A stretch of 64,000 bases of DNA. Origin: Trichodelitschia bisporula. Lineage: Eukaryota. This document shows positions 1-64,000 of the stretch, piece after piece. The notes under the pieces are model-generated. The model searched no databases. It was given only the letters and a program-made list of their open reading frames with translations, and was not told where the DNA came from. Every line of letters starts with the position of its first letter. Within the stretch, counting starts at the first letter, position 1. Position numbers and translations under genes: made by a program. The stretch is taken from contig ML996702.1 in assembly GCA_010356995.1 (NCBI GenBank), forward strand, positions 248,001 to 312,000, given 5' to 3'.

Positions 1-1247
1 CCGGCACGGTCACGAGACACCGCATCTACAAGCAGATTTCACGGCTGACGCCGGATGAGAAGGAGAGTGGGCGGTTTAGCCAGCACTTGTTGTGTAACCC
101 GTGTGGTGATCATGTGCGCAAGTATCACTGTGCGCGGCCGAGGGAGCGCTGGGATAAGAGCGAGAAGGAAAAGACGAAGAAGAAGAGGAGTCGCGGGAAG
201 GCGAAGGTTGATGCTGCGCCGACGTCTGATGTGGCCCCTGACTTCGGTACGCCGTTTTTCACGGATCCGGTCGCGGGGCCGCCGGGCGTGCATTACCCTC
301 CTCCGCACACTATGTTCGTCCAGACGCCTGCGCCGGGCCCGCCCCCGCCGTTCTCCGACTTCGGGCCGTATAACCCCGCGCCGAACCCGGTGCAGCAGGG
401 CGCGACTCTGACGGAGGAACTCCGCCGTGTAACGGCGGAAGCGCCTACCGTGGTCGGGAGCCAGAGTTCACCGATCGAGATTGCGGATCAATCCCCAAAG
501 TCAACGAAGCGTCTGCTGTTTCCGTCGCCGCGGCGCGCAGGCGAGTTTAAGGTGCTGGATGATCGGCCGGTGCCGGGGAAGGAGGCGTCGCTCTTTTCGT
601 CGCCGGGGGCCACGGAGACGGTACTTGACGAGGGTGCGCCGGCGGAGTCTACGCAGGATCAGAATACCGAGAACGCAACGGACAAGCCGACTACGCCAAC
701 CGAGCGTCCTTCCACTGCGCCTCCTGCGACACCCTCCCCTCGGACCGCCCGCGCCACACGTACTCCTCCGCCGCCGGCTGATGACCCAGACAACGCAACA
801 GACAAAGAAAACGAGCCCCCTACCCTCTCAGACGACGACATGGCCAGCCTCTTCGGAAACTACATGCACTCACCCCTCAAATACACCGGGCGCACGCCCC
901 CCTTCAGCCACCTCAAAGACCTCCTCCGCACCCCCACCCCACGCAAAACGCGCAGTCCGGGCTCTGGCAAGGGGGGCGCGCCGTTGTGGCTGGACTGGGA
1001 GGGCGAGTCGTTAACGCCCAGCAAACTGCATTTCAGTCCTAGGACCTTGGCGATGTGGGATGCGTTGCGGGAGGGGGGCGGGTTGGAGGAGGCTGGTCTT
1101 GGGGGGGCGGGGTTTTCTCTTTGGGAGGATGGGACGGCGACGGTGGGGGGGATTGAGGAGGGGGGGGCGTTGGTTACGCCTGGGGAGGAGGAGTTTCGGA
1201 GGGACTTTGAGGCGGAGATGATGAGGCAGGATCGGGAGGGGGAGTAG
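1..1247 (+). CDS. 3' part of a GATA-type zinc-finger transcription factor (Ams2/Spt21-like), 5' end outside the window
   Basis: The frame is open from position 3 (GTVTRHRIYKQ...QHLLCNPCG). LCNPCG is the second Cys pair of a GATA finger, followed by a basic stretch and a long S/T/P-rich tail. Stop TAG at 1245-1247. The family assignment is inferred from this architecture. Confidence 0.6.
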   Translation, partial: GTVTRHRIYKQISRLTPDEKESGRFSQHLLCNPCGDHVRKYHCARPRERWDKSEKEKTKKKRSRGKAKVDAAPTSDVAPDFGTPFFTDPVAGPPGVHYPPPHTMFVQTPAPGPPPPFSDFGPYNPAPNPVQQGATLTEELRRVTAEAPTVVGSQSSPIEIADQSPKSTKRLLFPSPRRAGEFKVLDDRPVPGKEASLFSSPGATETVLDEGAPAESTQDQNTENATDKPTTPTERPSTAPPATPSPRTARATRTPPPPADDPDNATDKENEPPTLSDDDMASLFGNYMHSPLKYTGRTPPFSHLKDLLRTPTPRKTRSPGSGKGGAPLWLDWEGESLTPSKLHFSPRTLAMWDALREGGGLEEAGLGGAGFSLWEDGTATVGGIEEGGALVTPGEEEFRRDFEAEMMRQDREGE

Positions 1248-2063
1248 GGGGCTTACTGGATTGTGTGGGTTTAGGCATGGCGTGGGTTGATATCCTGCAT
1301 GGGGCGGAGGGCGTTTGCATTAAGGTTGCTGGAGTGTGGGGTTCTATGTTGTATGCTGTATGATGGGCTCGCGTGTTGCGGGCGGGATAGGGCCGGGTAA
1401 GGTTTGATGCCGATGGGTCGGCTGCTATGTAGATTATGGAATGTGATGAGTATCATGCTATCCGTGGACGTTCGCAACTGCTTTACCCTGAAAGCCTTTC
1501 CCCTAACCGCTCCTCCGCCTTAGCATCCCTCCTACCCCGTCTACCCCAGTGTCCATCCTCCCCAACCCTAACCTACACCCTAGCCCGTCCCTCGAACGCG
1601 CCACCCCGGCACATGGCGAGCGGACTGCGCGGGACAGCTCATCCCCCGCATCACGTGCGTGCCACGCAGGTCAAACCCACACCATCCCTCCCATGGGGGC
1701 ACTACGATACAGCCGAGCTGTCACGCCGCGGAGGAATGGTACGGACCTCACAGGCCCGGGTCAAGGCGTTGGGGTGTGGGTGCCTAATCTGTTGCCTATG
1801 GCTGGCAGGCAGGAAGCTAGGCGGCAGCCTGGTCGGGGTTGGAAGGGCTGGCGAGGCGGGGGGGTGGGCTCTAAGCAGGACCTGCATGAGGGATATTCTG
1901 ATATTGATAAGCGAGGCTTTCGGGGGATGGGTGGTGCAGCATCATGACATTGAGCTCGTTTGGCAATTTAGATACAAAGCATGAAGAACGCAGGAAAGAA
2001 GACAATTTGAAAACAGTGAAGGCCGTGAGACGGCATATCATGAGCCGTGAAATATCACCACGA

Positions 2064-4430
2064 CTAGCCCAGCACCAGATCGATCCACTCTAGCTCCTGG
2101 TCTTCCCAGTAATCCTTCACGACGTAGCCGACACCTTTCCGATAAGCGATCCCGTCTTTCCATTGGATGCAGAGCACACCGTAGTACTCAACACCGCCGT
2201 TGGATTTCGGCCACAATGCCTCTACGGGTGTGAAACCGATGCGGAAGAGATATGAAATTTTGCCAAGTTCGGAGCATGTCGTGCCATATCCCCGAACTAT
2301 CTCCACGAGCTCGATTCGTTCGTGAGTACCATTCTCCCCCCAGTCCAAGACTTCTTCGCCGGATGGCGGGTCATGAGGGGCAAGTAGCCCGAGCCAATAA
2401 CCATCTGAATCGAAAGGCGCCATAGCGGCAGGATTTTCATTCCAGCTAGAATTAATCGTGGACGGGTATCCCCTAAACGTGGTAGCTTTGTTTGCCCAGC
2501 CTCTTCGGGTTCGACCAGAGATCAACCGAGCCTGGATAATAGGTATTGATGGCGGAGCTGTGTCTTCTGGAACTGGAACAGGATGCCAATAGGTGCTCTC
2601 AGGGTCGGACTCATGCTTGTAAAAACATTTCATTGTTTCGTGGGCTTCCGGTTCCAGCCTGGGGTGTCTGCGGTAAAAGCCACAGGAGTCGGTTTCAAGC
2701 AGATAGCGAGTCCAGCCCTTGGGGCAAGGGGTTGAGGTGTTGTTGCGGAATTGCTGTCTCCAGGCGTACCATTCGGCATCGATTGGGTGTTGAGTCGAGT
2801 TGCTTTCAGCTTGCCAGTGCCATTTTACCAACGGCTCCACATGTCTGCGGAGCATAGTGCTTCCATCGTTCCATCTGCGCTCAAAAAGGTCTTGCCTATA
2901 ACCAAAGTGCTGTAGTCCGCCTGGTTCGAAACTGCCACTAGGTCCATACCCTCCCATCCAACTCCAGCTCGGAAAAAGGGGCCCGGTGGAGTCCAGTCCA
3001 GGGGCGGGAACACAACAGCGTCGTCGGCGCAGCCCATTCATTGGCCAGCGAGGCTCCCATAGCAGAGACAGATCGAAGGACACTACCGGAAGCCCAGATA
3101 TGAAGCCCCCTTTGAAAGAGTAAGACAGCACCGAGGCGATACCAGAAAATGCTCTGATGATATCCTCGGAGTTTGTGAGCTCTCTCCTGCTGTACCTAGA
3201 GACAAGTTCCGAATACAGCGCAGGTTTGGGGATACGATGTTCAAACATGCTTCGGAACAGGAAAGGAGGGTGTCCATAACAGGCCGCACCTGAGGTGTTG
3301 TCACTCAGGGTCGAGTCCCTCAGGTTCCAGTTGTCGTGGTTCTCTTGCCAACGGCACTCGTTGCATTCCCAATAAGCGCGTGTGGACTTTGGGGAGCCTG
3401 GGTAACTAAGGAACTCCGGGGGCTTAGTATTGGAAAAGACCAGCCGTCTCCGGGAAAAAAGCCATTCTTGAAATGTCCAGCCTCGTGTGTTCCATAGAGA
3501 TGTATCCAGTTTAAAATTGGCGTCTTTGATGATCTTCAGCCCACCAACCTCACATGTTTGGGGTGGGAGTGACCTTGACGGCGATACGCCCTTCAATCCA
3601 CGGAAACCGTCGAATGCGCTTTCCCCGTTCGCGCATATGATGGTCACCGAGGCATTCGCATATATCAACGCCATTTGCCCCAACTCTTCCTGCTTCTGGG
3701 TTTCTTTCTGATCTTGCACAATGCACAAGGCATCGACCCAGAGGTATTGCTCCCCCAACATTTCCGTCAGAACCATAGCTCGACGTATGGTGTCCGGAAC
3801 GGCGAAATTCTTATTTGACTCTGACAGCGCATCCACGACGCACAGAAGCTTGGCCAGGTCGCTTTGATGAGTGGTCCGAAACTCCTTCTTGCCCCAAACG
3901 TAACTCAGGGCGACATAGCTCTTAGCCACATTTCCAGGGATCAGGCATTTTAGCCAAACATCCACGAGCAAGGCCGGTCGAAATCCGAGAGCCCAAGGGG
4001 CTAACAATACTTGACATTTGACACCGTGTTCCCGATCGCACGTCGATTTCCAGCGATACGGTAGGCTATCATCAATCCAGTCGACATCGATTTCGCGATG
4101 TTGGAGTCGGCCTGGCGACTCTTCAGTTTTATGAGGGCAGAGAGGTACCAGAGGGGGGCCTATCAGTTCAAGATGCTCAACAGTACGAAGCTTCACAAGA
4201 CGTCGCACAGTAGGCTTAACCGAGATGATTGGCACATAACCGAATCCTTCGATATCACGACTCATGAGGAAAAGCGACCTGTCATCCGAAAGCGGAGTAC
4301 CGTCCGTTGGGATATGCTCTGCGAGGAAGGGCTTGTGCACCTCGCACGGGCTCGACATGATTTCCAGCAGGCCACCAAGGACTTTATCCGGAGCCCATTC
4401 AGGGCGGGGCGTATTAATGAAGACATCCAT
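2064..4430 (-). CDS. HET (heterokaryon incompatibility) domain protein; probably extends upstream through a further exon (see findings)
   Basis: 788-aa ORF with HET-family motifs YVALSYVWG, YLWVDALCIVQD, MALIYANASVTI, WNTRGWTFQEWLFSRRRLVF, YSRRELTNSED..RAFSGI and PSWSW. Confidence 0.9.
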   Translation of the reverse strand: MDVFINTPRPEWAPDKVLGGLLEIMSSPCEVHKPFLAEHIPTDGTPLSDDRSLFLMSRDIEGFGYVPIISVKPTVRRLVKLRTVEHLELIGPPLVPLCPHKTEESPGRLQHREIDVDWIDDSLPYRWKSTCDREHGVKCQVLLAPWALGFRPALLVDVWLKCLIPGNVAKSYVALSYVWGKKEFRTTHQSDLAKLLCVVDALSESNKNFAVPDTIRRAMVLTEMLGEQYLWVDALCIVQDQKETQKQEELGQMALIYANASVTIICANGESAFDGFRGLKGVSPSRSLPPQTCEVGGLKIIKDANFKLDTSLWNTRGWTFQEWLFSRRRLVFSNTKPPEFLSYPGSPKSTRAYWECNECRWQENHDNWNLRDSTLSDNTSGAACYGHPPFLFRSMFEHRIPKPALYSELVSRYSRRELTNSEDIIRAFSGIASVLSYSFKGGFISGLPVVSFDLSLLWEPRWPMNGLRRRRCCVPAPGLDSTGPLFPSWSWMGGYGPSGSFEPGGLQHFGYRQDLFERRWNDGSTMLRRHVEPLVKWHWQAESNSTQHPIDAEWYAWRQQFRNNTSTPCPKGWTRYLLETDSCGFYRRHPRLEPEAHETMKCFYKHESDPESTYWHPVPVPEDTAPPSIPIIQARLISGRTRRGWANKATTFRGYPSTINSSWNENPAAMAPFDSDGYWLGLLAPHDPPSGEEVLDWGENGTHERIELVEIVRGYGTTCSELGKISYLFRIGFTPVEALWPKSNGGVEYYGVLCIQWKDGIAYRKGVGYVVKDYWEDQELEWIDLVLG

Positions 4431-5729
4431 TAGGATGAGGCAAATTTTGCATTGCCCCTGGTTACTATAAACGTCCGTAAGACCATAAACTCTTCCTACT
4501 TACCGTATATGTCAAGAGTTCCAACGCCTTTTCCCGGCAAATCTCGCACGCCACCGGATCAGCCTTGGACCCGGACCCAGAACTGATGGTAGCGAAGACG
4601 GGATGAGAAGGTATATTGAGTGAGTGCGGAAGGTCCACTCCGGTCTTTGTTTTCCCCTTTGCCTTTCCCTTCCCGGCTGGGGCTCGTTTCGCAGGAGCCT
4701 TCTTGACAGTAGCCGTCGCGATCCGAGGCTGCTTGGCCGGAGCCCCCTTGGAAGCCGCAGCGGCGGCTCCAGTAATCGCGGCTCGGGTCCGTTTAGCTGA
4801 ACCCCCATGGGAAGTCGCAGTGCGTCGCTTCGAGTCGATTATCACTGCGCTCGCATCGTCATTTTCCTCACCGTCGTAACGGGCATGAGCGTCTCGATCG
4901 CCGGCCTCATTGTCGGCTCCATTGTCTCGATTGGCTCAATCCTATCGCCATACTCGGGGTTACCGCCCGAAGGGAACACGGGAGAGCCCCGGCCGGATTC
5001 GGAGGCAGTCCCTAAGGAACGCGCCACTGGACCAGCACCGGACCCAGATCCAGGCCCAGAGTTGATAGTAGTGAGGACACTGTGAGTAAACATGCTGAAT
5101 GAGTGCGGAAGGTGGTGGTAATGAAAATCTTGAGAAAGTCTGCGGACGAGGCTGCGTGGCTCCGGTGTCCGCCAGCTCAGTACGCATTATGTCAGCTGGG
5201 ACTACTATGCACCACCTCACGAAGGCCTAGACTGATCTCGAGGCGCACTTCCACACCACAGCCACGTACGTTGTACTTCCTCTTCGGGCTGCAACTCCTG
5301 CGACCGGTAAGTATTGTGCTTGTCTGCCATCTAAGAGGTTTAGTAAAGGGTTTTAAAGAGTTTTTTATGCCGATGCCAGCTCTAGTACATGTTACACAGT
5401 ACACTACTAAGGTTACTATCGCCATCAAAGATATCATTGGATGCTGGTGGATGCAACGGGTGATGATAGCTCTAACCGAAGGCACTGGAGCCATTATGCC
5501 ATATTGAAGAAATAGCCGATTATCCATTGTAGCGGATTGTGTTGTGGACTCATACTGTATCAAAGAAGCGAATGCAAAGTTGTTGTTGTTTGATGCAGCG
5601 AGGGAAGTGTCCCCTCCCAACTTCCCCGCGCTTGCTGGACCGTGCACAACCTCCCCCCTCCACCACCGCCTCAACCTCCACCTCCACAACACAAGCTCCA
5701 CCAGCCCTCCCCCACCCTACCCCGGCATC

Positions 5730-6754
5730 ATGGAGTCATTAACCACCTGGGGTACGTGTATCTTCATGTCTCCTCACCCACTAACAGCCCAGAGCTCGAA
5801 AACGCCATCGGCCTCGTCGACCCCATCCGCGACGCCCTCTACACCTACTCCGCCTCCCAGCAACGCGCAATAAACGACCAAAAGCCCTGGCGCACAAATC
5901 CCCACTACTTCCAAAACGTGCGCATCAGCGCCGTCGCCCTCCTCAAAATGGTCACCCACGCCAGAGCCGGCGGCGCCATCGAAGTCATGGGCCTGATGCA
6001 GGGCCATGTGCAGGGCGACACGTTTGTCGTGACCGATGCCTTCCGCCTACCGGTTGAGGGGACGGAAACGAGGGTTAATGCGCAGGATGATGCGAATGAG
6101 TATATGGTCAAGTACCTGGAGCTCGCACGTGAGAATAATCAGCCGGAGAATGTGGTCGGGTGGTATCACTCGCATCCCGGGTATGGGTGCTGGTTGTCCG
6201 GCATCGACGTCAGCACCCAGGCCCTGCAGCAGCAATTCCAAGACCCGTTCGTCGCGGTCGTAATCGACCCGGATCGCACCATCAGCGCGGGCAAAGTCGA
6301 AATCGGCGCCTTCCGCACCTTCCCCGAGGACTACAAGCCTGCCGGCGAAGCGGGCACATCGGACGCCGATGGCTTCCAGACCATCCCCGTGGACAAGATG
6401 CAGGACTTTGGCGCGCACAGCGAGCGCTACTACAGCCTCGATGTGTCGCACTTCAAGTCCAGCCTCGACTCGGCCCTGCTCGTGGCCCTTTGGAACAAGT
6501 ATTGGATCGGCACACTCTCGGCCAATCCCCTGGCTGCGAATCGCGACTTTTCGAACCGTCAGATGAAGGAACTGGCGCGACTTATTAGCGATGCGGAGAC
6601 GGCGCATGGGTCGGGTTCCAAGGTGCCGGGGCGCACGCTGGATGCGAAGTTGGAGAAGATTGCGAAGACGAGTCGCATGGTGGCGGTTGAGGAGCGTGCG
6701 GGCATGGTTGCTACGCTGGTCAAGGAACGCGTGTTCCGCGCGCCTGAGATTTAG
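5730..6754 (+). CDS. CSN5: COP9 signalosome subunit 5 (JAMM/MPN+ deneddylase)
   Basis: ATG at 5730 and intron 5752-5792 (GTACGT...CTAAC...CAG) give MESLTTWELENAI. Motifs [30 protein letters not shown] and [21 protein letters not shown]. Confidence 0.96.
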
Positions 6755-6974
6755 ACGCGGGCATTGGCGGAGTTTGGGCAAGGGGAGTTTACGGGCATCA
6801 TGAATTGCAATGGGTAGAAGGCGTTGGCTGGTTGAGCAGTAAAAATCATCATGTTACGTTCCGTCGCCTGAGACCGCGCCATACGTGTACAAGAACCCTA
6901 GCAATCCCCCCCGAAAAAGGCAGCAAGACAAGAAGCAACCTATCCCAAACGCCATCCCATCCAGCCTCTCAACC

Positions 6975-8311
6975 TCAAGCCTTCCTCGCCGCCTCAAAAT
7001 CCATCTCAAAGTCCACCTCCACCTCCGGCGTCTCCACAACCTCAACATCATCCTCCTCCTCCGCCCCCGCCTCCGTATCCGCACTCTCATACCACTCACT
7101 CCCCTCAACCCACCCAACAACCAACCCCTTCGCCATCTCACTCATAGCATAATACCCCGGATTCTCCCTCGGCGCGAACATCCCACAATGCGCCCCCGTC
7201 TCCGCCGTCGCCCGCCCATTCTCCGCCGGCACCCAGCACTTCCTCTGATTATCCCCCGTCGGCAACAGGCAAAACGTGCGCTCCGCCCCCGTCACCCCGG
7301 TGTACCACCCGCTCTTCCCCTCCACCGCCGCCCCCAGCGTGGTATACACGTTCGCAAACCCCAGCCCGGCGTCTGTTAGCGACATTATGGAGTTTAGCCG
7401 AGCACGTAGTTCTTCGCCCCGCGCGAGACAGCCCACGAACTCGAGGTGTCCCCCAACCCACTGCCATCCCGCGGACAGTTGTTCGCGCTTCATATACGCC
7501 GCTGCCCCTCCCGCAGCCACCGCCCCGGCAGCGCCTGCAAACATAGCGTACCGGCCCCAGCGCGTCCAGGCCGGCGTCGCGGCGGCATCAGCATCAGGCG
7601 TCTCAGCCGCCGCCGCCGCCGCCGCCGCGGACGTAAGCAACTTCTGCTCCTTCTTCGGTGCCGGGGCCGGCGACGAATTATTCCATCCCAGCACGCCAGC
7701 AACAGACGTATACGCCGTATACGCACTATTCCAATGCCCCTCCGCGCCGTGCGCGACGACACCCGGGGCTATGCCTAAGAAGGGCGTGTCGAAGGTGAGT
7801 AGCGCGGCGATGGACGGGAATGTAGGCGGGAGGTCGGCGGTGGAGGGGAAGGGGGAGACGGGGGGGTCGGTGGTTATGGAGAGGATGGTTTCGGCGGCGA
7901 CGATGCCGCCCATGCTGTGCCCGATGAGCACGGTGCGCACGCCTGGATCTACGGTGGGGCTGGGCGTGTGGTTCGCGACTTCGAGGTCTATGACTTTATT
8001 CTGCAGCCTGTCGGGCACATTAGTCGGACTCGGAGCTCGCATCGATTCGCGCACCATTCTTTGAACCGCGCGACGCATTCCTGCAGATCGCCTTTCGTCT
8101 CAAAGGCCGGGTATTGCACCTGCACGATGTCGATGTGGGGCAGCGCATGGCTGAGTAGCGCGCGGAGGTGCGAGGGGAAGTGCGCGAAGGTGTCGTCGCC
8201 GCCCTGGGGGTGAGTGAGTGAGCTTTAGCGAACGAACTTATGTAGGGAGGGGGCGATGTGAGTGTGTACCTTGAACCCGTGGATGAAAACTAGCAGCAGC
8301 GTCTTCTTCAT
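6975..8311 (-). CDS. Alpha/beta-hydrolase (DUF676/PGAP1-like putative serine esterase), 3 exons
   Basis: Starts MKKTLLLVFIHGFK at 8311, with two short introns. Nucleophile elbow LIGHSMGG, followed by FDTPFLG and a C-terminal AH.GMF. Confidence 0.8.
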
Positions 8312-8547
8312 GGCCGTTTCGGTCGCGCTGCCGTGCGCTCGCCCACGATGCGATGCCGCCGTGTTGGTTTGCGCAGGGTCGGAGGTTCATGCGGGCTTGG
8401 CGGGTGACGTCCCGCCTGCGTGGGGGGGCAAGGGCGGGGGTGAGGGGTTACCCGGTTTTCAGAAGCGAGGTCCCAATGCGGAAGGGGATGATTTTCTAAT
8501 CTGGACGGCGCGCAATCACCGCCTCTTTCTTCCCTCAGCCTTCCTTT

Positions 8548-10147
8548 TCAAGCCCGATTTCGCTCTTGTCTAACGACCTCTTCGGCCGCCTCGACCAGCA
8601 AGTCGAACACGCGGCGCAGGTGATGCTCCTCGACCGCAGGCGTGCCCGCCACGACGCGAATCGCAACAACCCCCTCGACGGTGCTCGAGGTCAGGAAGGC
8701 CTCGCCCTTAGCCGCGATAATATCCGCCACCTTTTTAGTAAGCCGATTCCCCGCCTCGAGGTTCCCATCACCTTTGAAATCCATCACAACGAACGGCCGC
8801 ACCGTTAAGACCGTAAGCGCAAACGCCGGCGGCGTAATGATGAAGAACAGATCACCCCGGCTCTCGACTAGCTCGGCGAACATCTTACCCAGCGTGATAT
8901 GTCGCCGGATATGTGCCCGCAGACCCTCGAGCCCGTAGCTGCGCAGCACGAACCAGATCTTGAGCGCGCGGAATCGGCGGCCCAGCGGGATTTGCCAGTC
9001 GCGGTAGTCGGTCACTAGGCCGGAGTCGGAGAACTCGTTACGCAGGTAGGAGGGTGTGATAGAGAGGGCGCTGGTGAGGTCGGAGCGTTTTTGGATGAAA
9101 AGGCAACTGGGAGGGGGATTAGTGGTCGGAGAGTTAAGAGGAGGGAATAGTACCTGGCGTCGAAATTTGTGAGCAGCCACTTGTGCATATTAAAGTCGAA
9201 GCTGTCGAACGCGCCAAACTGCGCACTGAAATGCTGGTACTCAGGACACACGAGCGCAGCACCCGCGTACGCCGCATCCACATGCACCCAGACATCCGGC
9301 CACTCCTTCAACACCTCCGCGATTTCAGCAAACTGATCCACCGCACACGTCGCCGTAGTCCCCAGGCTGACAGTCAAATAATACGGCACCAAGCCCTCAG
9401 CCTTGCACTCCAGCAGCGCAGCCTTCAGCCCCTCGCCCGTCATCGCAAACTCGTCTTCCAGCCGCACCGTCACGCTTCGAAACTTCGTCCCTGCGATAAT
9501 AGCCCCCTTGTGCGTGCTACTATGCGCCTGGCTGCTCCCAAGCGCAACCAGCCGTCCCCTATACGCATCCTTCACCGCCTCCGCAGCCTCCTCCGTGCAC
9601 CCCTCCGCGCGACGCCTCAACATCCTCTCCCTCGCCGCCACCATAACCGTAACAATCGCCTCACTCGCGGACCCCTGAATAACCCCTCCCCCCTCCCCAC
9701 TCGACAAGAACCCCGCCGGTAAACCAATCGCCTTCGCCACCCAATCCAGCACCACCGTCTCCAACTCCGTAATCGCCGGCGAGCAAAGCCAATTAAACGC
9801 CGGCGCGCTCAGCGCCGCGCTGTACAGTTCCCCCAGTATGGCCGGGTAGGAGCTGTTGCTCGGGAAGAAAGCCATGAAGTTCGGGTGCTGCCAGTGGGTC
9901 AGGCCGGGCATGATGAGCGACTCGATGTCCGGGCGGATCGTGTCCCAGCCTTCGGGCGCGGCGGGCGCGGAGGTGGGCATTTGGGGCGCGAGGTAGCCGG
10001 GCGAGACGGGCGCGACGACAGGACGTGATTCGAGTGTTGCGTGGTAGGATATTACTGCGTGTGTTAGGTGGGATGGGAGGGGGCGGATGCGGACGGACTG
10101 TCTTCGATGGCGGCGTGCGCGGCGGCGCGGAACTGGTCGGCGTTCAT
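8548..10147 (-). CDS. PLP-dependent aromatic-L-amino-acid decarboxylase (group II), 3 exons
   Basis: N-terminus MNADQFRAAAHAAIE (an in-frame upstream ATG lies at 10174). Motifs PGLTHWQHPNFMAFFP, GGGVIQGSASEA, HVDAAYAG, the PLP lysine in NMHKWLL, and DWQIPLGRRFRALKIWFV. Confidence 0.93.
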
Positions 10148-10953
10148 GGCCGTCGGCTTGGGTGGGATGGACATGGCGGCTTTACTGAAGGAGCAGCGAG
10201 GTGTGGAGAAGCTTAGGATGATCGTGAGGGTGGATGCATGAGATTGGAAAGTGGTGTTGCGCGCCCGCCGGTAGCGGAAGGGCGCGGCTAGCCTATCGAT
10301 AAGGCGCGGAACGGTTCCGCTGGTTGCGGGAATCGGTCATCGATGACATCGAAGTACCACCTCACCCGGTACTTATAGCTCCGGTCGCTGCGAGGCTGGG
10401 CAGAAGCCCACATGAAAGGGCAAATTCTCGCACAGTCTTTGCCATTTTCCCCAACTCGATCTTTCTCTTCTCTCTCCATCCACTTTTGTATGATCAGAAC
10501 GTATCAATCTTCTTCATCTAAACAGAAAGGGGCGTGTACGGCGCGGGCCACATCTGCACGACTGGTTATATGCGCAGCGATGACCGCATGGGCCTCTTCT
10601 GCGAGCACCTCCGGTTTGAAGGGCTCCACACGTCCCAGCCAAAATGCACCAGTGACTGAGCGAGCGATACGCTCCTATTCGGACTAAGTCTTTGCTCGCG
10701 CACTCCCTCGTGCACTTCGGTTGGGACGTATGGAGCTCTCTAAACTGGAGAGCGTGGCTCTCTGTCACCACGTATTGTATTGACGAGGAACAAGCAGTCC
10801 GAGCGCCGGAAGCTGCTTTTGGCCCCCCAGCGCCTCACCAGAGCTTGTTTTCATTTCAGGCAGATCGCGCGCAAATGGGTATGGTATTCCCGTCTGTCCC
10901 AAACCTCAATCATGTTTCCGAGGGAACAGGATCATCCGGACGAGGTTCGCAGA

Positions 10954-11137
10954 CGCCGTTACCCGTCTCTAGGTCAGACTCGAGCGCGTTCTTCACTCTC
11001 ACAAACGATTTCTCTGTGAATATCACCAGCATGACGACGTTTCACGCTATGCGTCGTCATGCTAATGGTATAGGCAAGGCAGTCGTTTGTAAGTGTATAG
11101 AAACCGCCGGATTCTGACCCAGAGACGGGTAACGGCG
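10954..11137. repeat. Long imperfect inverted repeat (fold-back), 86-nt arms and 12-nt loop
   Basis: 10954-11039 aligns ungapped with the reverse complement of 11052-11137, about 66/86 identical by hand count. Includes perfect 17-nt (CGCCGTTACCCGTCTCT) and 12-nt (AGCATGACGACG) blocks. Confidence 0.9.
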
Positions 11138-13049
11138 CAAGGACTGCCCGAGAAGGTCGTGGCATTTACCGTCGTGCACATGGGTATTCTTCTGGCTGCG
11201 TTAAGGGGGAGAACACCTGGGACCAATCGCAGAAGGATAGCTAGTTCACTCAACCCAAATTGATCCCTAGTTCTGCTCAGTGCAGAGGCAGCCGGACGGA
11301 ATGCTAGCTTGGTGCTGCTAATCTCCTTGACATCTTTGAGCGTGCCGCAGTACTCTCCGCCATATGCGCCACAAGGTTGACCCCGCGGCACGGCAAACAC
11401 ACCTCTCAAACCGGCCCCGAGTCCATCAGTCTCACACACTCGGGCCGGGCACAAACCAGCTTTGCCCGATCCCGTCGCGCGCCCGACCCGAATCCCACCG
11501 CCCTCCCGCCCTCGCATCCCAGCAATCCCATCCTCGGCCCCTAAACCCACTGCAGCTGTACAGTGACATCACACCCGTATACCGCGTAAACTCCACCCGC
11601 AAAATCCCATCCCCACATCACTAACACCCACGCCAATGTCCACGCCTCGCGCCGTCGCCCAACCCCTCGCTAACCGTCTGACCGGCCCTTTCTAAGTTTA
11701 CGGTGTCGTTACGTACACCTCCTACCCCTCGCAATCCCTCCATCTCCCACCGCGCCAGACATCAGCCCATTCTCACCGCCGCACTCGCTGATCCTCCAAT
11801 CTCCCCAATGAGCCCGCCCCGCCTCTCCCTCCCACATGCGCCGGCACGCCAGCATACCGCCTCCCCACCAGCCAAGCCACCCACGTACATCCCGCCCTCG
11901 TACGATAAACCCCCCAGAGCTGAAACACTGATCCCCTGCCCCGCCGGACATTTTACCCGGGCGCGGGGTCTGATCGGCGCGGGTGGCCGCCCACCACGCC
12001 TTTACCACGCAGGCCACGCTCAGCGTGCTCAGCACGTTGATCACGACCATCGGACCCTGGATTGTACTGATCTCCACCCGGATCTTTCCATGTGAAGGCT
12101 GAACAATCGCGATGCCCACGGCCCGGGAAGCCGGGATCCGAGACACACATGCACGAGGGGGACTAGCCGAGCCATAACGAGCTGCCAGGGCGAGTAACCG
12201 GCTACCTCTTTGTTTTCTCCTTCGTGGCACTAGTGACGCGCAGCGAACGCATGCAGGGAAGGCTATTCGTATTCTCTCGCCGTAGAAGGATGCAAGTGCA
12301 AGTCCGTCTGCTGGGCTAGAGTAGTGACAATGCAACTTCCAAGTACCCACCCGACATCGTATCTCCAAGCGTCTAAGATCCGGCTAAGAAGTCCCCGTGA
12401 TGCACGACAATGAGGAGCGCAGAAAGTGCTTGTATTCTGTCGCTGAGGGGATGCAGATGCAATACTCGGCTATCAATGCCATCCTCCACCATCCTCCATC
12501 CCAAGCCCCAAATATCCAGCTAAACAAGTCCCCAAGTCCTCCATGAAATCCACCAAGAAATACGCCAAAGCACCTTGCAGCTCGCATACAGCGATGATAA
12601 TTCTAAGTCCTCGTAAACATATCCCCCTCCGAGGTGATGAAAATAAAAAAAAACACAAAACACCGGCGCGCCACTAGATGATATCATCTCCGCACCCTCC
12701 CACAACCAGCTAAAATAAGAAACAGGCAAAAACACCAGCGCGCCCTGACCTCCCCTAGCCGGCGAAGCCGCGCTAAAGGGGTATCCTCGAATGCCATATC
12801 CGCCCAGAAGAAATCCCAGCGCCTCTCAGCGTTCAACGCAGAATACAATGTCCACCTCCACCTCATCCGTCCTAGCAGATGCATCGATATAATACAAGCG
12901 ATATGCGTATCGTCGCCATCGACAACAACAATGCCAAATGCGGCAGAAATGCGCAGTTGCGGCCGTGAAGCTATTTTGGTGAAATCGTGATCGTGTCGTC
13001 GTTTGGTGATGTAGCCGTGGCATAGCATCAAAGCAATATGCGTCTTCGG

Positions 13050-16000
13050 CTACCACCCCGCCCGCTCCCATTGCGCCCTCTCCGTGCTCGTCGTGCGACT
13101 CAGCCCAACACCACCCTCAGTCCTCTCCCTCCTGCCATCAGCGCCCACACCCGCCCTCCTCAGCACCCTCTTCAAAATCCCCCTACTCTCCGTCTGCACC
13201 GGCGGCCCATCCCCCTTGCCACTCCCTGCCGGCGGCAACACCAACCCGCCCAACTCCCCCTCCTCCCGGCGTGCCTCCACAACCGGTGTAACCGGAAACT
13301 TGACAACCCGACAAAAGAGCGTCGAAAAGTAGAACCGCTCGTTCCTCGCATTATTCAACGGAATATGGCGAAACCCGGTCTGCAACCGTTCGAGCTTAGC
13401 CGTGTAATTCGCGAGCGGCTGCGAGCCGCTCCCGGCCGCCCTCCCATCCGCCGCGTTCCACACCGTCCAGCGCACGAACACGAGACTCGGGCAGCGCGTG
13501 GTGACGGCAAAACTCATGCGTGTGCCGAAGGCAGGGTCGTACCCATTGTCCTCAACAACAGGCGTGCGCTTGCGCACCGTCCACCCCGCGCCCCCCGTGC
13601 GCGCGACGTCGCTCACACCATCGGAGCTCCCACTCCGGGACGGACGCATCTTATCCTCGACCGTGAAGACCTCGACATCAATGTACGGATTTATCGGCGC
13701 GTCTCCCGGGATATCCCTGGGCCGCGGTAACTGTTGCGCGGACACAATCTCGATATCAAAAGCGACGAGTTTCTTAGGCCGCGGCTGAGCGGGTTTAGCG
13801 GGCTTGAGGCGCATGTCGAGCGGCTTGAGGACGAAGCCCGTGCGGTCGTCGCCGCCCGCGAACATGGCGTCGTTGATTTGCATGCCCAGGTCGAAGGTCT
13901 GCCAGTTCAGAGCCACCATCTGCACGCCGCGGCGCCAGAAACGCAGCGGGTCAAAGTTGTTGCTTGTAATCCGGTGGCCCGCCGGGTAGACGCGCATCAG
14001 GTAGCGGCGGTTATGTTTCTCGAGCTTGGTCTTTGACTCCGCATCCTTGGTGCATAGGCTCGTGAACTTATTCTCCGCAAGCGAGTAGACGTGGTTATAC
14101 GTCTTAGAGTCCGGACTCCGCAGATCCGTGAACTTGACGCCCATGGTGTACACGCCCAGGTCGCCGAGCACCTTGACGATGTTGCTCGTCTTCTTTTTGC
14201 GTTTCCGCTCCGGCTCTGGTTGCGCCTCGCTCTCGTCGCCTGAGCTGCTGGGGCTGACGGACGTGCCGACGGTGGAAGCGGCGGAGCTCTTGGGCGGCGT
14301 GGGAGCGGACGAGTAGATGCTGCCGCTGCGGTCCGTCGGCGTCATGGTCGGCGGGCTGGAGAACGAGTGGCCCATCGGCATATTATCTGATTGAAAGTTG
14401 ACAGGGCGCGCAAAGGGTGAGCTGAGCCCGCGACGCCGTACGCGCGGCTGCGCCTCAGCCAGAAACTGGAGAGGGTCCTCAACGTCGTGACCCGCCTTGA
14501 CCTTGATCAGGATGCGGTGCTTCAGGTCCTCGGGGCTGGGCAGCTTCTGCAAGTCATCTAGCGGCTCGGTGACGAGCTTCTGCTTGAACGTATTCTTGAT
14601 GATCTCAGCCATGACGGCCTGCTGCTCCGGGCCACAATGGACCTCAAGCGAGATGATGACGGGGTAGGGCGAGGCGCTGAAAGCATACTCGTTGATCACC
14701 TTGATGCAGTCCGAGAAGAGCACGCTCGTAGTCAGCGACCGTCCATGCATGACAATCGGCCGGCCGTCGTTGCCGTCCCAGCAATCAACCTCGACGCAAC
14801 GGCATCCGCGAGTCAGCGCGTGGATGTATGCCTCGGTGCTCGATTCGTCGTACACCTGGCGGCCGAGCAGATAGGTATTGTGTGAGCTGTTGATGAAGTA
14901 CTCATTCAGCGGCCGGTCGAGGGGTTGGTCGGATCGCCGCGTGCTGATTCCCTTGGCGAAGCTCGACAGCATCAACAGGTCCTGGAAGGCGGCAAAGTTC
15001 ATCGTCAGCGCAGGCAATTGCTCCTCCCTAGGCCGGCAGCGTTTCGCGAAGCGCCGGAAGACGTCGATGTAGTAGGCCTCGCGGGCACTGGTGTCGATGC
15101 CTTGGACATCGCGTAGGAAGCTCAAGAAGGCCGGCTCATCCAGTTCAGGGCCGGTCTTGATGGAGTTGTAGATGGCCTTGAAATCTTGACGCTCCAACAG
15201 GCGCTTGATAAAGGCTTGGAATTGGGCGTAGCTGAGGTGCTGCGAGTTGTCAACGTCGGCATCGTCAAACTGCGCGCGCAGGCCCTTGTCGGAACAATTG
15301 ATGTCCAGCTTCCGACACAGCTGACGCACGGCCGCAAAGTCGAGCTGCGCATCCCGGTCATCCTGGCCCTTGGTTTCGCGACGCCAGAGATCGAGGATAC
15401 TCTTCTCGCCACCCTTGGCCAGTTCCGTCATACGATGGATGCGCAGACGTTGCACACGGTCAATGGAATCGACCCATAAGCGCATCACGTGCTCGTCCGG
15501 TGCGATAAGGTGGAGTGTCTTAACGGCGCGACCCTTGGAGCGATTGGGATCAGAGTACACAACCGTGAACCAGCGCGACTCGAAATCAAGGCCAGGACCA
15601 GATTCCAGCTGGTCAAAGTACTCGCGCGCCTCGTGGCCCTCGCGCACGGCCTGAATGTCATCGACATACACCTGCTTCGAGTCCCAGCAGATCTTGGCAG
15701 CCTCAAAGTCGAAGCGGAAAAGGACCTCCCTGCGCTTCTTGCGCGTCACCTTGGTTAACAGGGTGCCTTGCTGCAGGACCTGGGGCATGGTTGGGGCCAG
15801 TTTCTCTTCCGAGATGGATGTGATACTGGGCCGGGCGCTGGGTGTGGCAACAAGACCATTGTGCGTCGGGCTGGTGGACAAGTCCTCGTTGGCTGCGGTG
15901 TCGGCATCCAGGTCGTCCAGATCCAGATCGGAGACATCAATGCCACCGTCCGGGATAGCCTTGTTGCTGTCGCTGCGTCGACGGACTATGACCGGTCCGC

Positions 16001-16532
16001 ACGACACATCGCGGTTGGCGCTCGTGGCCGAGAGGCGGCGGCGCGTGATTCTGTTGGTAGCACCGCGGGAGAGACGCCGCATGAGACCGGGTCCCTTGTT
16101 GCTGATAGCCAGGGCCTCTGCCATGGCAGACGGGGACGCAGCAGAAATGGGCGGGGATGTGGAGAAGGACGACATATTCGGGGTGGGTTGCGACATTTTG
16201 TCCGGGATTGAGATTACGGCCGGTAAGGAGGAGGATATGGGGAAGTCGTGGATCTCAGGGGGAGTGAGCGGAGTGTTGGGTGCGTAGGGCTGATAACTGG
16301 AGGCGAGGCTGAGCCGGGATGAGTTGGAGCTGTTCGCCGAGGCTGGTGAGATGGTGACGGGAACAACAGAGGGAACGTCGATGGAGCCGAATACATGGCG
16401 TCGTTGATCGTTTCGCGGCGGCACGCGAGCAATCCTCGGTAGTGAAGAGGGGAAGAGTGAAGACGAGGTTGCAGGTGAAAGCGTATCGAAGAGGTCCTGG
16501 GAGTCCAGGCGGGATGACGGAAGGGACGACAT
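13050..16532 (-). CDS. PLC1: Phosphoinositide-specific phospholipase C
   Basis: 1160-aa single ORF with PH-like and EF-hand regions, X domain ([37 protein letters not shown]), Y domain ([29 protein letters not shown]) and a C2 domain. Confidence 0.96.
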
Positions 16533-17443
16533 GGTGGAGGAGTAGAAGGAGAGAAAGGGGGGCGAAGAAACGCGAAATGAAGTTCAGATGGCGTGAAACA
16601 ACATGGGCACGGCTTAGGGATCTCTACCGGAGTGGGCCGGCATCGTGTTTATGTGGGAAGATCAGAGGTGCGGTTGGGGCTGGCTGGCTAGCTGTCTCTC
16701 TGGTTGGCGCGCGTCCCTCGGCGCGGGGAGCGGGAGTGTGAAAGCAGCTACGTGCCTTTGCAGCAAGCAAGCAAGACAGAGAGGCAGGCAGGCAAGCAAA
16801 AGAAGACAGTAATGCGGAGCAGGAGCCCAGTCGAGGGATTAAGCAGCGTTGTCAAGCGTCGTCGGTTTTTCCGGGTCGGTCCAGTCAGCCAAAGTGGCTC
16901 AGGCGGGGGTTAATAACAAGGCAATTCGCGATCTTCTTTTTTTCCTCCCGAAAATCGCGGGGCTACTAACTGGTCCTTTGCCCAGGGGGAGCTAGGGAAG
17001 CCGGCGCTGATGCTGGTGCTGATGCTGATGGGTCCTAGGGGGAGGGGTTTAGTCGGGTAGGTGCCGGACAGCTTTTGGTGGGAGGATTTTCTGGCTAAGT
17101 GCGGTTCGAATGCGGTTTGGCAAGGCAGTTGGTTGGGAGGATTTGCTCTGCGCCGAGTCGAATGCAGATTGCAAGGCAGTTGTGTGTACGGGGCGGCGGC
17201 GCTGCGATGCGCGAGATCAGCTGGCAGTGTTCGTGGATTGTCTGGGGGGTGAGTGAGTGAGTATGGCGTGCATCGGTTTGGCTGCACGAAGATGCAGAGA
17301 CGGGCGAATGGGGAAAGGTGACAATGAGGCGAGTATATCGTGAGGCTTTGGTGAACAAGAGCTGGGGTGGGGGGCCGGGGGTTGGATGTGGGGAAGAGGG
17401 GAGGTAAGGTTCGTGCGTGAATGGCGGGATGGAAGAAGATAGT

Positions 17444-17470
17444 GAAGAAGAAGAAGAAGAAGAAGAAGAA
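17444..17470. repeat. (GAA)9 microsatellite
   Basis: Nine perfect GAA units read directly. Confidence 0.95.
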
Positions 17471-20400
17471 ATGAGACAGGACTGTGGGACGGGACGAGAT
17501 GACACGAGGGGTCAAGAGTACAACCGAGACGACAAGAGTACAAGACAGACGGACGCGAGAGACAAGAGATACCGTCAAGAGGCACAAGAGAAATAACGAG
17601 GACTAGTATGGCAACGGCGAATTGGGGGAAGTTGTATGAGAGGAACGAGTCATTGCGTACCTAGCAACCCTAGCGACGATGGGCTCTACTGGGGTATGTC
17701 GTATGTGCGTGGATGTGTGCGAGTTATGTGTTGTCCTTTCTGGCGAATATGGGAGCTGGTTAAGGACCAGGTCTTGAGATCAATGGCGGGGAAGGGAAGG
17801 GTAGGGAGGAGGTGAGGGAGGGATTGAAAGCAATCGGGAGGACAGATGCAGCAAGAGTAGCCCGGAGAAGTAGGGATGGAGGTTGAATAGTGTGGGGGTT
17901 TATTGACGAGGGAGCCAGAGAGGTGACAGAAATAACGAGGAGGGCGTCCCGGAGCTAGGAGGATGAGGAATAGGGCAGGATGAGTACTGTGTAGCTGACA
18001 GGTGTATGGAGGATCGCGCGCGCAGCTCCGATGGAGAGGGAATTGGTGGGATGCCGGTGAATGGTAGAGCAGCGAGACAAGAGATAAGACGTGCAGAAGT
18101 GACGAGAGATGAGAATCCCGAGAAAAATTTAGCAGTGTGTCGAAGACAGGAGTACAACAACGTGTCGTGGGCTTGACGATGAGCCGGTGATGAGCCGATG
18201 ATGCGACTTTCAGAAGAAGTGTGCGACCTTATGGAGAGGAACTGGGGTTGCGATGGGAAGTAGATGGGTTTTAGGGCGGGAGAGTGTACATAAGGAGCAC
18301 AAGGAGACGGAGAAGGACTCGGAGAGAACGAGATGCGCTCGAAGTCCACGATGCAGCTAGGGCCACTAAAGGCACAAATGTAGAAAATGCACAAAAAGTC
18401 GGCAAGGCGAGACTGGGGGGGTCCTTTGTCGACGTCCCGTTGGACCAGTTCTAGGGCTTTGCTAGAACTTCCAAGAAAGAAGTCACGAGAAAAAGATGCA
18501 GAAATAAAAAAGGGGGGAGAGAGAAGAGAAGTCGAGTTTCGAATCCCATGTTCCGCCCTACGTTGGTTTCGAGGCTATGCTACTTATGACCTAGTTATGA
18601 CTGTAATGCCAATTGTACCTGTTTTATGCGCCCCTTATGTTCTCCCTGGAGCGGTTTGTGCCTTGTTCTCCCCTGGTCGGCGTTCTCTTCCATTATTCCC
18701 AAGCACCCGGCATCACATTAGAAGGTCGCCTCCCAAACCCGCCAGTCGCCCGCTTCCATTCCGCTTGCGGGACGGTGACGAAAGGGGCCCCGCTGTTTGG
18801 AAACCGACGACTGTCCACTCACCATCCACCACTCTCCGCTCATCATTCACACCTCTCCCATTATCGCCCACCACTCACTGCCCGCCGTTCTGTCCTTCCA
18901 ACGCCCCATCCTCCTCGCCTTGATGCCGAGGAAAGAGGGGCTGAGATCGCAAAGCGGATATCCCCAAAATAAAACGGAGAGGAGGTCGTTAGTGCTTATA
19001 CATCGTCCTGAATCGTGCTGGTACGGTACCGAGGCATCATCGACTTCTTTATGTCCCTTTATGTCCCTTATGTACCTTATGTACGCAGCCGCATAAGATA
19101 CATACTCTCAAGTATCATGATTCCTCGCCCACCGCCATCATCCCTCCAGTCCCCTCCAGTCCCCCCAATTCCCCCCTCTCATACGACAGCAAGCAGCAGC
19201 TCAAGTATGCACAAATGACCAGCACATGCGCAAGGTACTGACATCCCTCCATCCCTCCAATCCCACCGCCTCCGCCCTTCCACCCGCCGCACTCCTGCCC
19301 AAAGCAACAGCCTGATGCATGGCAGCGCCGCTGCAAACGGTCTCCGCGTGCCAGAACCGCTGAATAAAAAAAACTGACAGCCAGTCCAGCAGCAATGCAC
19401 ACGACCCGAGAAAAGTCGCCGCAGAAGTAATGTAATCCTAGCATTCCGTACGTCATCTCTGACTCTGACCACCGCCTCGAGTCTGGCTCACGAACGCGCT
19501 CCCACTCATCAACACCTCTTTCTCTCATTTACCCCTCATCTCCGACGACGATACTACCACAACGAGCGATACAAAAACCCCCAAACTCATAGAGCAGCTT
19601 CTCCAGATGTCGGAACCCCGCCTACCAAGTCCGTTAAATCCCTTCGTGTGTCGCGCCTCGCTATCCCTCCACGAGCCCAGCCCACCCCAACGTGGGCCAC
19701 CTTCATCGCGCGGCCGCCTCCTCCATAGACCGCCAAATCCACAACCCCACTCCTCCCACAACACACGATAGAAAAAAGCCCAAACTCAGTCTGCGGGTTC
19801 GCCTACAGTAACTGCTGCGACCGCGCCTAACAATTCCGCTGTATTCCTCCACGTTGCTGCGAGTTGATATGCTTCCACGAGCCCAACCCGCGAGCCAACG
19901 TTGCCCCGCGCGTGCCCTTTTCCTCACACCACCCCCTCCGTCACACAAACCCCCCCCCCCCCGAAGAACAAAAACCCGCAACTCCGTCACCGCTCTCCCC
20001 ATCGGCAGCCCAGCCCAGATCGCGCCCGCCCGCCACGCGCCTTATCACCCACCCCGCCGGCCCCAGCCCGCCCTCACAGAAAAAAATCCATGCTGCCTTG
20101 ACACGAAGAAGTCCCTGCCTCAATCCCCGCTCCCCCAGCTGTGCGGAGTAGCAAGCACTTTCCTCTCCCGCGTCCGCACCCCCGCAGCTGCGATGCGAGG
20201 TACGGCGCGAGCACCCGATCGGCCCCTCTCGCCTACCTCGCCAGGCCACAGTGCAATGTATCGCATCGTCACTGCTCTCACTGCCAACACCGCGCCGCCA
20301 CGGCCCGCGCACCGCTTAGCGCCCTCTCCCTCCACCCTACCCCGCGCACTGCGCGCAGCGACGGCGGCAACGAAGCGACGCACACCGCTCGTGCCCGTTC

Positions 20401-23400
20401 CTTATCCGCCTAATCCCAATCCCCCGCAAGCACCCGCGCCCAAGGCCACATTTCACCTCCCCCACCCCACTCGCTTCCTCCCCCGGCATCCTCGCTCCCA
20501 CGCGTGCGCCCCAGCCTGCACCGAACTCCCCAGCGCATGCATGCCCCCGCGCACAGCCGTAAGGCCAGCCCAGCAGGGAGCCCAGCATGCGCAGCATGCG
20601 CAGCTTGTGCAGAAAAACTGACCGTCACAATTCCCCGCCCCGCCCCGCTCGCCCAGCGCGCACGCCCAGGCCAGGCGGGGGGCCCTGCCGCCACCGACCA
20701 GAAGTAACTTCGGCTTTGCGCGCCGAAACGGCCGCAGGTGCGATGGTGAATGTCGTGCCGGTGCGCGCGAGGTAGGCCTTGTGGCGCGGATTATATCCGT
20801 GATCAGCGGCGGCGGCAAGCGCGGGCCCGGGCCCGGGTCCGGGCACGGGCGGCGATGGCTTGTGCCATAAGGCTGAGTGCGGGGTGCGAGGGACATGCAG
20901 GGCGGTGCGCGGGCGGCCTCTTGTTAGGATGCGGGGCGCAAATTCGCGGTGGAGAATGAAGGGGATTTGGAGAGGAGGAGGAGGAGGGGCACTGTACTGT
21001 AAGCTGCACGAATGGTGGCTGCGTTGCTGATGCACGTTCTGTGGGGACGGTGTTTGTCGGTGAGGGATGGGGGCGGGTTTGCGTACCTGCCGAGTCGGCG
21101 GGGGGAGAACGGGTGAGGCTGTGGGTGCCGATCCGGTTGAGGTACCGCGAGAACCCGAGGCTTTTTTGCCCATGAAGCAGCGCCTTGTGTGTTTGGCGTC
21201 GGAACCTGATCGCCGGTGGGTCTTGCGCAGCGGTGGCCAAATTTGATCTTTGACGTGACGCTGAGGTGATTAGAACTAGCACCAATACGAACTGACCTCG
21301 ATTTAGACACCACATGGGCTTCATGCAGAGATGACTGCAGAACGTCTCCTTGTCGACGGAGGCGGGACTGGACTATTCCTTGACCATGATGGCCTTTTCG
21401 AGGGTGCCAAACGCATGCGGAGAATGCTGCCGGAAGACTGCGAAGCCGTGTTGCCTAGCGATCCTTTGACGCCTTTGACGCAGAACTGGCTCTCGACAGT
21501 CGTTAAACTTCCCGCAAATTAAAAGTCAGCTTCCTACATATCTGCAGGTTCATGCAGTACCTGTAATGGGAGCATCAGCCCGGCGCGTGTGCAAAGCAAC
21601 GAGTGCATAATTCAAAGTAGGTCAAAGATGAAGAGAAAATCAAGGGCGAGCGGGGGAGCCGCGCAAGTCTACGTACAATGCTTGCCATGTAGGCTCCTTC
21701 CGAGCTCACCTCGGGATTCCTTGCAGTCTTGCCGTATGTCACTTCCTCAGGTAACAACGTTCCTTCCAGGAACACCAACGCCCCTTCCTGAGTTCACATC
21801 AGAGCCCAAAGTCAGCTCTCGGTCGTATACCGCACGAGGTGACTTGGGGCCGCTTACACCGCAGTACCTGTGACATGGGGAACTTCGATGGCGCCGGCTG
21901 TTGCCTTGCGACATTGCTGACAGGCCAGCTCACTGACGTTGTCTCGGGTACTCTGATATCTCACAGAGCCCGCATAACCAGCCTCAATTTGCCAAAATTC
22001 CCTCCCTTGTCTCGATATCCCGGTGCTGGACGGACGAACCATGTCATACCACACCGAGCCAGCCGCGAGTGCGAGCTTCAAGGCGCCGTGCCTGCCCACC
22101 TTCCGCTAGCACCCATCATGTCGCAAGGCATCACAAAGGCAGTGATGAGGCGACCATGCTCCACCTCGCGCCTGACTCTTCGTTCAGTGGGTCCACCTCC
22201 TCTATCCGCTCGTACAGCATCTGGCAGGTGGCCCTCGGCAGAGTCGGTCAGTTCAGATTCTTTTTTCACACCTGAGCAGTCCAATTAGTTGCTGGGTACC
22301 GAAGAGGAACGAAGAGGACGAGAAGCTATGGCAAACTGCAAGCGCTGAGCATGTGTTGCATCAGAGGTGAAAGTTAGGTAAAGCTGCGACCCGGTAGCGA
22401 TGGAAGTGCCACGGCCAGATCATGAATTCACGTGATGCTGGATATTGTTGCAATGGCCTTTGCCCACGGACTTGTGCGCCTGCTGCATGTTTAGGTAAGT
22501 TGGGTACCCGCCCTTGAGCTGAGAACCACTAGTTCTAATCACTCGTTACTGCCGAAGACCATGCCCGTGACATCCGTTGTCGAGCAGACTCTGAAATCAG
22601 CCGGAGCACGTGGTTCTCGTCTATTTCAGCCTTGTGGTAGTTAAGCCTCAAGACTCAATTTATGGAGTGTTGAGTGGTGCCACGTCAAGACCAAGTGCAT
22701 CCCAGTGGCATTTGGATATCCTGGGGCCAGCGGCGAAGTCCAAGGCACCAATGGCCGTGGATCCACAACCAGTCCGGAAAGTCCATCCTCACGTGCTCAG
22801 CCTTGCCGCGCGGACCTCAAGCCTGGCACGGACCCGTACAGACTGCCTCTGCGGCCTCCCGCATATCTACCTCGACTTCTCTCCCACTCTCCGTTTCACT
22901 TATTTTAATCCCTCAATTGAGCAACATGCCCGGGCCTGGGAGCTCTGGACGCCGTTCAACCTCGGGAGATGTGCCGCCGCAATAACCGAATGCGCGTATG
23001 TCCTACGGAAGAAATGAATGGACCTGCAAGGTGCGCACAAAGCGCGGTGTAAAGGGATGCTTCAAAGCTCTATTCAGTGCCCCGGTATGAGCACCTAAGC
23101 AGGGGTTTACGGACAGTGTCGTGTTCACGAAGAAGCCGAATGACGCGTACAAGATGTGGTGCATACAGTGCGGACACCATGGGTGCTCCCTGGCAGGTGA
23201 TCTCAAAATGTGAGAGGATTGGAGAAGCCGTCTCGGATTATTTCCAATGTTGTGAACCCACGAGAAGGAAAGAAGGAAGGCAAAAACCGCGCAAAGATGG
23301 TGGTCAAAAAGTAACGTCGGAAGAGAGCGAAGGGTAACCGCTGGCGGTGGGACAGCCTCGTCCCCTGACCCACGAACTGCGCCCAGACACCAGGTCCGAC

Positions 23401-24489
23401 CGGCTGTCGACATACGCGAGCTGAGGCAACATCTTTCGGGAAAGTGCCCCTCGGGATGTAACCCCTAGCACGCAGATGTTTTCATTCCTCGGACATGATC
23501 CTTGGGCATACTGAGCCCGGGGTTTAGGCCCTGGAGATCCACAAGCCCTGGAGGTGGATACCGGCTTGAAACGTCGCGGTTCTGTAGATGAGAATCTGAG
23601 CCTTGCGGAGGGATGAGGTGATGGGAATTTGTGCTGTGGGAACACGAGGCTGAGAATGCTCAACGAGTTAGGGATTGAGGCTGTGCGACAATTGGTCATG
23701 TGGGCGATGGAGCGGGGTCCGGTGGGGAGTTATTGGGCGCCCCCGGTACATGGCTGGGATAGGTGCCGTTTATCCATGGATAAGCACCTCAGCGCTGCGA
23801 GTTGAACCTCACTATTACACGCATCGCAGTGTGACATCAAGCAAAACTGAGACACGAATTAGCAAACGTCTTCAACCTCCCAACCTCCAAAATAACCGCT
23901 TACCCACTTCTGTCCCCGCGCGCGCCACACAAGCCACAAAGCCACTGCTGCGCCATGCCGTACGTCTTTTCCTTTTCGGCTCACGACCGCATTACCATGC
24001 CTAACGGCCCGCGGTTCGCATCGATTCCGCCCTGGGTCCCCTGGCCGACACGGAAAGTGGACGCGCACAATGCCTACAAAAATCAGGAAACCCTTCTTAC
24101 CGCTCATCTCACCCTCGCTTCTAGCTGCTGCTGGAGAAGACCGAATCGCGCAGCCTTGTCCAGGTCAAAAAGCGGGGCGGGGCGTAATACGATTAGGGCG
24201 TCGTTTTGTACTACCTCGAGCCGGAGGGCTTACCGTCCCCTCTGCCACCGTCGGCATGATAACAGTTAATGTTACACAGGTTGTAACCGCACGTTTTAAC
24301 CCCCTCCTTCGGGTCGAAGTTTCACTCCAATGCTATCCCCGCACCCACGGTTACCGTACGACATTAGCAAAGCGTTGCTGTACCCCGCTCGAAACGGGCC
24401 GTCCAATACAACCGGCAGACGCCCGCAAGGCCAGGGTGTGCATCGACGAGCCAGCGGCGCGCAGACGAGCTGGCCAGGTTGCCTGGTCT

Positions 24490-26199
24490 TCACTCTGCTG
24501 GTGCAGGAGACTGGGGAAAATGGCTCTCAGTAAGACACGAAGGTGCCGCCGGAGGGGACGTGGCGTGATGCCAGGGCTGGCGTGGGCTACCTTCAGAACC
24601 GAAGATGAAGGTGAACCAGGGGGACGGGGGGGAGGTGACCGGCGGAGTGGCTCGCGGGCGTTCTGCGAGGGCCGCAATGTTGCGGAGGGAGGCTGACGGT
24701 GAGTTTTGTGCTGCAGGGCTTGAAGTCGACTCTGTGGAGATGGCATTGCTCGTGCTAGGCAGTGGCATCAGGGACGTCACCGGCACGGACTGCTGTTCGG
24801 AGGGGGGAGAGCAGGCGGCACGGCCTGACGAGCTGTCGTCGACCAGTAACACGTCCCGCCAGAATTGTTCGTTGGGCGGGCACGATCGATCATCGTCCCG
24901 GGAACATCCAGGCGGCTGCAATGGCGTATCGTTCGGAGCCAGGCTCGATGAAGTTAAATTGCTTTTATGGGGAAATGTGGACTCTTCCGATACGTCGTGC
25001 ACCAGTTGAGCGTGCATTTGTTGCGCCTCCGGCATGGGGCTGCGAGATTGCCGTTGCGAAGGCGCTACTTTGAGCGGAGTATCGTCGTCAGGCCAATCAT
25101 AGCGTGCAGCCGAACGCAGCTCTCGGTCGACATGACGGGAGCACTCAAGGTCTCGGCCAGGTGGAGACGCACAGCGTGCCTCTCCGAGCTCGGAGGGAAC
25201 TGGGGAGGCTGCGCCGAGCTGAAGCGCATAACGCATATCGCGGACCTCGGACAACAAGGCCACACGATCCTGGGGCGCATAATATTCTCCTCCGAAGTCG
25301 AATGGAGAAACCGTACGATGTTCAGTCGAGCCTCGTACCCCAAAGGCATAGTCGAGAGATGCAGGGTGTAATGCGGGCAGATGCAAGGCATTCGCATTCG
25401 CAGGCGGCTCCTGTCCGGATTCGGCTCGGCGCAGAAAGGCGGGCGCACCGAAGTCTTCCACATTGCCGGCGGCACGGGACACTGGGCGCTGGGCCTCGAG
25501 GTCAAAGAGCATCACATCCGGGCTGGACGGTCGGCGGACGAATTGACTCGTGTTCGTCGGTTGAGCCGTGAGAGCAGCCGTGCCCACCCTGACATCGATG
25601 GTTTCCGCGTCAAAGGCGGACGGCCATGGCACGGCACTGCCATGTCTCCGCACGCTGTGTGTGCTTTTGTGCCGCTTTTTGCTCTCGCTTGCCCGTTTGA
25701 GCGGAAAGTGCATATGCACCGGACGCGACGGCGCGAGCCCCATCCAATCGTCCCGTTCTAGAAGTCTTTGTCGTTGCATTTCGACATCGTCAGCTCGTGC
25801 TCCGGCTTTCCCATCGCAGTTCTCTCGTTGTGGAGGCGAGCTGCCACGTCGCTTGCGAGGATTCAATGCACGCTCCCGACGTCGTCCTGTTGTTAGTCCG
25901 TCGTCAATGCAAGGCGTCGGCCGGTGTGGAGCAGGACGCTTGCTGTCATGATTTGACGATGCTGGGGCAGGAGATGCGTCGTCTTTGGAAGTAGAATCCC
26001 GGTGAGAAGGGAAGGGGCGTTGTGGTAGCCAGGATGTGCCATCTGGAGGAGAAGGGAGGACGCTTGAACGAAAGGGAGTATGGTGATCGTCGTTGCGCAG
26101 GGTGTTGCGCACCTGTGCAAAATGCTGACGCTGGCGCTGAGCGGCTTCGTTGTGGATGTTCTTGGAGTGCAGATGCAGCTTTCCGCCGGTCCAATTCAT
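24490..26199 (-). CDS. Hypothetical protein (fungal MNWTGG-type N-terminus), low-complexity body
   Basis: 569-aa ORF starting MNWTGGKLHLHSK...QRQRQHFAQVR and containing QRLLERDDWMGL. The 3' end may be spliced differently. Confidence 0.7.
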   Translation of the reverse strand: MNWTGGKLHLHSKNIHNEAAQRQRQHFAQVRNTLRNDDHHTPFRSSVLPSPPDGTSWLPQRPFPSHRDSTSKDDASPAPASSNHDSKRPAPHRPTPCIDDGLTTGRRRERALNPRKRRGSSPPQRENCDGKAGARADDVEMQRQRLLERDDWMGLAPSRPVHMHFPLKRASESKKRHKSTHSVRRHGSAVPWPSAFDAETIDVRVGTAALTAQPTNTSQFVRRPSSPDVMLFDLEAQRPVSRAAGNVEDFGAPAFLRRAESGQEPPANANALHLPALHPASLDYAFGVRGSTEHRTVSPFDFGGEYYAPQDRVALLSEVRDMRYALQLGAASPVPSELGEARCASPPGRDLECSRHVDRELRSAARYDWPDDDTPLKVAPSQRQSRSPMPEAQQMHAQLVHDVSEESTFPHKSNLTSSSLAPNDTPLQPPGCSRDDDRSCPPNEQFWRDVLLVDDSSSGRAACSPPSEQQSVPVTSLMPLPSTSNAISTESTSSPAAQNSPSASLRNIAALAERPRATPPVTSPPSPWFTFIFGSEGSPRQPWHHATSPPAAPSCLTESHFPQSPAPAE

Positions 26200-26978
26200 A
26201 TCTGTGAGTGAGTTGAGGTATGCTCGACGATGCTGAGGCGGTGGAGGGGCGATGGAGAGGAAAAACAGGAGACGAGAGAGTTGACTTCCGTCTCACGATG
26301 AGAAACATCGCGTCCGTCGCGACTGCCTCGTCCCGAACAGCACCCCACACGTTTGACACCTCACCCTTTTTCCGTTCATAGATATGATTCGTACAGTAAA
26401 CAGAGGAGAGCGTGAGAAAGGAATAGAACATCAGATCCACTTACATCAAGTGTAATACTTGTTCTGCTTGGGCTACAGACGTGCGAGTGCACCCTCATCT
26501 TTCACTTCAGAAATAGCCACCGGTCAAAGTACCGTTTAGCTGTTCTCTCTCATCCGTCTGCCTCTACAGTTCAACAACCATTACCCCAGAGCGAGCGTCT
26601 TCGGAAGCAGGAAGTGGACTAAAAAAGAGGTAGTCAACTCCGCCTTTGGCTCATTGCCACTTTGCGCGGCTTGGGCATCAACAGCCGATAGCGCAGAGCC
26701 ACCTTCTCCATGATAGACAAAAATGGATTCTCCTACTTACGGCCTAGAGAACAGTCCCATACGACGCATCTCTTCATCTGCTTCGCAGAGTAACAGTAGC
26801 AGCAACGAAACAACAGGAGCCGTTTTCCACTTCGGGAAAACTTGTGAGTCCTTGCGTGATGCGGTCCGTGCACTCAGCCACATCCTTGGCATATGCCCTC
26901 TAATCTTGGCAGAGGCAACTTCAACTGGGGCTGGACGAGGGAGAGAAGCGGCCGTTAATCAGGAAGAACATCACCACC

Positions 26979-28660
26979 ATGGGGAAAGGTATGTCACGCT
27001 GTCGGCGAGGGAAGGTTTGATGCTAACAGATTCAGGAACCGACAAGCTCTACATCACACACTCCGAGTGGGCGTCCGGCGACGCGTTCTCCGCCAGCTAC
27101 GGCTCTGGTGTGAACGGTTCAAAGCAGACGGACAACACCTTCAAGCGTCTCCCTTTCAATTACTGCGCCGTCTCGCTCCAGCCTTTTACACATCCCGTGT
27201 GCACCGCCTCGGGTATTACCTTCGACCTCGTTAATATCCTGCCATGGATCAAGAAGCACGGCACGAACCCCATTGACGGCACGCCCCTCAAGGCCGCAGA
27301 CTTGATCAAGCTACACTTTGCGAAAAACGATGACGGCGAGTACGTGGACCCCGTTACCTTCAAAGTGTTCACCGACAACACACACATCGTCGCGCTGCGC
27401 GGATCGGGAAATGCTTTCGCCTGGGACACGATCGAGCGACTCAACATCAAGGCTAAGAATTGGCGCGACCTGGTCAGTGACGAAGAATTCACCCGCAAGG
27501 ACATCATCACACTACAAGACCCTCAAAATCTCGAGAGTCGCAACCTCAGCTCTTTCAAGTTTGTCAAGGATGGCCAATCCACGCTCACTGCGGAGCAGGA
27601 GGCCGAGCGCGCCAGCGGTGTCAACGCCGATGCCCTCGGTAGCTCGGCCAGGATCATCAAGGCCAAGGAGGCAGTAGCAAAAGCGCGCGCCGCGCGTGAG
27701 CAAGCGGCCGAGGCCCGTACATCCAAGGCTGTCGTTGCGAAGCCCACGGGCGCACCTGCCCCGGCTCCCAGAAGCGCTGTCCCGTACAACGCCGCACAAC
27801 ACACAACTGGCAAAGCCGCAGCGTCCTTCACTAGCACTGGACTCACTCCGCACACGGGCGGTGAGCGCGCCATCCTCAGCGATGAGGACTACATGCTGCA
27901 CCCGAAGCGAGTGAAGATCAAGGGTTATGCGCGTATGCAGACGTCGCTAGGAGACCTGAACATCGAGCTGTACCCGGAGTTCGCGCCTAAGGCTGTGTGG
28001 AACTTTGTGCGCCTTGCGCAAAAGGGTTATTACAAGGGTCTAATCTTTCACCGCAACATCCGCAACTTCATGATCCAGGGCGGCGACCCCACGGGAACAG
28101 GTCGTGGGGGGGAGTCCGTGTGGGGCAAGAACTTTGAGGACGAGTTTGAAGGTCCGCAGACGCATGACGCCCGCGGCGTGTTGAGCATGGCGAATAAGGG
28201 AAAGAACACCAACTCGTCCCAGTTCTTCGTCACCTACCGCGCGGTCAAGCATCTGGACCGGAAGCACACGGTCTTCGGCCGCGTCGTCGGCGGACTCGAT
28301 ACGCTGAGCCGGTTGGAGAGCGCACCGACGGATGGCAAGGACCGCCCCGAGCCGGAGATCGAGCTGCGCGACGTTGTAGTCTTTGTGGACCCGTTTGAAG
28401 AGTTCCAGAAGCAGCGTGCAGAGAATGAGGCCAAGGAGAAGGAGAAGGAGACGATTAGACGTGAGGGTGGTACGGACGATGACCGGCTTACGTGGACGGG
28501 GAAGAGGGTCCGAGGGGATGGGACAGTGGATGCTCAAGGTGCGGGCGTGGGGAAATATCTTAAGACGGCGCTCAAGGGGGCTGGGTGGGAGGAGGGCGAG
28601 AGCGAGCCCGTGCGGAAGAAGGTGAAAGGTGGAGGGTTTGGGAATTTTGACGCATGGTAA
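26979..28660 (+). CDS. PPIL2: Peptidyl-prolyl cis-trans isomerase-like 2 (U-box plus cyclophilin, Cyp60 type)
   Basis: ATG at 26979 and intron 26989-27035 give MGKGTDKLYITHSEW. U-box region FKRLPFNYCAVSLQPF; cyclophilin motifs FHRNIRNFMIQGGDPTGTGRGG, SMANKGKNTNSSQFF and HLDRKHTVFGRV. Confidence 0.95.
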
Positions 28661-28858
28661 ACCGGCACAGTGAGCGCTAGCATTTGGTCATGACTTGTGG
28701 GGCATTATATATGGCGATGGCGTTCAGGGAGGTTCCGGTTGGGAGATCGGATTTATCGGTCTAGATGTGGTACTGCTCTAGACCTCAGGCTGCACGTTTC
28801 GGGGCTGACGGTGCTGGTAGATACCCGCAGGACTTCAGAAGTAGCGCAGAGGTCATCT

Positions 28859-29112
28859 CGCGGTGAATATCTCACCGTAAAACTCACAGGGTGACAAACA
28901 GGTGGAAGTGGTCCACAACGCCTTGACCCCGCTCGCAACGAAGATGACTGACGGTCGGAGGAAAGGATGCTTGCGACATCTTGCGGCGGTCAGAGGCTGA
29001 CCGCACAACTGTCGAGCCGTCAGTCATAGTCGTCGCGAGCGCTGTCAAGGCGTTGTGGGCCACTTCGACCTGTCCGTTTCCCTGTGAGTTGTGTGGTGAG
29101 ATCTTCACCGCG
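28859..29112. repeat. Inverted repeat with 96-nt arms derived from an LTR-retrotransposon integrase fragment
   Basis: 28859-28954 aligns ungapped with the reverse complement of 29017-29112, about 81/96 identical. Both arms translate to an AVxISPxNSQGxxQVEVxHNALTxLATxMTDG peptide. Confidence 0.88.
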
Positions 29113-29730
29113 GGCACCCCTGTTCACGATGGCTATACATTGAATCCTACAACCGCGGTGGGTGGCTCAGGGGGGTGTTAGTGTGGATGGGCTTGTGCCG
29201 CCTCGTGGAGAGGAGCGCAAAGGTACGGCAGGGAGGATGTGTAAAGTGTGGAGCATGAATCCGATGGCTTCAACTATATACGATAGTACCGCCTTTTGCG
29301 GCACTATAACCTTCCCAACTTCAGATGTTCTTTTCTGACCTTGTGAGATGCTGCTGAGTATTTTGATTCATGGCCTTTGTTCAAGTGCTAGAGAACAAAG
29401 TCCCGCCCGCCAGCGCCTTTTTGAAGGGGCAAGCCCTCGCCTCGACCGATATCCTGTTTGATCTTGTCATAAGGTGACCTCCTCGACCAGAGATGATAGT
29501 GCCACGGTTGCTGCCTTGAATGGCTAGGGAAGGCCTACCGGGAAGAGGATGGATGGTAAGCACAAATCGGATGGGGCAGTAAACATTCAAGCATATGCCA
29601 AAAATTTGACTGCCATTCGCATGATTGCTCGAAGTGATGGATGTGCTGATGTCGGGATACCAATGTGTATACTGCGTTAGAGTATTCCGATATCACGCAT
29701 TGCATTGCCTCGTCAATATGTATAGAGTGT
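29017..29730 (-). mobile_element. Heavily decayed Ty3/gypsy-like retrotransposon relic (protease-like and integrase-like fragments)
   Basis: Minus-strand fragments HANGSQIFGICLNV..PIRFVLTIHPLPGRPSL (about 29530-29625; resembles the retropepsin C-terminal half, LGRP) and GVPAVKISPHNSQGNGQVEVAHNAL (about 29045-29120; resembles the integrase core S-x-Y-N-x-Q-x-N-G-x-x-E). Both are broken by stops and deletions. Confidence 0.55.
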
Positions 29731-30011
29731 CGCAATCAAATGTCATGTTGGCTTCCACTGCTTGCCAGCCGTCGTGACGTCAAACCGTTGAGGGTGAACC
29801 GTTCGACCAGGATAGCTCAGAACGGCTTGAGGAGCACTGTAATCCCTTCCCACGTCTGTTGTTTCTGCGGGTGCGAAGAATCTCGTATACATATCGCAGA
29901 CTCACTTGAGCTAGGCAAGGACAGGGCTTTCATTTAAGCGTGGTTCAACTTGATGCAGAATAGTCGTCTGGTGCGGGAGTGGCTCATATGAACGGGAGAA
30001 TAGCGAAGTGC

Positions 30012-30025
30012 GTTACCATGGTAAC
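30012..30025. promoter_or_regulatory. Palindromic X-box (RFX-family binding site) upstream of CDC14
   Basis: Perfect 14-bp palindrome GTTACCATGGTAAC matching the RFX X-box consensus, about 310 bp upstream of the CDC14 ATG. Confidence 0.65.
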
Positions 30026-30337
30026 CCGCAGGCCAGTGATTGGCTGTCTCCAGGAACATGGGGCACAGTGTGTGTCGTGGGGTGTGAGCCCCAAGCGCAC
30101 GTGCCTCCACAACAAACAAATGGCCCAGACCCAATGAACAATAACTCCGCTCGGCTGCCATCGAAATATCAACATTCACACTTCCAACAACAACTCCTCT
30201 TCTTTCCCCACCCAATTCTTTCACCATCATCACTTATTCTTCTCCACCATCCGCAACGACTGCGCAACAGCTCCTGCATGCTCGCTGTGTCTTGATCTTC
30301 TTGTCGACGCCGCTCTCAGCTTCGTCGCACAACCATC

Positions 30338-32196
30338 ATGTCGCCGCCCCATTCTTCCCCTACTGCCGTCCCTGGCCCTATCTATGAGTACATCGCTGGT
30401 ACAGAGCCCTTGGTGGACCTCAAACTTTTCGTAAAACTTACCAAATCAGGTCGTCTCTACTTGGGCGCTTATGACAAGACGCCCGATGAGCGCACACCGT
30501 TCCTACGCCCCGCTCCCAAAGTGCGCTCACCGAGCAAGCGCAGCTCGCGCGCTGTTGCGGCGGCCGCAGCGGGCAAGTCTGATGCGCCGGTGTACTTCAC
30601 TGTCGACGACAAGTTGACGTACAACGCTTTCCACCATGACTTCGGCCCGTTCCACATTGGGCATCTGTACCGCTTTGCTGTTTCGCTGCACGAAGTGTTG
30701 GCACTGCCTGAGAACGCCGATCGGTTGATTTGCTTCTGGAGCCACGACGATCCCAAGAGTAAGTTGCCCAATTGATGGCTAAGCTTTAAAGCTAATCGTG
30801 ATTCGCAGGCCGTGCCAACGCCGCCTGCATTCTTGCTTGCTACATGGTGCTCATCCAGAACTGGCCCCCACATCTCGCCCTCGCTCCGCTCGCCCAGATG
30901 GAACCCGTCATGCCCTTCCGCGACGCCGGCTACAGCCAGGCGGATTACGTGCTCAACATCCAAGACGTGGTGTATGGAGTGTGGAAAGCGAAGGAGAAGG
31001 GACTGTGCGCACTGAAGGATTTTAGCCTGGAAGAGTCAGTCCTGCGTTTCATCTCCGCACTATCAAGCTAATGTGTCAGGTATGAAACCTTCGAGCGTGT
31101 CGACATGGGCGACTTCAACTGGATCTCGCCCGAGTTCCTGGCGTTCGCGTCGCCGCAGCACACACCTACTACTATCATTCCCCGCTCCTCCGCCGAGTAT
31201 GCCCGCCTTCCCAAGACAGTCGCCGAAATCGGTCTGTGCAAGGAGATCCCGGGACCCTTCCGCAACGTGCTCTCGCACTTCACAACGCGCGGCATCGGGC
31301 TCGTCGTCCGCCTCAACTCCGAGCTGTACTCGCCATCCTACTTCACCGCGCTAGGCATGACACACCTCGACATGATCTTCGAAGACGGGACCTGCCCCCC
31401 CCTGCATCTAGTCCGCAAATTTATCAACCTGGCGCACGACACCATCGTCAACAAGAAAAAGGGCATAGCCGTGCACTGCAAAGCCGGCCTCGGCCGCACG
31501 GGCTGCCTCATCGGCGCCTACCTCATCTACAAGTATGCCTTTACGGCTAACGAAGTCATCGCCTACATGCGCTTCATGCGGCCCGGTATGGTGGTTGGCC
31601 CGCAGCAGCACTGGCTCCACCTCAATCAACATGCGTTTCGCGAGTGGTTCTTCGAAGACACGTATGCGCCCCCGACGTCTGCCCCTACGACCCCGACGAA
31701 GGCCCGCCCGCTCCTACGCCAGTCTGCGTCAGCGAAGCGGCCCCTTGCGGCTCGTGACCCGGATGCGCAGCCCCATGACGAGTTGCTCCCGGCCCCAACG
31801 CCCGGCCAGCCGCGCAAGGCGAGCAAGGTGCGCGCGCAGCTCGAAGAGGCGAAGGCGCATACCGACCCCGACACGCCGGATAGTCTGGAGGTGCATCTTG
31901 CGCGGAAGCGGTCTCCGGCTAGGGCGAGCCCGGCTCGGGTGAGCGGGCGTCGCGCTGTGAGTTGTACGACGACTACAACCTCAGTGGCGTACACGGTCAC
32001 GGCGGAGGTTGTGGCTGTGGGCGGGGGGAGCGATGCCGAGAACGCGCGGCCGCGGACGCCGGGGCGGGTTAGTGGGAAGGGCGAGATTGCGGTTGGGAAG
32101 ACGCGGAGTCCGGCGCGGAGGGGGGAGGTTAAGACGCCTGGTGTTAGGAAGACGAGTGGCCGGGTGGGCAGCATTGGGAGTGTGAAGAAGGTGTAA
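30338..32196 (+). CDS. CDC14: Cdc14 dual-specificity protein phosphatase, 4 exons
   Basis: Introns at about 30399-30449, 30759-30808 and 31035-31079. Motifs YNAFHHDFGPFHIGHLYRF, MPFRDAGYSQADY, GDFNWISP, catalytic HCKAGLGRTG and MRPGMVVGPQQ. Confidence 0.96.
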
Positions 32197-32926
32197 AGGA
32201 CGAGACTGGTGGTGGTTCTGCTGCGTTGAGGCGTGGCGTTGGGGGGAGGGCATGGAGGCGTTGGGCGTTTTTGCACTGTCTGGTGATCGGGACTGCGAGA
32301 TGCGGGACTGGAAATTCGGGCTGGTGTGTTTATCTTTATGATGGTATGGCTGGGTGGGTGGGGCTTGAGATTCGGAGTCCATGGCTGTTGTGGATTTGCG
32401 GGTGTCTCTGGCGCTATTTTATGTGCATGCTAGATTGACGATCAATTTTTCCTGACGATATTTGTGCGGCGTTGGTGATTGCCTGTGATTTGTCTGGTGA
32501 GTACATAATGATGTCTCTTGCTCAAGATGATATCCCAACATGGAAAGGATAAATCGCCGTCAGGCTTCATGAGCGAAGTTATCAACGATACTTCAACTGA
32601 ATCTGACCCACGCCATCTCGTAATGTCCCCATCAAACCCCCTTCCCCATTCAGCCTCGCAGTTGCGGCACTTATGCACACTCAACGTCGGCGGCGCCTCA
32701 GCCCTGCCCGCGGCTTCCTCCGGTTAGTTCCCTTGGCGCGGGGTGCGGCAGCCCCGCCGCGCGGAATCGATACGGCGAAAAAAAGTCTGAGCATGGATTC
32801 AGCGACGAACAACCTCTTCCCATCTTCACCCTGCCTCCCCGCTTCAATCTTCCTATCTTCCGCATTCCACGCCCCTCTTTTCAGTATCAATTCAAGCCCA
32901 GGACATTCCTGACCGCAGCCGCGAAG

Positions 32927-33988
32927 ATGAGCACCGAGATCACTCACCCCACTATCAAAGGTGTGTGGGCTGGCGGGCTCGCTGGTAGTTGAAAAGTGTG
33001 GGAGAGCAAAGCTAATCGGGCGCCAGATGGCTGGTTCCGCGAAATCAGCGACATGTGGCCGGGCCAGGCGATGACGCTCAAGGTCAAGCAAATACTGCAC
33101 CATGAGAAGAGCAAGTACCAGGACGTGCTCATCTTCGAGTCGACGGACTACGGCCGCGTGCTGGTGCTCGATAACGTGATCCAATGCACCGAGCGCGACG
33201 AGTTCTCGTACCAGGAGATGATCACGCACCTCGCCATGAACGCCCACCCCAACCCCAAAAAGGTCCTGGTCATCGGCGGTGGCGACGGCGGCGTCCTCCG
33301 CGAAGTCGTGAAGCACTCCTGCGTCGAGCAAGCCATCCTCTGCGACATCGACGAAGCCGTAATCCGCCTCTCCAAGCAGCACCTCCCGGAAATGGCCGCG
33401 GGGTTCAACCACCCGAACGTGAAGGTGCACGTCGGGGACGGCTTCGCCTTTCTCAAGGAATACAAGAACGAGTTCGACGTCATCATCACCGATTCCTCGG
33501 ACCCAGAAGGCCCGGCGGAGGCTCTGTTCCAGAAAAGCTACTTCGAGCTGCTGAATGGCGCCCTGCGCGATGGTGGTGTCATTACCACGCAAGGTTGTAA
33601 GCCTGAGTGTCCCCTTTAGTCCCATCTTCCCCATTGCCCGTACCATATCCCTACCCACCCGCAGCGCACCCACACTTTGCATAAAACTAACCGACCAACC
33701 CCCATTCCAGCTGAGAACCAGTGGCTCCACCTCTCCCTCATCGTCGACCTGAAGAAGTCGTGCAGCGAGGTCTTCCCCGTGGCCGAGTACGCCTACACCA
33801 CGATCCCCACGTACCCGTCCGGCCAAATCGGCTTCATGGTGTGCTGCAAGGATGCGAGCCGCAATGTTAAGGTTCCGCTGCGCAGCTGGTCGCCTGAGGA
33901 GGAGGAGAAGCTGTGCCGCTACTACAGCAAGGAGATCCATGAGGCGGCCTTTGTACTGCCGACCTTTGCGCGCAAGGCGCTGCGGTGA
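32927..33988 (+). CDS. SPE3: Spermidine synthase, 3 exons
   Basis: Splices to [27 protein letters not shown]. Motifs [41 protein letters not shown] and [13 protein letters not shown]. Confidence 0.97.
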
Positions 33989-34109
33989 GGTGGGAACGAT
34001 GGAGATAGAATGCAGATGAACGAGGTCATGTCACGGCCAGGCACACAAAATAGAAACTCGGCGCGCACTTGACGCATGATTCCTATCTTCATGAAGTGAC
34101 CATACCCCC

Positions 34110-35869
34110 TCACCCCCCACCCGGCTCCTTCCACCCATGCAAATCCAACCCCACACCAAGGGCAATCTTCCTCACAAGCGCCTTCTTCAAAAACTCCTCC
34201 CTCGCCAGACTCCTCGTCTGCTTAACAAAAGCCTCCAACCCCACGCGCCCCGCATCCAACCCCCTCGCCAACGCCACCCTCGCCTCCTCACACGCCCTCG
34301 CCTCTGCCACAAGGCCGTACACCTGCCCGCCCACCACCGTCGGACAAACCAGTACCTCATCCACCTCGGGCCTGCGCCGTCTCGCCGAGTCCCTGATCGC
34401 GGCATCCGCGTCGCGCATCGCGTCGCGCAGGATGCGCTCGTTGGCTGCGAGGGTCGCGTCTATGAACTGCAAGTCTGAAAGCTCCTCGGCCAGCGTCGCA
34501 TGGGCGGCATGGAGGGCTGATTGCTGGGCTTGGAGGGGCTGGAGGGCTGCAGCGTTGGAGTTGAGGATGCGAGTTGTTTGGTCGACGAGCGTGGCGGAGA
34601 GGGAATGGAGCAGGTGCTCCTTCTCTGGGTTGGGCGGGATGGGTGGAGCGGGTGGCGGGCTTGTAGGTGCTAGGGTTACGTCGAGGGGGGAGGAGAGGAG
34701 GTCGATTGGTGGCGGCTTTCTGGGTTTGGGGGTTGGTTGTTGGTGTGGTTGGGGAGGGCTGGGGAAGTATGGTTGGTTTGGGGGTGGAGAGGTTTGGAAG
34801 GGTTGGCGCTGGGGGGCTGCGGGCGGGGCGTGTGGGGGGTATTGCCGGTATGGTTCGGGGAATATCGGGCTTACTGGGCTTTCGAGCTCGTGGTGTGATG
34901 CCTGGAAGCGTGTGATGTGCGTGTTAGGTTGCTGTGGCGGGCTCATGAGCCGGGGAGACTGAACGCTGCTGTGGCGGTGGGGATAGGGTGCGGGAGGCGG
35001 TGCGGGTGGCGCATAGCTACGCTCTCCATAGCTAGGTGGGTGCGGGGGGAGAGGAGGAAGAGGAGGCCCAGCATTAGAGTCCCGATCGCGGCGGTCGGGT
35101 ACGGACTGAGGGCGCGTGTCGCGGGAGTCAGCCTTGGGGGGGAGAGGAGGCGGTCCGGTCTGTGGCTCCGGTTGACGTTGGGGCGGTGGCGGTTGATGCG
35201 CTTTGCGCCACTCCTCTGGGGTTGGAGGTACGGGGGGGGGTGTTGCTTGTGGTTGCGGTTGCAGCGGGCGCTGCTGGGCCGCCATGACCGGTGGATCTTT
35301 GGCGAAGACGCCGCGGAGAACGGCGAGGAAGTCATAGATGGACGATTTCTGATCCTGTGAGCATCTAACAGGTTGTCATTCGGCTCGAGATACTCACGTC
35401 CCAGAACTTGGCCCATTGCGCTAGGTACGGGTGATATACGCGTCCATCTGGGCTCACATGCTGCCCGGGCCGCACCAGCATGCCTTGTGCCGGTGTCACG
35501 TACACCATAGGCGGAGCCTTGGGGTATGTATGCGGTATCCACAGGGCGACGGGGAAGCGGTAGAGAGTGTCGCGGAATTGGACTGGAAGAGTGCCGCTGA
35601 GGAGAAGTAGGAGAGCATGAGAGCCATTCTCGAAAGCTGGAGCTATCAGCGGGGAACAAGCTACCCGATGAGGATCATACTGTAGACTTCGGTCCGTGGA
35701 GAGAGCGAGGGGTATTGTGATAGGGCTTGCGCAACATCCGAGTAGGTGCGATTCACGTCGGTGTACTCCTACGCGGATCAGTGAGGTCGGATGGGCTCCT
35801 TGGTACACACCTTACATTCGTCAGGACGCTGTACAGCCAGTTGAGGACTTTGTCCGGAACGACCGACAT
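34110..35869 (-). CDS. VPS23: ESCRT-I subunit Vps23/TSG101 (UEV domain, Pro-rich linker, coiled coil, SB domain), 4 exons
   Basis: Splices to MSVVPDKVLNWLYSVLTN|EYTDVNRTYSDV..SPRTEVY|TFENG. UEV motifs GTLPVQFR..YRFP and GRVYHPYL; C-terminal FVKQTRSLAREEFLKKAL. Confidence 0.93.
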
Positions 35870-36261
35870 GGCAGTAATGGGGAGCAGTGCTCTGGTGGAT
35901 GGACGAAGCAATCACCCATAACCCTGCGGAGGAGCGGTGGGAAAATGGGAAGCTCTTGACAGCGTGTTACCTCTACCAAAACATGGAGTTGAAGTCCAAG
36001 GTTGAGGAGGAGCGGGGCGGGGCGGGACGAGCCAAGGTCGTTTGCCTTGGCATAAATCCGGCTAACAATCCGCATTTGGCAAGTCGTCACCTCAGTTGCC
36101 ATTACGAACATCTCTTTGCCAGTAGATCGCTAGTGTCAAGCAGAGGATGATGCATTGTGCTTTTTTCTCCCATCGTCCCCCATCTGGTATCTTAGAGTAC
36201 AACCATTTCATCAGTCATTCAAGGGAGAAATATGTTACAGGCATCCCTAAGTACGAACAAA

Positions 36262-37955
36262 CTAGTGGGCACTCCACTCAATAGTCTTCAAATCGATCCC
36301 CTCTTGGACCATCTCCCATAGCGGTGACAGCTCGCGCAGGAAGTTAACCCGTTCCCGGACCGCCTTGAGCACATAATCAATCTCCGCTTCAGTCGTGAAG
36401 CGCCCAATACCAAACCGGATACTACTGTGCGCGTCCTCATCGCTGTTACCGAGCGCGCGAAGCACATAGCTCGGTTCAAGCGAGGCGGATGTGCATGCGC
36501 TGCCAGACGAAAGTGCTATATCCTTCAACGCCATGAGCAGCGACTCACCCTCGACGTAGGCAAACGAGACGTTGACGCAACCGGGATAGTGCCGCGTCGG
36601 GTCGCCGTTGAGGTGCGTATGTTCCATGGAAAGAAGGCCGTCCTTTAGACGCTTCGACAGCGCTGTAATACGCTTGGAGTCATACTACAGAAGTCAGTCT
36701 ATGCAGATCTTAATGATGTGCCGCAATTCCGGCTGAAGCCATATTCATAACCCCTGCTGTCCTTCAACATAGCTTGGGGCTTAGAAGCTGATAGCACCAG
36801 CTCTGATATTTCGCATAGCACATAATCATCAAAAGGGATATAGCGAAGGGGAGAACCTACTGCCATGTCCTCCTTGCATATCCGCGCAGCCTCGCCCATG
36901 CCGATCGAAAGAGGCGGCGCCAGCGTACCGCTGCGGAGACCACGCTCCTGACCACCACCGGTGATAAGAGGATCCAGTCTGACGCGCGGCCGCCGACGAA
37001 CGTAGCACGCACCAATGCCCTTGGGGCCGTAGATCTTGTGCCCAGAGATAGACATTAGGTCGATGTTCATCGCATTAACGTCCACCGGGATCTTGCCGAC
37101 CGCCTGGGCAGCATCGGTGTGAAAGAATATCTTCTTTGAGCGGCAGAGCCTGCCAATTTCATGGAGCGGCTGTACAACGCCAATCTCGTTGTTGACCGCC
37201 ATGATGCTCACGAGGGCGGTCTCAGGCCGCATCGCTGCCTCGAGCTCCTCCAGGTTAACAATCCCGTTTTTGTCGACCGGCAGATAAGTGACTTCGTAGC
37301 CTTCATCCTGCAAGTGACGGGCGGAGTCAAGAACGCATTTATGCTCCGTCTGGCAAGTGATCATGTGCTTCTTCTTCCCGGACCGTCCGAAGAAGCGCAT
37401 GACGCCCTTGATGCTCATGTTGTTACTCTCCGTCGCGCCGCTCGTAAATATGATTTCCTTAGGATCGGCGCCGACAAGATCGGCAATGTGCTTGCGTGCC
37501 TCCTCAACCGCCGCCTCCGTCTCCCAGCCGTAGGCGTGTGTACGAGAATGAGGGTTGCCATATTGTCCGGTCATGAACGGAAGCATCGCATCCAGCACGC
37601 GGGGATCAAGAGGCGTGGTAGCCTGCATGTCGAGGTAGATTGGCCGTGTGCCTTCGTCCATAACTGTTGCCTGCTTCAAAATACCGGCTGCGGGGCTCAT
37701 CATCGCATCGGCGGACACGCCAGGAACCGTGAAATCCTGCGGCCGCTTGCCAGTTTGCTGCATAAAGGACTTTTGCTCGGCCCGGATAGCCTGCTCGACA
37801 TTGACTGTCGCCTGCGCCGGCTTCGTCTCGGAAACGTAGGTACGCTGTGAAATACGGCCAGTGGCGGGAGCATTGCGAAGCGCACCGCGCGCCAGGGAGG
37901 AGCGAGGACAGTTCTTGAGGGCCTGCCTCAGCGCCGTAGGCGCAAGGTTTGTCAT
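36262..37955 (-). CDS. NFS1: Mitochondrial cysteine desulfurase, 2 exons (intron 36685-36860)
   Basis: N-terminal presequence. Motifs [54 protein letters not shown], catalytic [17 protein letters not shown] and a terminal IEWSAH. Confidence 0.97.
36685..36860 (-). ncRNA. Candidate intron-encoded structured RNA/snoRNA in the NFS1 intron
   Basis: 176-nt intron (3-4 times the typical length here) with a box-C-like TGATGA at 36826-36831 and several predicted hairpins. No canonical box D distinct from the branch site. Confidence 0.4.
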
Positions 37956-38611
37956 TGTGAGATACGGAATTGGAGGAGTGGAGAGGGGTGGAGAGGGTGG
38001 CGATAATTTCGAGGTTTCGCGGAGTAGAGATGCAAGAAGGTGGAGAAATGGAACGGGATGACTATGGCACCGTGTCCGGCCAATGGCGATTTCGGGCGGG
38101 GCTGCTTTTCGTCCTTGGCACCTGAGGCAGCGACGTCACACATTGTATTCCCGTTTTCTTTGCCAAGTTCACATGCTTTCGACATGCAATGAAATGGAAG
38201 ACGCCGTTTGCAGTGGATGCGAATCCCGGGTTGCACAGCGACACTGAACATTCCATTCTTGGAACATTTTGAAGCCTTTTTCTATGCCCTATTCACGAGG
38301 TCTGTGATTTTAGTCTACGCAAAGCCGCCAGTGGACAGTCTCACCGACGAACCGGGTAGATTGCGGAGTCGACCTGCCCAAAGCTGCCCACCTCTAAGCC
38401 ACCACCCTTCGTCATCGCTTCGTTCGTGAACGTATACCCTCTCCTCACAACAATACCTGTCCAAACTCGGCTCTCCTTGCTGCCTACTCCTTGCTGCCCT
38501 TAAAACGCATCCCTTCGTCCGCTTCACACATCCTACATCTTTCTCCACGCAAATTCCCCGCCGTCCCGCCGTAGCCCCCATCGTACGATCCGCGACGCGG
38601 TAGAAGCCAAG

Positions 38612-40221
38612 ATGAGCTGGAAGGGCTTCCAGAAGAGCGTCGTCAGGGTGCGCAACACTTAAACTCTGCTAGAGAGCCGGACTGATCAGGTATACAGGCG
38701 CCGCAAACGGTCAAGCAAAGGTTCAACGTCGTAGGTCGAGCCTTTCCCGCCGTTCCCCACTCCATGGATGCGCCTTTGACGGAGCCATAACGTCGACGCC
38801 GGCTGACTCGGAACTGCGTGCAGGGCGAGGTATCAAAAGACCCAGTATACATTGATGCCGAGCGGAGATTCCAGGAGTTGGAATCGGAGACGAAAAAGCT
38901 GCACGATGAGTCCAAGAAGTGCGCATCCTCATCCAAAAGTTGGCCCTAGGCAGCACTTTACTGACTTGGGACAGATACTTTGATGCCATTAACAGTCCGT
39001 CTATCGTGCTAGTCCACTACTACTACTGCTAATTAACTCAGGCATGCTCTCCCATCAAATCGAATTCTCCAAGGCATGTGCCGAAATTTACAAGCCAATA
39101 TCAGGACGAGTCTCGGACCCGGATTCCTTCGTGCAAGACGGCAACCCTGAAGGCATACGCGCGTGCGAGGAGTACGAGGCCATAGTCAAGGACTTGCAGG
39201 AAACGCTCGCTCCGGAGCTAGAAATGATTGAGTCGCGGGTCATTAAGCCGGCGGACGAGCTGCTCGAAATCATCAAAATGGTCCGGAAAACCGCTGCGAA
39301 GCGTGACCATAAACAGCTCGACTATGATCGCCATCGCGCCACACTGAAGAAGCTCCAGGACAAGAAGGATAGAACGCTCAAGGACGAAAAGGCACTGTAC
39401 AAGGCGGAGAACGACGTCGAGCTGGCCACCCAGGACTACAATCACTTCAACGAGCTCCTCAAGACCGAGCTTCCGGAGCTATTTCGCCTCGAGCGCGAGT
39501 TCATTCGGCCTCTCTTCCAGTCGTTCTACTACATGCAACTCAATGTCTTCTACACCCTTCACGAGCGCATGCAGTCCATCGACATTGGCTACTTCAACCT
39601 CGACACAGACATCGAAGGAGCATTCGAAGAGAAACGCGGCGAAATCGCTGCACAAGTAGAGCAACTCAGTATTGTGAAGTTTAAGACGACCGGCGGACGT
39701 CCGAAAGGCGTATCAAAATACGGCAACAAGCCGCTAGCCATTGAGCCCTCAAAATACGGCAGCGAGCCGCTCGCCATCGAGGCCGCAAAGCCCGGTGCGC
39801 GGCGCAACACATTGGATTCCTCTGATGCGCCGCCTCCGCCGTACAGCGCTGGAAATCTACTCTCTCCGCCGCTGTCTGCAGGGGCCGGCCCAAGCCGGGC
39901 TGCAAGCACCGGCAGCAATTGGAGTGCCGCCGCGAAAGGAAAGGGACCAGCACCGCCTCCACCAAAGCCTAAGCCTGCCAGACTTGCTGCTGCACCAGTG
40001 GTGGAGACGGCCACGGCGCTCTATGACTATGAGGCACAAGCCGAGGGCGATTTGAGCTTTTCGGCCGGCGAAGTCATTGAGATTGTGACAAAGACACAGA
40101 ACCAGAATGAATGGTGGACAGGGAAAATTAACGGGAGAGAGGGTGTTTTCCCAGGTTCGTACTTATTGCTTGGGCTGTTAACATGCTGACCGCCTTAGGA
40201 AACTATGTACAGTTGAACTAA
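38612..40221 (+). CDS. RVS167: Amphiphysin-like BAR-SH3 protein, 6 exons
   Basis: Splices to [46 protein letters not shown] motif [14 protein letters not shown]3 domain [33 protein letters not shown]. Confidence 0.95.
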
Positions 40222-40633
40222 GTTCGGAGTTGGTCACATACCCGGTGTCACGGTGTCTTTACAACGTTCATAGCATGAGATTCAGTTGAGCGGATTTGCA
40301 CCTTGGATTGGTCACTGAACCATGTTTGCCTGACGGATGGGAGGCTTGGGTATTCCTGTACGGTTGGAGCATATTCTAGGAGACGTGTAGTGGTGTCAAT
40401 AGAGAGCGTGGAGCTCATTCGATCGATGCTGGATGCGACATCTCGATCTTTAGATGTAATGTGAAGCCCGCCGCGCCCTCTTCGCCTTAAATACCAGCTT
40501 CCGGTGACAATTACCCCGCACGAAGTCGTGAGAACCTCAATCTGCGGAGGCAAATCGTGTTGAACCAGACTGAGCCGTTGCTGATACTAAGGGGATGCGG
40601 CTCAGAAATTGATATTGCCTATATCTCGATCAT

Positions 40634-40681
40634 TTTGAGTTCTCTAATTCAAGATTTGAGTTCTCTAATTCATGATTTGAG
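40634..40681. repeat. 21-bp tandem repeat, about 2.3 copies
   Basis: TTTGAGTTCTCTAATTCAAGA TTTGAGTTCTCTAATTCATGA TTTGAG. Confidence 0.9.
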
Positions 40682-40981
40682 GACCACCAAATCATAGCCT
40701 TACTCCAGTATGCAATGAGTGATTTAAGGTTGTAACTATGTCACTGCGCAACGATAAAGCTGCAGGACGGCGAGCAGGCGTTGCAAGGAAACTTGGCCGG
40801 GCCGGAACAACTACGGTCCGTGCCAGATGGCTTGAGCTTTGCCTTCGTCTCCCTGCTGAACCCTCCAAACCCGTCGTCCTAGCCATCAGCCATCTCCGTT
40901 CGACCAGAGCTTCAACGCCCGCCATCTCGATCTTTCGCGCACGTTAAAAATACACACTCCATCCGCATCAAATCAGCTGCA

Positions 40982-41750
40982 ATGTCTTCCGATCTGTGGT
41001 ATGTGATCCTACGGCCTAGTCGCGAAGCCCCGCGCGATGATAAGCCTCTTGCTCGCGCCTTTGCATCAGCTCCTCCTTGCCTGCCTTAGAGCGTGCTTGC
41101 TAACATTTGCTCTGCGCAGTCCCGTCTACGCCGTATGCCTTCCCGTCCATGCCAGACCACTGGTGGACCGCTTCACACTTTAGGGTAGCTAACTCAGTGC
41201 AGCCGTTTTTCGGGGCGATGGGCTGTACCGCCGCCATTGTCTTCACCTGCTTCGGCGCTGCCTACGGCACTGCCAAGTCCGGCGTCGGCATCGCCGCCAT
41301 GGGTGTTCTCCGGCCTGACCTCATCGTCAAGAGTGCGTCGCCCGCCTAGCGCTTTTGCATGGTCTAACATGGATAGACATCATTCCCGTCATTATGGCTG
41401 GTATCATCGGTATCTACGGCTTGGTGGTGTCGGTCCTCATCTCGAACGACCTGAAGCAGGAGACGGCCCTCTTCACGGGCTTCATTCAGCTCGGTGCTGG
41501 TCTGTCCGTCGGCCTGGCGGGTCTTGCCGCTGGCTTTGCCATTGGCATCGTTGGTGACGCTGGTGTCCGTGGTACCGCTCAGCAGCCCCGGTTGTTCGTT
41601 GGCATGATCCTGATTCTCATTTTCGCCGAAGTCCTGGGTAAGTTTGGCGACCAGAGAAGAAACATCGCTGACGTCGCAGGTCTGTATGGGTTGATCGTTG
41701 CGCTCCTGATGAACTCCCGCGCTAGCCAGGACGTCACCTGCAGCCGCTAA
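40982..41750 (+). CDS. VMA3: V-type ATPase 16-kDa proteolipid subunit c, 5 exons including a 13-nt microexon
   Basis: Exons 40982-40998, 41120-41132, 41203-41332, 41377-41637 and 41680-41750 give [63 protein letters not shown]. Confidence 0.96.
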
Positions 41751-42255
41751 GTGCGGTCTGCGTACGCGGTGACAGCTGGAACACGTTGGAATACGGCAAT
41801 GCAGTCGCGAAACGGCATGGCCTATCGGCCCTAATCTGGTCGCTTGCCTCGCTGAAGCGGCGGCTGGTGAACATGTGATGCTTGTGGAGAGCTCGGTAGA
41901 TATGGTTGGCGGGTTCCCGGAGCATTGTACCTTATTCACCTTGGACTTTCGTGGGAAATTGCGGCAGCTTCTGTACTACAATCGAAGGCGTTAACGCGAT
42001 GTTGTCTGTTAAATTGGTTCCATGATAATGTGCAGCTTTGAAAGTGTATGAACATGATGTGAAGCGCCCGATATGAGGGGCAAGGACACCTTGGGACATC
42101 AAAGAGATCACCCTGGCTTTCAATTGGTTCGAGCAAGCCAGGGCGTCAGAACTGATCAACTTTCGACCTCAGTTGAGCAACAGCAAATACTAGCTGCCAC
42201 CACTGCCAATACTATGTACCCGTACGCAGTATAAATGTTGCGCGCATGTAGGGCG

Positions 42256-43730
42256 ATGGTCTCAAAACTTCCGCAAAACCCACTGATCGCCGTCATCGGC
42301 GCAACAGGCACGGGAAAATCTCAAGTATGAAACCCCCCAATTCGAACATCAAGTATCTTATGCATGTAGTTGGCCGTTGAGCTCGCCATACGGTTTAACG
42401 GCGAAATAATCAATGGCGATGCCGTTCAGATGTATCATGGCCTGCCCATCATTACGAACAAAATCACTGAGCCCGAGATGAAGGGCATCCCGCATCATTT
42501 TCTCGGCACCATCGGCCTCGACGAACCGACTTGGACCGTAGGCACCTTTTTGAAAAAGGTTTTGCCGCTGGTGAGTTGTGCTCGCGGAGTAGAATACGGC
42601 GCTTATACCAGTAGATCGATGCCATCCACGCCCGCAACCGCCTTCCCATCCTAGTCGGCGGAACGCATTACTACACCCAGGCCCTCCTCGTCAAAAACTC
42701 CACCATAGAACCCTCTTCCGACGCCGAAGAAGGCGACCCTAGAACAGAATCCCCTTTCTCCATCCTCGACGCCCCCACGGAAACTGTCCTCCAGCGCCTC
42801 CGCGAAGTCGACCCAGTCATGGCGGAACGCTGGCACCCCCATGACCGCCGCAAGATTCAACGCTCCCTTGAGATTTTCCTGCGTACTGGTAGGCCTGCGT
42901 CTGAGATGTATGCCGCGCAGCATGCCGCGCCTGACGATGCTGGATCTGGGGACGAAGAAACGGACCTTGCGGGGGGGGGTATGCGCTTCCCGACGCTTAC
43001 CCTGTGGGTTCACGCTCCGCACAACGTTCTTGCGCCTAGGCTTGATGCCCGCGTACACAAGATGTTGGAAGCGGGGTTGCTAGACGAAGTCCGCGCCATG
43101 GACGCCTATCGGACAGACAAGTCCCGCATCGAGCCGGTCGACCTCACGAAAGGAATCTGGGCGTCCATCGGATACCGGCAATTCGCACCAATGCTGGAAG
43201 CAGAGCGCGCAGGGGCTGCTGAAGCCGAGGTCCTAAAGGGTTACAACGAAGGCATCGAAATGACGCAGGCGGCTACGCGGCGATATGCCAAGCGGCAGAT
43301 CCGCTGGGTGCGGATCAAGCTCGTGAATGCGCTGGAGAGGGCGGGGGCGAAGGGGAATTTGTTTGCGTTGGATGGCGAGGATGTGGGGAGGTTTGAGGAG
43401 GGGGTTGTTAAGCCGGCGGTTGGGTTGGTGGGGACGTTTTTAGAGGGTGGGGAGTTGCCTGCGCCGGAGGTGGTGGCTGATGTTGCGGGTGAGATATTGG
43501 AGGCGCAGGCAGAGGATTTGAGTTTGAGGAGGGATTTGTGGGTTAAGAAGAGGTGTGAGGTTTGTGGGACTACGGCGGTTACGGAGCATGAATGGGAGAA
43601 GCATGTTAGGTCGAAGAGGCATGGGAAGTTGGTGGCGAAGGCGAAGAAGAGGGAAGGGGATAGGGAGAGGTTGGCTCTGAGGGAGGAAGGAAATCATAGG
43701 AGTGAGGTTGATGATTCGCAGGAAGGTTAA
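42256..43730 (+). CDS. MOD5: tRNA dimethylallyltransferase (isopentenyltransferase), 3 exons; in-frame upstream ATG at 42235
   Basis: P-loop [67 protein letters not shown] and a C-terminal zinc finger CEVC..HVRSKRH. Confidence 0.95.
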
Positions 43731-44578
43731 GAGGCTTTTGTGCTCATCAAGAGGTTGTTGGGTACAAATGCTTCATTTTCCCGCTGGTATCATGATGATC
43801 ACGTACTCAAATTCGGAGACAAAGGGTGATGACGCTATCAAGAAGGTATCGTTTCTTCGATGCTAAGGTGGGTGTTTGAAGCGGCTTGGGATGAATGCAG
43901 GCTAATATGTGCTGCCAGCTGCGAGAACATAGTCCAATGGCAAGGCGATCAAGGCGGGATGTTTTTAGGCTTGTGTAAAGTGGGCGAGCAACAGAAAACT
44001 TCACCTAGCCAAGATAGTAATTCTAGCTCATCACGGAAGCACAGGCCATGCGATCCCGCCGCGGTCTTGTCGGCTGCCAACGCCAAGGCATACAGCCTCG
44101 TCCCCCTCCGATACACCACAACGTCAGCATCAAGCGCAACAGGATTAATCAAACTGAAGTCAAAGTCTCAATTGCTAAATACTAATGGATCTGCAAGCTC
44201 TTGAGAGAAGTTGTTGGCTGTGTCCTCCGTCGCGTGCAGTTGGAGCTGTCACTCGGGGTTGTGACGGGCCCGGTCTCTCGGTTCCCTTACCATTGTTCCT
44301 CAGACATCACCTCCTCACAATGCTAACCCCTCCGCCGTACCACGGACCCACGACGCCCAGGAACAACACTAAGCTCCCGGCTGTGCCTCAGTCTCTACCA
44401 CTGATCTTTAGCATTGTGGATCTTAGTATTGTCACCACGATGGCCCCCCACATAGTATTCATGTTTTCGGCTCAACTCCACCACACTTCTTCTCCTTGTC
44501 TACCACCTACACAGATACCCAACACCGTGACGATATCAGACTTTCTCAACAGCTGTTACCGCTGCAAGTCAAGCATAT

Positions 44579-44771
44579 TATTGACTTTGTGGAACTGGCA
44601 CAGGCAACTGAAAAAAAGGGGAGAAGATAGTTGTATCGGATGCGGAGGAAACTATCTACTGAAAACGGCTTAAGTACTGAAACCGGAGAAAACATTGATC
44701 CGGTAACCTTTCAGTACTGGAGCCTTGGCACTAGCCACAAACCTGCCTACAGCCTCAACTGCCTCTCAACA
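44579..44771 (-). repeat. LTR (3' LTR in element orientation)
   Basis: Minus strand reads TGTTGA...TCAATA. About 96% identical to 46005-46196. Preceded on the minus strand by a purine-rich GGAGGG (weak PPT). Confidence 0.9.
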
Positions 44772-45060
44772 CGGCCCTCCAAATCGCTAGCTCAGCCGTG
44801 ATCCACGAGGTCATTGACATCTGAATTGTTATTGTCCTTGATGTCGGTGACGTCATACGTCTTGACGTTGAAGTAGTAAGCGGCCTGAGGTGGCGATTTA
44901 ACCAAGCAAGCGCTCCCGAAAGAGCCCCTGAATACCCTCTCGGAGTCACGCCGCAAGCTTCGAGAGCGCGCAATCGTCAATCGTCAATGGTCTCCGGAGG
45001 GCCTCGGATCCTCATCATCACAAGCCACGGTGTCACCGTAGAGAGAGAGGGATCGCAATC

Positions 45061-46002
45061 ATGGCACCAATCACCTTCTCAGACGAGGAAATCGACGATA
45101 TCGCTTTCGAAGTCACAAGCTCAGAACGTTCAGCTGACGTCATCCTGGACCAGAAGAGTCAATGGAGCAATTGGATTAGATCAGTACAAGCTAAATTCGA
45201 AATCTGGTGTGTCTGGGGACATCTCGAAGGACGCGATTCAATAGATCTCTCAATTGGCGATCATCAACGACTCGATTATGCGCTTCGCTTATGGCTTCTC
45301 AAAGGGATCTCAAAGAAGCTGCACTGGATCCTTAGGCAAGATAGATACGCTATCTATTCGAGTCTAGAAGCGTTCGCATTAATCAGGAAGCTTCGTGGGC
45401 TGCCGCCACCGATGCCGAAGCAAATCACCCCGCAATCCAAATCCTCCCCGCAAGGGATTAAGCAAGAAGGACCCCCCCGCAAAACACCCGAAACCATTAC
45501 CGAGCAAGAGCTCAGAGGATCAACGCCAGCCAGAGAGTCACCGGCAGAGAGTGGACGACAGAGCGTCCCATCGGAGACGGCAAATACGGTAACGATCGAG
45601 TTAGCAAAGCAAGAATCCACGTGCAGTTAAGCCCTAGAACTCAACTTAATCGACCAAGCGCCAGTCACGCCGGAAGCTTTTATCGCAATCATCGAACCAA
45701 CGGCAGCCACGGGGCCGCCGGTATTACGCGATCAGGGGCGCAGGCGACGTGACGTGAGCTTAATGGACGTAAAGTCGGAGACGTCTCCACAGCCAAACGC
45801 TTCAGCAAAGCAATTTGAGCCTCAGCGTCAGTCTACGGCAACGGCTAGATCGCTCAACGCAATCAGGCTTGCAGTTAGAGCGATTTCCTGCATCTCAGTC
45901 GCAAGCTTCAAGTGCGCTTTTGACGTGTTTATCGATTCTTCTCAGATAGCTGAATGCGGAAGAGGGTCCCCTAGTAGCCGCGGGAGCACCAGGGACTCAT
46001 AA
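45061..46002 (+). pseudogene. Gag-like ORF inside the LTR element, interrupted by one in-frame TAA at 45628-45630
   Basis: 189 codons (QWSNWIRSVQAKFEIWCVWGHLEG..ALRLWLLKGIS..EAFALIRK, resembling copia Gag N-termini). The same frame stays open after the TAA until 46002. Confidence 0.55.
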
Positions 46003-46004
46003 CC
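45990..46004 (-). other. Primer-binding site complementary to the anticodon arm of initiator tRNA-Met
   Basis: GGTTATGAG(T)CCCTG versus the tRNAiMet anticodon arm CAGGGCUCAUAACC (one extra base). This type of half-tRNA priming is known from Ty5 and Drosophila copia. Confidence 0.8.
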
Positions 46005-46196
46005 TAATGACTGTGTAGAACTGGCACAGGCAACTGAAAAAAAGGGGAGAAGATAGTTGTATCGGATGCGGAGGAAACTATCTACTGAAGACGGCTTTAG
46101 TACTGAAACCGGAGAAACATTGATCCGGTAACCTTTCAGTACTGAAGCCTTGGCACTAGCCACAAACCTGCCTACAGCCTCAACTGCCTCTCAACG
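46005..46196 (-). repeat. LTR (5' LTR in element orientation)
   Basis: Minus strand reads CGTTGA...TCATTA, immediately followed by the PBS. Confidence 0.9.
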
Positions 46197-46249
46197 CATA
46201 TCCTCTCTCTGCCATACTTCACTTCCTCTTCACCCTCCAACCGGACATC

Positions 46250-47387
46250 ATGGACTCCGCACCAACCTTCGACGTCCTCTCTCAACCTCTTCCCATCCTC
46301 CTCCGGGACGGCAAAACACACGCCAACCTAACCCTATCCGCAATTGAAGCATACGCTTGGAACCGCAGCAACACCGCGCTCGTATACGGCATCGAACTCG
46401 GCCTAACCATCTACGCCCTCCTCATCGCCTACATGTGCACGCGGCCCGAAAAGCGCAAATCTCCCATCTTCATCCTCAACATCTTAGCCCTCATCTTCAA
46501 CACCATCAAGGCCGGCTTCGCAGCACACTACATCAACGGGCCCTTCCTCGAGCTCTACGCCATTCTTGCAAGCGACTTCTCCCGCGTGCCGAAAGGGGAA
46601 TATGTCTGCTCTGTCATCTTGGTCGTGTGCAAGTTTCTCGCCCTGCTCTGCACGGAAGGCAGCCTCGTCGTCCAAGTCCATGCCGTGCTCGCGACGACTA
46701 CGGCCCGGCAGCGGCTCTGGCTGCTCATGGCCACTGGATTCTTTGCTCTGGCTGCCGTGGGCTGCGGCTTCGCCCTAACCATTTTCAGCGCCATTGCAAT
46801 CATGCACACTACGGTGACTTTCACCGAAGCCAAGGTGACCTTGGCGGCTGGTATTAGCATCATGGTCAGTATCGTGTTTTTCATGATAATCTTTGTATGG
46901 AAGCTGGGGTTTGCCATATGGCAGCGCCGGCGGTTGGGGGTGCGGACGTATGGGCCTATGGAGGTACTGTTTATTATGGGGTGCTGTACTATGATTGTAC
47001 CGAGTAAGTTTACACCTTTTCCCTGTCGACGATATTGAGTTAGGACTGACCTCTCTAGCTATCTTTTCGATAATGCTCTGCATTACCGACCTCCCGTTCA
47101 TCCCGACCCTCACCCTCACTCTCACCGCCACCATGCTACCCCTTTCTTCGATCTGGGCCGCCGAGGGCATCAACCACGGAGCTGTACCCACATTTGAACA
47201 ACACCCCGCGAAAGCTCACGATCCCGAGGCTGGACTTAAGCACGTCGAAGATCCGGTCATGACGCCGGTGCGGCCGATTTATGATGATTCGGTGCTGATG
47301 TCGGGGAGCACTGTGCAGACATACGTGGTTCGGGGTTCGAATGGCCTGGATGTCAACAAGAAGCTGCCGAAGTCCCCTCTGACCTAA
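46250..47387 (+). CDS. STE2: Alpha-factor pheromone receptor (fungal class D GPCR), 2 exons (intron 47004-47058)
   Basis: FDVLSQPLPILLRDG, YGIELG, KRKSPIFILNILAL, EGSLVVQV, KLGFAIWQRRRLGVRTYGPMEVLFIMGCCTMIVP and LPLSSIWA; seven hydrophobic segments. Confidence 0.93.
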
Positions 47388-47699
47388 GCGAGTGCCTGGA
47401 TGGACTGAGGCTGTGCGAGATGATGTCGAGTGGGTGGTTCAATCCTGGTCGTGCCTGAGGGCTTGTAGAGATATTGATGTGGCAAATGTGTTTCTGTAGT
47501 GATAAATGTTTATGAACTTTTACGTCGTTCTTTGACTTGCTTGCTTTGCTCTTAGTGACTATCTGCTCCAAGATGTAGCCGTGTACATCCCACCCATTTT
47601 AAGCGTTCAGAAAATCCCATGTAAGGGGTTAGGGATTTCAAAGACATAGTATTTGGGGGAAAAACCTTGCAGTCAAACTCTATAACGATGAGAAGATCC

Positions 47700-48475
47700 C
47701 TACTCGGCTTCTCTGAGAACTTGCTCCAAGATGCGAGCATATTCGCCCACCTCCCGAGCACCCGTGGTGGCGAAGTCACGCTTCTTGCCTTCGATCACGA
47801 TATAAGGCACGCCATCAATTCCGGCGCCAGCCTGTTGGCGAATCAGCAATTTGACTTCCCGCTGTCCGATACTCTCATCTGCGACGAAAGCTTCAGCTTC
47901 ATCGGCCGGGATGCCCGCATCAGTAGCCGCTTTCAGCAATGTCGCGGGTGATGAGGGGTGTTGGGCGTTCTCAAAGTACTGAGTGTAAAGTGCTAGGACG
48001 TTAGAACCCAACTCTTGCATGCCAGATGGGCTTACATAAGATGATCTTATCAGCAATCTCAGGTCCCTTCTCCTTCTGGTAGTGCTGAATAAGGCGATGG
48101 GCATTGAGGGTATTTGCGGCGATCTGCCCCTCAAACTTGAAATTGATTCCACAGTCCCTCCCATACTCGGTCATGATCGTGCGCATCATTTTCATGCGCT
48201 CTGGGGACATGTCTGGTCGCTTCTTGCGGAAGTACTCATCCAAGGGTTCACCTCCTTGGGAGGCTTGCGGGTTGAGCTGGAACGGAAAGTACTTGATAGT
48301 GTATTGGACCGGAGCATCGGGATGAGCGGCGTAGAATTGCCGTAATGCTTCTTCGAGCCTCCGCTTCGCGAGATATGTCCTACTTTCTTTAGCCGAGGCT
48401 GGATGCGAGGCTGCAATTCTCATACCATGGACAGACAGTGTCCAGCGTGAATGCGATTTGCGATTGAAACGCCAT
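47700..48475 (-). CDS. DsbA/FrnE-like thioredoxin-fold protein, 3 exons
   Basis: Splices to MAFQSQIAFTLDTVCPW|TYLAKRRL (CPWT variant). Motifs PFQLNP, ANTLNAHRLI and GIDGVPYIVIEG. Confidence 0.88.
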
Positions 48476-48741
48476 CTTGACTCCCCAACATGTACCGCTC
48501 GCGGAACTGAGTGAAATAAGTCACTTTCCCTCACATCACACGGCTTCACCTCCGCCTTAAATGGCGTGTCCGCCTTAATGTCCGCCGGCTTATCAATCAA
48601 ACCCGACATTCACTCCCAGCCTCGAGCAAGGATCCATAGCTTGCGCCACACCCCCGCCAAACCGTGTGGCACAACCTCACCCCTCACCCCCCCCCCACCA
48701 TCACCAACCTCGCGCTCCCCCACATCGTCACGAAGCCCAAA

Positions 48742-51212
48742 ATGCCCACCCCAATCCCCCCCTCGATTACCACTTTCACAACCACGCAGCTCACCCTCCT
48801 CGCCGCCGAGCTCGCCGCCGAAACCGCCCAGTCAACTGCGCTCCTCGCAAGCACCGCGCCCAGCGCCCTCGCCCGCGCCGGCCTCGCACTCACGAACTTA
48901 ACCCTCGCCAGCCAGCGCACTGGCCTCGGCGGGCGGATTGTCCTTGAGCTCGAGCCTGATTCTGCGGTTGCGGGCGCGGAAGGAGAATTACCTGAGCATG
49001 GACTGAGGGTTGGGGATATTGTGGCCGTGCAGGCGCAGCCCGCGGGCGCGGCGCGGAAGAAGGAGAAGGCGGAGAGTAGGGAAAGGGGCGTTGAGGGCGT
49101 GGTGTGTCGTGTACAGGCGAAAAGTGTGCATGTTGCGCTTGAGGGGGACGAGGTTGAGGTTCCGGGGGGGAAGCTGTGGATGTGGGTTTTGAGGCCTGGG
49201 GCGTGCGTGGTGCTGATGCGTGTAGTGTCAAGGTGGCTAATGATGTCACGTATAAGAGGTGAGTGTGAGCTTGGTTATAAGGGCGATACGCATCTGACGG
49301 TCCAGAATGACGTACACGATGAAGGACATGAACCGCCTCTCCGAAGCAGCATACACGCCCGTCATGCGCGTCGCCTTTGGCCTATCTTCCACCTCGCCCG
49401 TCCCCAGCGACGTCCCGGTACCGACATGGCTCGATCCTACGCTCAATGCCTCGCAAAAGGAAGCTATAGCCTTCGCCCTCGCGTCGCGGGAAGTAGCCCT
49501 GATCCACGGCCCGCCCGGTACAGGCAAGACGCATACCCTCATCGAGTTGATTTTGCAGCTGGTGCAGCGCAATCAGCGCGTGCTCGTCTGCGGCCCGAGC
49601 AACATCTCGGTGGATAATATCGTTGAGCGCCTGGCGCGGCACAAGGTGCCGCTCGTGCGCCTCGGGCATCCTGCGCGCCTGCTGCCCGGCGTGGTCGCGC
49701 ACTCGCTTGAGGTGCTCACCCGGACGTCGGATGCGGCGGCTATAGTGGCTGATATACGGAAGGAGATGGATGCGAAGCAAGCCAGCTTGAAGAAGACGCG
49801 GAACGGGCGCGAGAGGAGGGCGGTGTATGGTGAGCTGCGCGAGCTAAGGAAGGAGTTTCGCGAGAGGGAGAAGAGGTGTGTACGGGAGATTGTGGCGGGG
49901 AGTAAGGTTGTGCTGGCGACGCTGCATGGGGCGGGCGGGTTCCATCTCAAGGGTGAGAAGTTCGATGTCGTTGTCATTGATGAGGCGAGCCAGGCGCTTG
50001 AGGCGCAGTGCTGGGTGCCTTTGATCGGGGCGGGGAAGGTGGTGCTTGCGGGTGATCACTTGCAGCTGCCGCCGACGATCAAGAGTCTCAATATGAAGGA
50101 GACGGAGCCTAAGGGGGCGAAAGGCAAGGAAGAAAAGGGCAAGAAGGAAAAGGGCATCACGCTGGAAACTACGCTCTTCGACCGACTCCTGGCGCTACAT
50201 GGTTCGTCGATCAAGCGCATGCTCACAACACAGTACCGCATGCATGAAAAGATCATGGCCTTTCCGTCTCAGGAGCTCTATGAAAGCAAGCTCGTCGCTG
50301 CCGATGCTGTGAAAGCTTGGCTGCTGAAGGATCTCCCATTCGTGGACGATACAGACGATACACGCGAGCCGCTCGTCTTCTGGGACACGCAGGGCGGCGA
50401 CTTCGCGGAAAAGGACGAGGACGATACCCAGGCGACGACTCTGCTCGGCGACAGCAAGAGCAACGAAGGCGAAGCGGCGCTCGCGCGATTGCACGTGGCG
50501 AGGCTGGTGGAGGCAGGTGTTTCGCCGGCGGATATCGCGGTGGTGACGCCGTACAATGCGCAACTGGCGGTGCTGGCGCGCTTGCTGAAGGAGGCATATC
50601 CGGGGATCGAATTAGGCAGTACGTTGTTCCCACTTGATACTTGCTGCTTGGGGCTTGAGTCGCCACTGTCCTCCCGTCCCCACGTGGGAACGCAATCGAC
50701 TTGGCAGAGATAGGCACGATGTGCTCCCGGGATGACCCTTGCGCTCGATGTTCCGGGCCGCGACAGAGCTAACGCACGGCAACAGGCGTGGATGGGTTCC
50801 AGGGCCGAGAGAAGGAAGCCGTGATTGTCAGCTTGGTGCGCAGCGGCGGCGAATCGGTGGGCTTTCTGGCGGAGAAGCGGCGGCTTAACGGTGAGGCTGT
50901 TTTTGACAATGTCGTTGGTTGATCTGAAGGGCTGACGTCGAGCGTGTCGGCAGTGTCCATGACTCGGCCGAAACGGCATCTATGCGTTATAGGTGACTCG
51001 GCGACGCTTGCGAAGTATGTTTCCTTTTAACTCTACTGCTCTGCCGTTGTTGTTAGCGTATTGGTGCTGGCTGAAGCCGGACAAAGCTCCGGTATGGGTT
51101 GTCGAGAGGCTGACGATCTCCTAGGGGAAGTGGGTTCTTGAAGCGCTGGATGGCGCATCTCGAGGAGCACGCGGATTTGAGATATCCGAGCCTGGATGAT
51201 ATCGGCGCGTAG
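48742..51212 (+). CDS. HCS1: SF1 DNA/RNA helicase of the IGHMBP2/SMUBP-2/Hcs1 family, 6 exons
   Basis: [80 protein letters not shown]. Terminal exon [21 protein letters not shown] with TAG at 51210-51212. Confidence 0.93.
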
Positions 51213-54200
51213 AAGGGGCTTACGCGGTGACGCGGTCATGGACGGGCGTGCCATATGCCGATAGCGGTCGCACGATAGATGTCAAGGCAAGCCGAGGCAG
51301 CGGCACGAGTACAATGATAGAGGCAAGGCTGAAGTGAAGCCTCGATTGGCGGGCTATCTTCGTGGGTAGGGCGCGTGTCGGCGTTCACGCCAACACGGCA
51401 CGAATCCTTCCCGGCGGCAAGTTCCAGGCTTCTTCCCGGCTTGCGCTGCTCAGGGTGCGGGACATCTATTCGGAGGGTCTGCAAAGATAGATGGTGGGGA
51501 GGTTCATGAGGGCACGGTACAGCGTGGATGCATATGCACGTAGCCTGAATTACCAATGGCCGGGCGACGGCCTGTTTTTAGAGTTGGCCTGGGGGGGGGT
51601 GAATGTTGGAATTGAAGGGGGTGGAGTATGTTTGCTAGGAATGCGCGATGCGGCCTGGGTTTTGGCCGGCGATGCCATGCCATGCGCCTGTGGTGCATGA
51701 TGCGCGTGCATGCATGCAGCGAGCCGGGGTGCACCTTCTTTGCGGCATTGGGCCGCGAGAGGTGTAGGAGGGGTTTTTTGATGTAGCCTCAATGGGATGG
51801 ATGGGATTGAACGGAGATGTCAAAGATGCGATGCGATGCGAACTTTCACGAGCCTTTCACGGCGAGACGGTCGGTTCGTCGCTTTCGGAGAAAAAGACGG
51901 GGTTATTGATTCAATATCGATAACCTGCGCCCGTAGCGGTGTGGCGTTTGGGGATGCGCGCTATCGGACATGGTGGGCTAGGGGGGGGGGGGATCGATGA
52001 TGCGATGGAGGGTTTTGGATGCTGTGCGCTTGAGCAGATACCTCCGTAATCATGGTGAATGTGAGGGCACTGTTGCTGGATTCTTGCGGCCGAAGGTTAT
52101 CGCTTGCCGCTGTTGCTGTTGCTGCCGTCGTGATGCCACTACCATCGCCATCCCGACCGGCATCGTGGACTAACTATCGGTTAAACTTGTCTGGCGCTAT
52201 GAGGACGGCGTTAAGACGGCACGACAGACGGCAAAGAAGGGGATGAAGAAGTCCAACGGTCATGCTAAAGCAAAGCCTCTCACTCGACTTTTCCTCGTCT
52301 ATTATCGGCGCGATGAGTAAGGCAAGCGAAGAGACGAGACGACGAAGTAACCTTCTGGTGATGGCGTTACTTGGCTGCAGTTCTCTCTCGTGGCGTTGTG
52401 AAGGGGCGTCTCTTTTTGGTATTTTTTTTTGGAATTATCTGCGCGCTTGTTCTCTGACGATGTCGATGCTAAAGTGCTAGCCTATATCTGGTGGTTCCTG
52501 GATTGATCGATGATCGTTTCGGCCGTTAATCGTTCATTGCGCTACCACCTCAGCCATTCAAATCCTTTAATTGAGTAATCAACCCCACAACCAACGCCAA
52601 AGGGCCTAAAGTTAACTCTGAGAGCTGGCAACTGCTCGCCAGCTCGCCGTGAGAAAAAAGCCATCCCCAACACAGACATCCCGAGCCCCCCCCCCTCGCT
52701 TCACCACCCCTCGCTTCTGATCCCCACCTCACAAACCATCGCCCACCACTTAGAACTACTGTAGCAATAGCCTTCGCGCCACTTCGCCAATCAGTCCAGC
52801 CCGCCGGCCGGGTGCGTTTGCGCAAGGGGCGGGGGGCCAGCATGCAGGCCGCGCAGCTTGCGTGCACCCGACATGGCTTTGAAACGGGCAGCGCGCGCGG
52901 GGCGGGGCGAGGGCCGGCTGCCGCGCCGCGGCCGTGGTTTTTTTTTTCCTGCCTGCTCAACGCCGCGCGGGTCTTCATGCGGTTTTGAGATAACCAATTG
53001 CCGGGGTGGGAAGGGGATTTGCGGTCTTTATTGCGAGGGAGGAAGCTTTGAGGCGGATGACAAAAAGAGGTGTGTGGATTGGGATGGGGGAGGGGTTTGG
53101 TGACCCCACGACTGCTCCCCGGTTCTGCGCCTGAGAGAATGGTGTGGTGGATGGATGATGGTTTTCGTTGCGTGCTGCTGGCGCAGGCATGACATCCCCT
53201 CTCTTGAACGTTTCAAGCGGGGGAGGGAGTAGGCCTGGCTATGGTTGATCGTGATTGATCCTTGGCGCTAAGCTTGATACGCTTTTGGCGGGTCATAACG
53301 CAGTATCAATTACGATAAGTGATGTAGTTGATTGATCGTTATTGATTTGTGGCGTATTCGTGGCGCACCAGCCGTATAATATATATATAACAAAGAGATG
53401 ATTGGTTCCTGGCGAAGCGCTAGTCCTAATGAAAGCATATTGTGGTTTTATTACAGCTTTGTTACTTAACGTTAAGACTCCATATAAAATGAGTAATTGA
53501 CGGTTCTCATCTAAGATGTTTTTGGTGCGGAGCCATAAAAGACAAAGGACGTAAAAAACCCAGGCCTAGGAGGGAGAGGGGTGGGTTGAGCATATGACGA
53601 AAAAGGACAAGACGCCAAAGGCTCGCCGAGGAAGCCATTCGGGCGGGCGTGCGGGAACTGCGGAGGTGGAGGCTCTTTGGTGGGGAATGGTGGAGGGTAG
53701 TCAGCGGGTTGGGGGATAAGTTGGCGCGGCAAGCCGCAAATAATTCAATGGTGGAGTGGATCTTCTCCTGCGTGAAGGAGGAGCGAGAGAAGAGGGTGTA
53801 CCAGCAAGCCCCGCAGGCCTGAGAATCCCGCCGACTAGGGGTTTGTGGAGAGCTATTCACGGCTGCTGCCGCTACTTACCGAGTGCGACATCTCTTCAGT
53901 CTTCTTTTCTCTCTTTCTGTTTGCTGCTTCTGCTACGTTCTGCTACTGCTACTGTTGGTGTTGTTGTTGCTGCCGCCTACTCCTAAAGCTTAAGGATCAC
54001 GAAAGGGCTTTGAAGCCTTGCTGAAGCCTCGCCGAAGCCTTTGAATCTATCACCATATCCTCCTCTCCTCCTCTCAGCCGGGTAGTAAACCCCCCCTCTC
54101 ACCAAACAGTCTCGCCATCCACCTATCCTGCCTCATTCGCACCCGTACGTCCCATTCCCAAACCCCATCCCCCAATCCCTAATCTCGCGCAGACTGCAAT

Positions 54201-54313
54201 CCCGCACCACGCACCCTTTGTCCCCCACCCACGCCATGCGTAACCCCTCCAAATTGCCCGCGCCGCCCTCGTAACACACACCCCCGCCCACCCGCAGCGC
54301 GCCTCATATTACC

Positions 54314-56439
54314 ATGCTTCCCGATATCGCACCCCCATCCCCGGACGACCTCCTCCACCACCCGCTCGCCTCATCTCCCATCTCCTACACTACGGCGCAA
54401 GACATCCCCCTCGCGCGCCGCTCCCTCACCGCCGCCGCCCTCCGCCGCGGCGATATCAGTATCAGCGAGCCCATCCCCTGGCTCGAGGGCATCCCGCAGA
54501 CACCACCCGTCGCCACCTCCCTACACCGCGCGCACACATCGGCCTCTCCGCTCTCGCCCCGCGACCCCGACCCCGAACACCACGCCCACACCCCACTGGC
54601 AAGCCACTTCACCGAAGACTTCGAAGCCAAAGAGCACGACTTCGGCCCCCTCGACGCCAGGCCGCCCGACACCGTTTTCTCCTTCAGTCCCGGCCAGCAT
54701 GCGCCCGGCTCGCCGGACCCACCATTTGCGGAGGACATGTTCGCAGACAGGCGCGCCAGCTCCGGCGGGCAGCGGCGCGGCAGCGAGGAAAGGCGCAAGG
54801 CGCGCCGCAGCGGGACGATTAGGGGTGTGTTTCGGAAGGTGTTTGGGCGGAAGGATAAGGGTCCCGAAGCCGGAGCTGGGCCTGAGCCGCATCGCGGCGG
54901 GCCGAAGCATGAGTATCATCGGAGTGTGGGTAATGCCTTCCTTGCGCGAGATGGGCGCTGATGAGACAGGACCCTGGGATTCTGACGCCGACACCGGCGC
55001 CCAATGCGCAGCGCGCGCATACGGCGAGTCCGCTCGCGCCCGACTTCGCCTCTAGCCCCACACCCGTTCTCCCATTCCCTATGAACGTCAATGCGCCGGA
55101 TCCGAGCTCGCCAACGCCGCCCCCGGCGGCGAGCGCGTATTTGTCGTTTGAGACGGCGCCGCAGGTTCATCGCCGCCGGGCTACGCTGCCGAGTCTTATC
55201 ATGACGCCTGCGGAGTCGGCGCATCTAGAGCGTCTGTGGGCGGACCCGGCGAGCTACGACCCGTTTGCGGCGCCGTTGCCGAGCCCGATGATTGGGGTTG
55301 CGCTGACGAGTAATGTCTCGAAGCGGAGGAGCCGGAGTGCGGGGGCGCTGGGTGATCTGGCGAGATTGCATGCTAGGCATCCGCCGGTGCCGTTTCCGTT
55401 TCACAGGGATGAGGATTTGGTTAGGCCGAGGACGGCGGGCGGGGACCGCGAGGAGTGGCGACGGCCGGGCACGGCGGGTGGGACTGGCGACGGGGATTGG
55501 TCGAGGCCGAACATGGCTGGCGCGGCTGGCGGAGATGATTGGCAAAGGCCCGACACGGCAGGCGCGGGCCGCACAGACACTCGGCTTAGCTCCGAGTGCC
55601 GAACTACCGAAGCAGCGACGAGTATCGCGGCACCCGTGACGGCGGCGGGTCGGGGCTTCGATTTCCGCGATTTCAGCGGTGGGAGCAGTGCCCCGGGAGG
55701 CGGGGAGGACGTCGCGGCGGTCGAGCAGCGGCTCAGTCAGTTGGAGGTTAATATGCTGTGGCTGTCGCGCAGTCTGCAGCGGTTGAGCGGGGAGGCGCCT
55801 GCTGGGGGCGCCGGGTTTCATTTTGGAGGCGGTGGGGGGTTGGAGTTTCTTGGGAGGCAGGAGGAGGGGGCTGTGAGGGGACGCCCGGGTGGGGGGTTGC
55901 ATTTTGCGAATAAGAGTATGACGGCGCTCGAGGTGCCCAGGTTGAGGGCGAGGGTGGCGTTGAGTCCGCCGCCGGCGCCGCGTGGGGTGGTGCCTGAGCG
56001 GGGAGATGTGCGCGCGCCGCCGAGTCCGTCTAGCACCGCGAGCTCCGGGCGCGGGTTTGCGTTCCCGGCCCGCGTGGGCCGGGTTCCGGCGGGGCGGGGG
56101 GAGATTGTCGAGCCTATGGTGGAGCAGCTTGCGCCGCTGTATAGTGCGCTGCGGTATGAGCGGACGGTGCGGAAGACGCTGGAAACGCGGGTGGGGGAGT
56201 TGCAGCGCGATGTTAGGGAGTTAAGTGCGTGTGTGGCGAGGATGAGGAGTGTGGAGGGGTTTGAGGCGCCGGCGGGGGTGGGGAGGGGGAGGGGGAGTTT
56301 GGATGCGAAGGAGAGAAGTCGATTTAGTGGGTTTGATGAGTCGGATGTTGATGGTGAGGGGGAGGAGGGGTGGACGACGCCTAGGCTTGAGGAGGGGCCA
56401 CAGAGGTGGGTTGCGCCAGTTGAAGGGGGGATGTTTTAG
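54314..56439 (+). CDS. Hypothetical fungal protein with C-terminal coiled coil, 2 exons (intron 54926-54969)
   Basis: Two long ORFs joined by a GTGGGT...CTGAT...CAG intron, giving EYHRS|DPG. Motifs RRATLPSL, RRSRSAGAL and LRYERTVRKTLE. Confidence 0.75.
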
Positions 56440-57047
56440 GGGTGGATGGGTGTGATGACTGATGTCTAGCCATGGCTTGAAGATACCCGGTTGGCCTTTT
56501 GTATTTGTAGTGAGAGTGAGAACTGTATGGCGTTGTAATGCGATTTAGCCTTGTCTTTTCAGAGAGTCGAAGGGGGGAGCTGGTGACCAGACTGAGGGAG
56601 TTGAGGTCGATGTACATATGCTAGGTGGAAGCTCAATGAAGACTATTCATCATGTTTAGCAGAGTCTGCCTCCGTTGATACGGTATGTGATCAATATCAG
56701 TAGTCACCAGGCTGAGGAGGGTATCGGATGTTTAGCCTGAGTTAGTGCCTGAGGCCGCAATTCACGATGAATGGTGCGTTAAAACACCAGGCTGTCTATT
56801 CCGGATGCTCCGAATGACGTTAATATGAAATCGTCCGCCGTAGTCTGGTGTACATCGCGAGCGTGGTCCCCCACGCAGTTTCGAGTCGTCGCTTGCACAT
56901 CGCCAAATCCAGGTGGTTGACCAAGTGGTCACCCACTCTTTTCCCCACCATCCTGATCTTGGCGCGCACAAGGGCCGGCACACACAAAAGCTCTCCTCGT
57001 CTCAAAATCCAACGATCGCGAAAACAACAACTTCGACAACCGCCACC

Positions 57048-58271
57048 ATGCCCTTCGTAAGTACACCACCCCCTCCATCTCCTTGAGAAGCCCTGTCAGA
57101 ATGGAATCTTCGTTGTGCGCGTTGTCGCCGTCGTTACTTTCATCTGGCAGTGAGCCAAAGTCGCTGCACTATGCTTCGATTTCGATGGGTTGAAGCGTGC
57201 TGACTGTTTCTCTCTCTGCTTCAAGACCAAGACCTTGAAGTCCAAGGGTAAGTTGTTCTCCTTTGCGGTACGCGTGTCTTTGCTAATGTGCAATAGCCTA
57301 CTACAGCCGGTACCAGGTCAAGTACAAGCGCCGCCGCCAGGGCAAGACCGACTACTATGCCCGCAAGCGTACGTTTTACTCCTCGAGTCACCGAAGAGGA
57401 CATCACCACTGACACAATCGCAGGTCTTGTGACCCAGGCGAAGAACAAGTACAACGCGCCCAAGTACCGCCTTGTCGTTCGGTAACCACTCCCTCTTGTT
57501 ATTCTCATAAACTCTACTAACCTGAGACCCAGCTTCACCAACAAGGACATCATCTGCCAGATCGTCACGTCCGAGATCAGCGGTGACAAGGTCTTCGTGT
57601 CGGCTTACGCTCACGAGCTGAAGCGCTATGGTATCAAGTACGGTCTCACCAACTGGGCTGCGGCCTACGCCACCGGCCTCCTGATCGCTCGTCGTGCCCT
57701 CAAGAAGCTCGAGCTTGACGAGGAGTTCCCCGGTGTCGAGGAGGTTACTGGCGAGCACACTCTGACGGAGGCGTCGGAGAACGAGCGTCGCCCGTTCAAG
57801 TGCTTCCTGGATGTTGGTCTGGCGCGCACGTCGACCGGTGCCCGCGTCTTCGGTGCCATGAAGGGTGCCTCTGACGGTGGTCTCTTCATCCCGCACTCGG
57901 AGAACCGCTTCCCCGGTTTCGACATGGAGGCCAAGGAGCTCGACACTGACACTCTCCGCAAGTACATCTTCGCCGGTCACGTCGCTGAGTACATGGAGAC
58001 GCTTGCCGATGACGACGAGGAGCGCTACCAGACTCTGTTCGCCGGTTACATTGGCGAGGACATTGACTCTGAGGGTCTCGAGGAGGTGTGGGAGAAGTGC
58101 CACGAGGCTATCCGTGAGGACCCCTTCAAGGCTGACCCCGATGCGGGTGAGAAGAAGGACAAGGACTACTGGAAGGCCGAGTCGAAGAAGTACCGCACTG
58201 GCAAGCTCACCAAGGAGGAGCGCGACCAGCGCGTGCAGGAGAAGATTGAGTCTCACAAGGCCGACTTGTAG
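57048..58271 (+). CDS. RPL5: 60S ribosomal protein L5 (uL18), 5 exons
   Basis: Splices to MPF|TKTLKSK|AYYSRYQVKYKRRRQGKTDYYARK|RLVTQAKNKYNAPKYRLVVR|FTNKDI. Motifs GLTNWAAAYATGLL and DVGLARTSTGARVFGAMKGASDGG. Strong codon bias. Confidence 0.97.
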
Positions 58272-59599
58272 ACTCTTTCTTCCTCCTTTGCAGTGCGCTG
58301 TGTGGCTGATGTGTGTGCTTGGGAATGGGACTGTATCGGAGTTTCTATAGGTAGCCACGTAGCTATGGGGTCACGGTAACGGTCTATTCCCGATGAAGGA
58401 AAATTATGAGTGTGTTTGTGTGTGTCGCAGTTCCACGGTAGCGAAAAAAAAGTGCGGCTCAGGGCATTTATCGAGCAGATGTCGGTGATGGAAGGTGGCT
58501 GTGATCGATGATTGCTGATGCCTACCAAGCAGCCGACCCACGTACTCCACGCAGCATTAGGCTTGGATAAGCCTGGATCCAGCTGTGCAGCAGCGCGGGG
58601 GCCACTGTCAGTAGTCGGGTAAAAAAAGCGCACATAGCCTCGCACTGTCCGCCCATCCAGCTTGCTGCTTGCCGCTCAAGTAAGCCGGAAATCTCCATAT
58701 CTGGGCACTGCTGGATTGCTCGGTGACGGTAAGGTCGGTATCGGAATTCCGAGCTGACCGTTCCACATCTTCGCCATGGACATTATGGCTGTCAATCTCG
58801 CATATAGTGTTTTTCGTCGCATCTCCTTTAGATTAATGGCCAAGGAGGTGGAGGTCTTATGCACAGAGGAGACTACCGTAGAGAATTCAGAGAAGAGCCC
58901 CATGGACCTCCAAAAGAGATGAGGGTGGAGCAGATGGAGATAGCGCACTGGCAACTATTATGCACCAGCTGACCTAGCATGATTCGATGGAATGGAGGCT
59001 CGAGGCCAATGGAGTGGCAAGCTGGGGAGAACTACCCGTAGAACTACGTTGGCGACTGCAGCCGGTCGCTCACTGCAGTCGGGTTAGTTATTCACTGCAG
59101 CTGGTTATTAACTGCAGTGTGTACAGATGCACCAGGAACCAACTAGTTCTAGGTGGAGTAGGAGAGAGTAGCGGGGGGCGGATAGAGACGAGGGAGATGA
59201 AGGGGACGAGGGTTGAAGTTGGAGGCATAATAACCTTAACGAACCCCCCAAGAGAGGGGAAAAAGCGGGCAGGACGAGGCGGACGACATCATCGCCAGCC
59301 CCCGCCACACCCACAATCGCCCGACCATATCCTGCGCCCTTTACCTTATTTCTCTCTTTCTTTCCTTTCCTGTCCTCATAAATCCATATCTGTGTTGCTT
59401 TGCTTAACATTATCATTCATCCTCCCGCGAACTTCGCTTCTACGAAATGTTCACAATGGCCTAGTTCTAGTCCACTCCCCCACACACCACTACCCGTAAA
59501 CGAACCAACGGTGGATTTTGCCCCACAAACCCCTGCTCCACCGTTTCGCGATCCCCGCATTTCCGGTCTGAAGCCACAACACTCGCAACATCAACCACC

Positions 59600-62500
59600 A
59601 TGGAAGACATACACGGCGTAGACGTGAGCTGGTTGCATCACAGCAACCCAGGTACGAGACTCTCTGCATCATGTCCTTCGACTACATGCGAAAAATGAGC
59701 CATTCTAACCTCCAGCGCAGACCGCGCCACTCGCCTCCACACACCGGCTTCCGCCCGTCCGCCCGTGCGCAGCTCCGCGCACTCTACACTCACTAAACTC
59801 CCCGAACCAGCAATGGTAGTAGTAAATGGAGGCGCGAAGAACGAAATCAAAGCACCGACCGCACAGCCAGTAAAGGCAACAGTGCCATCCCTCGATACCA
59901 GCGCAAACGGCATCGCCAACCAAACCGGCACTCCCCACCCCGCCTCCATCCCCATATCCTGGAACGCACCAGCCGGAACTGTCCATCCCGTCCCCTCCCC
60001 TCCCCGCGCCGAACCCGTAGCCGCAACAACAAGCCCCATCCTCGCCGGCCTTTCGCGCGCCGCCACCCTCCCTACCCCCACCGCTCCCTCGAGCAGCGCA
60101 CCAAACGGCACAAACACCACCAGTACGAATGGACATACAAACGGCACACCCCCCGCTACGCCACAGTCAAAGCCCCCTCCGCGCAGGCCTGGCCTCACGG
60201 CCTGGGCGTCGGCGGATAGGGTCCTGCAGTCGGCGAGTCCGGCGAGGGGAAGGCGGGGGTCGTTTTTCTCAAATGTGAGCTCGCGGTTTGGAAAGGTCGC
60301 GGAGGGGCATGGGCCGGTGCCGCGGGCTGAGAGCCCGGCGCCGGTGGGGGGGGCGGTTCAGCCGCCTGATCGGCCGGTGACGCCGCCGCAGCGGGGGGGG
60401 TCGTTTTTCTCGAATGCGTTGAGGAGGTTATCGACTAGTGCTGGGGCGGGCTCGGCGGTTAAGGCTGGGCATGCGGGTGGGTTGTGTCCGCGAAGGGTGA
60501 TGAATGTGGATCGCTCGAGGCCGAGGTGTGTGCTTCCTGAGCTTAATGCGGCGAAGTTGAGGAAGGTGGCGTTTTGTGTGGATGTTGAGATTGCGGGGGG
60601 GCCGAAGTATGTGGATGATGAGGCGGAGGAAGAGGAGAGGAAGCGGCGGAAGAATAGGGAGAAGATGAAGGAGAGGGGTGAGGGAGAGGCGCTGAAGCAT
60701 CCGGAGGAGGTCGCGCAGCAGAAGGAGGCGGAGGGGGTGGTTAAGGCGGCACCGGAGGTGGTGGGAACCTCTGAAGATCCCGTTCCGGAGGGCATTGTCG
60801 TTGAGGAGAATGGTCCGGCGAAGTTTGATGTCGAGAAATTGCCTGAGAAGCCCCCGGCGTCCCGTCCGGCTGATCGTCCGACTACGGATCCCCTGCGCAT
60901 CTACCGCCGCTGCTGCCAACTGCGCGAGGTTCGTCCGCTCAAGCGTCTCACTGAGCAGCTGGGCAACTCGTCCAACTGCCCCGTGCAGGAACCTGGTACG
61001 GTGTGTGAGCTCGACCTCACCGGCTCGCGGCTACGGTTGCCCGACCTTGTCACATTAAGCGACTGGCTCGCCGTGGTGCCAGTGAAGAAGTTGATTCTCG
61101 ACGACGCGGATCTCACAGATGAAGGCATTAGGGTCATTCTCGCGGGCTTACTGGCGGCGAAGACGGCGGATGCGCAAGTGCGTCGGTGTCATCTTGCCAA
61201 TGGGATCCGCGACGGAAAACCTGTGGAGCAGGCGGGCGTGGTCGAGAAGCTGAGCCTCAAGAACAACCCAAAGATCTCCAAGGAGGGCTGGAAGCACATC
61301 AGCCTGTTCATCTACATGTCGCCGTCGATCAAGGCGCTCGACGTGTCGATGAACATCTTCCCCTCGACGCTGAAACCCCTGTCCGACTCAGACTCCGGCT
61401 TCGTCGCCCCCGATCACACTGACATCGCCGAGATCTTCTCCAAAGCTCTCTGCGAGCGCCTGGCAGGTGACCGGCTGGAAGAACTGATCATGACCGAGTG
61501 TGCGCTCTCCGCGCCCGCCCTGCGCAAAATCATCGACGGCGTAGCCATTTCCGGCCTCAAGCGCCTCGGGATAGCAGGCAACGCCATCGATGCCGAGGGC
61601 ATGACCTACGTAACGCACTACCTGCGCTCCGGCGTGTGTCAAGGTCTCGACCTCGGCGGCAACGATCTCTCGCAGCACATCGACGTCCTCACCAAAGCCC
61701 TGACGCCCAAATGTCCCCTCTGGGCCCTCAGCCTCGCCGACTGCGCGCTCACACCCGCGCTCCTCAAATCCCTGCTCCCAGGCCTGCTCATCCTCCCCAA
61801 CCTGCGCTTCCTCGACTTGAGCCATAATCAAGCGCTCTTCACCGCGCGCCCCAACGCCCTCGCCCTGCTGCGCAAATCCCTCCCCCTCCTCCCGCACCTC
61901 AAGCGCATCCACCTCATGGACATAGCCCTCTCCCCCGCGCAAGCCATCGCCCTCGCCGAAATAATCCCCGAGTGTCCGTCCCTCGCGCACATCAACCTGC
62001 TACACAACCCCGCGCTTGCCGCTCTGGCCGCTGGGCCAGCAAACACCGACGCGGCGGCGGACGAGGAGGCCCAGGCGGCGGACGAAGAAGCACAGGAAGA
62101 GGCCTGCGCGTTGTACGCCGCCCTCCTCGCCGCGGCCCGCACGTCGTCCACGCTTATCTGCGTCGATATCGACCCGCCCTCCCCGTCTTCGGGACCAGTG
62201 GTTAAGGCCCTCGCGCGCCAGGTCGTGGCGTACTGCCTGCGCAATGTGGAGCGGTGCGCGGCGGAAGTCGCAGGCCGCCCGGCTGATGCGCCTGACGTGG
62301 CTGTCCCGTCTGTGCTGGCCTATCTCGTCGGCGGCGGTGTGCCGGAGGACGACGACACGCCGGGCGCGGATTACATCGTCGGCGGGACGGGCGTGGTCAA
62401 GGCGCTTGCGTACTGCCTGCGGGGCGGGGAGGAGGGCGAATCGAGGCCGGGGACGCCGACGCATGAGGCAAGGGCGAAGGCGGTGAGTGTGAATTTGCTG

Positions 62501-63076
62501 GATAGTGCGCGGAAGGTGAGGGCGAGACTTAGGCCGGCGTTGATACGTGAGGCGAGGGGCGGGGATGATATGGCATATCGGCGGTTGTTGTTTTTGGAGC
62601 ATACGCTTAGGGGGATTATTGGCCGGTTTGAGGATGAGTACCCTGAGTGTCGGGTTGAGGGGCAGGAGGGGCTTGAGCGGATGGAGAGTGGGTTCGAGGG
62701 CGATGTTGATATCGGCGGGTTGACGGCGGGTGAGGAGAGTGATGGGAGTGAGGGGCGGAGGCCGATGAGGCGGGGGGATAGCGAGGTTAATCTGCAGGCG
62801 AGGAAGTTGGCTGTCGAGGAGGGGCAGATGTTGCGTATGGGGGCCCAGGTAAAGCGTGAGCTTGGGTTGGATGGCGGGGAGGAGGGGAAGCGTGTTAAGG
62901 CGCCTGAGGGGGAGGGGGAGGACAGTGAGCAGATTGCCCTGCTGCGGAGTCAGCTTGACAGTTTTCGGGGCGAGGAGATCCGCGAGCATGTCCGGAGGGA
63001 GGGGTGGGAGGCTGCGGCGAGGAGGGTGGGGGAGGTGCTTGAGGGGGCGGGGGTGAGGAGATTTGGGACGGAGTAA
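59600..63076 (+). CDS. MHP1: Mhp1-like RNI/LRR protein (cell wall/microtubule related), 2 exons (intron 59652-59720)
   Basis: First exon MEDIHGVDVSWLHHSNP, CPRRVMNVD, RVxF-type KVAF (LRKVAFCVDVEI), YRRCCQLRE, multiple LxxLDLxxN repeats and QVVAYCLRN. Confidence 0.8.
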
Positions 63077-63177
63077 GGGTGTTCATTTTGGAGTTTGGTG
63101 TTTTCGAGGGGGGTTCTGATAGCAGGTGGTTTTGCTTTGGGCGCTGCATTGTGTGCGGGCGTTAGGGTATGCTTGTC

Positions 63178-63236
63178 TCGCAGGATATGAAATTGAGTGA
63201 GCTTTCTTCGCAGGATATGGAATTAAGTGACCTTTC
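63178..63236. repeat. 30-bp tandem duplication
   Basis: TCGCAGGATATGAAATTGAGTGAGCTTTC followed by TCGCAGGATATGGAATTAAGTGACCTTTC. Confidence 0.85.
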
Positions 63237-63342
63237 AAATTGGGGTGTTGAGCGCGTTAAGCCATCTTCTAACGTATAGGCGGGACGTCTATCTCTCCGA
63301 ATGGCCATGTACCCCCCGAGTCTCCCCCGCTGGCAGCCTAAC

Positions 63343-63685
63343 CCCGCGGGCCTAGGGATGCGCTTCGAGCAATCACGAATCGAACATGTGCCAAGAGATG
63401 ATTGATGATTGATGGTAAAAACATGCTTAAACACTGTTCAAAGCCAAGCCCAGCAGTAGTAAGGTAATAGTATCATTAATACACAATGCCAAGCCATATT
63501 TCTGCACTGTTATTCGTCAATATTGGCTTGGCACGTTTAATATACGGTAATATACGTATTTAATCTGGGTGCCTTAGGCTTACAGCTCTTTGAACAGGCC
63601 CCTTGTTCGTGTACTGGTTTCTTTAATGAACACTGAATGTTGTTTAATGGCCGTGTTCGTTGTTTTAACCGCATCCCTACGCGGG
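63343..63685. repeat. Degenerate long inverted repeat (fold-back) centred near 63510-63516
   Basis: Three nested, collinear, perfect 10-bp inverted matches: TAGGGATGCG 63353-62 with 63670-79, CTGTTCAAAG 63434-43 with 63588-97, and TGCCAAGCCA 63487-96 with 63524-33. Confidence 0.8.
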
Positions 63686-64000
63686 CCTTACGAAATCCCT
63701 CGAGGTGTACCCTCCACTACCTCCGGTAATCCCGCCTTTCCCTTCTCCATATCTGCCCTTCCATCTCCGCCCGCCCTAGCTGGCGTTAGGCACCCAGAGA
63801 AACGCAGCGGGACCACGCAGAGCAGACCTCAGCGGTATATGCGCAGAGGGAGAGCGGGTATATTCCGATATCACACAGTCATCAGCCAGCGGATGCATCT
63901 CCGCGCATTATAAGCGCAACCCTCGCACCGCACTCGCATCCGCCCGCTCCCGGCCCACTCCACCGGGCCGCGCCATCGCACTCGGCAAGCCGACACGGCC

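Follow-up and report, generated by a model that had tools for sequence, protein, structure and literature searches.

A putative Ty1/copia-lineage LTR insertion contributes sequence to the mRNA leader of an intact STE2 pheromone receptor gene in Trichodelitschia bisporula

The STE2 pheromone receptor gene of Trichodelitschia bisporula lies in a 64-kb window of contig ML996702.1, and positions in this window, the whole stretch of DNA analysed, serve as coordinates throughout (Table 1). The ORF that opens at 46250 matches the Pfam STE2 family (PF02116) with an E value of 1.7e-63 and a score of 215 bits (cut-off 27.2). A single intron (GTAAGT...CTCTAG) is absent from the contigs of both available RNA runs, and the spliced coding sequence of 1,083 nt encodes 360 amino acids in an intact frame with one terminal stop. 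The protein has seven hydrophobic segments by Kyte-Doolittle hydropathy, and its start methionine aligns with the first methionine of four of the six homologues compared and with an internal methionine of the other two, which carry long N-terminal extensions. The alignment of these seven sequences contains 44 invariant columns. In its full-length model match, conserved start and seven hydrophobic segments, the protein resembles the ascomycete STE2 or PreB-type alpha-factor receptors, whereas it differs in being merely 34–45% identical to the nearest proteins found (13 proteins at E <= 0.001, the window's own protein excluded). The upstream neighbour is an IPPT gene, whose high-depth RNA contig stops at 44177.

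Table 1. Features of the STE2 locus, in window coordinates.
Feature	Position	Strand	Remarks
Native STE2 upstream remnant	44178..44573	+	IPPT-gene contig end to insertion site
Target-site duplication CATAT, left copy	44574..44578	.	Sequence read directly
Whole element	44579-46196		1,618 bp; interior 1,233 bp
STE2-distal terminal repeat, 193 nt	44579..44771	-	3' LTR if the element is minus-strand
Interior lacking pol domains	44772..46004	.	1,233 bp
Polypurine-tract-like stretch ...TTTGGAGGGCCG	44772..44785	-	Directly precedes TGTTG tip; weak alone
189-aa ORF (ORF189), copia-type Gag N-terminal remnant	45061..45630	+	Sole relative a copia protein
Primer-binding site GGTTATGAGTCCCTG	45990..46004	-	Abuts STE2-proximal repeat
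STE2-proximal terminal repeat, 192 nt	46005..46196	-	5' LTR if the element is minus-strand
Palindrome within proximal repeat, 57 nt	46093..46149	.	Other repeat's copy at 44667-44724
STE2 mRNA leader per RNA contigs	46146..46249	+	From 46146 in RNA run X3, 46186 in X4
Target-site duplication CATAT, right copy	46197..46201	.	Sequence read directly
STE2 exon 1	46250..47003	+	Pfam, RNA contigs, homologue alignment
STE2 intron, 55 nt	47004..47058	+	Removed in contigs of both RNA runs
STE2 exon 2 including stop codon	47059..47387	+	Pfam, RNA contigs

Between these two genes sits a repeat-bounded element whose end is separated from the STE2 start codon by a gap of 53 nt. A preliminary description of this DNA had placed an LTR element with a target-site duplication at this distance from an intact STE2 gene, and the repeats, the CATAT pair and the reading frame all bear this out. 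CATAT forms a perfect 5-bp duplication that immediately flanks both repeats, an arrangement with a chance probability of 1/1024 in a fixed register. The terminal repeats are direct and share 96.35% identity across 192 nt (blastn), with seven substitutions and one 1-nt indel in a global alignment (p = 0.036, K2P = 0.037), in good agreement with the divergence of about 4% given earlier. On the minus strand, the tips of the STE2-distal repeat read TGTTG...CAATA. One end of the two repeats is CAACA/CAACG (TGTTG/CGTTG on the minus strand), and the other is TATTG/TAATG, so that TA replaces TG in both copies. TGTTG/CAACA tips have been described for yeast Ty elements (bioRxiv 10.1101/2025.04.25.647736). 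The seven substitutions comprise four transitions and three transversions, and the GC content of the element is 46–53%. There is no signature of RIP, and RIP or heterochromatin is set aside as a reading. A search of Rfam with 43700-46400 gave 0 matches.

The priming signals provide an orientation for the element. The 15-nt sequence GGTTATGAGTCCCTG, which has no other match in the 64-kb window, carries 14 nt that are complementary, when compared by eye, to the initiator-tRNA anticodon stem-loop, plus one extra base. The corresponding segment of the yeast initiator tRNA is CAGGG-CTCATAACC (tRNA sequence from PMC7957392), and fungal elements of the Copia type, including non-autonomous ones derived from them, prime on the tRNA-iMet anticodon loop and generate 5-bp duplications (PMC10886601). 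The polypurine-tract candidate consists, on the minus strand, merely of GGAGGG followed by CCG ahead of the TGTTG tip. Together, the primer-binding site and the polypurine tract point to a minus orientation, in which the element would stand head-to-head with STE2, and not to the plus orientation towards STE2 that had been assumed before. A primer site for the plus orientation was also sought, but the sequence that follows the left repeat lacks a TGG start and matched no part of a tRNA by eye.

The coding capacity of the interior is small. A single stop interrupts an otherwise open frame on the plus strand (44932-46002), and ORF189 within the interior has a single relative among 1.84 billion representative sequences (E 5.4e-8; BLASTP E 4e-14). 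This relative, P0015, is itself a Trichodelitschia bisporula protein, is named TNT1-94-like Pol beta-barrel and carries the Pfam domain Pol_BBD; it had 0 relatives in the metagenome scan. No relatives of ORF189 were found in the longer length class, and 45631-46002, the latter half of the open plus-strand frame, is without similarity to P0015. Atlas leads for ORF189 point to copia Gag families, all of them below the 0.9 bar. At E thresholds from 0.1 to 10, Pfam returned no family for ORF189 or for 13 further frames of the interior, a PDB profile search gave five irrelevant matches (E >= 0.16), and PHROGs gave 0 matches. AlphaFold models of ORF189 were poor, with a mean pLDDT of 41.1 alone and 39.4 together with P0015, and are unfit for fold searches. 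Protease, integrase and RT/RNase H are thus all absent from the interior, in which the gag N-terminal homologue is the only part of such a coding region present, and the element is therefore a non-autonomous derivative and not an autonomous member of Ty1/copia.

Copy number was assessed from two DNA runs, X1 and X2. K-mers common to both repeats have depths of 931 and 895 in X1, against 422-475 for flanks and interior, and of 429 in X2, against 212-229. The element is thus single-copy, since k-mers present in both of its repeats are roughly doubled in depth relative to flanks and interior. Neither the repeat nor the interior has a further copy within the 64-kb window, and a 28-nt stretch of the repeat had 0 matches in the metagenome scan. 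None of the 12 listed joints, across four sequencing runs, spans the element as an empty site would, which is expected if all runs derive from one strain and carries no information on other strains.

Judged by its sequence, the element is a single-copy, non-autonomous LTR element of the Ty1/copia lineage. Of the features of that lineage, it shows direct LTRs, a 5-bp target-site duplication and a tRNA primer site adjoining the 5' LTR. A local duplication, or some other repeat-bounded insertion that mimics an LTR element, would account for the loss of pol, the TA at the distal tips, the weak polypurine tract, a gag remnant opposite in strand to the primer site and the failure to find a second copy in the window or the metagenome scan. 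Such an origin is nevertheless very improbable, as it would have to bring together, within the same 1.6 kb, a perfect 5-bp duplication, a copia gag homologue, one tip pair of the TGTTG/CAACA type and a tRNA-iMet site placed exactly against the repeat. These are the features shared with the Ty5 / Drosophila copia-type and fungal Copia elements (PMC10886601; bioRxiv 10.1101/2025.04.25.647736): the 5-bp duplication, the TGTTG/CAACA tip, the tRNA-iMet anticodon stem-loop primer site adjoining the LTR and the copia-type gag homologue. The present element differs from them in lacking protease, integrase and reverse transcriptase, in measuring just 1.6 kb, in the TA of its second tip, in the extra base of its primer site and in a gag strand opposite to that of the priming signals.

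In its retention of LTRs, target-site duplication and priming signals and its loss of pol, the element has features of the TR-GAG type; a TR-GAG element would carry its gag-only ORF in the sense of the element, and the gag remnant here lies on the strand opposite to the primer site and polypurine tract. Non-autonomous LTR elements form a continuum of TRIM, "long-TRIM", LARD and TR-GAG classes, in which, according to PMC13570524, the range from 1.5 to 4 kb is nameless. The likeness to this continuum lies in the short LTRs, the duplication and the primer site that are kept and the pol that is lost, and that to TR-GAG in the gag-only coding remnant; at 1.6 kb, the element falls in the nameless range. 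In the same source, these classes are plant families that are usually multi-copy, whereas here a single fungal copy carries gag antisense to its priming signals.

The transcripts of STE2 were followed in contigs from two further runs, X3 and X4, both from one sample of one study. These runs represent RNA because 11/12 and 12/12 of the GT..AG or CT..AC joints are present in them, against 0/12 in X1 and X2. Their contigs do not show transcript start, strand or level. The preliminary description had suggested that the receptor might be silenced; this is contradicted by spliced STE2 contigs in both RNA runs. The contigs begin 104 nt (X3) and 64 nt (X4) before the ATG, and the leader is thus headed by 50–51 nt of repeat sequence in X3 and by about 10 nt in X4. 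No upstream ATG occurs in 46069-46249, the leader included. As the contigs start within the repeat, transcription of STE2 begins inside or upstream of the element, and not in the native 53 nt.

Other RNA contigs of low depth span the interior and extend 43 nt into the proximal repeat, and also lie on the start of the distal repeat, which would allow for some read-through into STE2. Among the contigs listed, none bridges the interior to the STE2 contig. In X3, the interior contig (44767-46047) has a depth of 8.72 against 447 for the STE2 contig, a difference that is a hint only, as depth cannot rank the parts; the latter depth is also not STE2's own, because the contig is merged with that of the convergent downstream gene. 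By bin arithmetic, the listed contigs make up the whole X3 depth of 46012-46345, so that X3 has no contig on 46048-46145, nor on 44676-44766, a gap in cover that counts neither way for the start site. In the repeat, no motif of a promoter was recognised. Three outcomes had been proposed earlier, with self-fertility as a possible effect on mating: silencing, decoupling from mating-type control and expression driven from the element. The last is the best supported, since the leader contains repeat sequence, with the reservation that read-through from further upstream could produce the same leader.

On balance, we lean towards the proximal repeat now providing the zone in which STE2 transcription starts, and probably the STE2 promoter, after an ancient and single insertion of the copia lineage. 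A non-autonomous Ty1/copia-lineage element would have inserted a single time, in the distant past, within the short leader or core-promoter region of STE2 in a filamentous ascomycete, and this event would have generated the CATAT duplication. The element has lost pol, and what remains of it are the end repeats, the gag remnant, a weak polypurine tract and the primer site for the tRNA-iMet anticodon loop. STE2 survived and is intact, spliced and transcribed, with a leader headed by at least 10–50 nt of the adjacent repeat. The proximal repeat would fire outward into STE2, antisense to the element as oriented by its primer site. We infer that initiation takes place inside the repeat and that the expression of STE2 depends on the element.

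The insertion may instead be a tolerated passenger, with the level and mating-type regulation of STE2 essentially unchanged and its own regulatory DNA still in control, a possibility that deserves consideration but that we regard as rather doubtful. Control would then come from the stretch of approximately 400 bp that remains to the left of the insertion site, over a distance of 1.6 kb, from the 53 nt together with the coding region, or from both, and transcripts would begin far upstream and read through, or begin in the repeat at a displaced initiation zone. The low-depth contigs, which indicate that transcription crosses parts of the element, are in keeping with this, as is the persistence of the insertion to a repeat divergence of 3.7% next to an intact ORF, which is expected if it is harmless. 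A precedent exists in S. pombe, where Tf1 is likewise an LTR element with 5-bp duplications that enters Pol II promoters and does not shut off the neighbour gene; according to PMC3553992, Tf1 promoter insertions left expression unreduced, kept the natural start sites and could add regulatory activity to the neighbour's promoter. Tf1 is, however, gypsy-type, autonomous, experimentally induced and enhancer-like in the account given there, whereas the present insertion lies 53 nt from the ATG and contributes LTR sequence to the mRNA leader. The latter observation argues against a tolerated passenger, as any native start within the 53 nt is not used, and so do the much shallower interior contig (as a hint only) and the lack of a listed contig joining it to STE2. 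A further alternative is that the mating system is decaying: the receptor would be dispensable, its regulation damaged and its RNA unregulated or element-driven noise, and the ORF would be intact for lack of time. The distance to the nearest relatives makes constraint on STE2 not measurable from them, which leaves room for such decay. It is nonetheless improbable, considering that an ORF of 360 codons is free of stops and correctly spliced despite the divergence that the repeats have accumulated, and that the invariant columns of the alignment are retained.

Pheromone receptors determine mating partners, and few simple routes to altered mating exist in fungi, a change of the receptor promoter among them. 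The principle of a neighbour gene being fed by an LTR element is not new, because such cases are familiar from yeasts, plants and animals, and the insertion next to STE2 is a known type of event at an interesting gene. None of the papers listed by our literature search describes an LTR element inserted in front of a STE2 gene. The retroelement has stood between STE2 and its native upstream DNA for long enough to accumulate a repeat divergence of about 3.7%, and the gene is whole and transcribed. Should the repeat be the promoter, the locus would provide a natural example of a mating gene re-wired by a mobile element; otherwise, it reveals a compact fungal promoter that tolerates a 1.6-kb insertion.

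A more elaborate version of promoter takeover is unlikely. Here, the proximal repeat would be a two-way promoter centred on the 57-nt palindrome and replacing the mating-type control of STE2 by that of the element itself, like activity of the distal repeat would transcribe the antisense gag-like ORF, and the element would be a non-autonomous copia derivative with a reversed gag-type gene; who responds to alpha-type pheromone could then change. Yeast Ty1 "ROAM" promoter insertions, in which a head-to-head copia-type element alters its neighbour gene in a mating-type dependent manner, share with the present locus the head-to-head arrangement of a copia-type element and its neighbour. Mating-type dependence is a feature of the yeast insertions. 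The Ste12-type site TGAAACR is absent from 44000-46250. A pheromone-response element in the repeat is accordingly rejected; the motif occurs 10 times in the window against 13.65 expected.

The strand conflict between the priming signals (minus) and the gag remnant (plus) fits no simple retroelement model. No inverted repeats able to flip the interior flank the gag ORF, and the reversed remnant is a small structural puzzle in itself. Two minor properties of the DNA may be added. The stretch by the insertion site (44460-44578) consists of 61% pyrimidines, and the palindrome of the proximal repeat has arms of 16 nt that are 94% complementary, with a DNA fold of -18 kcal/mol (z -7.3) that was equalled by 0/200 shuffles.

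The STE2 pheromone receptor gene is preceded by an LTR-type element of 1,618 bp, with an interior of 1,233 bp, that ends 53 nt from the ATG. The preliminary description had reported an LTR insertion at this site, and its element coordinates, CATAT target duplication, repeat divergence and distance to the STE2 ATG all proved correct by sequence, blastn and global alignment. The two repeats are 96.35% identical over 192 nt (blastn); globally aligned, they differ by 7 substitutions (4 transitions and 3 transversions) and one 1-nt indel (p = 0.036, K2P = 0.037). Fungal neutral rates lie between 1e-9 and 1e-8 per site per year, which with K = 0.037 would make the insertion roughly 2-20 million years old. 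The substitution types and the GC content, which is not depressed in the element, give no sign of RIP.

Features of the element and the STE2 locus, in window positions
Feature	Position	Strand	Length	Remark
Element	44579-46196		1,618 bp	
CATAT target duplication	44574-44578 and 46197-46201			directly outside repeats
Left direct repeat	44579-44771		193 nt	sequence reading
Right direct repeat	46005-46196		192 nt	sequence reading
Palindromes	46093-46149 and 44667-44724			middle part of each repeat
Primer-binding site	46004-45990	minus		GGTTATGAGTCCCTG, adjoins right repeat directly
Weak polypurine tract		minus		GGAGGGCCG, directly before left-repeat TGTTG tip
ORF189	45061-45630	plus	189 aa	
Direct repeat, 94%	44944-44960 / 45663-45679		17 nt	
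Direct repeat, 100%	45052-45062 / 45682-45692		11 nt	
STE2 ATG	46250	plus		
STE2 intron	47004-47058		55 nt	GT..AG

No further copies of the repeat or interior were found by blastn within the 64-kb window. Four sequencing runs of one organism bear on this locus: X1 and X2 behave as DNA (0/12 splice joints; contigs cross introns), and X3 and X4 are RNA from one sample (GT..AG or CT..AC at 11/12 and 12/12 joints, respectively, plus adapter tails). Contigs of all four show no listed difference from the window sequence, and the runs thus probably represent one strain. The k-mers common to both repeats reach depths of 931 and 895 in X1, against 422-475 in the flanks and interior, and 429 against 212-229 in X2; this roughly twofold depth, not itself a copy number, speaks for the element being single-copy in this genome.

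Several independent marks of the Ty1/copia lineage of LTR retroelements appear together in the element. A 5-bp target duplication, as here, is given for Copia elements in PMC10886601. One pair of repeat tips, CAACA/CAACG, reads TGTTG/CGTTG on the minus strand, and bioRxiv 10.1101/2025.04.25.647736 gives TGTTG and CAACA as the tips that characterize yeast LTRs; in the other pair, TATTG/TAATG, TA replaces TG in both repeat copies. The primer-site stretch, whose sequence has its sole match in the window there, is by eye the complement of CAGGGCTCATAACC, contained in the yeast initiator tRNA (PMC7957392), plus one extra base, and a weaker similarity, also by eye, continues into the D arm. Among 1.84 billion representative proteins, the interior ORF, ORF189, has exactly one relative, P0015 (E 5.4e-8; with BLASTP, E 4e-14 for residues 24-183). 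P0015 is a Trichodelitschia bisporula protein with a copia Pol beta-barrel domain (PF22936, E 1.8e-9), its UniRef name being taken from TNT1-94 Pol beta-barrel. Atlas look-alikes of ORF189 in features and structure also pointed to copia Gag families, all below the confidence bar, and neither ORF189 nor 13 other interior frames had Pfam matches. That such a structure is something other than a retroelement is highly improbable. Protease, integrase and reverse transcriptase are absent, which makes the element a non-autonomous copia derivative; it behaves like a non-autonomous member of Ty1/copia and partly qualifies as one. It fails as an autonomous member, having no pol, and one tip pair and the gag orientation are irregular. 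At 1.6 kb it is intermediate in size between classical TRIM and LARD elements; in content it is closest to the gag-only TR-GAG type, as these are described in PMC13570524.

By its primer site and polypurine tract the element reads on the minus strand, with its 5' LTR adjoining STE2 head-to-head, whereas the gag remnant has the opposite, plus-strand orientation. The plus frame at 44932-46002 has one internal stop in 357 codons; the minus strand of the interior has no open frame >90 codons and no family match. Inverted repeats flanking ORF189 that could have flipped the gag ORF were not found. Either the master element already had a reversed gag, through capture or rearrangement, or the interior was rearranged after insertion. 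Two short, collinear direct repeats connect the region where the gag-like ORF begins, leader included, with the sequence immediately past its stop; they may have been left by a partial duplication, or by a deletion that removed the remainder of the element.

Each repeat contains a 57-nt near-perfect palindrome with the motif TCAGTACTGA, the arms being 94% and 88% complementary in the two copies; the STE2-proximal one has 16-nt arms, 94% complementary, and a DNA fold z of -7.3. The palindrome may serve as a site for a dimeric factor or form an RNA/DNA hairpin. A pheromone-response (Ste12-type) site was searched for in the repeat and not found.

The ORF beginning at the STE2 ATG matches Pfam STE2 (PF02116; E 1.7e-63, 215 bits against a cut-off of 27.2). 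In 4/6 homologues the first Met lines up with that of STE2, and in the other two (P0005 and P0007, relatives with long N-terminal extensions) an internal Met does; the alignment of 7 sequences has 44 invariant columns. Identity to the nearest relatives found is 34-45%; 13 proteins reached E <= 0.001, the window's own among them, and those with names are from Aspergillus and a lichen fungus. With the window's HET-domain gene, these relatives mark the source as a filamentous ascomycete.

STE2 mRNA is present and correctly spliced, the intron being removed in contigs of both RNA runs, which contradicts the earlier suggestion that the receptor is silenced. The contigs start at 46146 (X3) and 46186 (X4) and, past the spliced intron, enter the convergent gene that follows. 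Before the native 53 nt they carry 50 nt (X3) and 10 nt (X4) of repeat sequence, and the start site therefore lies in the element or further upstream, outside the native remnant. The leader is pyrimidine-rich, and there is no ATG within 46069-46249. The middle of both repeats is without RNA contig cover, and such missing cover is not evidence for or against a start site.

The best reading, which we consider somewhat more probable than not, is that the insertion hit the STE2 leader or core promoter and that STE2 now takes its start zone, and probably its promoter too, from the adjacent repeat. The repeat would fire outward, antisense to the element's own priming signals. The RNA contig of the neighbouring gene upstream, IPPT (tRNA isopentenyltransferase), which reads in the same direction, runs to 44177, so that the whole STE2 upstream region before the insertion was only about 450 bp. 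The main alternative, itself rather unlikely, is that the element is a tolerated passenger and that STE2 relies on what is left of its own regulatory DNA, or on read-through. The Tf1 insertions in promoters of S. pombe would fit this: PMC3553992 describes unreduced expression and retained natural start sites for them. As to read-through, a separate X3 contig at 44767-46047 has a depth of 8.72, against 447 for the STE2 contig; this hints, and no more, that the bulk of STE2 transcripts do not pass through the interior, since depths of contigs do not allow parts of a locus to be ranked and that of the STE2 contig is shared with the neighbouring gene. A minor alternative, a decaying mating system, is improbable; the STE2 ORF is intact, as first described, its spliced CDS of 1,083 nt encoding 360 aa with seven hydrophobic segments and a single terminal stop once the 55-nt intron is removed.

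It is well established that LTR elements can feed or enhance the genes next to them; the ROAM alleles of yeast Ty1 are one example. Tf1 is another, according to PMC3553992. Among the matching papers listed in the literature search, none reports such an LTR insertion at a STE2 gene. The insertion adds a new case to a known kind of event, at a gene where regulation matters.

The IPPT RNA contig extends 447 nt (43731-44177) beyond the stop codon (43728-43730), with a GT..AG intron at 43866-43916 spliced in both RNA runs, indicating either an intron within the 3' UTR or a small separate transcript that the contig has joined to the gene. Downstream of STE2 lies a convergent minus-strand gene with a DSBA-like thioredoxin domain and CT..AC introns at 47993-48035 and 48379-48424; over 47388-48609 the two genes share one RNA contig in both RNA runs, and their 3' ends thus overlap or abut. 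At 40998-41203, in a highly expressed gene, an X4 contig skips 204 nt (GT..AG), with 13 other letters between the two sides, and a loose end at 41203 is seen in X3. A micro-exon or alternative splicing may account for this. Contigs of the DNA runs and X3 depart from the window sequence at 42513 and 49048 (loose ends of 255 nt), pointing to a repeated segment, or to a paralogue at another genomic location.

In general the window is gene-dense and unremarkable. The scan took 26 of the 41 listed ORFs of at least 170 aa, leaving out chiefly overlapped opposite-strand or nested ones and two already examined; 15/26 matched housekeeping-type Pfam families, and 0/26 matched mating-type families. HET-domain genes are typical of filamentous ascomycetes, and a 788-aa minus-strand ORF at 2067-4430 carries this heterokaryon incompatibility domain.
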